A stretch of 64,000 bases of DNA. Source: Heptranchias perlo. Taxonomy: Eukaryota. The stretch covers positions 180,358,001-180,422,000 of the forward strand of contig NC_090325.1 in NCBI RefSeq assembly GCF_035084215.1, given 5' to 3'. The translations under genes were made by a program, and so were the position numbers. Below the pieces are notes generated by a model. The model was not told the DNA's origin and did not search any database. It saw only the letters and a program-made list of their open reading frames with translations. Each line of letters begins with the position of its first letter. Position 1 is the first letter of the stretch. Of this stretch, positions 1 to 64,000 are shown piece after piece.

Positions 1-636
1 TCAAGATATCTTCATAAATGCCTCAAAATCAAGATCATGAAAATAACTTCATAAAAGTTACAATTGTATATGAGACAAATATGATTGTCTAGTATCAGTG
101 ATGTTTCCAATTTAACATGGGTGGAGCACCATTTTGTTTAAAAGATCACATTTTAATAAACTTGGTACTCCTGATAGATAAGATCAGAAAAGACAAAGAT
201 ACACAGTATTATCATAAGGAAATTCTGGAAATACACTGCAGGTCAATCAATCAGCATCTGTAAAGAGAAAAGACAGATTCTTGATGTTTTGGGTGCGGAC
301 AATTCATCAAAACCAAAAAGACATGCTGAAAATAGCCTTTCAACCAACGTATCGTAATGATCGGATATGAGGGTTTGACCCAAGGAGGTCAATGTCTTAT
401 TGCATTTGAAAATAGTCACCCTAAGTATTGTGCAGAAAATCAAATGCTCTTCGAGAAAGGTTCTTTGACAGAACACAATGTATATTCTGAAGGCTGGAGG
501 TGGCATTCAGCATTCAAGGTGTTAGAAGAAAAGTCTGTATCAGACACAATCGGAAATATAAAATTACTTGTTCAGCATGCTACACTAGCTCAATATTGTC
601 ATTCGGAATATAGATTTGGAGGGGAAGGATACTAAC

Positions 637-742
637 CTGTAAGCTGTAAGATCTGGGAACTGAGTTCTGTTACTGCTTCATCATGCATCACCTGACCTCC
701 AATGATAAACTCCAAACGTCCCTCCTCCAGCAACTGGTGCAC
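637..742 (-). CDS. MAN2B2: MAN2B2 (GH38 alpha-mannosidase) exon 3
   Basis: ttcag|GTG...ACAG|gttagt. 106 nt encoding [35 protein letters not shown](E), which includes the GH38 GGxVMHDEA motif. In phase with exon 2. Not present in the ORF track. Confidence 0.95.
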
Positions 743-1359
743 CTGAAATTAATACTCAGTAAAACTGTACATTTCAAGCAAGAATAAATCACTTTTACAA
801 TATCAAAATTACTTAAATTAGCTCACATAGGAATGAAAACATTAACTGATGAATTACCTCTGTACCTTATTCCAGTCATTAGTGTGATGTAAAAAAAATT
901 CTCAATGCCTTCAACCATTCCCCAGGTTTCAGTGAAACCGATGGGCACTTATAAGCCTTCCAAGTTACATGTGCATTCCTGGGTGCTGCAGGGTCATGGT
1001 TAATGCATTATCTATTGAAAACTAATTTTTAAAAATTTAAATGTCAGCAATGGGAATTCTTTTGTAAAATTATTTATGGGTCTACCATGTGTTCTTAATT
1101 AGGTATAGATAGTTTTTGTGCAGGACCTCTTTGGATTTATGTTCGTGATTGTTACCTCGTTATTCTCACAGGTTAGGGAATTGGAGAGGCTGCTTTTTCT
1201 TTAGACTGCTTATTCCCATTCTCAGGAGATATATTTTCTTCCTTTGTTTTGTGTCCCTCTACCCTAGTAACATGTAATGGGAAACTTTAAACGGTGACTG
1301 AATGAGACAATTTTATTGGAGATCTGTAGAACAGGCTTTACATTGGCTCGGTGAATTTA

Positions 1360-1660
1360 TGCACTGAGTAGCTGAGTCATATTAATCAGGAAGGGCCCAG
1401 TTTCAATCCCTAGTCTCATTTCAGCCAAGGCAATGTGAGGGCACTAAAATTGTGTTCAGTTCTCCCGAGATTAGAACGGGATAAAAAAAATAAGCCAGGG
1501 TTCAAGCTCAGTGCAAGTTGCTGGAAGCTGAGGACACGATCAGGCTTTGCTGTAATTCCCACCATAATTGAATAGCCTACCAACACTTCAGGTCAAGGCA
1601 CTTGCATGAATAAAGGTCACATAGGCAAAATACCAGAGGGCAAATACCTCAGCAATAAGT
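1360..1660 (+). mobile_element. Old tRNA-head SINE; related copies at ~6120-6420 (+) and ~57590-57860 (-)
   Basis: The three copies share degenerate blocks (cagaaggttccagg..., ggctgtgatgc, aatagcct, atggccacttggg). Confidence 0.5.
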
Positions 1661-1825
1661 CAACACCTTTAATTAATAAAAAAAAAGAAAAACTCAAAAG
1701 AATTGAGATAATGCGTCAAAGCCGCCTGGAACAATTTGCCTTAACACTGGAAAGCAGCAGAAACAAAATTCCTGAATGCACCAAGAAACTCTTCAGCATT
1801 CGTACACACATAGAAAAAATGATTC

Positions 1826-2670
1826 TCACTTGAGTCAGAAGGGTTTGAAGTTCAAACCCCAATATGGATTTGAACATATGATCTAGGCTGACACTTCAGT
1901 GCAGTACTGAGGGTATGCAGCACTGCCAGAGGTGCTGTCTTTTGGACAAGATGTTAAACCAAGGCCCTATCTGCTTGTTCAGGCGAACACAGGAGTTCTT
2001 GTGGTGCTATTCAAAGAACAGCAAGGAGTTCTACCGGTATCTTGGCCAATATTCTTCCCTCAATTAACATCACAAAAAACATTATCTGGTCATTCATTCG
2101 TTTGCTGCTCATAGTAGGTACAGCACAGGAGGAAGGCATTCAGCCCATCGTGCCTGTGCCGGCTCTTTAAAGAGCTATCCAATTAGTCCCATTCCCCTCC
2201 TCTTTCCCCGTAGCCCTGTAATTTTTTTCCCTTCAAGTACTGATCGAATTCCCTTTTGAAAATTACTATTGAATCTGCTTCCACCACCCTTTCAGGCAGT
2301 TCATTCCAGATCATTACAACTAGCTGCATAAAAAAAATGCTTCCTCATGCTCGCCTCTGGCTCTTTTGGCGATCACCTTAAAAATCTGTATCTTCTATTA
2401 CCGACCTTTCTGCCACTGAAAACAGTTTCTCCTTATTTACTCTATCAAAACCGTTCATGATTTTGAACACCTCTATCAAATCTCCCCTTAACCTTCTCTG
2501 TTCTAAGGAGAACAAACCCAGCTTCTCTAATCTCTCTACACAACTAAAGTCCTTGTTGTGAGCAAATTGGTCACATTTGCCTCCAAACCAACAGTGACTG
2601 CACTTCAAAAGTAATCCATCATTTGTAAAGCTCTTTGAGACATCCTGGGGACTTAATAGGGTACTATTTT
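1826..2670 (+). mobile_element. Deu-domain tRNA-SINE split by a CR1 3' fragment (2111-2552, minus strand)
   Basis: tRNA-like head (gagtcagaagg...gttcaaacccc), then the Deu core (gtgctgtctttt...gttaaacc...ggccaatatt..ccctca). The tail resumes at ~2553. The insert encodes the CR1 C-terminus LEKLGLFSLEQRRLRGDLIEVFK. Confidence 0.7.
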
Positions 2671-2674
2671 TTCA

Positions 2675-2872
2675 GCAGCCATTTTGCACACAGCACGGTC
2701 CCACAAATAGCAGTGAGATATTTGACCATATAATGTTTTTTTTTGTGATGTTGGTTGAGGGATAAATATTGGCCACGACGCGGAGCTCCCTTTCCCATGT
2801 TCAAATAGTGTCTTGGGGTCTTTTACGTCAACATGAGAGGGCAGACGGGGCCTCAGTTTTACGTCTCATCCA
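2675..2872 (-). mobile_element. Deu-domain SINE fragment
   Basis: Reverse-complement match to the Deu core (ggatgagacgtaaaactgaggccccgtctgccctctc). Confidence 0.65.
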
Positions 2873-3165
2873 AAAAGATGAATGGGTGATTAGAATGTGG
2901 AATTCTCTGCCATAAACTGTTTTTGAAACAGAGTTCACAACTTGCTTTATAAGGAAATTAGATAGTTGATTAAAAAAAGAGGAATATTAAAAGGTATGGG
3001 GAGTGTGCAGGAGAGCGAGATTGGACTAGGTGGGTCACGTGAAGAAAAACATTGGCACAGGCCTAATGGGACAAATGGCCTATTTTTGTGATTGTAACAT
3101 TCTATGATTCTATGAAAAGTCCAATGGAAAATAAAAGTATGTTCATAGCAGACTGCTCCCATTAC

Positions 3166-3312
3166 CTGTTCTTTCTGTGCATCAGTGGCCACCTTGTCCC
3201 ACCAGAGCCGAAAGAACTCCTGCTCTACCACAATAAACTTGTGCTGTTTCCCCTTTACCAGTTCTTCCACAACGGTAGTGTAAACATTGGCGGCATATGC
3301 ATGCATGCTCTC
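3166..3312 (-). CDS. MAN2B2: MAN2B2 exon 2
   Basis: aatag|GAG...CAG|gtaat. 147 nt, phase 0/0, encoding [49 protein letters not shown]. Confidence 0.95.
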
Positions 3313-4594
3313 CTATTAAGAGATAACAAACTGGTTACTGGCTTAGAGGATGATTTAGAAGATTAATACACAGTATAGTGCACTACCAGTAACATAGACC
3401 ATCTTCTTATTTCATTAGTAACACCATTCCAACAGCACCAGCAATACAAAGTAACTCAGCACAAACTAGGGATTGAACCATGGACCTTCCTGTGCTGTAT
3501 GACTCAGTGCCTTTACCTCTGAGCCATTGGGATTACCCCCAGTGTCCACTATAAATGCAATCAATGAAATCCATAATTATCGAATTAGCAATAATCCAAA
3601 ACTGGGAAAGGAATGGGGTGCAGGTACACACTAAAATAAACATTTCCAAAGAATTGCTGAATGGTTGAGCTGCATGGCCTAGTTGCATTGCCTGGCTGCA
3701 AAACTAATCTTTTGGCTAAACTGGGTTAGTATGGACAATGATTCAATAATCTTAAAATAAAATTGATCAAATGCAGCAAGAATTGGTGAAATTGCTAATC
3801 ATTCCAATTTCAAAAATGGGCACTGCAGCTTTTATGTATTTCATCTCAAGTCTCGTCAAATCACTTGCAGGATTCTATTCACACCCATTATATAAGTATG
3901 CAATTTTGCAAGACAGAACAAAAAATATTTTTTAACTTTGTGAATTTTATGCACAAATGAAAGATGTCAGTACTAGAAAATGGAATATTTTCTATTTAGG
4001 CACCCAGTGTCAGCATCAAGCACTCCAAGGTTAGATATAGCATTAATATATGCAGAGAAAGATCTCTGTACACAGCTCTCCCTCCCTAGATAATGAAGTC
4101 TGGGACAGGCTGAAGCAAAAAAAAAAATGCAGATAAAATGAAAAGCTGAAAGCCCAGTATGTACAAAATGAAAGCAAGTGAAAACTGAATTTAAAGTCAC
4201 TGTTCAACATAACTACAAGAAAAGAATCTCAGTTTTATAGATTTTAGAGAACACTGGTTTGAAATCAGCAACTTTATTTTTAAAAAGCCATTAATAACAT
4301 TCTGCCAATGCAAAGCATCAAGGCACTTAGACTGTAGTTTGATTCTGATGACATGTTATGTCATCATTTTTGAAGGTACGGAGAGAAACTAATGTTTCCA
4401 TTATATGCAAATGGTATAATTTAAAAATCATAAACTTAATGTTTTTAAACACTTTACTGACAGCAGTGTTTTCAGCTGACTGTGTACCAAGTGAAAGGAC
4501 ACTTTAATGGAAATGTTTAACTTTAAGTCCTATATGCTGCATTCGCACTTCTAGTAATGAAATAGAATGCAAAATTGTGATCCATGAAGAGATG

Positions 4595-5970
4595 TCAGAG
4601 AAGAATGAGGGGTGACCTGATAGAGGTCTTTCGTGCCTCTGTCACCACAAGCGCAGCTCCTTTTTTGTCCCTAATTGGTCCCATGTTTCCTTTGACTACC
4701 CTTTTACTGTTGATATGTTTACAAAAAGACTTTTGGGTTCCCTTTTACGTTAGCCGTTTATCTATTCTCATACTCTGTCTTTGCCGCGCTTACTCCCTTT
4801 TTGAGATCTCCTCTGTACTTTCTGTATTCAGCCTGGTTCTCTACTGTATTATGTACATTCATCATATGCCTCCTTTTTCTATTTCATTTTAATCTCTGTA
4901 TCTTTAGTCATCCAGGGATCTCTAGCTTTGGATACCCTTCCTTTCCCCCCTCACAGGAATGTGTCTACTCTGTACCTGAACCAACTCTTCCTTGAAGGCC
5001 TCCCATTGTTCAATTACTGTTTTGCCTACCAATTTTTGATTCCAATCCACCTGGACAAGATCCCTTTTTAACTCAATGAAATTAGTCCTCCTCCAGTTAA
5101 GCATTTTCACATTTGATTATTCCTTGTCCTTTTCCATAACTATTCTAAACCTAATTATATTATGATCACTATTCCCCAAATACTCCCCCAGCCCCACTTC
5201 ATTCCCCAGAACTAGATGCAGCACTGTTTCCTTCCTGATTGGGCTGGAAACACACTGTTTCAGAAAGTTCTCTTGAACACATTGCAGGAATTCCTCCCCC
5301 TCTTTGCCCTTTACACTGTTACTGTCCCAGTCTATATTGGGGTAATTGAAGTCCCCATTGTCACTACTCTATAGTTCTTGCACCTTTCTGTAATTTGCCT
5401 GCAATTGTTCTCCTCTATCTCCTTCCCACTATTTGGTGGCCTTTAGTATACGCCCAATGGCATAATAGCTCCTCTATTGTTCCTTCATTCTAACCAAATA
5501 GATTCTATCTTTGATCCCTCAAATACATCATCCCTTTCCAGTGCTATAATAGTTTCTTTGATCAATACTGCCGCCCCCTCTCCCCACCTTTCTTTCATGA
5601 ATACCTTGTTGCCAGGAACATTACAGATGCAGAGAAGATTTTCCCTTGTGGGAGAGTCCAAAACTAGGGTCCATAAATATAAGATAGTCACTAATAAATA
5701 TAATAAGGAATTCAGGAGAAACTGCATTACTCAGAGAGGGGTTAGAATGTGGAACTCACTACCACATGGAAAGGTTGAAGCGAATAGAAAAGATGTATTT
5801 AAGGAGAAGCCAGATAAGTACATGAGGGAGAAAGGAATAGAAGGATTTGCTGATAGGGTTAGATGAATTAAGGTGGGAGGAGGCTTGTGTGGAGCATAAA
5901 CACAGGCATAGACCAGTTGGGCCGAATGGCCTGTTTCTGTGCTGTAAATTCTATGTAATTCTATGTAATA
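4595..5970. mobile_element. CR1 fragments: a plus-strand 3' end interrupted by a minus-strand endonuclease-region fragment (~4635-5620)
   Basis: RRMRGDLIEVF at ~4600. Minus-strand peptides LNWRRTNFIELKRDL and GEGAAVLIKETI. Plus-strand 3' end with an aattctatgt tail at ~5950. Confidence 0.75.
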
Positions 5971-7248
5971 TTCTTTCAAGATGAAATATAAAACTTAATT
6001 TTAATGGAGTAGCATACATAGCAATATTTACCTTTAGCTTTTCTGACTGTTAAAAGAAGTAATGTAATTTTTAAAATAACCCTGCTCTCTACAATAGCCA
6101 AGTATTATACTAATCCATATAAACCAGAAGGTTCCAGGTTTTATTGTCAGTCTGTGCTGAAATAGCTGCCTTGAGTTAGTACACAATAATTATCATTAAT
6201 AGCCCTGTGATAGTAGGGAGGAAAAAATATCTCCTGGGGTTTTCATCTTTGATTATCTTCCAGTGACCCAAGCTGGGAAGTGCACATGTGTGGACTCGGA
6301 TTTAGCTTGGCTGTGATGCTTTCCACAATCAGATGGCCACTTGGGCACGGTGTATCAGGACAGCAGGCTCTTATGGAACCATATGCCAGCAATTCAGCAC
6401 TTACCAGAGAAGGGAGGGAAATATAGATGACATTTCAGAGCTCCATTTACATAAAGTTAGAACTACATTGAGTGTATTGTAAACTAACAGTCTCCTGGCA
6501 GTAAATGACTAATATCCTATTTGTATTGCAGAAATAAGCATATGTGCAAACCGGTAGGACTATTTGTGTTCCACTTCATGGTGCAGAGAGCAAAAGCAAT
6601 ACTAAAACAATCACATATTCAAGGTTTGCAGCTGTTCAAAATTCACATACAAAATTTTATACAGCATCCAAATGTCTCTTAAACAACTAAGGTTTTACCT
6701 CCACTCCCTTCCTGACATCAGTTCTAAATTTAACTGTTGCCAATTTTACCCTTTGCCTTACTGTTAACATTCACCTTGAAGCAGTGCTGAAGATTTAACT
6801 TTGTTATACTGTATAATATATTGTTTACTGCTATAAGACCACTTCAGTTGTTTCCTTTCACGGTTGAAGAGCCCAAGTTTCTCCAGTTTTGCCCCTTAAC
6901 TAAATCCTTTCACAAAAGGAATCAGCCTTGTGGCTTTTCTTTGTCCAGCTTCAACATTTCCCTTTTGTCTCAGTGACCAAAATTAGATAGCATTTAATGT
7001 GCGGTCTGACCAAAACACTATACAGTTTCAGCATGATATCATCCAATTTATAATCTACCTCTTTAGTAATATAGTTCAGCATTCTATTTACTTTGTTGAT
7101 TGTTGCTTCACAGTGACTGGCCAAATTAAATGCAGTCTAGCAATACCCCTAGCCCTTTTTCAACTTCACCCATAGCTAGTTCAACAGCTTTCAAAGAGTA
7201 CTTATAGCTTAAACTTATATCTTTATTGAATTTCATCTGCCATTGCTA

Positions 7249-10200
7249 TGTAGGAAAGCATTTCCCCAAGGCAACAGCACAGACTACTGCTAAGATAATT
7301 GTGAACCACGTAGTCACCAGCTGGGACTCCCAAAGTCCACTGACTCAGACCAGGGAAATCATTTTACTGGGCGGGTAATGCAAACCGCTAAGCAGCTGCT
7401 AGGAATCAAAACAAGATTCCATATTCCACATAATCCTACCTCATCAGACATAGTGGAAAGAATGAACTGAACATTAAAAACAATGCTAAAGAAACTGATA
7501 GGACAATCCTGCAAAACATGGGACCAATCGTTGCCCTTGGCATTAATAGCTATGAGATCCACTGAGTCACATACTACCAAGGTTTCACCCCATGAGTTAA
7601 TGACAGGGACAGTGATGCGAACTCCTGAACATTTGATGTATCAGGATATGTCTGAGCCTCAGTATCAGGCCTTGACGCAGGAGGGAATGTTAGCCAACTA
7701 CATAATCAACTGCAACAGATAATGATCTTTGCAGCCACTAATATTGGACAATCTAAAAAGGCCAACAAAATGTATTTTGACACCAAAGTCAAAGCAGTAG
7801 AATGGGACCTGGGACAAAAAGCGATGGTAAAAACAAGCAGGGCCATTCACGGCTCACTTTTCTGGACCATATCCCATTGCGGATAAAGTCAGTCTATCTG
7901 TGTACAAAGCAGCGCTGCAAAAGGAGGGGGGAAATGGTTCAGTGTCAACCAGCTAATAACAGTACAAGAGAAATATACGTGGGGTGGTCAGTACAAATTA
8001 ACCCCTTCCAAGGTTAATTCACCAAACACTTCTGTTTCTATTGTAAAACCACCTAGCCTGGCCATAATTTGTTTCTGAAATTGGAATTGATAAGATAAAT
8101 TGACATGAGCTGCTGTTCAAGCACTCGAGAAGGGAAAGATTTACCTGCAGTTTAAGGGGATAATTAAATTTTACTTGGAACAAAAAAAAGTGCCGTCTAA
8201 GTGGTTCTTGCCCAATGCTGTTTATCAATGAAGAAATTATCTTGGGGAAATAAAATTGTACATTGACAAGTCCTGTCAGTCCAACAATACTACTTTCTAG
8301 ACGGGATAGTTTTGAAATGACATAATTATATTCAAGCATAACTGAACTTAAGAAATAAACAGTCCAAGAAGCAGTTAGGTAAAATAAACAAACAGTATAA
8401 CTTGGACCAGGTTGGGAACATTTAGTCTATGTTTTAAGGGTTAATAACAATATTGTATTGAACGGTAAAGTTTCTCCAGAGCTCATGAATGAGATGAAAT
8501 GGTTAATTGATAGCTTTCTCTTAGAGATGTTTGCGTCTTTTCCTGTAACGATAGCTTGGCCACCACCCGAAACATCGGGACCACGAAGGGGGAGATAAGC
8601 AAAGACCTCCAGATACCGCCAACCGCACCCCCCCCACCCTGATCTTTTGCATGACATGAAATGGTTGATGTGGCTCAAGAGAGTGAGAAAACGTTTAATC
8701 AAGCACTGACACATGCTCCACAGAGAAACCAACTAAAGTAAAGGACATTGAATTTGGATTTCCAAAATTCAGAGTTGCGTCCCTTTGCATTAACAATGAA
8801 ATTGAGACAACTGAGGGCAAGGGAGAAATAATACTTAGCAAGAATTATCCACAAGATAGATAAAAGGAGAGCTGGAGGATCTTTTAAGTCCACGATTTCT
8901 TGATAATATTGTACTTTCTGTGCAATGTATTATGATTGTCTTTGTCTCTATCATGATGTGTAATATTAACCAAGTGAAACTTAAATTAAAATAGCAAATA
9001 GCTCGAGAATGGTATGTGATGCTAATAAGATGAGGACCTTAGATAAAGCCACGTGGGGTAACCGGGGGCTATTGGAGATTAAGACTGAGAAGTGGTAAAG
9101 GAAACTCTTCTTGAATTACTTCTGTCGTTTAAAAACACCTTTTGATCACCCTATTCCACCATTGTCGTTAAGTCTTGGGTCCATACTGGCACGGTCACAC
9201 TACCCGGTGAAGATGGAACAAGCTAATGTGCTTATAGAATAATGAGTATGGCTTTAATATGTACGCAATGTATACTAGTGTTTATTATGATAATTTGCTT
9301 ATGTGTAATGCAGCAATTAATCTGAAAACATGGCAAGGAGATATACTTGTTGCGTATGTCGTGGTAAACCTATCCTAAACGGCAGCCAATGATAAAAAAA
9401 ACCTAACAACCAAGGACAATGCTGAAAGTGTACGAAGTGGATCAGTCAGAAGATCAGACAGACCCCCTTAAAGAGGGACTGTAGGGAAGGGGTTAAAACC
9501 CCATGAACAAAATCTTTTAAGACATTTGGACATTACATTTGAAGGAATGGGTTAACTTGCCCCTTTGGACATTTGGACAATATAAATTTAAAACTGCAAA
9601 AGCAGCAGCAAGATACAGACACTTCAACAAGCTTCGATTTTCAATAACAACGGATAAGAACGACTGCTGTAGAGAAGCTTTGAGAAGGTTCACACAACAA
9701 TATGAAGATTCTTATAGCAACTTTGTTTCTCAAAGCAATTAGTTTGGAAAAACAGTGCTGAGATAACAAGAAATCCTTAAGATAAATGCACCTGGATTCA
9801 CACGGACAGGGAGATACAGCTGGGTTCACATGGCTTCTGAGTGATCCAGCCAATCATCCATCATTAATGCAACGGTGGGTGAGTGGCCAAATTGGGACTT
9901 CTCATAACTTTGAACACACCCTAACTGCAAAAAAAACATATATAGGACATCATAGCAGCTTCAACAGTTGGCGACACAACAGTTGGAGGAGCTGCAGAAA
10001 AGCTTGACCAAGCTTCGCCTGGAAGCAGGAACTTCAACGAGAAGAAACTCCAACAAGAACCACCTTAGGACACGAGAAGCTGATCACTTCTGAACTGCCT
10101 TGATGGTGAAATCCTTGGTTTACGGTTGTATGTATTGCTTGCTTTGCTTCATGCTTGTGTGAACTTTTAAATCATTCAATAATCACTTTTGATTAACAAA

Positions 10201-10278
10201 ACTACCACATAAGGGTGACTTTCTTTGACTGCTATTGTGCAAGTTCATGAATCACTGGAAAAGCAGGTTTTCCCTACA
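7249..10278 (+). mobile_element. Deleted LTR retroelement (ERV/Gypsy-type): integrase remnant, PPT and 3' LTR (9480-10278)
   Basis: Frameshifted integrase: AFP..., DSDQGNHFTG, IVERMN, WDQSLPLALIAMRS, SPHELMTG, and a GPY motif. PPT aaagagggac precedes the LTR TGTAGGGAA...TTCCCTACA. Flanks gcta/gtta give a 4-bp TSD with one mismatch. Confidence 0.8.
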
Positions 10279-12050
10279 GTTATGGCTACTTGAAAATTTT
10301 TGTTCAGCGAGCTTTGTAAGTCCTTAGTTGCCTCATTAGTTTCAACTATCCCCGCACCCCCCACTTGACTGCTAAAACACCGCAACAAAGGCAAACTACT
10401 TCTTCAATATCAAAATTGCATATTTTTTGGTGGTGGGAAGAAGTTTACACGTCAAGCTACCCACACATTCTCAACAGAAACACTGCATACAGTTAATTAC
10501 CTTCAAATGGATATTCGAAACTCCTCTCAATCAACATGATTTAATATGCCAAAACAATTTTTTCAAGACAGTAGTGAAGCTGCCTTCTGTAGAAGGGTTT
10601 CAATGCCTCAAATAGAACAAGCACAAGGCTGTTTATACTACAGGATAACCACAGATAGCAGGCTTGCCATTGGAAAGAACCCTGTAAGTTAAACCAGGGT
10701 ATTTTTAGCCTGCATTGCCAGTGTCTACTATAATGAGAGTTTAACACATTTATAGAGAATAAGATTGGGTATGTGTGACTGCAACAGTTTTATTACTGTC
10801 ATTCATTTGTACTTTGACCAAAGTGATTACACATTCACTGAACAAGTCAGGCTTCCCACACATATAAATATGTACACACTTCCAAGTGTTGCAATAGTTT
10901 GTTTTAAAAAGTCTCTGATACTATATATCCCCTAAATGCAGACCAAAGATGTGAATGCAATTGTGTCTAAAGCAAAATGTGCCACAGAAAATTTTAGTCA
11001 CTCGTTATGGATGAGCAATGGGCAACCTGCTCTGCTAGATGCTTACTTGCTAGATACTGAAACTGCAGTTACATCATTTTGCATTGGAAGCATAACTCCA
11101 GAATCAGGTCTTGACTCCCAAATGCACTACAGCAAATTCTCCAGAAGTCCATCTCACAACACGTAGGCTTGACACTACATAGAGGGCAATTTTAGTTCAG
11201 TGTGGAGCTGGGTTTGAATGATGCTCAGCGGTCCATTAGATCTCCTGGGCATTTTATAAACTCACTGTAGAGTCTTGCTAATATGATGAGAAAGTGAATG
11301 TTTTGGCTCCAGTCTGAACATTAAAATAGTAGGGGTGGAGGTCTGCATATTTGTATAAGCACTCATGCGCTGAGCTCTCATCTGGCCATTAAAGGTACAA
11401 TTCAATGCCAGTTGCAATCTGTACTATAACTCCAGCTGCACTTTGCGGCTACTAATCAGGACAGTAATTCAGCAACACTGCGGCCTCGGAACCTAATGTA
11501 CGTTGTAGCATTTGATTATCTACAAACATTTGCAAGTTAGTTTTTTTTGAAACCTAACAAACATAAGTTCATAGCATCAAACATGATCTGCAACACAATT
11601 ATGTAGCTGCAACATGCATTAACTATAACATTGCTTTTTGAGGCTTCGGAAAGATGTGAAGTTTATTTTAAGTGAGGTAAGGATCCTCAAGCAATTTTAA
11701 TTGTTGAATCACATTGTCGAGATGGTGCTGAGCCGAATGTTCTGAACTTGCCGCCCCTTATTTGAAAATGGGGCTTAATAAAATTTAGTTGACATATATA
11801 GAAAGTGCTGAATCACATGACAAAGCTAACCAAAGTCACAAGATCAGCAACAGTTCCACATTCATCAGTTAGGATACATGTCAGCTCTCGCTCATTTTGG
11901 TTCAAAAACGTAACCTATTACGAGGAATGAGATAAATGTGGGACCAAAAAGTTACAGAACTTCACATCAGGATTCCTTTCCCGTTCTGCAGAAGGAAATA
12001 GCAACTGGTAACACCGGACAGGGGGCACTGCACCCATCTCAACCCCGTAC

Positions 12051-12221
12051 CTCCACGGTGTAAACCCAGCCGACGTCCATATGACTGTGAGGAATGACGA
12101 AAGCCTGGATCCCATCCCCTTTGCCCGAGTTCCCGCCGATCTGCAGCTTTGCCGCTCGAACGTTGAACCACAGTAAAGCTCCAAATATCGTTACAGTAAC
12201 AATCCCGCGAACGCCTTTCAT
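12051..12221 (-). CDS. MAN2B2: MAN2B2 exon 1 (signal peptide plus zinc-binding HSHMD motif)
   Basis: ATG at 12221. Encodes MKGVRGIVTVTIFGALLWFNVRAA...IQAFVIPHSHMDVGWVYTVE, followed by the donor gtacgg. Local CpG enrichment. Confidence 0.93.
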
Positions 12222-12445
12222 TGTCGCAGTGTTCCTTCCGCCTTTCTGGGGAAGGGAACAACTGAATACGGAAAGAGTCCGAGTCCAATTGTACAGTGCA
12301 AAAGACACAACTTGCTTCACACGGGAGACATTGGTTTCCGAACAATTATCAACAGCCGGCCCGAGGCCCTCCCTTTAATGACGAGATTACAGACCCGCTA
12401 CCTAACAATTAGTCTAAACATTTAATCCAGTTTGGCGCGCATATA
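12222..12445 (-). promoter_or_regulatory. MAN2B2 5'UTR/proximal promoter
   Basis: CpG-enriched sequence immediately upstream of the ATG, with an E2F-like TTTGGCGCGC at 12431-12440. Confidence 0.5.
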
Positions 12446-12989
12446 TTATATATGTAAACATATATATGCACGGTTCCATATGCTTAATTCGAAACATATA
12501 TCCCCGTTGCTGGTCACAAATACCATGTCTAACATTTCTATGATGCCAGTGCTACAACTGTCAGAAGATGGAGCAGTGCACAGAATGACTAATTGACAAA
12601 TGTGTTGAACGAAGTCCAAACACAGGCTACAATAAAACGTACATTCACATTTCATTTCAAAATGTTATTTAAAATGTCAACGTAAAAAGCACATTGTGGA
12701 TCTCCCCAGGCAGTGCCCTTCGTGTTTTAGTGATGTTGTATAGATATGGGGATCTGCAGCTTCTGGGGGTTAAGATGCTCCATTTAGTGATGCAAGTGTG
12801 CAGGTACAGGCATGACCATGTGACAGGTTGCTTTATAATGGGAAATCCCTATCAAGAAACCATTGAGACATGACAGAATGGTAATGCCCATATAAGGAGT
12901 GAATGACACAACATTGCAAACTTAATGTCCCCCCAGTCGATCCCCTATGGTGTTGCACGTGGTAAATCAGAGAATATAATCACTTTTTC

Positions 12990-13400
12990 ACCTGTCTCTG
13001 ATGTCTTAGCATTGCTGATTATCTGCCTCTCCTCTTCTTCTGTGTCACTTTCTCTTCACTGCTGCTTCTCCCTGTCCTTTTCTGCTTCTCTTTCTCTTTG
13101 TTGGGGAAATGTCAACCTTAGCAGCTCCCTTCCTATTCCCTCCACCAACCACTCATGCTTCCCTTTGTTCCCATCATGTCTCATACACTTTCACCTTCCC
13201 ACTACCCATCACTACTCCATTTCTTCCTCTCCAAGAAACCCACTCAACTCCTATCCTTCCCTCCCCTTTCTCCATTGTCATTCACCTCATCTTAACCATC
13301 CGTCCACTATCCCACACGCACCCACCAAGGATGGGTGTCAAGAGGCTAGACACTCCCTCAACCAGTTTTCCTCCTCCCCAGCCTTCCTATCTATCTGTTT
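12990..13400. repeat. Pyrimidine-rich low-complexity tract
   Basis: C/T-rich sequence without an exact period. Confidence 0.6.
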
Positions 13401-14370
13401 CCCTCAAAGCGGCTTTATTTGCTTTCAAAATTCAACTTATTTTTGGAAAATGAAATCAATTAGAATGAGGGTTAAAAGCTGCAAAGCGACCTTTCGCTCT
13501 ATTTGTCTCTTTCTCTCTGCCGCATGGGTGTTAGAAATTAGAATCTGCCTCACTGCTGTACGAGATTAACATGGACCTTTTCTAACTTTCAGGTGGCGAT
13601 AATTTAAAAAATTAACTTTTTTTTTGAAAATTTAAGTAACATTAAATGAAGAAAGCACATTTTCTCTCTCACCACACTCTCTCTTTCACTTTTAAAGGTT
13701 TCTGGAACACAAAACCAAACCCACAAGATGTGTGCAATCAGAACATGGTCCTTTCTCTCCCTCACTCACCACACGCAGCCTCTCGTTAAAAAAAAAGCAC
13801 ACAATATTAACTTTACCTCAGCTTTTGAAAATTGTCCTCTTGTTTTTCAAAATGATTTGAAGAAAAATTACTGGGCAGAAAGTGTGAGGGGTAAAGAAAA
13901 TGATTCCATCAATACACCTGACTGATGCATCCTGGGGACTTAGGTACACTCCACATGCTCAGACCACACAATCCAAATTCAACTCACATCACCACAGTTT
14001 TTCGTCAAAATGAGCGATGACTTTTGGGGGAGGCTGAGGCATTCAAGCAAAAACTTTAATAAAGGTATTCGTAGACTCAAAAGGCAATGGATAAATTTAA
14101 TCATGTTATTGTGAAATATGTAATCTTTGATTTTTTTTATTTTGGATATTAGAAATTTCAGTTACTGAGCAAAAAAAGGCTGAAAAAAATTCATAAAGCA
14201 TTTGAACGGTTCATGGAACCCAGTGGTTATATTGCACAATGTCAGGGTAAGATCTTCCACAGCACCTCCCAAACCTGTGCTCTCCACCACCTAGAAGGAC
14301 AAGGGCAACATGTGCATGGGAACATCATCACCTCCAAGTTCCCCTCCAAGTCACACACCATCCTAACTAG

Positions 14371-17189
14371 TGTGGGGTTCAGAACCCCTTTTAAACAAAG
14401 ACATTTGGAAACCTGCAAACACAGTAATGTAGTAAACTGTGTTCTTGCAAATCCTACTTTTCCCTCATTGATGCTGCTGGCATTGGAGAAGTATGAGTTT
14501 CAGGATCGAAGACATTGTACTGAGGATGGATATCTTGATTATTAAATAAATAAGCCAGATGGATAATATTGAGCTTAAAACATTGTGAGGCCTTTAAAAC
14601 ATTGGTGGGGGGGGGGGCTAGAAATTGGGCCGTGTAGCACCCATTGTTTTGGTGCTATGCGGCATCCTGAAAATCCAAGATGGCGTCTTGGATGCGCACG
14701 CACGCTTCTAGCGTGATGTGCACCGGACACCATCTTGGTAAAGGGTTTAGCATATGCGCAAATAACGAACGCTGGCATCATGTAAAATAGGGAGAATATG
14801 TGTTCGATCAGTGTGCAACACTGATTTAAAGTGATACACTCCATTTTGGGACTTAAAACTCCACTCAACGCACAGTCTTAACCACAGCCATCTGAACATG
14901 TCTTAGAGTGCCTGGGGGACACCCCCCAACCAGTGCTATTTAAAGGGACCATGCAGGATTTACAGGTCAGTTGCTTCTGGCTGCTGATGCATTTGTAACT
15001 ATTTTGGAGGTCTCCAAGACTTGAATACTAGGACACAGGGACATAGCCTAACATTTAGAGCCAGGACGTGCAGGAGTGAAGTTAGGAAACGCTTCTACAG
15101 GCAAAGGGTGGAAGAAGTTTGGAATGCTCTTCTGCAGTTAATGCTAGCTCAATTGTGAATCTTAAATCTGAGATTGATAGATTTCTGTGAACCAAGGGTA
15201 TTAAGGAATATGGGGCTAAGGCAGGTATATGGAGATAAGTCACAGATCAATCATGATCTCATTGAATGGCGGAACAAGCTCGAGGGGCTAAATGCCACTG
15301 CCACTTGCTGCTTCCTGTTATGCGCCACCTTCTCCCGCAAGAAAGCGAGGCGTGTGTCTGGGTGATGTGCCTGTCATGGTTGAATAGCTGCCAGTGTGTG
15401 TGGCCTGTGACTTGTGGGTGTGCGGCTTGTGACAGTGGTAACGTGTAAGGGTGCGAGGAAGCATCTGATTGGAAGAGTTGAGTACTGATTGAAAGAGTAG
15501 GTGGGAGATGGGGTGTGGTCCAAGAAGCAGTGGAAGTGGCTAGTGGTGCAGTTGGTAGGTGGTGCCACTTGACGGTTGACCTCACTCACCTTGACTACTC
15601 GTGTCAAAGCATTGAACTTCTTCCTGCACTGCATCCGTACTCATGGTGCTATGCGCCTGGCATTGACTGCATCCCCTACTGCCTCTCCCTGCCCTTTGGG
15701 CATATGTCTGGAGGGCCTCTTGACCCCACCACCGCGGATATAGGATGCCCCTCCTTCTATTCACCTCTTGCACCAATGCCTCTAGTGCAGCAGCAGAGAA
15801 TCTTGGTGCTCGCTCTCTCGCAGGCCTGGTACCAACTCGGACCGGCAAATTGGTGAGGTCTGGCATGCGAATTGGAAAATGTGGGATTTAGTGGTGCGCA
15901 ACCTTTATTCAATGTTTTAAAATAACTCAACAGTTTGTAAACATAGGGACGAGACTTGCATCTGTGTTTTACACGTACGATGTCTGATCTCCGTTCAGAC
16001 TCCATGCAGAGAGCAGACTGTTCTTTTTAGCAAATAACAGGTACCGGCTACTTTTAAGAGATTTTGGCTGGCTTTCGGAGAGACAGCCTGCCTAGAGATT
16101 GGGGCACCCCCTGCTGGAGAAAAATGCGAATGTCCTTGAATCCTCGTGGCAACGCTTTCAGGTGGGTACTGAGGTGAACAAATGTCTCGTCCTGCCTGCA
16201 AAGAAAGCACTGGGCGCGGGTTAATTGCGGATCGGTTTCAGGCCCTATTTAAACCCCATGGGCTTTTAGAAACTCAAGCTTTTCAACACAGCAGGGGGTA
16301 ATGTAAGAAAAGGCACAAGGGCATAAATCAAAGGCTTCGGATCGGGAAAGCAACGATAGATGTGAAAAAAGCATGGGCCTCTCATTCCTATCTGGTAATC
16401 TGTTTAAAGAACTGGGATTTGTAAAACATCAAATAGTATTCAGTATATGGTCAAACGGTATAAGGAATGGATTTGAAGCCATTGAAGCAATCAAAATTGG
16501 AGACGTCAAGACCATTAAGAATGTCTGTGCATAGAAATGAAAGGAGCTATCTCTACATGAAAGGCCATAAACAGAGATAGTAAAGGGGCCTTTTACATTC
16601 CATGGTTTGAGTACATGGTCTTTTCCACATCAAAAGGGCCTCCAGTCACATGATCAAAGCCCAAACTGTCAATCAATGAGGTATGCTAATGACTAAAGCT
16701 TAGCAACAGGGAGGGATTGGTCAAGAAGAACGACACTCCCCAATCCTACATCCTATTGGCAAAAACAATGTAAAAGGAAGACTTTGAGAGAAGAACAGTC
16801 TCTTCACCACATGGCGGTCATAAGGAATGCACACTGCAGTTGAACGTCACGGAAGAAGAAGAGGACCTCGACAACTGAAGAGTTGAAATACTCTCAGGCC
16901 TCAATAAGCAAAATCCTTGGTTAAAAGATTGTATATGTGTTAATGATTTGCCTGATGTGTGTATGAATTATTAAATCATTACATAATAACATTGCAAATT
17001 ATTAAGTATAATGGGATTTTATTTCTGAAAGTCATATGTATGGTTTGATTTTGCTTCATGAATGCTCATAGGAATTATAACATCATTAAATCATTATTTT
17101 TGATTAAAACTACCATGAGTGAGGGTAACTTTCTTCGCTTGACTATTCGTCCAGTTCCAAGAACCACAGAAAATAAGGCATACCCTACA
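14371..17189 (+). mobile_element. Solo LTR related to the LTR at 9480-10278, carrying a nested Harbinger element
   Basis: TGTGGGG...CCCTACA termini and ctag/cttg 4-bp TSD. The terminal ~90 nt are similar to the 10190-10278 LTR end. Confidence 0.75.
14607..16257 (-). mobile_element. Non-autonomous PIF/Harbinger element, copy 1 (Myb/SANT remnant)
   Basis: Degenerate TIRs ggggctagaaattgggcc / ggccctatttaaacccc. Peptides RERAPRFSAAALEALVQEVNRRRGILYP and MQCRKKFNALTR. Colinear with 36700-39030. Confidence 0.75.
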
Positions 17190-17325
17190 CTTGGACATAT
17201 ATTGCCATTCCTTCATGGTCACTGAGTCAAAATCCTAACAACAATGCGGGAGTACCTTCACCACATGGACAGCAGTGTTTCAAGAAGAAGGCTCACCACC
17301 ACCTTCTCAAAGGCAACTAGGGATA

Positions 17326-19235
17326 AGAAGATAAGAAATAGGAGCAGGATCTGCTCCACCATTCAATAAGATTATGGCTGATCTTCAACCTCAACTCCAC
17401 TTTTCTGCCCTATCCCCATATTCCTTGATTCCCTTGGTGTCCAAAAATCTATCGATCTCAATCTTGAATATACTCAATGACTGAGCATCCACAGCCCTCT
17501 GGGGTAGAGAATTCCAAAGATTCACAGCCCTCTGAGTGAAGAAATTTTTCCTCATCACAGTCCTAAATGGCCAACCCCTTATCTTGAGACTATGACCCCT
17601 AGTTCTAGACTCTTCAGCCAGGGGAAAAAGCCTCTCAGCATCTACACAATCAAGACCTCTAAGAATTTCATACATTTCAATGAGATCACCTCTTTATTCT
17701 TCTAAACTTCAGAGAATATAGGCCCATTCTAATCAAATTCTCTTCATAGGACAACCCTCTCATCCCAGGAATCAATCTAGTGAATCCTCAGTGCACCCCC
17801 TCTCAGGCAAGTATATCCTTCCTCAGGTAAGGAGAACAAAACTGTACACAGTACTCTAGGTGTGGTCTCACCAGAGCCCTATATAATTGCAGTAAGACTT
17901 TGTTACTCTTATACTCCAACCCCTTGCAATAAAGGTAACATACCATTTGCTTTCCTAATTGCTTGCTGTACCTGCATGTTAACTTTCTGTGATTCGTGTA
18001 CAAGGACACCCAAATCCATCTGACTACCAACATTTCTTAGTCTCTCACTTTTTAAAAAATATTCTGCTTTGCTATTCTTCCTGCCAAGGCAGATAAATTC
18101 ACATTTCCCCATGTTATATTTCATCTGCCACCTTCTCGCCCACTCACTTAATCTGTCTATATCTCTTTGCGAACCTCCTCACAGCTTACTTCGCCACCTA
18201 GCTTTGTATCATCAGCAAACTTAGATACATTACACTCGGTCCCCTCATCTAAGTCATTGATATATATTGTAAACAGCTGAGGCCCAAGCACTGATCCTTG
18301 CGGCACCCCATTAGTTATAATCTGCCAACCCAAAATGACCAGTTTATTCCTACTATGTGTTTTCTGTCTGTTAACCAATCCTCAATCCATGCTAATATAT
18401 TTCCCCCAATCCCATGAGCCCCAATCTTATGTAACAACCTCTTGTGTGGCACCTTATCAAATGCCTTTTGAAAATCCAAATATACTACTTCCACTGGTTT
18501 TCCCTTATCTACCCTGCTAGTTATACTCTGCCTAATCATATTATGATTTTCTAAGTGCCCTGTTACCATATCCTTAATAATAGATTCCAGCATTTTCCCT
18601 ACTACTGATGAAAGGGTAACTGGCCTATAGTTCCCTGTTTTCTCCCTCCCTCCTTTTTTGAATAGCGGGGTTACATTTGCTACCTTCCAATCCACGGGGA
18701 CTATTCTAGAATCTAGGGAACTCTGGAAGATCAAAACCAATGTATCCACTATCTCTGCAGCCACCTCTTTTAAACCCCTAGGATGTAGGCCATCAGGTCC
18801 AGGGGATTTGTCTGCTTTTAGTCCCATTAATTTCTCCAGTACTTTTTCTTTACTAATCTTAATTACTTTAAGTTCCTCACTCTCATTAGACCCTTGGGTC
18901 CCCACTATTTCTGGTATGTTTTTTCTGTCTTCCACTTTGAAGACAGATACAAAATATTTGTGTAACGTCTCTGCCATTTCCTTATTCCCCATTATAATTT
19001 CTCCTTTCTCTGCCTCTAAGGGACCCATGTTTACTTTTGCTAATTTCTTCCTTTTTACATACTTGTAGAAGCTCTTACAATATGTTACTATATTTCTTGC
19101 TGGTTTACTCTCATATTCAATTTTCTCCCTCTTTATGAATTGCTTGATCATCTTTTGCTGATTTCTAAAACCCTCCCAATCCTCAGGCTTACTATTCTTT
19201 TTGGCAACATTGTAAGCCTCTTCTTTTAATCTAAT
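17326..19235 (-). mobile_element. 5'-truncated degraded CR1 LINE (RT region)
   Basis: Motifs [42 protein letters not shown] and FADDTKL, with frameshifts. Confidence 0.92.
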
Positions 19236-19669
19236 ATGGACAATAAATAATGCTGGCCTTGCTAGTGGCCCCCATATCCCCAGGATAAATGTTTTAAAAA
19301 GATGTTGTGACTATAAAATACTAACTATTGTGTGTCACACTGTGTGACACCTATAACTGTATTCTTCAGGTGAAGCATGATTACAAGGTGAGGCATAACT
19401 GGACCAAGGAATGTAGATGTAATTCAGTCCCCATTTTAAAGTTAAACATTCTGTCCTTATTATAAGTTCTTAAGTCTACGTTTATGATGGAAACTGCCTA
19501 TGTAAACTTGTCACCCTGTAATCACACCCCCTGCAAGTGGTGGTATTGCAGCACTTCCACTGGGAGAGTTGAATGCAATTATAGCAAGACAAGATCACAC
19601 AGGCAGCTACATTATAAATAAGGAAAAAGTTGAAATGAAATGCACATGGCTGTCAAATGGGTTTACAGG

Positions 19670-19930
19670 AGATAACTGGAGGAAGAAGGGTGAGGAGAAG
19701 AGGGGAAGGAGGGAGGCTGAGGAAAGAGGGGGAAGGAGAGAAAAAGTGGTGGAGAGGGGAGGGAGAGCCAAGGGGGATGGGAAGAGGGAGAGGAAAGAGG
19801 GAGGAGGAGAGGTGGAGAAGGTTAGGGAGGCAGAAAGGGGAGGGAGTGTGAAATGAGTTGTGATTTGAGGGAGGAGGAGTCCAGGAAGGGCAGAGGAAAG
19901 GTACATGGGGGGAGAAGGGAAGGAAAGATT
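19670..19930. repeat. Purine (GA)-rich low-complexity tract
   Basis: G/A-rich sequence; the ORFs over it are compositional artefacts. Confidence 0.7.
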
Positions 19931-20269
19931 GTTGGAGGTCCATCTCCATGATTACTTACACAGTAAAGGAGGACAGGGGCTAGAATCCCAATTCTATGCT
20001 GGTGAAGGGGCAAATTCTGAATCAATGCTCAGGGAGGGAGGCTCCTATCCAGATTATATGCTTGGGGAGAGAGGTGGGCAATTTAAATGCTGAATTGAGT
20101 TTGGGGAGTTTGGATGTGAGCTTGCCAGACGAAACAAAACTACTTCAAAAGGTCTATTTTTCAAATAGGGATTTCACAATAAGGTTCAAATAGAAACCGT
20201 ATTATTTCCATTAACCTAACAATTCAAATAAAGCAAATGAAGAAGAAAAATGAGTCTTGTTGGAAAAAA

Positions 20270-20440
20270 AGTCCAAAGCATAAAGTCTAAGCTTCGATTA
20301 TGTGTTGCTAGTCTATCAATAACTTTGCTACAATTCACTGCAATATCCCGGTGAACATTTAGAAACGCAAGCCCAACTAATTGGTTTTCACTTGTCGAAT
20401 TGCGGAATTGACTAGCTCTGAAAGAACATCTGTTGTTTCT
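20270..20440 (-). mobile_element. hAT transposase C-terminal dimerisation-domain remnant
   Basis: RNSTSENQLVGLAFLNVHRDIAVNCSKVIDRLATHNRSLDF resembles the hAT (THAP12/ZMYM1-type) C-terminus pattern RSTMxxxRLxGLALLxVHRDI...VIDxFA. Confidence 0.65.
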
Positions 20441-23400
20441 GTGTTCTATCAAGTGACCTGAGGCATGTTCTTTCAAAAGAAGGAGTGCTTTGATGAAAAA
20501 AATCATCGAAATTTTGAGGTATTCTATCACCAGGGAGAAAAAATGGAGGGACATGAAGTTGGGGGAAATTGGATTCGGTAGCAACTGGGAATCTTATGAG
20601 TTGGGACTCAAGGATTATTTATTATATGACAATTGTCTAGCATTCATCTTCCTTGGTTTGGAGGAGGGTGGTTTACCAATATGTTTTGGTCAGGTAGCTG
20701 CCCCTTTAAATCAGGTACAATTCTTTAGATTTTAAAAGGTCACTCACAGCCTCACACACGATTTTCAAATATATACAGCCTTTGGTTCAGTTATAAATAT
20801 GGCAGCCTGCTATTTTTGAGTGAGGATGGCAGTTCTGAATTTCTACTGAGCCTTGCTAACATGCTCAACTACACTCATAAGACTGTTCTTGATCAGTCCT
20901 TTTATCGCCCTAGATCTGTTGCCAAGGCTTTTTGGAAATTTATAACTGGCAGCCTCATTCAAAAAATAACAGGCTATCTTTATTCATAGTGAACCAATCA
21001 TGAAGTCTATATATATTTGGAAATCATTTGTTCGACTTCCTTTCCAACCTGTTACCAAAAAGACGATAAGAATGAACTTTGCAACTTATGTAACAAAATA
21101 GGTTTGAGGTTGTAGGTGGCTTTTTAAAATTCCATGTATTGTGCCTGATTTCAAAGGACACCTACCAGACCAAAAGAAGACAGACTGCTTTATATATGTC
21201 AAAGATATCGCCAAAGCCTGAGATCACATTAAAAATATTTCCAGTACTCTGGTCCATATGGTAGCAGCAATCTGAACTCATTGGGAAAACTTTTGTAAAA
21301 TTAGGAGTTATTGAAAGAGTTTTAAAAAATCATTTTCATTATTTTTTAAAGTTTTCACAATTTTTTCACATGTTTTTATCAGGAAATTTGAATGAAGAAA
21401 GAGTGATGGCAGTAGTGGTTATATGGTATACCTTGCAAAAACTCTCTGTAATAGGTAATATCACACAATTGCTGTCATACTGTACCTGCAGTCATTGTAT
21501 AAAAGTCCACCTTGAAACACACAGAAATAAATCGAAGTAATTAACAATGCAAAACATATATAAAACATGCTATGTTTTCTGTATTTAAAATATTCCCCCT
21601 AATTATTTTAAATTGAAGTAAATTATGGCACATAAATCTACATGATTCCAGCCAAAATGTGCTTGTTTAATATTCATTTATTTTAGACTGGGGTTTCCAA
21701 GCTACAGCCTGTGGGCAAGCCAACCCACAAAGCCAACCTACTTGCGTTATATTTCTTACCTGTTGATATGTCTTGCTCAAAATGCGTGGGACTGGGAGTT
21801 TGGAAAAGGCTAATCTTAGTGCTGTTGGCTCATTTGATGTATACTTTCTAAATCAGAACACCTGTATCTGTTAGCATCAACAGTTTGAGATATATATGCA
21901 AATTAATGGGAATATTGATTCAAACTTGACATATGGCTCTGGAGGCTCCTTGGCATTCGTTGAAGATTGAAAAGCATGGCTACTCCTGTTTGAAACAGTA
22001 TGTGCTTGTTTCTTTCTTCTATTGATTTGTATCTTGCTGCATATATAAATAAACACAGGCAGGCAAAGCTATTAAATTACACTCAGGGATCCCACAAACA
22101 CTGCAAGTTATAAAGGAGATTCAAAGTCTACATACCACAGTAGCAATGATTATGCTTCATGTGAAGTTTTTTTCCAAGCATGGTGTAAACATTATATAAA
22201 ACAACAGTCTGTTGTGGGTTCTGTTCATACTGTGATTCTGTTTGGGTTGCTGTCATAAATACACAGAAGTAATTTAACTAAAATATTAAGTATTATGTGA
22301 TTGTGTATTCATAACTTTGCAAAAACTAGGTTTTCAGTATTGCTAATTGATGCCAGTTGGCAAAGTAATCTTCACTGAATAACTTCAATAGGCAAACAAT
22401 GATTGTACAAATTGTGTGTTAAGATTTCCATTTAGCCTTTTGAGAAAATCAGTGATTAATCCCTGCAAATAACTATTATATTCATCACATTTTGCTACAC
22501 TGTATTCAGGACTAAACATTAGAAAATACATTATGAACAGAGCAAAGGACACATGAACTAGATGTGCGTTCAGAATACACAAGGAGCAAAATACTAGTTT
22601 ACTTTTTCAAAGGTTGTCATGGGGAAGGGAAGTACCCTCAACATGAAGTATATGAAAATGTAACAAAAAAAATCTACTTTGTCGGAGAAATCCTTATTTA
22701 TTGCATTTATTATATGGAAGTACTCAGCCGGTAATGACTTTTTTCACTGCAAATGTTTCTAGATTCATATCCAGGCTGGTCTCAAATGCTTGTTTTTGGG
22801 TTTCTGTGTGAAGTTACTCCTTGATGCTTCTATGCCTACACCATTGGATTAGGATAGTGGTGTGAAGGAGGCCAGAATGATGAGTTTCCAGAGAGACAAT
22901 GTGAGAATGAATTCTGTTAATAAGGGAGAATATTGTTAGCCAGTCTTTTATATTAAATATAAGTAGGTTGATAGGTTACACCATCTTCACTGTTCAAATA
23001 AACATAAGATCAAAAGAACAAACAAATACCAGCTGTAGTGTGGGTTAAATCAGTAAATGAATGACTATCAGATTACAAAAATGTTCTCAAGTATGCATAA
23101 TGACCTCAGCCTTAATGGATAACATACCCATGTCGCCAAGGCCCTCCTAAAACCATTTGATCTGAAAGAGATTTTCAAAATCATTACAATTTTGGAGAGG
23201 GTAAATGGTGAAAGATTGTTTCTACTGGTTGACCAACAAGAGAGCATAGGTTCAAAATTATTACCAGAAGAACAAAAGGGGATTTAAACATTTTTTCCAT
23301 ACATTAGAACAAGGAATGATTTACCGCAAGTGGAGATTGAGGAAGAGGCTGTGATATCATTTAAAAAGGAATTGGATAAGTATTTGAAGAGGATGAATAG

Positions 23401-23879
23401 AAAAAGTATTTAGAAGGCAGAGAACTGGGATTGATCAGCTAGCACTAACAGTGTAATGACTTCCTTTGGGTGCTGTCATTCTACGGTCAATCGTTTACTA
23501 ACCTTCCCTCTCCTTCCACTGTACTCAATAGTTGCCATATGCACATGGAAATAATGTAAAGTCAACCGATTGTGATGTAGACATATTGAGATTGTGCAAA
23601 CTCTCGGGGCAGGAGGGAAAATTGCTGAAATTATACTAAAAAAAGATAATGTTTGGTACCCGCACAGGTGTTCTGCCACTCAGCAGGGTTTAACTTCCTT
23701 TTTCAGTCGAGAAAAGTACTTGAGTGACTCCAGTAGGTAGGCAGTCCAAGCGACCATTGAAATAACAATGTTAAAATAATAACTGGATTTAACGTGACAA
23801 AAATCACCACATTTCATTCAAATTTCACTTTAAATGTGGTAAATCTCCAAAAACCAAACATCCGTATCCACTTTGAGTC

Positions 23880-24112
23880 AACGCAACGTAAACCTACTTA
23901 GTATTTTCTGATTGGATGGTAGAAAGCTCCTCAGTCAGGTTCGCCTCGTTTGTCTTCGTGTGATTGGCCTCTGGAGCTGTCAATCAGGACAGCTCCACTC
24001 ACGGCAACCAAATTAGATCCAGCCAACAGATGATTGAGCAGCCTTGGTTTGGGGTGTAACAGAGTATTGGGTCTCAGTCTCTGGGTTATAACGGCGGTGA
24101 GAACTTGCAACC
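23880..24112 (+). promoter_or_regulatory. Promoter/5'UTR of the PPP2R2 gene
   Basis: Reverse CCAAT boxes (ctgattgg ~23909, gtgattgg ~23960), a TGTCAATCA PBX/PKNOX-like site at ~23978 and local CpGs, directly ahead of the Kozak ATG. Confidence 0.6.
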
Positions 24113-24119
24113 ATGAGAA
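24113..24119 (+). CDS. PPP2R2C: PP2A B55 subunit coding exon 1 (ATG AGA A)
   Basis: gcaaccATGAGAA|gtaagc. This 7-nt phase-1 exon matches the ATGGCAG first exon of PPP2R2A/D as recalled. Paralog assigned by synteny with MAN2B2. Confidence 0.7.
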
Positions 24120-24251
24120 GTAAGCAACGACATACTGGTCGTCATAGCATAATATAAGTGCAGTTTATTTGTATCGTTAAATGAAGACGGAACTTAATGT
24201 ACGTTGCGTTTGCTGGTTAAATAATGCATCCGTGATGAATTTGTATTGTAG

Positions 24252-24329
24252 GAGTCGGAGGCTGTGGGAATGATGTTCAGTGGTGTTTTACCCAAGTGAA
24301 AGGTACCACAGATCTTGATGTTTCTGAAG
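24252..24329 (+). CDS. PPP2R2C: PP2A B55 subunit coding exon 2
   Basis: ttgtag|GA...GAAG|gtagga. 78 nt, phase 1/1, encoding (R)VGGCGNDVQWCFTQVKGTTDLDVSE, compared with B55alpha GAGGGNDIQWCFSQVKGAVDDDVAE. The family is secure; the paralog identity is inferred. Confidence 0.85.
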
Positions 24330-24371
24330 GTAGGATATGGTTCTGTCAGCATCTGCTATTTGGAGGAAATG

Positions 24372-24407
24372 GTATGTGTATGTGTATGTATATGTGTGTG
24401 TACACAC

Positions 24408-24436
<29 letters not shown>
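24372..24436 (+). repeat. (TG/TATG)n followed by (CA)n microsatellite
   Basis: Read directly from the sequence. Confidence 0.9.
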
Positions 24437-24438
<2 letters not shown>

Positions 24439-26199
24439 TCCCCATTGATTTATCACTCAATATTTGAAATGAATATTTTATTTCCTAATAGCTTATTATA
24501 TTTAGATTATGTTGGTAAGAAATGTGTGTGGATGTTACTTGAAATTAATTGACTTTTGAAATGGACTGTAGCTGCTCAAATGCTAATTTAGTGTGTTAGT
24601 GATGGAATTGTTGTTTATGAATTTTTAAGTAATTGTTGATGTGTTTAAAAAAAATGCTGTAGCTGGGAGCATCCATTGTTGCAATTAACTTGTTTTGGGC
24701 GTGCAGCGAGGAGTTGTACAAGAGAAACCAGGAGCATAGGCAGAAAGACAATCCAGCACTAATTCACCCTTTTTCCACGTTCTGAGCTCTGGTGTGTACC
24801 TGTGTGGCCATCAGGTATGAACATGTGGTGTTCACTGGTTCGCTCAAAGCCTGTCACAACTGGTGGGCACCAAGGCATTCACAGTACTATAAATACCTCC
24901 TACAAAATACAGGTGTAAATACCTGAAAGTGATTTCAGTTTAGGTGAATCAATCAAAACCCATCAGTAGCATTCTCCCAAGAGAAGAGTACTTGGCAAAT
25001 GATTGATGATACATGGCATAAACCTATGTCACCCCTACTGGTCCATCTGAAATCGGATTCATGCATTTCCCAATGTCTTGTGCAATGGAAGTACTGTATG
25101 TATTACTATACCTAATTTTCACTATACAGGATTCTCAAATTTTTGTCTTCCCATTGCTGTTTGTATTGATCTCCCCAAAAGTGGAAACAATTTTTGTCCT
25201 GCTGAATTGTACCAACTTTTCATTTTCCTAACAGTGTTGTCCTCTCTGTGTGGAAGTTCTTCATATCAGCACAGTGCTAAGAGCAGAGTTGATTGTGAGG
25301 GAATGACAAGGTGCTAGTACTCAAATGTGCTGTCCAGGATTAGTGAACTCTGTAAAGTTGTGTAAGTTAGAGAATTCAATAGTGGCTTGTCTTTGAAGGG
25401 TCTACAGTTCATGTAACTGATAACCTGATTTTTACTCCTCATCTCCATCAAGATGTTTCTCTTTGCATTTCCATTTAAATCTGAAAATGGCTACAGACAA
25501 AGGACATTTTTGTTTGTTCATTCATAAAGTATTTGGTATTTTAAAAAATGTATTTGCAAAATTTGATGTCAATCCTGTTTTAATACATTATTGTTACTCA
25601 AATGATGTAGTGAAAATGTTTAGGCTATGTGGATGCAAATATTTGTATATGATTTTAGATAGTTGGAGTAAATCAGAAATGAAAATGACATCAGCTGGCT
25701 GTGTCTCGTGCGAGATGTGTGTGTGAAGTTTCCTTTGTTCTATGGCAAAGTTAGTGTATAGGTGAGCAATGCATATGTCTGATTGTATTGCAGTTACATT
25801 TGCCAACTTATTCAATGGGTGTGTCTGTATGAAATGGATTTTCATTGTTCCAGTCTGTCTGGCTCAGACACAACTGTTTGAATGGCTGCCTCTGGATTGC
25901 TACATATGTTAATTTTTTCTTGGTGATAACAATCTGACAACATGTGTCAAGAACTAGTTGAGTTAAGAAATTGTGAAGCCTGCCAAGAAAAAACATATTT
26001 GCTAATCATTAACTCATTATAAACTTTTGATGTCAAGCTGCACATATACTGTTTATTGAAGACAATCTTAAAACATTTTTGAAAAGGATTTCTTTATAAT
26101 CCAAGAACCCTCACATGGCTTTCAGTCTTCTATTTGCCTAGCCTTGATTTTTGTGCAAAGGGTAATAGAAACTACATAATAAATAAGTCTTCATGCTTT

Positions 26200-29100
26200 T
26201 ACAACAACAGTTTGCATTTATATAGCACCTTTTAACGTAGGAGAATGTCCCAAGGCACTTCACAGGAGCATAATCAGAAGAAAATTGACACCGAGCCAAA
26301 GAAGGAGCTATTATGAAAGGTGACTAAATGTTTGGTCAAAGAGGTAAGTTTTAAGGAGGATCTTAAAGGTGAGGAGCTAAAGGGAGGGAATTCCAGAGCT
26401 TAGGTCCTAGATGGCTGAAGGCATGGCCACCAATGGTGGAGCGAAGGAAGTGGGGAATACACAATAGGCCAGAGTTGAAGTGATGCAGAGTTCTAGGAGG
26501 CTTGTAGGGATGGAGGAGGTTACAGATATATGAGGGGACGAGGCCATGGCGGGATTTGAACACGAGAATGAGAATTTTAAAATAGAGGTCTTGGTGGACC
26601 AGGAGTCGTTGTAGACCAGTGAGTACAGGGGTGATGGTTGACGGGGACTTGGTACGAGTTAGGATATGGACAGCAGAGTTTTGTATGAGCTCAAGTTTTT
26701 GGAGGGTGGAAGATGGGAGGCTGGCTAGGAGAGCATTGGAATAGTTGAGTCTGGAGGTAACAAAAACATGGATGAGGGCTTCAGCGGCGGAGACTAGCGA
26801 TGTTATATAGGTGGAAGTAGATGGTCTTTGTGATGGAGAGAATATGAGATCAGAAGTTCTGTTCAGGGTTAAATAGGATGTCGAGGTTATGAACAGTCTG
26901 GCTCAGCTTGAGACATGGTCAAGGAGGGGGAGGGACTCGGTGGCGAGGGAATGGAGTTTATACCGGTGGCCAAAGACAATGGCTTTGGTCTTCCCAATGT
27001 TTAATTGGAAGAAATTGTGGCTCACCCAGGCCTGGATGTCGGACAAGCAGTTTGACAACAAAATGCGAAATGGCAGCGGGGGGAAACGGGAATTGAGAGA
27101 TGGGGTGGTGAGGTCGAGCTGGGTGTTGTCAGTGCACGTGAGGAACCTAATGTCATGTCTTCAGATGATGTCACTGAGGAGCAACATGTAGATGAAAAAC
27201 AGGAGAGGGCTAAGGATCGATCCTTGGGGGACTCCAGAAGTAATGATGCGGGGATGGGAGGATATTTCAGGAGTATCTCTGCCTGTGACTGACTAGGTAA
27301 GATTGGAACTAGGTGAGGGCTGGACAAGAGAGGAGAGATGTTGAAGGATAGTGTGTTCAGCCATGTCAAAGGCTACATAGAGGTCGAGAAGGGAAGAGAG
27401 ATAGATACTGCCCCATAGTCACAGACACAGAGGATCTCATTTATGACTTCAATTAGGGCTGATTCAGTGCTGTGGCAAGGGCAGAAACCTGATTGGAGAT
27501 GTTCAAACATTAAGTTGATGGAGCGGTGGGTGTGGATTTGGGAGGCAACCACGTGTTCAATGACTTTACAGAGGAAAGGGAGTTTGGAGATGGGGTTGTA
27601 GTTTGCAAGGACATGGGTTAAGGATAAGGTTTTGAAGAGCAGGTGATGATGGCAGATTTGAAAAGGAGGGGGACAGTACCTGAAGGGAGGGAACCGTTTA
27701 CAAAATCAGCTAACATGGGGGCCAGGAAGGGAAGTTGGGTGGTAAGCAGTTTAGTGGGAATAGGATCGAGGGAGCAGGGTCACATGGACAAGATAAGCTT
27801 GGAGAGGGCATGAGGGAGATAGAGAAACTCGAGAAAGATGCGAGTTCAGGGCTAGAGGGAAGTTTCGTTTGGTGGGCAAGGGCAGAGGTGGGGTAGATGA
27901 ACAGATGGACTCCATCTTAGTGACAAAGGAGACCATGAGCTCCTTGCACTTGTTTTTGGAGGTAAGGATGAAGGGGATGGGGTGGAGGGGTTTAAAGAGA
28001 TGGTTGATAGTGACGAAAAGAAGCCGGAGGTCATCTTTGCATACCAGGATGAACCTGGAGTGGTGAGCAGTTTTGGCAGAGGAGAACAGGGCTTCATGTG
28101 GTTCAGCCAGATCTGGCAATGAATGGCTAAAAGTTGTATGCCATAAATATTCAAATCTGTGTCCATTGCACTTAGGGGAGCGAAGGTGGGGACACTACCA
28201 GATGGAATGACTTGGGTGGGAAAGATTAAGGGTTTTACTGGGGACAAGGGCATCAAAGCTGGAGATGAAGCTGTGATTTAGCAGATAGGTAGTAGCAGAG
28301 GTATCGTGGCAAATGGAGAGCCAAAGGCTAAACAGTTGGAAGTTTGTAAGTGACTTGGGAGAGAGTTTTTTTTCCAGGTGCGGATGCAGAAGGAGTGGGG
28401 GGATGGTGTGAAATGAGTGGTGAGGGATAGAAGGAAGTGATCATAGACAGCCTTGTCTGTGATTTGAGATGATGGAAATAGAGAAGCCACCCGAGATGGC
28501 AAGGTGGAGGGGGTGGCCATGAATATGGGTAGGAGTTTATATGGAGGGAGTGGTTAAGGGAGGACAGAAGGGCAATTAACTCAGAGGAGAGAGGGCAAGG
28601 TGAGTTGAGATGAAGGCTGAAATCACCGAGGATGAGAAGTCGCTTGGTACGGAGGCTGAGGGAAGAAATCAGTGAGGATATCTCATTGAGAAACTTGGCG
28701 TGGGGTTTGCGTGGGTGGAAGAGAAGAAGGATTTTAAAGGAGATGAACAAGATGAGGTGCTCCAAGTAGGAGATAGTGCCAGAGCAGTAGCAGGACCGAC
28801 GCAGATGAGGTTTGGTGATAAGGTGATTTGGGCCACACCTTCACCGTGACGGAGTGGGCGGGACAGGTGGTGGAAGGTATAGCCAGGCGAAGAAGCTTCA
28901 GTAAAGGACAAAGTGTCATACCCCATGAGCCAAGTTTCCGTCAAGACCATGATGTCAATGCAGTTATCCACAGCAAGGTCATTAATGGCAAGGGCCTTGT
29001 TCGCATGTGAACGAACATTCTGGAGTGAGATGCGGGGAGGGTCGGTGATTGTTGATCCACCGGCAGAGTCCACGGTGAGTGGGACGTGAAGAAGGTTGGC

Positions 29101-29230
29101 AAGATTAGCCCCCAGCGGACGTGCTGGGTGGGAAGGTCGGCAAGAGAGGAGGATGGGGCGGTTCGGATTGCTGTTCATGAGGAGGCAGTGACAAATGCCA
29201 AGAGAAGCACAGAGGAAAGCCATGGGCATC
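26200..29230 (-). mobile_element. Degraded L2-type LINE (endonuclease to 3' end)
   Basis: APE motifs LQNVRSHANK, VLTETWL and ILGDFSLH; RT motif GVPQGSI; C-terminal GGHAFSHLGPKLWNSLP. Tail at ~26200. Confidence 0.85.
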
Positions 29231-30479
29231 ATCTGTGAGGCTTTGTTAGTTTTCCATTTCATTAATAACCTGGATTTGTTCCGCTGATTCGAACACAGAG
29301 AGACACTTTGGAGATGCCCACTTCCTTGCATTGGTATTTGATTTTCAGCTTCGCATAATAAGATTTTTTAAAAAATCCTTGGTTTGTGCAAACTTTTTGC
29401 TATCCCTTTCGAAGGTCAAAAAGATGAATTGCAATCAATTTGAAAACAGACTCTATCCTCCTGCCATTGAATGGAAGCTGCAATGATATCACTGGTCTCG
29501 TTAGCAGCCATCACTAGAATGAGTTCTCTGTGTTATAGCTGAGATAATATCAAACTAATGGTGCTCCAGAGATGGTGCTTCGTAAAATTATTTTATCTGG
29601 ATGAAATTTTGTTAAATCCTTCCCATCTATTGACTTTTTTGTGTACGGTTAAGTTGCACCTCATGTGTTGCAGTGAAGCAGATTTTGCTTTGCAGCCATT
29701 CAGGATGATCAGTATAACTAGCTGTATAATTTTGTCTGGAAGAGGCCATGTCCCACTGCTTCACCATTTGTGAGTCACTGGCTAATGTTGAAGAATTTGT
29801 AACACTTGCTGAAAAGCTTTCAAACTTTTGTTCTAATGTGCAGAAAAATCCCTGGTAGTCCACTGGATTGCTAGTTTTTTTTTTAGAAAAAGGAGCTAAC
29901 TATAATGTTGGTTCTGTTTTTAAAATTAAAATTTTTGCCACTAGACAGATATTAGTGAACAAAATTTAGTGCATGTGTATATATTTTTTTTCACGTAGTC
30001 ACCAGGAGTGTCTTAATCTCTTTTCAGTTGTCTTTTTGGAGAGATCATCTGTGCAAGATGATTATAAACCTCTGACATTTTATACTTAATTAATTTTTTC
30101 TATGTGAACTGCACTGCAACATAATTGTGCATTTGATTGCTGGCTCACATATGTACAAAGATTAAAAGAATTCTCTTTTAAAACCAGTAACAGTGAGTCC
30201 ATGATGGTTATTTTACAAATGTGAAAGTGGGTTTGTTTTAATCCCAGGGCTGAATCAAGTGAACATTTGTCATTCTGTATCACTGCTGAGATGTATATGG
30301 CATTGGACTGATGGTGCGTCGCTGTTGTACCTTCATATGTATTTTCAACAGATGGAACAGGCACTGTGTACAACATGGCATGAGCTGAGCGAAGCTAATT
30401 TGAACAGGATTCATTCGGGCCAACATTTCAAATCTGTGGCGTGTTCATTCAAAATCTCAAACACTTTATAAATCTCGTC

Positions 30480-32915
30480 TGGAGAACTGAGTTAACACTA
30501 GCCTTTCATCTCTGGGATCTGGAGTCAAATCCAGCCCAGACTGTTGGGTTTAATTCCTCTGTCTGCTGGCTATAAGGGTCCCCTGCGAACCAAGTTTGGT
30601 CAGTCCCATTCTAGCTTTGAGTTGGCATGGGCCGACAGCACAAAAATGTCCCTAAGTAGCAAATCTCACTGAGGCCAGAGGATGGCTCGTGTGGAAATGG
30701 AAAAATTGTCACACTGGTGCAATAGGGAGTGCTCTTCTGAGGTTGAGCTAGATTGCTGGGGCAGAGTAGAGGGACTGTTGCTCTGTATTTTGCTGAGCTG
30801 TATGTGGCCTGGGAGTGCTTGATGCTGACACTGGGGGCTCGATTTTAGGGTCGGGTTTCCGGCGGGTTACCAGCGGGTTGGCCCCGAAAATCCCGATCTC
30901 CGATCACGTGACCGGATCGCGACGAAATCCCGGCCACTTCCGGGTACCGCGCTGACGTGCGGGGCTGCGCGCGCAAGCCCCGCTGGTGGGAATCCCGCAG
31001 GCAATTAAAGCCAGCGGGGTTCCACTTGAGAGTACTTAACTTGCTCGTTGTGGTCAGTTAATGAGCTGAAGCAGCTGTCAAAAGAGGAAGTGTGGGATTT
31101 TAGGTTCAAGGCAGTGAGTTTCCCACACTGGGGGAATCAGACTCCCTCCAACCAGGCGTGTTGCAGCCAGCAGCCTGCGGCAGGTGCCAAGGTGCGCTCC
31201 ACGGGGGAGAGCCCTCACCCACGCAGGAGGCCACCGCGTCACATAGGGCAACCCCTGCCCTCCACCACCTCCCGCCAAGCCAGAGGACAGACCGACACGA
31301 AACCGCAGCCCCAGTCCGAGGAACCACATACCTACCCTGCACAACCCCTCAGACCAACACCTGCCAGTTGGGTGGTGTGTGGACACCCTCGGAGGACGAA
31401 GAGCATGACCAGCACCAGCAGCCTCGCAGTCCACGCCGTCCGCCGCAGAGACGTGGATCCCCCCAACACGGTGTTGTTGCACGCCCACCTGCACAGCAGG
31501 AGGGAGGGCTACCGCAGAGAGAGACGCGTCGCAGAGGGCACTACCCTCGCCACAGGGTCCACAGACCGAGGCGCAGCTCCCCGGACCTCTCCGAGCAGCA
31601 GTGCACAGGGAGGCGCAGATTCGCTCGACATGTAGTCGTGGAGATCTGCAGCCTCTTTCATGCCGAGCTGCTCCTGGCTGGCCCCAGCACCAACTGCTTA
31701 CCTGTCGCTGGCAAAGTCACCACTGCCCTCCACACCTTCTCCTCCGCATCCTTCCAGGGTGCAGCCGGCTACACCGCCGATGTCTCTCAGTCGTCTGTGC
31801 GGACGAGCCCTGCAAATACACCTGCACCTACTCTGCAGTAACACGATGGGTGGCATCAGTGGTGGGTCCTCATAGTGATACCCAGGAGCGGGCATTATTG
31901 GACACAACGGACAGGATTCGCGGAGACATGGCAGTGGTGGTGTCAATATAATGTGTGCTCTTTGTTGCTCTGAAATTCAATATGGGTAACACCCATGACA
32001 AACCCTCAGACACCCTTGTGCACCCCCTTCATGCTGACGAGACGTTTGCCTTACGCTGCCTACTGCACATATGTGATGCATGCCCTGTGGCTGCAGCACA
32101 GGTGGTGGCAGGTTGAGTGAGGCTGGCCGTGAGGGAGATGCACGAGAGGGTGAGTATGGGATGGAGCCATGAGATTGTATGAGGATTGGGTTGCGTGTTA
32201 GTGGCAGGATGAGTACTGGCGAAGTGAGTAGGTGGAGGTAAGATGAGGACGGGGTGTGAGTGGGTATGAAGGGTGATGTGATAGAATAGTGTGGGCGGTG
32301 CCGAAGGAGATTTGGGGTGGGGGCAGTGTTGTGGCAGACGGAGTGTAGGGGAAAGACTTCGTGTTCTCACTGTGGCGGACCTACTGCGGTCATTGCAGCG
32401 CCTCCTGCACTGTATGCAGGTGGGCCATATGTTGGTGGCGCAGGTGACCCCCTCTGCCACCTCGAGCCAGGCCTTCTTGGTGGCAGAGGCAGGCCGCTTC
32501 CTCCCGCCCGCCGGGGGGAAGATCTGTGTCCTCCCCCTCCTCCTCACCCCATCTGATGATACCTGGGGTGAGGCATCATTAAACTGGGAGCAGCCTTCCC
32601 CCTGGGCTGCTCCATGCTGCAATTTGTTCTATTGGTTGCAGCATCTGTCAGTGGAGGACTGCCCCTTTAACTAGAGAGCCTCCAGCTGACAGATCGAACT
32701 GCGCATGCGCAGCCCGACCGACGCGCAGGCCAGCGCCGTGGACCCCGGAGGAGCAGGTAATTGATTCCTATTAGTGTGTTGCCTGCTACGATCGCGTGGG
32801 CAACCCACTAATTTCGCCGTTCGCGTTTTCGACGCTCCCGGAGGACCACCCGCTGGGAACCCGCAGGCCTGCTAAATTCGAGCCCTGGGTGTCTACTGGA
32901 AAGAGTGCCATTTCT
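30480..32915 (+). mobile_element. LF-SINE-like element split by a Harbinger insertion
   Basis: agcctttcatctctgggatctggagtcaaatccagcccag and later blocks resemble the LF-SINE consensus as recalled. Tail fragments also occur at ~4000-4090 (-) and ~39060-39140. Confidence 0.5.
30835..32885. mobile_element. Young internally deleted PIF/Harbinger transposon
   Basis: TIRs GGGCTCGATTTTAG / CTAAATTCGAGCCC with a 3-bp TSD (TGG). Plus strand: transposase N-terminus (RFARHVVVEICSL...LPVAGKVTTALHTFSSASFQ). Minus strand: Myb/SANT (KRPASATKKAWLEVAE...QCRRRCND). CpG-rich. Confidence 0.9.
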
Positions 32916-34499
32916 CCAACACTTCTCACAGGGCACATTGTCCTATACTCAGCTCTGCATTTCTGAACCACTCCCTGAGCTCGGACTGAATGAAGAAGAG
33001 TTTTCATAGAATGATAGAAATTACAGCAGGAGGCCATTTGGCCCCCAGTTCCTGTGACGATGCTGGCGCGCTCTCCTGCAACCCCATTCCCCCTGATCCT
33101 TTTATTCCTCCTTTTTCAATCATTTATCCCATTCCCCTTTTAAATGATGTTCTAGTCGCTACCTCAACAGCCACTTATTGTGAAACGTCCCATGGACCAA
33201 TAGCTCTCAGTTCATGGACCTTCCTTCTCCCTTCCCCCTCCGCCCCCTTCGGTTCTTCCAGTGAGAATCCTTGGTCTTTCCCCTTGTACCCCATTTGCCA
33301 ACTAGTGGAAACAACCTTTCACAATGTACCCACAGTAAGGTCCCCAGGTTTTACTCACCCCTTGACTAGCTGGTCCTCTCTCAGCATTGCTCCCATTCAC
33401 TACGTTGTTGCTGTTGCTCCCATCTCTGTAGGAAATGCTGAGCCCCTTGCCCATCCCCATTTCCCAGTCTCCCTCTCTTTTTTCTCTTTCTTCCCCCCCC
33501 CCCCCCCCCCCCAACCCTCAGTCTCCCTCTCTCCCCATCCCCATTCCCCGTCTCACTGACTCCCAGTAACAGCGCTTTGTTTGTGTTGTGCAAACGCAGC
33601 AGAGCTGTCAATATCTGTTGATTTAAAACAAGAACTTTCAGAGTGGAAGAACAATTGAAATGTATAATCGCTAGTGTAGTTGGGGAAGAGTGAATCTGAG
33701 TTGCTGCACTTTGATTCTAAATGGTTCTTTAACAGAACTGTTGGATATTATATGCACAAAAATAGCATTACAATTTATTTACAAGATGATCTGTACACAT
33801 GGTCTGTTTTGAAAAATGGTATTCCTATAAAATTGCAATTAATGTTTAAACACAGTATATTTTGCTGTAAATTTTGTACATTCTGGCCATTCTTCATTTT
33901 GTCAGCCATGCAATAAATTCTGTGCTTTTTTTTTAACGAGGAAGAAAATAGACTTTTGTATATTACTAGTCCATGTCCTGTGGCATTGCACACACTGAGC
34001 CAGGATCCAGTGCAGTATTCAGGTCAAGCAAGATTAGAGAGTGGAGCATAATTGGAACTGAGCTCATCTTCCCATTTGCAGGTCTGGAGGCGGAGAGGTT
34101 GACAGAGGTGCTGAGGGTAGCTTCCCTACAAATCTGCTGACCTGGATTTCCTTCTCAATGGGGAGGAATGTGGTGATTTTTAATTTCCAATTGCAGGGCG
34201 TGATTTTCATTTCCGTGTTTAGTGGGGGCGGGAAGATTTAAACTTCTGTTCCCATTTACATTGCTCAGATTTAATTTTCAGTCGGGGAGGGTTGTGAGTT
34301 CCCCTTCTCAACTCTAGTCTCTGTTTTGTATCAGTGGTTGAGGAAGTTTTTTTTTCCTTTTTAGGTTTGAAAGCCCTGTTATCCTCATTACGGGAAGGTG
34401 GGATAGTTCTCTGTGAGATTACAATCTACTAGGGTGAGGTTTGAAGGTCTGTGAGCTGACTGACGATGAAATGACTGTTAAGCCACCAGTAGCAAATGC

Positions 34500-35110
34500 T
34501 TACTGCCCTTGCCTCAGCCCATTTACTGCTGAAACCCTCATTCATGCCTTTGTTACTGCTAAACTCGACTATTCCAATGCTGTCCTGGCCGGCCTCCCAC
34601 CTTGCACCCTCCGTAAACTTGAGCTCAGCCAGAATTCTGTTGTCCATATCCTAATTTGCACCAAGTCCCGTTCACTCATCACCCCTGTGCTCGCTGACCT
34701 ACATTGGCTCCCGGTCCGGGAACGCCTCGATTTAAAAAAAAAATTCTCATCCTAGTTTTCAAATCCCTCCGTGGCCTCACTCCTCCTTATCTCTAATGTC
34801 CTTCAGCATTACAACCCTCCAAGATCTCGGTGCTCCTCCAATTCTGGCCTCTTGCCCACCCCTGACTTCCTTCTCCCCATCATTGGCAGCCATGCCTTCA
34901 GTTGCTTAAGCCCTAAGCTCTGGAATTCCCTCCCTGAACCTCTCTGCCTCTCAAGCTCTCTCTTCCCCCCCTTAAAACCTACCTCTTTGACCAAACTTTT
35001 GGTCACCTTTCCTAATATCTCCTTATGTGACTTGTGTCAAATTTTGTTTGATAATGTGCCTGTGTAGAGCCCTGAGACGTATTACTACATTAAAGGTGAT
35101 TATATGAATG
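34500..35110 (+). mobile_element. L2 LINE 3' fragment
   Basis: AETLIHAFVTAKLDYSNAVLAGLP, ITPVLADLHWLPV and PKLWNSLP. Confidence 0.85.
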
Positions 35111-36699
35111 CACATTGGAGTAGAAGGAAGATCGATGAGAAGGTTGTAAACTGTGCTGCAGTCAAGAGTACAAATCAGGGGGTTGCTGGAGTGGTTCAGA
35201 CTCAATAATGGGGGGAAGGGCATGGATGTTTAAACTTTCTAGATTTTGTGCTGCTCTGTCCAATGCAGTGCTAGGGAAAATTTTTTTTGTTTGTGTGTAT
35301 ATATAGTGTTATAGAGAGATCCTGTTGAATTGTTTTGTGTGTGTGTCATTTTTAATGGGAATTTTTGACTGCCCATCTCAAACAGCCCCTGTAGAGATTT
35401 TAATGTTCTGTTGTTTGACCATCTGCTTACCACTGTTGCAATTTAATGCTTCACCAAATGTTCTCAGGAAAGATAACTTTTCTTTTAATTGTTTCATTAA
35501 TGTGGCACTGGCGTGACAGTGCATTAGCTAGCTGTAGGATAATGCAAATTAGGAGGATAAACTGAATGTAAATCAACCTGCGACACTCACTGATTTCCTC
35601 ACTGCCCCCCATCGCTGAATGGAGAATCAGAAGTAGATTGCCCCCTCGTCTTACAGGTGTGCAACATGGGGATAATGGATTTTTTAAAAAGTGTTGCTGA
35701 TTAGTTGTTGTACAACACTTACTTGCTTTGTTTTTCGTTTAAATGGCTCAATATTGTAAAATTATGTTTGCTTTTTACCAGAAACATTGTAACTCATTCT
35801 AATTACCATGTCTTTAAAGGAACAAAATGCATAATTGTTTAAAACCTCATTGCATTGGGCCATTTGTGTGCAAAGATTTTCCTCTGCTCAATTATTGAAA
35901 ATTTTAATTTTTTTTCTGGTGGTGTTGAATCAAGATGAATTTCAACAAATTTGATCATATGGATTGAACTGAAAATATCTGTACGAACCTATAAATCATA
36001 ACATTTAACATAAATATTCTATATATATTCACCCCATGCAAAAGAGAATATCTGATGTGACATCAAGCAGAAAAGGAGGCAGCTTAAGGTAAAGTAAGTT
36101 CATAAATGGACCCCAGAGCACTTTGTAAATCAGGCTTGACACCACACTGAATTTATATTGTATGCGGTGTCAAACCCAAACGGTATGAGACGAGTGGTTG
36201 CAGATCATTTTAAAACTGTAAGTCAAAATCATGTTTTGGAAGAGCTAGCGCAAATAAGCTCTCTCAACTCAAAGCAAACTCAGGAATTTTTGCTGAATTT
36301 ACTTGTTGAAGTGTGAATTTTTTACGTTACTTTTCGTCACCCAAGAAAAACACAGCAGTTGTTACAACTTACCTGTTTACTGAAAAGCCTATGATTTGTA
36401 TTGGTTGCAATACCCAAACTTCCATGCTCGGTTAACAGTAACCTCCTGCACCTCCCACCTGTACCTCTGCAATTACTTTCGCTCATCTAGTTATTAAGTA
36501 TCTGTAGAGAATGCACTTACGCAGTGGAAGTAGGATCACTTGTGTATACTATAGCAGATAACACTTTGCACTATTTACATAGTGTCTGATTTTAACATTG
36601 AAATGTAGTTATTTTAGACTTTTTATTCAAAAGGAAAAACAAAACTAAAATGATGTGTGGGTCTTTTTATCATTCTTTCAACTACCTTCTGAGAGACAT

Positions 36700-39030
36700 G
36701 GGATTAAAAAAATTGGATAGGGGTCGTTTTTGGGTGCAGGTAGCGTGATGTGCTATTACCCCACATCCAATGGCCCCTGCGCAGGCAGGACACAAGTTTC
36801 AGCCCACCGGAGGACTTACCTGCAATCAGCGTTCCATTCCAGGCCTTGCATGTGGAATCAATGCAATTTGCAGTCTTCACCACCAGAGGGAGCTCAATCT
36901 CTTAAAGCGAGGATGTTTCTTCGAACTTTCTTCGAGGGAGTTGGTACCTGTTATTCGCTGAAAATGACAGTCGACTGTCTGCATGGAGTCTGAACAGAGA
37001 TCAGACATCGCAGACGTAAAACACAGATGCAGATCCCATTCCTATGTTTACACACTGATGAATTATGTTAAAACATTGAATAAAGGTTGCGCACTACTAA
37101 ATCCCACATCCTCCAATCTGCACGCCAGATCTGAGTTGATACCAGGCCTGCGAGAGTGCATGCACCAAGGTTCTCTGCTGATGCACTAGAGACCTTGGTG
37201 CAAGAGGTTGACAGAAGGAGGGACATCCTATATCCGCAGCAGGGAGGGGTTGGGGGGGGACAAGAGGCCCTCCAGACATATATCCAAAAGGCAGTGGGAG
37301 GCAGCAGGGGACGAAGTCAATACCAGGCGCACAGCATCATGAACATGGATGCAGTGCAGGAAGAAGTTCAATGTTTTGACATGAGTGGTCAAGGTGAGTG
37401 AGGTCAACTGTCAAGCGGTGTCTCCTACCAACTGCTCCACGCACTACACCCCCCCCATCACCCACATACCAACAAACTCTTTCAATCAGTACTCAACTCT
37501 TCCAACCAGATGCTTTCTCTCACCCCTACACATTCCCACTGTTTCATGCCGCCCACCCACAACTCACAGGCCACACACACTGGCAGCTATTCAACCATGA
37601 CGGGCACATTACCCAGACACACGTCCTGCTTTCTTGCAGGAGAAGGTGGCGCATAACAAGAGGCAGGAAGTGGCAGTGGCATTTAGCCCCTCAAGCCTGT
37701 TCCACCATTCAGTGAGATCATTGTTGTGGGAAAATCACCACTCGGAGTCAGACTTAAAGATTCAACATGCAGTTTATTGGACAAAGTACTTTGGGAGAAG
37801 AACTGGACACTCCGCAGTGTACGCAGCTACTCTTCTCAACTTCAAAATGGTTGTCATGCTTTTTTATACTTTTGAAATACAGATTTTCAGTAGCTATTAC
37901 ATCATTAGTCTTTATTAGTGTATACATTAACCAATTAAGCCCGCACAGCAACCACAGACCTCCAATCATATTAAAACAACTCTAATCACCTTAAGACAGT
38001 ATGGTCTTTGTCTATTCAGTCTGGTTCTGTAGTTTTTATCAGTTCGTTGTGAAATGTCTTTTGTATTCCCAGACTGTAAGTCAGTTTTGGAATATACAAA
38101 CTTAGCACTTTTAACTGTCTTTCCCACAGTCACAGAATCCATTTTGTTTAGTAGTGTCCATTTTGTTAGTAGTCAAGTGTTATGTTTAAGCTTTTAATTA
38201 AGGTTGGTCTTGTCTGCACAAAGCGCCTTTCGGTGTGGGTTTAGGGTAATGACCGCCGCCATGCACACAATAGTCACTTCATCGTTGCCTTTAACCCAAC
38301 AGCCCAAATTTTACGCTAACAATCATGGACCTGTGACCTAACTCCATATACCCGCCTTAGCCCCATATCCCTTAATACCCTTGGTTCATAGAAATCTATC
38401 AATCTCAGATTTAACTTTCACAAGTGAGCTACCATCAACTGCCATCTGCAGAAGAGCGTTCCAAACATCTCCCACCCTTTGCATGTAGAAGCATTTTCTA
38501 ACTTCGCTCCTGCACATCCTGGCTCTAAATGTTAGACTATGTCCCTGCGTCCCACATCTCTCTCTAAGTTTTGTGTTCGGTGTAATGCACCTATTTTATA
38601 TGAACTATTGCACGTATTCCATAGCGCTGCAGGTCTATAATTATGTAATTGGTCAAATACAGTTACAAATGTCTCGGCAGCCAGAAGCAATAATCCAGCC
38701 ATTAACCTGTAAATCCTGCATGGTCCCTTTTAAATAGCGCTGGTGGGGGGTCCTCCAGGCACTCTTAAGACATGTTCAGATGGCCGGGGTTAAGACTGTG
38801 TTTGAGTTGAGCGTTAGACACCATTTTGGGACTTATCACTTTAAATCAGCGTTGCACACAGATTGAAGCCATTTTCTTCCTACTTTACATGATTCCAGCG
38901 GGCTGTATCTGCGCCTGTGCTAACTCCTGTACCAAGATGGCGTCTGGTGCACGTCACGTTGGAAACCACCTTGGATGTTGGAGAGGTCATGTAGGTCCGA
39001 AACAACGGGCGCTACACGGCCCAATTTAGT
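36700..39030 (+). mobile_element. Non-autonomous PIF/Harbinger element, copy 2
   Basis: Inverted homolog of 14607-16257, encoding APRFSADALETLVQEVDRRRDILYP. Confidence 0.8.
37722..38321 (-). mobile_element. 600-bp solo LTR
   Basis: TGTTG...TAACA termini, perfect 5-bp TSD ATCAT (37717-37721 and 38322-38326), and AATAAA on the minus strand at ~37775. Confidence 0.8.
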
Positions 39031-41024
39031 GTTTGTAGAATAAAATTTACACTGCTTGGATAGGGGGTGCAGTTCTGTTATTGGGACACAGTTTTACCTG
39101 TACTATGCCTGATGTGTGAGTGCTTGACACTGGCACTGATTTTATATATGGGCTGTTAAGTTCTTTGGTATCTTTTATCCTTTTCACGCAGATATTTTTG
39201 ACTTCATGTTTAACTACCCTCTTAGGTGAGCTCTAAGTCTTTACATCCCACAGAGTGTTTCACTGTGGGAGAACCTTCACCGCACTGACTGTGGCGGTTC
39301 AAGAAGGCGGCTCACCACCATCTTCTCAAGGGCATTTAGGGATGGGCAATAAATGCTGGTCTTGCCAGCGACGCCCACATCCCATGAACAAATAAAAAAA
39401 CTTGTCCTGAAGTCTAGTTAAAGTTCATAGCATACCTGGAAAGCATACAGAGATCCCTTTTACAAATTGTCTCCGCTACTAGTTCTATCCTGTGACTTGG
39501 CAGGAACCTACTTGTCTTTGGAAGGTGGCAGACCAACATTAAACTAGAATTTGTCTTAGGCTTTAACTGCCAAACAGTAATGTAAGAAGTGAATACCAGC
39601 AGTAATATAACAATGTTTACAGTAGTTAAGCCTAGCTTGTAACTTACTGTAACATTAAGTCGGTAACTTCTATGCTGTAACTAATTTTCATAGTGTTTTT
39701 GTTTCCTTTTCCTCAGCAATTTAAGTAACTGTCTTTTCATTTCAAAGGGAGTTGCCAATCAAAGCGAATTTGAACAATTCATGGAGTATTTGAATTGAGT
39801 GGCTTGGCACATTCCCAGAAAATATATTTGACAAATTAACTAATTAATGCAACTAGAACATTGTTCTGTGAGTGAAGTTGATTTTATAACCCCGAATGAC
39901 TGTGAACAAATTGGAGAAGCCAATACCAAGCTAATGAGTGGGCAAAAATACTTCATTTTTATCAAAGGGCATTGAATACAAAGCAAGGAGATGATGAATC
40001 TGTAAAAGACATTGGGTAGGTCTCCGATAGAGTACTTACTATTTTTTTTTAAAAAAAGAAAATTGAAGAATGGAATGGTTGCAATGTAGATTTACTGAGA
40101 TGATAGCAGGAATGAGCAGATATAATTAAAATAGATTTGGAAAAACTCGGACTATATTCACTGGAACAGAGAGGGTTAAAGGTGTGTCGAACAGAAGTGC
40201 TAAAAGGTTTGAGAGAATAAATAGTGAAATAGGATTGCCACTAGTTGGTCACTTATTAACGGGAACTTAAATTTAGGAGCAGTATTAGAAGTATAAAGGG
40301 GAGTTTAGAATTTTTTTTTCGTTCAATAGGTTACTCGAATATGGAAAGCGGTATTGCAAATGGCCATTGAACCTGAGTCAGTTATGGAAATGAGATGAAC
40401 ACTGGAAGAGGGAAAATATTAAGGAGTATGGGGAAAGAGGTGGACAGTACTGGCACAAGCACGACGGGTCAGATGACCGCCTTGTGTGCTGAAATTTCTG
40501 AGAGATACCTGATCTGGTGTTCCATGCCTCTTGTGACATTCTTTCCACTTTTTAAAAAAACGGCACTGTACAAATATTCACATTTATTACTATAAGTGTG
40601 ATGTGAAATGGAAAGTGCATAATTTTATGCTACGCAATGCTCAAACATTTTTGAGATTGCTTAATATTTTGTATTTAAATTCAGATCAATTAAATGTAAT
40701 TTCTGGAAATATGCAACATTACTACTGAAAAACCCACAAATGACATGTAAATTTAGCTTTTATTTTGTGGCTTATACCCACATCTCTCTCTAAGTTTTGT
40801 GTTCGGTGTAATGCACCTATTTTATATGAACTATTGCACGTATTCCATAGCGCTGCAGGTCTATAATTATGTAATTGGTCAAATACTTGAATTTGAGAAA
40901 GCATAATAAAGATTACAATGGGATACTTCCACTCTGTCAATAGCAGATATGATTTATGTATCGTGTTTTGTGGGTTCACGAGGCATTTATTTAGTTAATT
41001 ATATAGATGAGGAAGTAATACTTT

Positions 41025-41812
41025 TTTTTATTCATTCATGGGATATGGGTGTCGCTGGCAAGGCCAGCATTTATTGCCCATCTCTAATTGCCCTTGAGAA
41101 GGTGGTGGTGAGCCGCCTTCTTGAACCGCTGCAGTCCGTGTGGTGAAGGTTCTCCCACAGTGCTGTTAGGAAGGGAGTTCCAGGATTTTGACCCAGCGAC
41201 GATGAAGGAACGGCGATATATTATTTCCAAGTCAGGATGGTGTGTGACTTGGTGGGGAACGTGCAGGTGGTGTTGTTCCCATGTGCCTGCTGCCCTTGTC
41301 CTTCTAGGTGGTAGAGGTCGCGGGTTTGGGAGGTGCTGTCGAAGAAGCCTTGGCGAGTTGCTGCAGTGCATCCTGTGGATGGTACACACTGCAGCCACAG
41401 TGCGCCGGTGGTGAAGGGAGTGAATGTTTAGGGTGGTGAATGGGGTGCCAATCATGCGGGCTGATTTGTCTTGGATGGTGTCGAGCTTCTTGAGTGTTGT
41501 TGGAGCTGTACTCATCCAGGCAAGTGGAGAGTATTCCATCACACTCCTGACTTGTGCCTTGTAGATGGTGGAAAGGCTTTGGGGAGTCAGGAGGTGAGTC
41601 ATTCGCCGCAGAATACCCAGCATCTGACCTGCTCTTGTAGCCACAGTATTTATGTGGCTAGTCCAGTTAAGTTTCTGGTCAACGGTGACATCCCCCAGGA
41701 TGTTGATGGCGGGGATTCGGCGATGGTAACGCCGTTGAATGTCAAGTGGAGGTGGTTAGACTCTCTCTTGTTGGAGATGGTCATTGCTTGGCTCTTGTCT
41801 GGCACAAATGTT
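41025..41812 (-). mobile_element. LINE 3' fragment (CR1/Jockey superclade, a family distinct from the other CR1s here)
   Basis: 186-aa ORF containing LSTIYKAQVRSVMEYSPLAW and KSWNSLP, followed by a tail ending in atcccatgaatgaataaaaaa. Confidence 0.85.
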
Positions 41813-42257
41813 AATTGCGTCCTCCTGTCATCCTATTTTTGTCACATCTGTTCCATTTACTTAGCATAAACACTTACCTTTTGTGAGTCCTCACAATCCC
41901 AAGGTAAGGGGGTGTTTGCCAGGTAGGTGGCAATGTGCTCACAGTCACATTTCACCCAAATTCCATTCAAATTTGGTTTCTTGGTGGTTTTGGTTTGTGT
42001 CGAGTTGCTGTAGTGAGCGGGAATGGGCTTTAAGTTTCTTAAGTGCTTAGACTTGAAGCCTGTTCCTGCTCACAGTGGGAACCTACTTTTGGTCGGAGAG
42101 GTTGGTTCTCTATCCGGGATTCTCCACATGACTTTTCCCATCTATGGAAAACGCTGTATCATTTAAATTTGGGGAAGGGAAAGGAAATATAATCCTCCAC
42201 TCATTTAAACAACACATTGTATGCAAATATGCCCACAATCCTCAAGTTTGAGCCTGC

Positions 42258-42462
42258 TATCCCATAAATAGCATGGGATAAATAGCATTTATCCCATGCT
42301 ATTTATGGGATAAATAGCATGGGATAAATATGCTATTTATCCCATGTAACGATGTATTATAAGGACCACTGTTTTCCAGTTATTAAGTCAAATGAAATTT
42401 GACTTAATAACTGGAAAACAGTGGTCCTTATAATACATCGTTACATGGGATAAATAGCATAT
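42258..42462. repeat. Two tandem perfect inverted repeats (26-bp and 66-bp arms)
   Basis: Arms 42258-42283/42287-42312 and 42328-42393/42397-42462, each with a 3-nt loop. Confidence 0.95.
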
Positions 42463-43679
42463 CCTCCGACTTGATACTTCGAGCAATGCCATGAGAGAGC
42501 GACTGGAATATTGAATATAAATAATCTCAGTACCCATTCATGCAGATGACCTGGGTAGCTATTAAGGAATTTAAACCTATCCTAGCTTAGGGATGTTGAG
42601 GACACAACACATGTCGCCCTGGTTGAGATCAACTAACTCAACTCAAAGGTGGGACTTTTCTGTCTGCTGGCTCAGTGCCATACTGGAACAGTGGTGCGCC
42701 GAGCCATCAGGACACACAGGTTTGATGATATAAAAAATGCAAGAGAATTGATGAGAGGATGAATAACTGATATGTATGACATGTAAGCAACAATGTATGA
42801 TGCAAATGTGCTGCTGTCAGTCTTTCAATCTTAATTTGGATGAAAAAAGAAATTGACGAATTCTGGCAAATTCTAACTTGTGCACTGAGAAATTCGAGGT
42901 ATCACGATTATTTATAGTAAGAACTTGTACACAATGGAAACTTTGTATTGGAATTGTATGCTTTGAATTGGGTATGAATTCATGTATTTCCAGTCCATTG
43001 GAACTACACACTGGTACTGTGGGTCTGTGATTTTGGATTGGATGTGAATTGCTTTAATTATATGTAATTGGTTTACCTGCACATGCGTTGGTATTGTTGG
43101 TGGAGTATTATGTAAGGTTTGTGCAACAGCAACTTGCATTTGTACAGTGCCGTTCATGTACATGGAAATCTCTTCACAAAGTGGTGGACTTCGAGCAGGA
43201 GGGGAGGGGGAAATGGTATACCCCCCCACCCCGAGAGAGATTTGAAATGTTTGTAGTTATTGTAGGTTGTTCAGTAGAGTTTGATGAGGAGGGGGTTGTT
43301 GGAGGTGTGTACCTCCTGTGGATGAATGTGCAGACTATGCCATTCTGGATGAGCTGTATTTCTGAAGGGTGGAAGCATGGTGGCTGGCAAAGAGAACATT
43401 GGGGGAGTTTAGTTTTGAAGTTTAAAAAAAAGCATAGATTAGGGTTTGGGCTGTGTAGAGGTAGGCAAAGAAAGTAGCATTGGTATCTGATTGGGAAGGA
43501 AACTCAACTCTGGTCTAAAAGTGAACCAAGATTCTGCACCTTTTTAGGTTTGTATTTTGTGTTCAATTTTTGTTTTACTTTCATTTTGCAAGTAAGCATC
43601 ACAAATTGTGAGTTGTGTCTGAATTTCCTCTTTTCCATCTCCCTTGCAGTTATTCAGCTTGTTCAATCAACTTGACAAC

Positions 43680-44330
43680 CTGATGAGGCTTTGGAAAGGG
43701 TTCAGAGGAGGGCCACTAGACTAATTCCTAGTTTAAAGCATCTTCGTTATTAAGATAGGCTAAAGAGCTAAGGCTGTACAGTTTAGAGAACCGTAGACTT
43801 AGGGGTGATCTGATCTAAGATTATAAGATGATGAAGGGAATAGATTGTGTTTGTTTGTTCCAATTAAATAGGTTATGGAGGTCCGGGGGGTCACAATTTT
43901 AAGTTGTATAAGGCCAGATCTAGGTTAGATGTCAGGAGGTGGTCTTTTCCCAGAGAATAGTGGGCCTATGGAACAGGCTGCCGGCTCATGTGGTGGGCAC
44001 CGATTCACTGATTCCTTCAAGCGAGAGCTGGACCTGCTTTTGGCTGGGGCGGACATCACTTCTTGCAAAAGGTAAATTTTGCATAGAATTACCAGGGCTT
44101 CAGTGTTCTCCTGGACTAGTTTCGATCGCCAAAGGGGCTGGAGAGGAATTTCCCAGGTGTTCTTTTCCCCCCAAATTAGCCTGGAATTTTATCTTTTGTT
44201 GTTTCTCCTAGGAGATCACATGGTTTGGGGTGGGGAATGTTTATATTGTGATACACGGCATCACAATTGTGTGGGACAAAAGGGTCTCTTCCTGTCCGTC
44301 ATTGTTTGCATGTTCATACGGGTCAGTCAA
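43680..44330 (+). mobile_element. Old CR1 3' fragment (similar fragments at ~2880-3115, 6830-7245, 23160-23470, 39950-40500, 51380-51925, 52230-52335, 60190-60680)
   Basis: LERVQRRATRLIP-, RLRGDL- and RIVGLWNRLP-like coding remnants. Confidence 0.7.
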
Positions 44331-45549
44331 AATGTGTTCAAAACTTTTATAAAAACTGCTATTTACCTGGATCTGTAGAACCAACATAACTCTTCCCTTG
44401 TATTATTCGTGTATAACGAAATCCATGTGACATGTTGTCTGATGGAGAGTTCAAAGGTCCAGTCCTTGATTGCTGTAAGACAGGTGTCATGTGACATTCT
44501 TCCCTGCAAAGACTAAGTCCAGTTAACATGCTGTGCAACTGCTGATATAATAATGTCAATGCTTTATTGCACAGTATGATGAAGCTCCATTTGGTGAAAA
44601 TATTTTTACTAACGAGTTTCATTGGGATGACTTTTTATTAATACATTCACGGGCTATGCCAAAGATAAGTAGAAGTTAGGTAATTACACAGTAAGGTCTG
44701 AATCTCAAGACAGAAAATAATTTACAAGGGCGAGTGGACTGGTGTCATTTAAATGCACATCTTTTACCAGCCAGTAGCAGGAAAGCATTTAATAATGAGA
44801 TTCTAGAGCAGGTCACTAGCTGGCCTTTTAGCTGGAAGCTAGTGTGTGAAACTTTATACTTGCAGAAAATGTCTAAAGCATAGTCTTGATTTTTTTTAAA
44901 ACCTGGCATACCATTTGGAAAAGAATGCAAAAAGTATCAAAATATTTTAAATGCTAGTTGAACTCCAGGGGCAGTTCTTATCAACAAAAATGTTTAAAAA
45001 ACATTTTCCTCCTATAACTGTAACTCTGCTTGACCACCACTGTTTGTCACATTCTGTTTCTGCTTGTCTTCCACTCTGTCTATCTATCTATCCATCCATC
45101 CGTCTTTTGCACACTGTCTTGTGTTGCTGGCTTCCTTTCCCCCCCGCCCCCCACCCCCATCTTTGTGTATATAATTTTATTGTTGTAGCTGCTGCGGTAT
45201 ACCATTTTTTAAATAAAAATGAGCAGGGATGTATACCTGAAACCAGGCATGTTCATGCAGCCTGATAGGGTTGGTTGAGCTTTGCAGGGATAAGTTGGTG
45301 GAGCACATGAAAGACAAGATGATTTGGTGGGGGGGTTTCTGCCTTTTTTCTTATCTCCACCCCCAAGATTATTGTATCTTGAAAAATGCTTTATTCATGA
45401 GGGTTTATAGTCGGACTGTGAGGAACGGTCATGGTACCTGTATCTTGCAGAAATCCTTCCAGTTGAATGTAATTGGGCAGAATTTATTTTTGGTGGAATG
45501 TGATTCGGGAGAGAATTGAAATGGGAGACGAGCAAACAGTCTTCATTTA

Positions 45550-45770
45550 ATATCCTGAATTTTCCTGGAAAGTTTTGGCGTAAGAGTGAAGTTTTTTGCC
45601 CAAGGAAATTTACATGTAACTGATTTACGTCTGTTTTATGCCGAAAATGGCTAAGCACAAATTTCGACAGTCATTTGCGTGGCTACCGAGTTACATTCGC
45701 TGAAACCCCACTTGCCTAATTGTTCTGCCCCATGCAAAAAAACCCAGAGACTGCAACTTTCCAGCATTTA
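45550..45770. mobile_element. MITE-like DNA transposon fragment; inverted relative at ~63540-63780 and a partial copy at ~62640-62785
   Basis: Shared blocks (gaattttcctggaaagttttggcgtaa, aactgatttac...gttttatgccgaaaatggc) in reverse complement. Confidence 0.55.
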
Positions 45771-46385
45771 TCAAATAATTTGAATTAAGTAACTTTGAAT
45801 TAAGAGTAGACCGTACACCAAGTGGATACTTTAAAAGCCTGAAATATATACTATGACAAAAGAAAGAGATTTGTACAACCGTAAGAATTTACTTCATTTC
45901 CATTCCAGAAAAGTATAAGTTTATATTGAATTTAAGTTTTGTTTCTATTTTGGAATTTGTCCAGCAAAACAATTTTGAACCAAAACATAATTTTAATAGA
46001 CATGGGCTGAAATGTTGGCTTTTGCTAGTTTAGTGAAAAAGTATACGTGAATATAAAGTTATATTTTTCACCACTTTAAACTCACACCTACTTTTTCAGT
46101 GAAATTTGCAAACAAATAAATTTCACCCCAATGGATTCGGTTGTTATAAGAACATAAGAACATAAGAAATTGGAGCAGGAGTAGGCCAATCGGCCCCTCG
46201 AGCCTGCTCCGCCATTCAATAAGATCATGGCTGATCTGATCCCAACCACAAATCTAAAGAACACAAGAAGTCGGAGCAGGACCCGGCCACATAGCCCCTG
46301 GGCCCTCTCCGCCACCCACAGGGCATTGACCGATCCGAACTCAGCTTCATGTCCAATTTCCTGCCCGCTCCCCATAACCCCTAAT

Positions 46386-47700
46386 TCACTTTACTTCTAG
46401 GAAACTGTCTATTTCTGTTTTAAATTTATCTAATGATGTAGCTTCCACAGCTTCCTGGGGCAGCAAATTCCACAGACCTACCACCCTCTGAGTGAAGAAG
46501 TTTCTCCTCATCTCAGTTTTGAAAGAGCAGCCCCTTATTCTAAGATTATGCCCCCTAGTTCTAGTTTCACCCATCTTTGGGAACATCCTTACTGCATCCA
46601 CCCGATCAAGCCCCTTCACAATCTTATATGTTTCAATAAGATCGCCTCTCATTCTTCTGAACTCCAATGAGTAGAGTCCCAATCTACTCAACCTCTCCTC
46701 ATATGTCCGCCCCCTCATCCCCGGGATTAACCGAGTGAACCTTCTTTGTACTGCCTCGAGAGCAAGTATGTCTTTTCTTAAGTATGGAGACCAAAACTGT
46801 ATGCAGTATTCTAGGTGCGGTCTCACCAATACCTTATATAACTGCAGCAATACCTCCTTGTTTTTATATTCTATCCCCCTAGCAATAAAAGCCAACATTC
46901 CGTTGGCTTTCTTGATCACCTGCTGCACCTGCATACCAACTTTTTGATTTTCTTGCACTAGGACCCCCAGATCCCTTTGTACTGCAGTACTTTCCAGTCT
47001 CTCGCCATTAAGAAAATAACTTGCTCTCTGATTTTTCCTGCCAAAGTGCATAACCTCACATTTTCCAATATTATATTGCATCTGCCAAATCTCCGCCCAC
47101 TCACCCAGCCTGTCTATATCCCCTTGCAGGTTTTTTATGTCCTCCTCACTCTCTACTTTCCCTCCCATCTTTGTATCATCTGCAAATTTTGATATGTTGC
47201 ACTCGGTCCCCTCCTCCAAATCGTTAATATAGATTGTAAAGAGTTGGGGACCCAGCACCGACCCCTGTGGAACACCACTGGTTACTGGTTGCCAGTCCGA
47301 AAATGAACCATTTATCCCAACTCTCTGCTTCCTGTTCGATAACCAATCCTCCACCCATGCCAGAATATTACCCCCAATCCCGTGATTTTTTATCTTAAGT
47401 AATAATCTTTTATGTGGCACCTTGTCGAATGCCTTCTGGAAGTCTAAATACACTATGTCCACTGGTTCCCCTTTATCCACCCTATACGTTATATCCTCAA
47501 AGAACTCAAGCAAATTTGTCAGACATGACTTCCCCTTCATAAAGCCATGCTGACTTTGTCCTATTAAATTATGCTTATCTAAATGTTCCGTTACTGTCTC
47601 CTTAATAATAGACTCCAAAATTTTACCCACCACAGATGTTAAGCTAACTGGCCTATAATTTCCAGCCTTCTGCCTACTACCCTTTTTAAATAACGGTGTT
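46386..47700 (-). CDS. CR1 ORF2 C-terminal part (reverse transcriptase)
   Basis: [27 protein letters not shown] and FADDTK; no internal stops. Confidence 0.92.
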
Positions 47701-48769
47701 ACATTAACTTATATGTCCTTGTTTTTAGTCGGATACTATCCTTGATTTCTTTACTTAGCCACGGATGGCTGTCATTTCTTTTACACCCTTTTTTCCTCAG
47801 TGGAATATATTTATTTTGAAAGTTGTAAAATAACTCCCGAAATGAACACCACTGCTCATGTACCGTCTTACCCTTTAATCTATTTTCCCAGTCCACTTTA
47901 ATCAATTCCGCTCTCATACCATCATAGTCTCCTTTATTCAAGCTCAGTACGCTTGTTTGAGAATCAACCTTCTCACCCTCTAATTGGATATGGAATTCAA
48001 CCATGTTGTGGTCGCTCGTTCCAAGGGGATCCTTAACTAGGACATTATTAATTAATCCTGACTCATTACACAGGACCAGGTCCAAGGTTGCCTGCCCCCT
48101 TGTAGGATCAGTTACATACTGCTCAAGAAATCCATCCCTGATGCACTCAATGAACTCGTCCTCAAGGCTGCTCTGCCCAATTTGATTTGTCCAGTTAATA
48201 TGATAATTAAAATCCCCCATAATTATGGCTGTTCCCTTATTACATGCCCCGACTATCTCCTGATTAATACTTCTTCCAGCAGAGTTGCAACTATTAGGAG
48301 GCCTATATACTACGCCCACTAATGTTTTTTTTCCCTTATTATTCCTTATCTCCACCCAAACTGTTTCATTATCTTGATGCTTTGTCCCAATATCATTTCT
48401 CTGTATTACAGTGATTCCTTCCTTTATTAACATAGCCACCCCACCTCCCCTTCCTTCCTGCCTGTCCTTCCTGATTGTTAAATACCCTGGCATATTTAAT
48501 TCCCAGTCGTTGTCACCCTGCAGCCATGTTTCTGTAATGGCCACAAGATCATACCCATACGTAGTTATTTGTGCCGTTAACTCGTCCATTTTATTACGAA
48601 TGCTACGTGCATTTAGATAAAGAACTTTCAAATCTGTTTTGTGACGCTTAGTTCCTGCTTTTTCCTTTTTTAACACTTTACCTATTACTCCATACCTTCT
48701 GTCCCTTCCTGTTACGCTTTCCTCTCTCTCCCTGCTCAGGTTCCCAACCCCCTGCCACTTTAGTTTAAA
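47699..48769 (-). CDS. CR1 ORF2 N-terminal part (APE endonuclease)
   Basis: YLNARSI, AITETWL, GVVYRPP, MGDFN and SDH motifs. The frame is open back to the ORF1 stop and is truncated by the deletion at ~47705. Confidence 0.88.
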   Translation of the reverse strand, partial: FKLKWQGVGNLSREREESVTGRDRRYGVIGKVLKKEKAGTKRHKTDLKVLYLNARSIRNKMDELTAQITTYGYDLVAITETWLQGDNDWELNMPGYLTIRKDRQEGRGGGVAMLIKEGITVIQRNDIGTKHQDNETVWVEIRNNKGKKTLVGVVYRPPNSCNSAGRSINQEIVGACNKGTAIIMGDFNYHINWTNQIGQSSLEDEFIECIRDGFLEQYVTDPTRGQATLDLVLCNESGLINNVLVKDPLGTSDHNMVEFHIQLEGEKVDSQTSVLSLNKGDYDGMRAELIKVDWENRLKGKTVHEQWCSFRELFYNFQNKYIPLRKKGCKRNDSHPWLSKEIKDSIRLKTRTYKLM

Positions 48770-49710
48770 CCCTCCCCAACAGCACTAGCAAACACTCCTC
48801 CTAGGACAGCAGTCCCGGCCCTGCCCAGGTGCAGACCATCCGGTTTGTACTGGTCCCACCTCCCCCAGAACCGTTTCCAGTGTCCCAGGAATTTGAATCC
48901 CTCCCCCTTGCACCATTCCTCTAGCCACGTATTCATTTGAAATATCCTCCTATTTCTACTCTGACTAGCACGTGGCACTGGCAGCAATCCTGAGATTACT
49001 ACCTTTGAGGTCCTATTTTTTAATTTACCTCCTAACTCCCTATATTCTGCTTTTAGGACCTCATCCCCTTTTTTACCTATATCGTTGGTGCCTATGTGCA
49101 CCACGACAGCTGGCTGTTCGCCCTCCCCCTCCAAAATGTTCTGTAGCCGCTCCGAGACATCCTTGATCCTTGCACCAGGGAGGCAACACACCATCCTGGA
49201 GTCTCGGTTGCGGCCGCAGAAACGCCTGTCTATTCCCCTTACAATTGAGTCCCCTATCACTATAGCTCTGCCACTCTTTTTCCTCCCAGCCTGTGCAGCA
49301 GAGCTACCCGTGGTGCCAGGAAGTTGGCTGCTGCTGCCTTCCCCTGATAAGTCATCCCCCCCAACAGCATCCAAAGTGGCATATCTGTTTGAGAGGGGGA
49401 TGGCCACAGGGGACCCCTGCACTACCTGCCTGCATCTCTTACTCTTCCTGGTGTTCACCCATTCACTTCCTGCCTGTATACCCTTTACCTGCGGTGTGAC
49501 CAACTCGCTAAACGTGCTATCCACGAGTTTCTCTGCATCGCGAATGCTCCACAGTGAGTCCACCCGCAGCTCCAGCTCCGAGATACGATCGGTCAGTAGC
49601 TGCAGGTGGACACACTTCCCGCACACATGGTCGGCAGGGACACTGGTAGTGTCCATGACTTCCCACATCTTGCAGGAGGAGCATATCACGGGTGCGAGGT
49701 CTGCTGCCAT
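48760..49710 (-). CDS. CR1 ORF1p (Cys-rich zinc finger, coiled coil, SGNH esterase)
   Basis: CSSC...CGKC, IVIGDSIVR, HIGTND and DGLHL; 316 aa intact. Confidence 0.9.
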   Translation of the reverse strand: MAADLAPVICSSCKMWEVMDTTSVPADHVCGKCVHLQLLTDRISELELRVDSLWSIRDAEKLVDSTFSELVTPQVKGIQAGSEWVNTRKSKRCRQVVQGSPVAIPLSNRYATLDAVGGDDLSGEGSSSQLPGTTGSSAAQAGRKKSGRAIVIGDSIVRGIDRRFCGRNRDSRMVCCLPGARIKDVSERLQNILEGEGEQPAVVVHIGTNDIGKKGDEVLKAEYRELGGKLKNRTSKVVISGLLPVPRASQSRNRRIFQMNTWLEEWCKGEGFKFLGHWKRFWGRWDQYKPDGLHLGRAGTAVLGGVFASAVGEGLN

Positions 49711-52700
49711 GACTTGCCTTAGCTTAGTTACCCCTTTTAAATTACGTTGAAATTAGAAAATGTTAACTATACTAGGGACCTAGGTTCACTAAAAAAAAAC
49801 CACTATCTGCTATAAAACCTGCAATATTTTGCAATCTTTAATTTGAAGCCTTGCTCTGTAAAACATTGCGTATTCTGTTCTTCTATTATCCATGTAACCT
49901 TGATGGTATGTAGTTGAGTAATTTATTATTTCAAGCTGTACATGTCTGCTTGGCTCTCATGTCATATAAACTAAATGACACATTTATATTAAATAGGTTG
50001 TGGCATAGATTGCTTCAGTGTTTCCAAATTTAGTGACAGTAAATCGCATTTGAAGAGGTATTTGGATTCTTGGGCTATGTATTTTCAGAGCTGGCTCTCA
50101 TTTCTTTTGATTTAAGACATGTATGTGATTTAGCATCTTGATATTCAATTCCTAATTTTGTATCTCTGATACTTGGATGGAAATTATGCAGCTAAACTTT
50201 GTTGTGCAAAGTAGTGCTTTTCATCTTGCTTACACTTTATAGTGTGAAGAGCTCCTTTATTCTGCAAATGAGGCCTCTCAAAGGAGTGATTAATTGTATC
50301 CATTACAACTTGAATTTAAATAGGCCTCAGAACACACAATAGTCATTTTGTTAAATGAGCACCATGCAGTAAGGTGATAAAAGATTTTCAGAAAAGCTTT
50401 ATGAATTATATGCTAAGAGGTCACATACGTAATAACAAATAAATATGGTGTCACTTTGATTTTATAATTTTAAAAGGTTCTGTACTGTTGCATCTGTGCT
50501 TATTATGTATGAATTATCCGAAATCAAAAATGTTAATTTTGAAGAGTATAAGCATTGATGCTTTTTTAAAAAAAACTTTTATTTGTGTTGTTTTCTTTTA
50601 AGAACAAAAAAACCTAATTTAAACACTGCTGGTGATATCATCAGTGCCTGGAAGAGTTACTAAAATAGATGAAATGAAAACACTGAATTAATGCACTTGT
50701 TGAAAATAATGTCATTGCAAAAACATTTCAGGCTTATGATTAGTATCTCTGCTGATAAATTATTTTTTAATCAGCATTTTCTTTTCCTATGCCCCCTTAC
50801 TATGCTATCAGCAGTCAATGTAAATGATTTGAGCAAAAGGGCATGATTTTAAAGTTGATAATTCTTTATAACCTGTTTAACTTTTCTTAATTTTAAGGTG
50901 CGGTTAAAATAACTAAATGAGTACATTTTGAAGAATTCTGTTGCTGCACAATCAAGTTAAGAAGTAGTTTAGTCCTGGTCAGACTTGACACAAGTGACTT
51001 GAACAAAATGGAACATTTTTAAGTGTCGACAGAGACCTGGAAGCAGCTTATAGATCTGTTGGTCAGAAATGGGCATGGTCTGGGTGAAGAAGAGAAAGAT
51101 GAAACAAAATAAAAACATTGATTGAAGCTAGTTAGCAAATTGATTGCTCTTCTATTTTACTTTACTAGAAATTTATGATGGGGGGGTTGAGGAAGGTGGT
51201 ATCATCTGGGGGTGCAGAGGGCATAGGAGGTTCTGCACCAGTTGAAGAAACTACCCGAGGTAGCTGGGTCTACTGCAACTGATTTACTTTTCACTTGGAA
51301 TTACATTCATTTTTGTGTCTGTATATTCCATCAATTTCACTTAAACCTTAAACATTTAGACTGCAGTTCATCCTCCCTATATAACATAGGAACAGGGGTA
51401 GGCCATTCAGCCCCTCGTGCCTGCTCTGCCATTTGATAAGATCATGGCTGATCTGTGATCTAACTCCATATTCCTGCCTTTGGCCCATATCCCTTAACAC
51501 CTTTGGTTGCTAAAAAGCTATCTGTCTCAGATTTAAATTTAGCAATTGAGCTAGTATCAATTGCCGTTTGCGGAAGAGAGTTCCAAACTTCTGCCACCCT
51601 TTGTGTGTATTAATGTTTTCTAACCTCGCTCCTGAAAGGTCTGGCTCTAATTTTTAGACTGTGCCCCCTACTCCTAAAATCCCCAACCAGCGGAAATAGT
51701 TTCTCTCTATCCACCCTATCTGTTCCCCTTAATATCTTATAAACTTCGATCAGATCACCCCTTAACCTTCTAAACTCTAGAGAATACAACCCCAATTTGT
51801 ATAATCTCTCCTTGTAACTTAACCCTTGAGGTCCGGGTATCATTCTAGTAAACCTATGCTGCACTCCCTCCAAGGCCAATATGTCCTACCGAAGGTGCGG
51901 TGCCCAGAACTGCTCACAGTACTCCTTTACATTCAGATTAAGATAAGATGATCTTCTTGCTTTGTTGCTCAAGCTGTAAAGCCTCTTCCAATTCTCTTCC
52001 CAAGTCCTTTTATAATGACCAATGTAGAGTTGATCGCACATTGCCACATTCTCTGTCAGCTGTGTAGTGAAATCATGCACACCCAGCATTTTGATTGTTA
52101 GTTAAGTTCTGTAAACTAATGCTGTTCACTCGTTTCAGAAAGAGGAAAATCATAATTTGGCTAATAGTTCTCACCTGGATTTGAAGCTTGTACAATTCAG
52201 AAGAAAAGCTTTCGCTGTAATAGTTTATTAGTGGGAAAGTGGAGTTGAGGCCGAAGATCAGCCATGATTTTATTGAATGGCGGAGCAGGCTCGAGGGGCC
52301 GTATGGCCTACTCCTGCTCCTATTTCTTATGTTATTAGAGAAAAGGAAAATGCTCGAAGTACCTGGTATTGGATAAAATAGGACTAAGCACTTGACCACT
52401 AGAGCATTATAATCAGTTTGGGAATTGTTAAAAAAAATTCACTGCTTGTTTTATCATCACCTTGAGGAGAAAAAAAATCAAACATTTGGCTTTCTAGGCT
52501 TAATTACGTAGCTTAGAGTTATGGAAACGTGTCGAGGGTACCGTCTGATCTGAAGAGGTTGGATATGTGATCCATTTAGAGGTTGCCAGTCTGCCCTGGT
52601 CTTGATCCTATCCCAAATCCCTGGATGGGTGCCTGTGCCAATTATGGTACTTGCTGGGCAATTGCCCAATGGGAGTGCCAGTAATTTTGGAGTGTCATCT

Positions 52701-53552
52701 TGCTGTTACATTGAGGTTTTAGCCATTTCAATGAGGTGGAATTAGCAGGTCACATCATCATATCAGTACCACGTAAGCTCTAAATGGAGGCAGGCAGATG
52801 CAAGAAGTGATCGACCTTTTCCCATCGGAATTTCTCCTCGTGGGAGGGGAGAGAAGAGAAGAGAGAAGGGTAGGGAAGAGAAAAAGCACATACCTGTCAG
52901 AACTGGGTTGCCTGCCTGACTTGTGTAAACTGGCCAATCTCCATTCAGATTGGGGAATGTCAATTAAATCTATTTTGGCTGCTGAGATTTAAATGAGAAA
53001 TCTCCCGAGTAATACTACAACCTTGACCTGAAGAAGACAAGCAAAGTAGTCTTCGTCATCCAAATTTGCTAGGTGCTGTAAAGCAATTGGGCCCACCTGT
53101 CCACGGGGTAGCTGAAGTTGCTTTATGTTGCACCTACCCATAGTTGTTGAGATGTGACTGGCTACAGAATTGTCCCAAATTGGGAAGGACCAGTCAACCA
53201 AAAAACAGAGGACCAGTTCTCATACTGGGAGCATTCATCTAAACTCTTTTTTTTTTTCCCCCGATCCTGATTATAGCTACTGCCCTCTTAAATCTCATCT
53301 ATAGTGCTTATAACATGACAGTGAAGACTTTTTTTTAAGAAGAAAAAAAGTTGCCACTGCCTTGCTTCATTAAATTATAGTCATTCTCTACAACTTTGTC
53401 TTGCTCCCCAACATTGAGAGAGACTCTTGAACAAACTGAAATTTGGCACTTAACTTTTCCAGCTTTCTCAACACTTGTAATCACCTTTCACATTTTTGCC
53501 ACAATGGATTTTTAAAAGTATCCGATAAGGCAAATGGAGCAGTGAGTTTGTG

Positions 53553-54088
53553 ACTTCCCTTGTGGAAGTCTTTGAGGATCCAAGCCATTGCTCTGACCTG
53601 TGTCCCTGTGCTGGTCCCCACTTCTGCCCTGCAAGAAAACTCTCTTACCCTGTACATCAGCCTCCAAAGTTACGCTGGGTCCATGTGAGACTGGGTTGTG
53701 AGAACTTCTGACTTAAGATGTTACAGAGCCTGCCAAGGTAAGATAAATGTAGACTACAGTAGTGAAGGAGTACTGCACTGTTGGTAGTGTCATCTTTCAA
53801 ATGATTCGTTAAACCACAATCCTGTCTGCCCTCTCGGGTGGATGTCAAAAATCCCATGGCACTATTCAAAGAAGAGCAGGACAGTATTCCCGGTGTCCTG
53901 GCCAACATTTATCCCTCAACCAACACCAAAAACAGATTACCTGGTGATTTATCTCATTGCTGTTTGTAGGACTTAACTGTGTGCACATTGGCTGCCATGT
54001 TTGTTTACATTACAACAGTGACTAAACTTCAAAAGTAATTTTGCTTTGGGATGTCCTGAGGACATGAAAGGTACAATATAAGTGCAAT
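53553..54088 (+). mobile_element. Deu-domain SINE with a non-tRNA head
   Basis: Deu core at ~53765-53990 and an L2-like tail. The head is shared with 61335-61595 (-). Confidence 0.7.
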
Positions 54089-54292
54089 TTCTCTCTTTCT
54101 TTCTCTTTTTGTTCTCTCTCTTTCTTTCTCTTTTTGTTCTCTCTCTTTCTTTCTCTTTTGGTCTCTCTCATCTTTCCTTCTCTCTGCCTTGGTCTGTTTC
54201 CTCTTTCCTTCTCTCTGCCTTGGTCTCTCTCCTCTTTTCCCCCATCGCTCGCTTGCTCTCTTTTTTTTCATTTTCTTCTTTGTTTTCTCTTT
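54086..54292 (+). repeat. CT-rich low-complexity tract
   Basis: Read directly from the sequence. Confidence 0.8.
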
Positions 54293-57200
54293 AGCTGTTT
54301 CTTTGAGCCCTCAGCCATGACCCTCTACACGTTATGTCATTGGCCTTGTAAGGGTGGGTGGGTGGGTGGAGGCTCATTTCCTACAAGGCCAACCAAAAAA
54401 CTTTACCCCGTGGCTGATTTTGGGTTGTTGATTAAATATTTTGTGTGAAATGCAGTCTCTGTGACCTGGCTAAATACACAGCTATTCGGACAGAATCCTG
54501 CCAAAGTTAGGCTGGAACGGACGATTCTCATCCCCTATATATTTGGTGTTGATGCAGTGCAAAAGATTACCTGCAGTTACGTAATTACATCTAGAATGTG
54601 CTGGTGGGAGGAAGACAGAATGGAACTTTGTGATCTTTCATTACTAGGGACTAGTTTTGAATCCACTGATTTGACAAAAAAGTCCCCAACACTTCTATTT
54701 GTTGTAAGGTCTTATGTGAAATGAAATGGGGACAGTTTTTAAGCCCAGTTTGTGGGTGGGTGGGGGTGTGTGTGTGTCCATTGCATAGATTCAAAGTTTG
54801 GTACAAATTAGCTCTAGATTGGTGATGTTTTACAGAGAACAAGTAAATACTGCACAGTATGGGGTGCTGTTTTGATATGTAGAATCCAGTGGATTTGAAA
54901 CTGAGTGCGATAGGGTTCAAATTTTCTGGAAAAATTCAAAAATAGTGATGAGACAAAGAAACAGTGCAACTTACCTGCAGACACCCATACTAAAAATAAC
55001 AACCTTTGTATGACTACTTTATCTATCACTGCCTTGCACAAAATTGGAGGTTAAATTGAGTGCAGCAGACCTCATTACCATACCAAGACTCCGACTTGAT
55101 TGTTAAGACATGCTGGTCTTTTTTCAATTTCATTTCACACAAAATATTCAATGAGATCTTTTTTCTTTCATTAATAAACATTTTAAATTTTTAGAAAAAT
55201 GTTACATTCTGTATATTTGACTGCAACTTTTCTCGTTTATTTAACTTTTGCTGTTGGTCGGCTGTATGTCTGACATATAGAGACCTATTACCTTGTTTGA
55301 GTCTCTATACCAACGTACTGAGAAATCTGCACCTGTTGAGTTTCTATTTTCTCAATACAGCATACCCACACTCATCCAGTATGGAGATACTCCATTTACT
55401 TCAGTCTAGAGAGCTTCGTTACAGGTTTGTAGAGTTGAGGCTAGGGAACGGCTGAAAGTGCGCAGGGGTACACCTGCAGTTTACCCAGCTAAAACCACAT
55501 GGCTTACCAGTACAGACCACAGTTAAGCTTCCTGCTGTTTGTCCAGCTGGGACCTGGGACCTCTACTTGTTAAGGAATTGGCTAGCAAGGCACTCTTGAG
55601 CCACATGGGAAGAATCCCAGCTTGCAGTGACTAGTCTACCCAGACAGGTTTCATCAGTGAGTCAGGCTAGTTGGTCATTGATCAGTTTCATGGACTACCA
55701 CGAGTCTACCTGGTTCAGGTATTGGATTACTGTGTTTGCTACTTTATTCTGAACTTCCTTTGCTAGGCTTGTCATCTTAGAGCCAGCTCAATCCTGAAAA
55801 GACCCTGCTTAGCTTTTAAAAAAATTAATTCTCAAGATATAGGCCTCGCTGGTAAAGCCAGCATTTATTGCTCATCATTAGTTGCCCTTGAGAAGGTGGT
55901 GGAGGGCTACCTTCTTTTGCCCCCTCCCCAAAGGAATATAGTCATAGTTATGGTTTGAATGCTGATTAGCTGGACATTACCTCATTGCAGCTGCCTTTGC
56001 AAGCTATAATGCAGGTTATTGCTCTGCAATCATCTGAATTTATCAGAGTAGCCTCTTCCCTGATCCTGAGTTGGTAATTTTTCTCTCTTTCCCCCTCCCA
56101 ACGACAGTGGAAAATGCTATATCAATCAAGGGTATACTGTCTAATATTGTATTAAGAGAATATTGTAATTTATCGTCTGCAATGAGGTCATTGCATCACC
56201 AAATCCCTATGTTTGAAGATGATTTTGTTTTGATAAACAAGAAGAGAATTACATTATTTCTTCACTCACATGGAGGCTTGTTTCAATTTGACATTGTTGA
56301 GCTCTCCCTTTTTGTTTGTGCCCCATTTATACCACAGTAAGTGGCGCTGTAGTATCTGCTTGCAGCACTGAATTAGGGAAAGCTCATTTTTCTTTCCCCC
56401 CTTTCTCCACCACCCCCCTCCACAACATCCACTTAAGTATGAACATAGCTGTGTGCACCAGCCTCTGACCACCATTGCAGTTTATAATCTTCAAGCTGTT
56501 GGGATAATTGGCTTGTTTCCCCTATCACTAAAAAATTGAAGTTGATGCATTGCACTAGCAGTGCAACACCATCTGTTCCAAGTGGTGTCAGTGCTTGCAC
56601 CAAATTCCATTGGCAGGATTATACCATTGTCATTTATTTTGCACCATCCCGATGTCAAATATATAGTATAACGGAGGCAGAATCCTACAAGGTTATTTAT
56701 TGTTCCGTATTGTGTGATTTAAAGGAATAAGATGCTATAAATTTTATGTAAATCCATGATCTTTTCAGCCAGTTATTTGAGGCTCTGACAGTAATGTACT
56801 CAGTCCAGCCGGTTTTGCTTGCCTCTGGACAAAGTATAGTAACTGAGGTGAAGGTAAGTGCAAATCTTGTCTGACCTGTATGGTTTGTTGCTATAGAAGT
56901 AGGGGAGAGGGAATGTGTAGTTGTGATTTTTTTTTTTGAAGTTAGTACAAATTTTAATATAGTAAGCCTGACTAAGATCCTGGAATGGTTTTTTAAACTG
57001 ATTTTAAAAATGTTTAAATTGGAAGTTTTCCAACTTGTTATAGGACTGATACTACAACTAACTTAGTGTTATGGAGTGCATCTCCAGCAAATAATCAGTG
57101 TCATCATCATCCTGAATGATATGGGGCATCTGCAGTGGTGGAATGTCATCTTTGTAATGAAGCTTAGAACCTGAACTTGGTTACTTTTAAAAGACTGGGG

Positions 57201-58094
57201 CTACACTGCTATCTAGACCTTAGGGCATTACCTTAGGTACATAGAAGTTGCTGTGTGTATTCCATCCTCTCCTATGGACAAGTAACCATTGCTTGGAAAA
57301 AAACATATGAAGTGATTCAAGCAATGTCTTTCTTTTAACTTTTAAAATGGAGTGGGTGCAAGCTAGCCCAGATATGCGAGGCTGCTTAAATAGTTAAGCA
57401 GCCATTTGATTGCAAAGTACAGGAAAGGTTATCATAAATAGTAAATTAATCAGCTGGGTGTGAGTTCTACAACATCATCATTGAATGCTGATAGCTTACA
57501 CATTACTCTCCCATCCAGACTTGGAACAAATGATCATTCAAGCGTTTACACTTTTATGATTGAAAATGAATCAAATGTGACTTTTTTTCCCTACTAATTC
57601 TCTCTCTCATTCTGAAGAGACTGACTTGTGCTGCAATTTAGTTTCACAGGTGTCAATTGCTTTCGATATCTTACCCAAGTGGGCCATTCTTCATGCCTAG
57701 ACAGCGGGCATCGGAAGGCTATTCAGCTATGGAAGGTATCCCAGCAAAGTCCTGTCCTATCCTGATTTAATGTTCAAATATGTGCTTTCCAGCAGGGGAA
57801 TTACTAAGTAACCATCAAGAGCTGGAGCCCAGCCAGTTTGTTTCCTCTCCTAGCCGAGGTGACAGATGCCAAAGCAATCAAGTTTGCTTGGACAGCAGAG
57901 GCCCATAGCATTGACCGTCCATGACCATGCTGTATGGCTTCATTCCAAGTGTCAGAATTCCACTGGATTGTTAGTAATTTGGCATATTCACGTTAACCGA
58001 GGACAACCCTGTGGCCGACTCCAATCTGGAGTAGGTTGGTGTCTCTTTCCGTCCTCGATTCTGATTTTCAGTGCCCGATTTTTGGTACTTTCTC

Positions 58095-58800
58095 TCCCAA
58101 GATGGATGGCATGACTAAAGAATGCCCGGTGGTGGTGATTAATAATTGCTTCCATCTTTTCAAGTCCAGTTCTCTATGTTAAGAACAAAGTCAAACCATC
58201 TAATTCCAGTAGTTGCCTCTGACGGCGCATATGAAATGATTCCAGTCTCTAGTTGTCTTGCTTGAGCAGCGTCCATGTTTCAGATCAATACAAAAGTATT
58301 GAAAGGACACAGGGCTGATAGATTTGTGCTTTCGTAGGGATTTTCACCTTTTGTCTCCAGAACGCAGGTCCATCATTACTGACTCTGCTAAGCCAGTTCT
58401 CCCCAGTATGTGCAGCTCACTACGTGAATCTGATCGTTTCCTACTTAGGTGGATAAAGTTGTCCACTGGCTCCAAGTTTTGCCCATCAACTTGAATGTCT
58501 TGTATGGGTCAATACCCTGGAATTTTGTCTTTGCCGAAGAAACCAGTAGCTCAAAGGTGGCTGCCTCACACCAAAAGCTGTCCAAAGCGTCTTTGAGATT
58601 GTTCGCATCCTGACCGAGGAGGGCGACAACATCCGCATAGTCCAGGTCAGATAGAGATTTGATTGACTATGATGCTGAGATGTGGTCAAGGAACCAGTCC
58701 ATTGCACAACAGAATAGGATTGGAGCTAGGACGTGTCCCTGCCTTACTCCAGATCTAGTGTAGAACCTCTCAGACTTTTGGGTCATTATGTAGATTTTGA
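58095..58800 (-). mobile_element. Highly degraded RTE-like LINE fragment
   Basis: Remnants resembling LDYADV, FIHLS/FxYLGS and VLSILLY, and GVRQG-like sequence at ~58740. Confidence 0.45.
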
Positions 58801-58949
58801 ATTAGCCTCAGGAAAATGTCAGCGATGCCAAAGCCCTTTCATAGGGCTTTATAAGGAAGGTTCTGCACAGATGCAAAAGTAGCATCTCAAATGCTATTTT
58901 GACTGATGGGTCCGCATAGAGCAGGATTAAAAACGGATAAAAACTTTGC

Positions 58950-59770
58950 TAACATCAACAACTTGCATTTATATAATGCCTTTAATGTAGAAAAACATCC
59001 CAAGGCTCTTCACATTGGTGTCATCAGACAAAAATGGGATTGAGCCAAAGAAGGAGTTGTTAGGAAAGGTGACCAAACGTTTGGTCGAAGAAGTGGGTTT
59101 TATGGTGGAGAGAGAGGTGCAGAGGCTTAGGGAGGGAATTCCAGAGCGTGGGGTTTAAATATGTGAAGGCATTTGCCAATGGAGGGGTGAAGGGAGTGGG
59201 GGATGTACAAGAAATCAGTCAAAGGAAATGAGAGTTCTGGGAAGTTGCAGGGGGAGGTTACAGAGATATGGAGGGATGAGACCATGATGATTTAAACACA
59301 AGGAAGAGAATTTTAATTTGTTGTGGGTTCGAGAGCCGCTGTAGGTCAGCAAGGACAGGAGTGATCACGGCTGAGCGGGACTTGATGTTGGATATGATAT
59401 TGGCTGCAGAGTTTTGGATGAACTAGAGTTCACTGACTGTGGACGATGGGAGGCTGACGAGGAGAGTATTGGAATGATCGAGTATGGAGGTGACAGAGAC
59501 ACAGATGAGAGTTTCAGCAGCAGATGGACTGAGGCAGAGGGCAATGTAATGGAGGTGGAAGTAGATGGTCTTTGTGATGGAGAGGATATGGGGTCGGAAG
59601 CTCAGCTCTGGGTCAAATAGGATGCAAATGTTGTGAACAGCCTGGTTCAACCTGAGACAGTGGCTAGGCAGAGGGATGGGATCGATGTCAAGGGTATGGA
59701 GTTTGTGGCAGGGGTTAATCTGGAAGAAATCGAGGCACATCCAAGAATAAATGTTGATGGATGAAGCCAA
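58950..59770 (-). mobile_element. L2 LINE 3' fragment
   Basis: ILFDPELSFRPHI and LSPSAAETLI, with a tail like that at 26200. Confidence 0.8.
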
Positions 59771-61267
59771 TGATCGATGAAAACCTTGGTAAGGATTTTA
59801 ATGCCAGCAGCATGTTAGTTGTGGCTAAGTACAAGACAGATGGCGGTTAAAACTGGCAACCTGACAGTGAATGGAAAAGTATGCTCAAATCATAGTATCA
59901 CTTAAGTGCTACGTCCGTCAGTGAAAAGTGATTCCATTATGAAATGGTGCCCTCTCTTGACCAATGAAGGGTACAACAAATATTGACATCAATCCTACTA
60001 CAGTCTTTATTTAAAAAGAGGATACAGTAAGTTTTAAACTCTCGTTAGAACTGGAGTGTGGGGATGTGGAGTGGTGTACAATGCTGTAACAGAAGTACAA
60101 TGTACTGAAAACTACCATGGACCACAGAACATACTTAGCACATAAAAATTGGAAGTTTGCGTTACTGTAGCAGTTTTCTACATTCGTAAGCTCAGTGCAA
60201 ACTGATCAGATTCACAGATGATACTAAATTGGGAAGGGATCAGTCAAATTGCAGGCAATAAAAATCATCGCAGACAAGTGCAAGGCACTATACATTGGGA
60301 GGAAAAATGGGTGTCACAAGGCTATTAAGGATGGTGTAGAAATAGTGTAAATCTACTGTCACCCAGAGATCCCTTTCAATAAGTGTCAAATCACTGTGCA
60401 GCAGCAACAACCAAAATGAACAGATGGCTAAATTAGGTCAATTGAATGCAAGTTGGAAGATGTCATGCTAAAAGTGTTCGGTTCTCAGGTCAGACTGCAC
60501 CTTGAGTGCTGTGTTCACTTATAGAATGTTGGCTATGTTGGTGGGGGCAAAAGCCTTGGATTTATTTAAGAGACAAGTTTGTTGATCTGAGGGATGATGG
60601 GGGCATGGACTAGCTTTTTTTTTCTTCTGAATATATGAGGTAAGATGGGTTGAATGGCCTCGCTCATTTGTATTGTGAACAGTTTATGCCAGGCAATTTC
60701 AAGAAACATTGTATTGTAATTTAAATGTTAATGTACCAACTTGTAAAATTTAAGTTCATGAAATAAAATTGGAGATTTTTCAACTGAATTGGGATAGGTG
60801 TTGTCTGCTTTCTGGCTGTCTGTCTGTGAAAGATCATAAAATGATACGAGGTTTAAAAACAAACTCACAGCCAAGCTTGGTCTAGTCCCAACTTGGTGAC
60901 CACACAATCACTTCTAGCAGAAGTCATTGGACAGGAGTTTGGGATGGAAAAAGGGCTTTTTTTTCATTCCTCTCTTGCTCAGGGGTGCTGAGGCCAACTA
61001 CAGCATACCAACTACTACTCGAAGTGAACTTAGTTACTCAGCACAGAGTGGGAGATGAACCTCGGACTTCTGACCTGTTTGTCTTTAGAACCATGTAAGA
61101 TGATTTATTTACCCATTGAATTATATAAATATTTTTAGTTGGTAGGGTATGAGTGACTAAATTGCAGCGTAAGCATCAAATGTGCAATAATAGTTCAAAT
61201 TTAACTTTTTAAAAAGTTTCCTGCAGTGAATTGGACCGTTTACTCTTTTATAATGCCAAGAGTATTG

Positions 61268-61595
61268 TATTTTTTAAATCATTCTTCAGGATATGGGTGT
61301 CACTGGCAAGGCCGGCATTTATTGTCCATCCCCAGTTTAATGAATCATCTGAAAGTTGGCAACTCCAACGGTGCAGTACTTCTTCAGTATTGTAGCTGGC
61401 TGTTACCTTACCTTGGCAGACTCTCCAACATTTTAAGTCAGAGTTCTTGCAGCCGAGCCTCGTAGGGACCCGGCGTAACTTTTGGAGGCTGATACGCAGA
61501 GTAAAAGGTTTACCTTGAAGGGCAGAAATGGGGACCACCACAGGCACACAAGTTAGAGAAGTGGCCTGGACCCTCAAAGATTTCCATAAGGAAAA
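61268..61595 (-). mobile_element. Chimeric SINE: unknown head, start of the Deu domain, and the tail of the 41-kb LINE family
   Basis: Colinear with 53553-53815, then ggatggacaataaatgccggccttgccagtgacacccatatcc. Confidence 0.65.
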
Positions 61596-63094
61596 TTTAC
61601 TTTTGGTTAATGTGGCCCATGTACAAAGGGAGCAGTTAGAAAATAATTTCCCCTCTTTTCCCCTCCCCTCCCCCCCGCCCCCCCCCCACCTTCAAAAGGC
61701 CTAGCAAGATGTAACCCTAGTGGTATGGGTACTCGCCAGCTCCATGCCAATTAGATTCCATTCCTCGTCCCACATACCCCATACTGAGCACTGGAGGGGC
61801 ACTGGCAGGTTTGATCCCCGTGTAAATGCATAGATCATGGAACTTCAGGACCACAGTAGGACTTTGCCAACTTCTCAGAAAATTAGCAGCTTAATGTCTG
61901 AGACCGTTTGGAAAAGCACAAGAACTGTTACGTTTTACTATTCCATTTTTAAAATCATTCTTCGGGATGTGGGTGTCGCCGGAAAAGGCCGGCATTAATT
62001 GCCTAACAAGAATCTGTTCAGGCTAAGAGGTGAGTGTATTGATGAGGAGAAAAGTACAGCTGAAATGACTGCATTCTGCAAATACTAGAATAAATTAGGT
62101 AAAGGATGAACTTGAGACTTCATTGTCACTTCTTTAGACACCTGCAACAATTATAGACTGCCTTAAATCTCTTAATTTAACAATGACTTTCAAGATTGTA
62201 TCTGTGGTTAATTTTGTACAAAGTGACCGATGAAGCTATTGTTTAAGCTGCAATGAACAGACAAGGTGAGGAGTAGTTTGCAGTTCATAAATACTGCATA
62301 ACTGGGCATCATTCAAAGAATACTCCTGAGAAAGCTCTCGCAAATCTATATTTGTGTGCTATCAACTGGGTTCTGGTATTTGTTTTAATTAATTAAAGGC
62401 AAGCAACCAAACTCATCGTTGGTACATCTTGTATATTGGGATGTTTATATCTGTGTTAGATGGTTCTCATTACAGTGCCTGCAAATGAGACAAAATGTCT
62501 GAAGTCTGAACACTGAATCCAGCACAGCCTCATTGCAGTGTTGAGCTGAGCATTTTATTATGACTGAACTGAAATTTTCTTGAAAAGTGTACACTGACCT
62601 CCCGTGAGCAGGTTGACTGTTCTGGAGATGTAGACAGGTAATTTCCTGGATTGCACTTGTGCAGAATTTACGCCAGTTTCTACACCGATCTTGCTGTCAG
62701 GAACTTGCGTCCAAATTTCCTGAGAATCTTAGCATATGCCAACACATAAAACTAGCAGAAATCAGCGCAAAGAATCGGGGCCCAAGCGCTGCGCAGAACA
62801 TATACTATTTTCATTCTTTAAGTCCCTTTTTTTATTTTATTGATGTTGTGAAAATTAAAGATTGAAGCCATCAAACCATCACTTATGCACAGTATTTTTA
62901 AGAAAATGCAATTGTGGAAGCTTTTCTCTGTTTAATGTATCAGACTGTGATGCCATTTTAAAAAAAGCATTCATAGATACAGAAAATGCAGTGCAGGTCT
63001 CAGTAAAGAAAAAGAAAAATGAATTGCTACAAAACAGCAGAAATAGTGCCTACATTTCTGGGTGTAAATTTAAACCTGTTCAAAACTGGCATTT

Positions 63095-63530
63095 CAAAAA
63101 AAAATTATTTGGATGTGAGCATTGTGGACAAGCCTGCCCATCCCTAATTGCCCTGAGAAGGTGGTGGTGAGCTGCTTTCTTGAGCCACTGGTAGTGGTTT
63201 GATACAACTGAGTGCCTTGCATCGGGCATTTCAGAGGGCAGTTAAGTGTCAACCACATTGGAGTCACAAAGGCCAGATTGGGTAAGGACGGCAGGTTTCC
63301 TTCCCTAATGGACATTAGTGAACCAGTTAGATTCTTAACGAAGATCCGACAGCTCTATGGCCACTTTTACTGAGACAAGCTTTTGTTAAATTTCTAGATT
63401 TTTTTTTAATATATACTGAATTCAAATTCTGAAACTGCCATGGTGAGATTTGTACTCAAGTTCTCTAGATTATTAGTTCAGGCCTCTGAACTACTAGTCC
63501 AGTCACATGACCACTACCCTACTGCACCCG
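63095..63530 (-). mobile_element. tRNA-derived SINE sharing its 3' tail with the LINE at 41025-41812
   Basis: tRNA-like head gggtgcagtagggtagtggt...tacaaatctcacc, and tail gctcaccaccaccttctcagggcaattagggatgggcag. Confidence 0.7.
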
Positions 63531-64000
63531 TGATAGCAGGAAACTTGCGTTCTCTGGTCTTTTGCATGGGGGGGTGCAGACCTATGTTAATGAGCCAAGT
63601 GGGGTTGTGGCGAGTGTAACTTGGGAGGGGCGCAAATGATGGAGAAAATTCATAGCCATGTTTCGGCGTAAAACTGGTGTAAATCAGTTATGTGCAAATT
63701 TCCTCGTTTTAAAAAAAAAAATGGCGCAACTCCACTTTTACGCTAGAGTTACGCCAAAACTTTGCAGGAAATTCTGGGCCAAAATGTCTGAAAAGGCTTC
63801 CTGTTTCATGGACAACATACCCTTTTTTTTGGAATTAGAACATTTTAGTTGCAATGAGAGGTGGTGTTGCTGCATCCTAGACTGCATCTTAATGATCCTG
63901 CACTATTAGAGAAACATAGGAACTACAGCATATTCTAGTTTTTTAACTGGATCTATCTACTTTAATGCCTTTCTCCATTTTACATGCTGTTGTTGGCCAG

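Follow-up and report, generated by a model that had tools for sequence, protein, structure and literature searches.

The second open reading frame (ORF2) of the CR1 retrotransposon described here is, with a probability of roughly 0.83, expressed through programmed −1 frameshifting of ribosomes, which would yield a fusion of ORF1 and ORF2. This reading, drawn from sequence comparison, builds on the phase of a slippery heptamer at the very end of ORF1, the −1 register of ORF2, an open linker between heptamer and endonuclease, and the conservation of heptamer, ORF1 stop codon and a short G-run downstream, all of which can be observed directly. The route of ORF2 translation is settled for few LINEs; in their available text, reviews name reinitiation as the route of L1 and SART1, and are silent on CR1.

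The CR1 element of Heptranchias perlo

The window, a stretch of 64,000 nucleotides from Heptranchias perlo, contains a CR1 LINE which extends on the minus strand from about 49850 to 46146 and displays an intact ORF1/ORF2 junction; all features described below lie on the same strand. ORF1 (49710-48760) encodes 316 amino acids with an N-terminal CX2CX16CX2C motif and a C-terminal SGNH esterase domain (PF13472, E 2.5e-13), and terminates with the sequence GEGLN. ORF2, which matches PF03372, PF14529 and PF00078, is found in two parts. The 5' half (47702..48784), an open frame of 361 codons from stop to stop, encodes the APE endonuclease, with the PF03372 match beginning at APE motif I (48619-48599), and the 3' half (46386..47708) encodes the reverse transcriptase (PF00078, E 5.5e-32). 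The two halves meet at a joint where an internal deletion has broken the frame (47699..47708), on either side of which residues 13-331 and 506-958 of a homologous protein (P0314) match in different frames. About 174 codons (~520 nt) of ORF2 are missing at this joint near 47705 and the frame is broken, so that the copy is non-autonomous; outside the joint its frames stay open. At the 3' end (46146..46168), the sequence shows an 8-nt unit repeated about three times, not followed by poly(A), which we take to be a CR1-type tail.

Among the matches listed, the nearest named ORF1 proteins are those of sharks and rays, the best one originating from Pristiophorus (76%). In a tree of the ORF1 esterase, calculated by a quick method from 93 rows, the window element is likewise placed among proteins of sharks and rays, separate from a clade here labeled L2-like, a term of our own that is also used for loci of this type. 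An esterase is described as the ORF1 type in vertebrate CR1 and L2 elements (PMC13343379). By sequence, the window element is a CR1-group LINE with an esterase ORF1, and an ordinary, defective copy. Further 5'-truncated or decayed LINE pieces are present in the window (17351-19235, 4646-5622, 51386-51924, 52255-52337 and others); they are related to this ORF2 or to its 3' end, and none of them has an ORF1 match. A shark-type CR1 ORF1 with 62% identity (P0006) is filed in NCBI as an SGNH hydrolase of Pseudomonas aeruginosa on a 4-kb contig, an entry that likely represents host contamination of that assembly.

The ORF1/ORF2 junction

ORF1 ends with GGT TTA AAC TAA. The slippery heptamer U_UUA_AAC (48763..48769) is positioned in the zero-frame phase X_XXY_YYZ and is directly abutted by the ORF1 stop codon UAA (48760..48762). 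The −1 frame is closed upstream by a TAG (48785..48787) five codons before the TTT, which caps the overlap of ORF1 and ORF2 at five codons before the heptamer. From the shift site onwards, an AUG-free linker starting with LKWQG (48620..48763) stays open up to and through APE motif I, YLNARSI (48599..48619), and the first AUG of the ORF2 frame (48587..48589) is located too late to include this motif. These features, together with a GUG at 48676 in the ORF2 frame, had been described in an earlier note from the letters of the window, and every coordinate given there holds.

In a single window, the heptamer motif is weak evidence. The two strands of the window together contain 34 copies of TTTAAAC, three of them directly before a stop, and any X_XXY_YYZ precedes 56 of 6678 stop triplets (0.8%); TTTAAACTA is found twice, with 1.05 occurrences expected. 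The weight of the argument lies in the conservation of the junction in relatives.

Within the contigs of four sequencing runs (6319, 5761, 13 and 228 contigs), no indel is reported between 48450 and 48936. None of 40 listed substitutions falls into 48727-48798; a further 82 were counted. As the listed substitutions are part of the total, an AUG might, with a small probability, be present in the majority of the family. In three of the four runs read depth is highest at the junction, which is not counted as evidence, since summed contig depth cannot rank parts of a gene. A mutation private to this copy as the origin of the −1 register is ruled out by the absence of indels in combination with the conservation described below.

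Conservation of the junction in related elements

A metagenome scan with the ORF1 alignment yielded 52 loci, 31 of which match the esterase C-terminus. Nine of these stop short of the junction, three are L2-like and do not carry the motif, and 19 possess a CR1-type junction, giving 20 junctions with that of the window. (Alignment A1 had no match in viral contigs, and a plasmid search had none either; two short matches in genome contigs and one in another search were not used.) The junctions fall into about six lineage groups: the window, a bird group whose protein cluster holds a hoatzin entry, another group of amniote-like type, and three that branch apart from named vertebrate proteins in the ORF1 tree and might, as a guess, derive from invertebrates. 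Between the groups compared, the esterases are only 23-40% identical.

The heptamer U_UUA_AAC is exact in 17 of the 20 junctions, and the stop codon directly follows in 17 of 20 as well. In the remaining three, the heptamer is replaced by G_UUA_AAC, U_UUA_AAU and U_AUA_AAC; a GUU as first triplet is tolerated in equine arteritis virus (PMC3542737). The anchor of each junction was the best heptamer match lying up to 40 nt from where ORF1 was expected to end, and an independent plain walk in the ORF1 frame arrives at this stop, too, in 15 of 20 cases. The leucine codon is UUA and the asparagine codon AAC in 19 of 20 junctions each. Since both codons are fixed despite an esterase identity of 23-40%, the constraint acts on the bases.

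APE motif I was found in 14 loci, 12 of them with the motif in the −1 register and two in +1; of the six junctions where it was not found, four are too short and two decayed. In ten of the 12 loci no stop codon interrupts the stretch between junction and motif I. The length of this linker ranges from 36 to 93 codons and the frame is nevertheless kept, which indicates that reading of the linker begins at about the junction. The earlier note had proposed a −1 frameshift and had named a lack of conservation of the heptamer or of the −1 register in active copies as an observation that would speak against it; both are kept across CR1 lineages. Judged by this comparison, the recoding-type signal at the CR1 junction is real and deeply conserved.

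The note had also called ORF2 AUG-less, which is true of this copy and of three other loci but not of all CR1s: four of the ten open linkers, including that of the window, are free of AUG, and six contain one. The five long ORF2 homologues detected all begin 28-93 residues ahead of motif I, with no common position, at starts set by gene callers, which force such a start. The GUG at 48676, suggested as a separate start, was rejected, as the linkers differ in sequence and length and share no common position.

The principal alternative is termination-reinitiation, by which ribosomes would restart a few bases past the ORF1 stop, at an AUG or any other codon, to produce a separate ORF2p, the conserved block then being a termination or tethering signal. 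Such a route is described for SART1 and L1 (PMC5972666, PMC5009743), and a restart beside the stop that does not depend on an AUG would keep the linker open too. The third codon of the −1 frame is AUG in three loci (L009, L014, L016) and GUG in another three (L006, L008, L012); however, in the other 14 of 20 it is UCG, GCA, GCG, UGG, GAC, GAA or UCC, and no start position is common to the linkers. For a stop-start arrangement of the SART1 type, an AUG at the ORF1 stop is absent in the window and located 2 nt past the stop in three of 20 loci. A zero-frame AUG directly follows the ORF1 stop in two bird-type loci, L008 (3942-3950), where another stop follows (stop-start-stop), and L012.

Evidence for a restart is also provided by two L2-like loci, L037 (near 740) and L041 (near 4180), which carry no heptamer and in which an AUG placed 5 nt ahead of the stop of ORF1 opens the +1 frame in a stop-start arrangement. 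Esterase LINEs thus appear to have two solutions or more. In the CR1-type junctions, restart would leave unexplained why the ORF1 end follows a rule X_XXA_AAC and why, as outlined in the next section, its bases seem to switch jointly among three heptamers. For this reason reinitiation is considered unlikely, even if cases mixed with frameshifting are included, and as the sole route it is rather more so.

A combination of both routes would have frameshifting as the ancestral mode and some subfamilies, such as the bird-type, restarting also or mainly at an AUG just past the stop. This would fit the AUG 2 nt past the stop in three of eight bird-type loci and further linker AUGs in L003, L007 and L010, but the AUG-bearing loci keep heptamer and G-run unchanged and have close relatives without the AUG, which makes such a mixture quite improbable.

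C-termini of ORF1 proteins

A first protein search revealed that 85 of 95 proteins reaching the ORF1 end, among 120 matches listed, finish with Leu-Asn. A second profile was built without the last residues of ORF1 to avoid bias. The best 150 representatives at 50% identity comprise 109 which end within 25 residues past the esterase core, nine which run on and 32 which fall short. The 109 ends are LN (64), GN (11), KN (2) and others (32), so that LN, GN and KN account for 77, compared to 7.5% (90/1199) heptamer-encodable dipeptides just upstream. Five ends with asparagine deviate from the heptamer rule (SN in three, FN and EN).

LN, GN and KN fit the heptamers U_UUA_AAC, G_GGA_AAC and A_AAA_AAC, the latter two being deduced from protein only; DNA of the GN and KN lineages was not found in viral contigs. 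The residue in front points in the same direction: Gln, Glu, Lys, Met and Trp, which lack codons with U as last base, stand before LN in one of 36 distinct tails and before GN in five of seven (Fisher p 1.3e-4 for 44 distinct tails, with independence overstated because the GN rows belong to one clade). Several LN rows share one tail. GN, KN and LN ends are united in one clade (SH-aLRT 97; quick tree of 93 rows), and other CR1 lineages seem to have exchanged the heptamer for a different slippery one. In another esterase clade (P0227, P0229, P0254, P0256, P0210, P0228, P0234, P0247), KN or FL/FF/FQ sits near the usual end, a few residues before the stop, and possibly marks internal A_AAA_AAC or U_UUU_UUA/C shift sites.

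Alternatively, the block could be kept for another reason, with the slippery pattern being incidental, if the ORF1p C-terminus required x-Asn or if the RNA contained a packaging or stability site. Asparagine is indeed the last residue in 82 of the 109 representatives, and no structure is found downstream. On the other hand, the codon choice is fixed as well (UUA, AAC), the distance between esterase core and ORF1 end varies by 14 residues, and ORF2 of AUG-free copies would still need a start. Of all explanations considered, this one is given the least credence.

A candidate stimulator downstream of the heptamer

In the window, a run of five G (48748..48752) occupies positions +11 to +15 past the heptamer, separated by a 10-nt spacer, and represents a candidate unstructured stimulator. 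G is found at these five positions in 18, 17, 16, 16 and 17 of 18 loci, respectively. Six or seven variable bases precede the run, and within it G is fixed even where it forms the third base of a −1 frame codon. Five predicted proteins running from ORF1 into the −1 frame, probably mutated copies, read FKL-x-x-x-G at this site. Fixed spacing with a free spacer has the look of a frameshift stimulator, and we infer that the G-run could act as one.

A G-rich stimulator had been proposed in the earlier note in the form of a hairpin or a G-quadruplex. What is conserved is the single G-run; neither structure is. In the window, the sequence after the heptamer folds no better than shuffled sequences (z −0.96 to +0.76), and the window's four tracts of at least three G do not add up to a three-tier quadruplex pattern when loops of up to 12 are allowed. 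This pattern is present in none of the 20 loci and a two-tier pattern in seven; six loci of the groups apart from vertebrate proteins contain a single G-tract. No conserved hairpin was found in the other loci, whose z-scores are mostly near zero (L003 and L004 left out), the exceptions L029 (z −2.6 at 60 nt) and L014 (z −3.0 at 150 nt) being unshared. No consensus base pair can be detected across ten aligned junctions, and no long-range partner of the G-run is common to the loci, the positions of the best duplex differing between them. A search of Rfam matched no frameshift family and gave three weak miRNA matches outside the element.

Comparison with known recoding signals

The usual eukaryotic −1 signal includes an RNA structure 5-9 nt downstream (PMC3542737). 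At the CR1 site, no stem-loop or pseudoknot was found at this distance by folding tools that do not predict pseudoknots, and the site is therefore not classed as a canonical structured −1 signal. With retroviral and LTR gag-pol and with coronavirus ORF1a/1b, where the heptamer is also U_UUA_AAC, it shares a zero-frame X_XXY_YYZ that ends a structural ORF and an enzyme ORF in the −1 frame (PMC3542737). In contrast to these signals, it lacks the downstream structure and an Rfam match and resides in a non-LTR element.

A short single-stranded motif at a fixed distance is known from PRRSV, where CCCANCUCC, bound by nsp1beta and a poly(C)-binding protein, lies 11 nt 3' to the site of the shift, and from Semliki Forest virus, for whose unstructured 3' stimulator pairing with rRNA has been proposed (PMC5009743). 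The G-run of CR1 begins where the PRRSV motif lies; the likeness is one of spacing only, since the CR1 run is G-rich instead of C-rich and has no known binding factor.

Among LINEs, TRE5-A and TRE3-A of Dictyostelium are of the APE type, and a −1 frameshift is needed for their ORF2 according to a review legend (PMC5911963). Although they belong to the L1 clade, reside in another host and have no esterase ORF1, they are the nearest precedent found for frameshifting in CR1. L1 and SART1 also carry two ORFs on one RNA, with ORF2 produced at low level downstream of ORF1. L1, however, has a 63-nt spacer and an AUG, and SART1 a UAAUG overlap (PMC5972666), whereas the frames of the window element overlap at the heptamer with no AUG near the stop.

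A report of frameshifting in CR1 was not found in the literature searched; CR1 descriptions of 1997-2001 and Repbase notes, which were outside reach, may hold a proposal of an overlap or shift. In their available text, PMC5006619, PMC4255032, PMC11203168 and PMC13405545 do not report it, and the word frameshift is absent from the available main text of PMC13343379, PMC8665684, PMC3708506, PMC2734521 and PMC3905857. The term CR1 does not occur in the first 300,000 characters of PMC5009743.

Proposed mechanism of ORF2 translation

On the preferred reading of −1 frameshifting, most ribosomes would terminate at the UAA, setting ORF1p free. A minority, whose tRNA-Leu and tRNA-Asn sit on UUA AAC, would slip back to UUU AAA and continue with CUA AAG UGG, creating the junction GEGLN-LKWQG. 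The product would be a polyprotein of esterase, endonuclease and reverse transcriptase at a low ratio to ORF1p, comparable to Gag and Gag-Pol. The shift is likely aided by the adjacent stop codon and by the G-run 11 bases downstream. More tentatively, a slow stop codon and a single-stranded G-run at the mRNA entry site might together cause the pause, and the run might either be bound by a protein or pair with rRNA.

Natural full-length ORF1-ORF2 fusions were also searched for, and only three longer proteins were found, one of which (P0121) reaches into the endonuclease. They were rejected as proof of a fusion and are interpreted as mutated copies in which the register is visible.

Implications for CR1 elements

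If frameshifting is confirmed, the CR1 reverse transcriptase would be made tethered to ORF1p, at a fixed ratio of ORF1p to ORF2p, and CR1 would depart from the restart route that has been described for L1 and other LINEs under study. The annotation of intact CR1 ORF2, for which no start codon would be needed, would change, as would the constructs used in CR1 assays. The CR1 signal is about 25 nt long, and if the G-run is its stimulator it would be one more among few structure-free cases. The chances are about even for the wider proposal that esterase-type CR1s across animals make a Gag-Pol-like fusion via a signal devoid of structure and composed of heptamer, stop, 7 nt and GGGGG, with rRNA or a host protein recognizing the G-run at the mRNA entry site. 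Elements of the CR1 group are reported to account for 22-34% of the genomes of sharks and rays (PMC13343379), and such a signal would constitute an undescribed type of stimulator in a retroelement that ranks among the most abundant of vertebrates.
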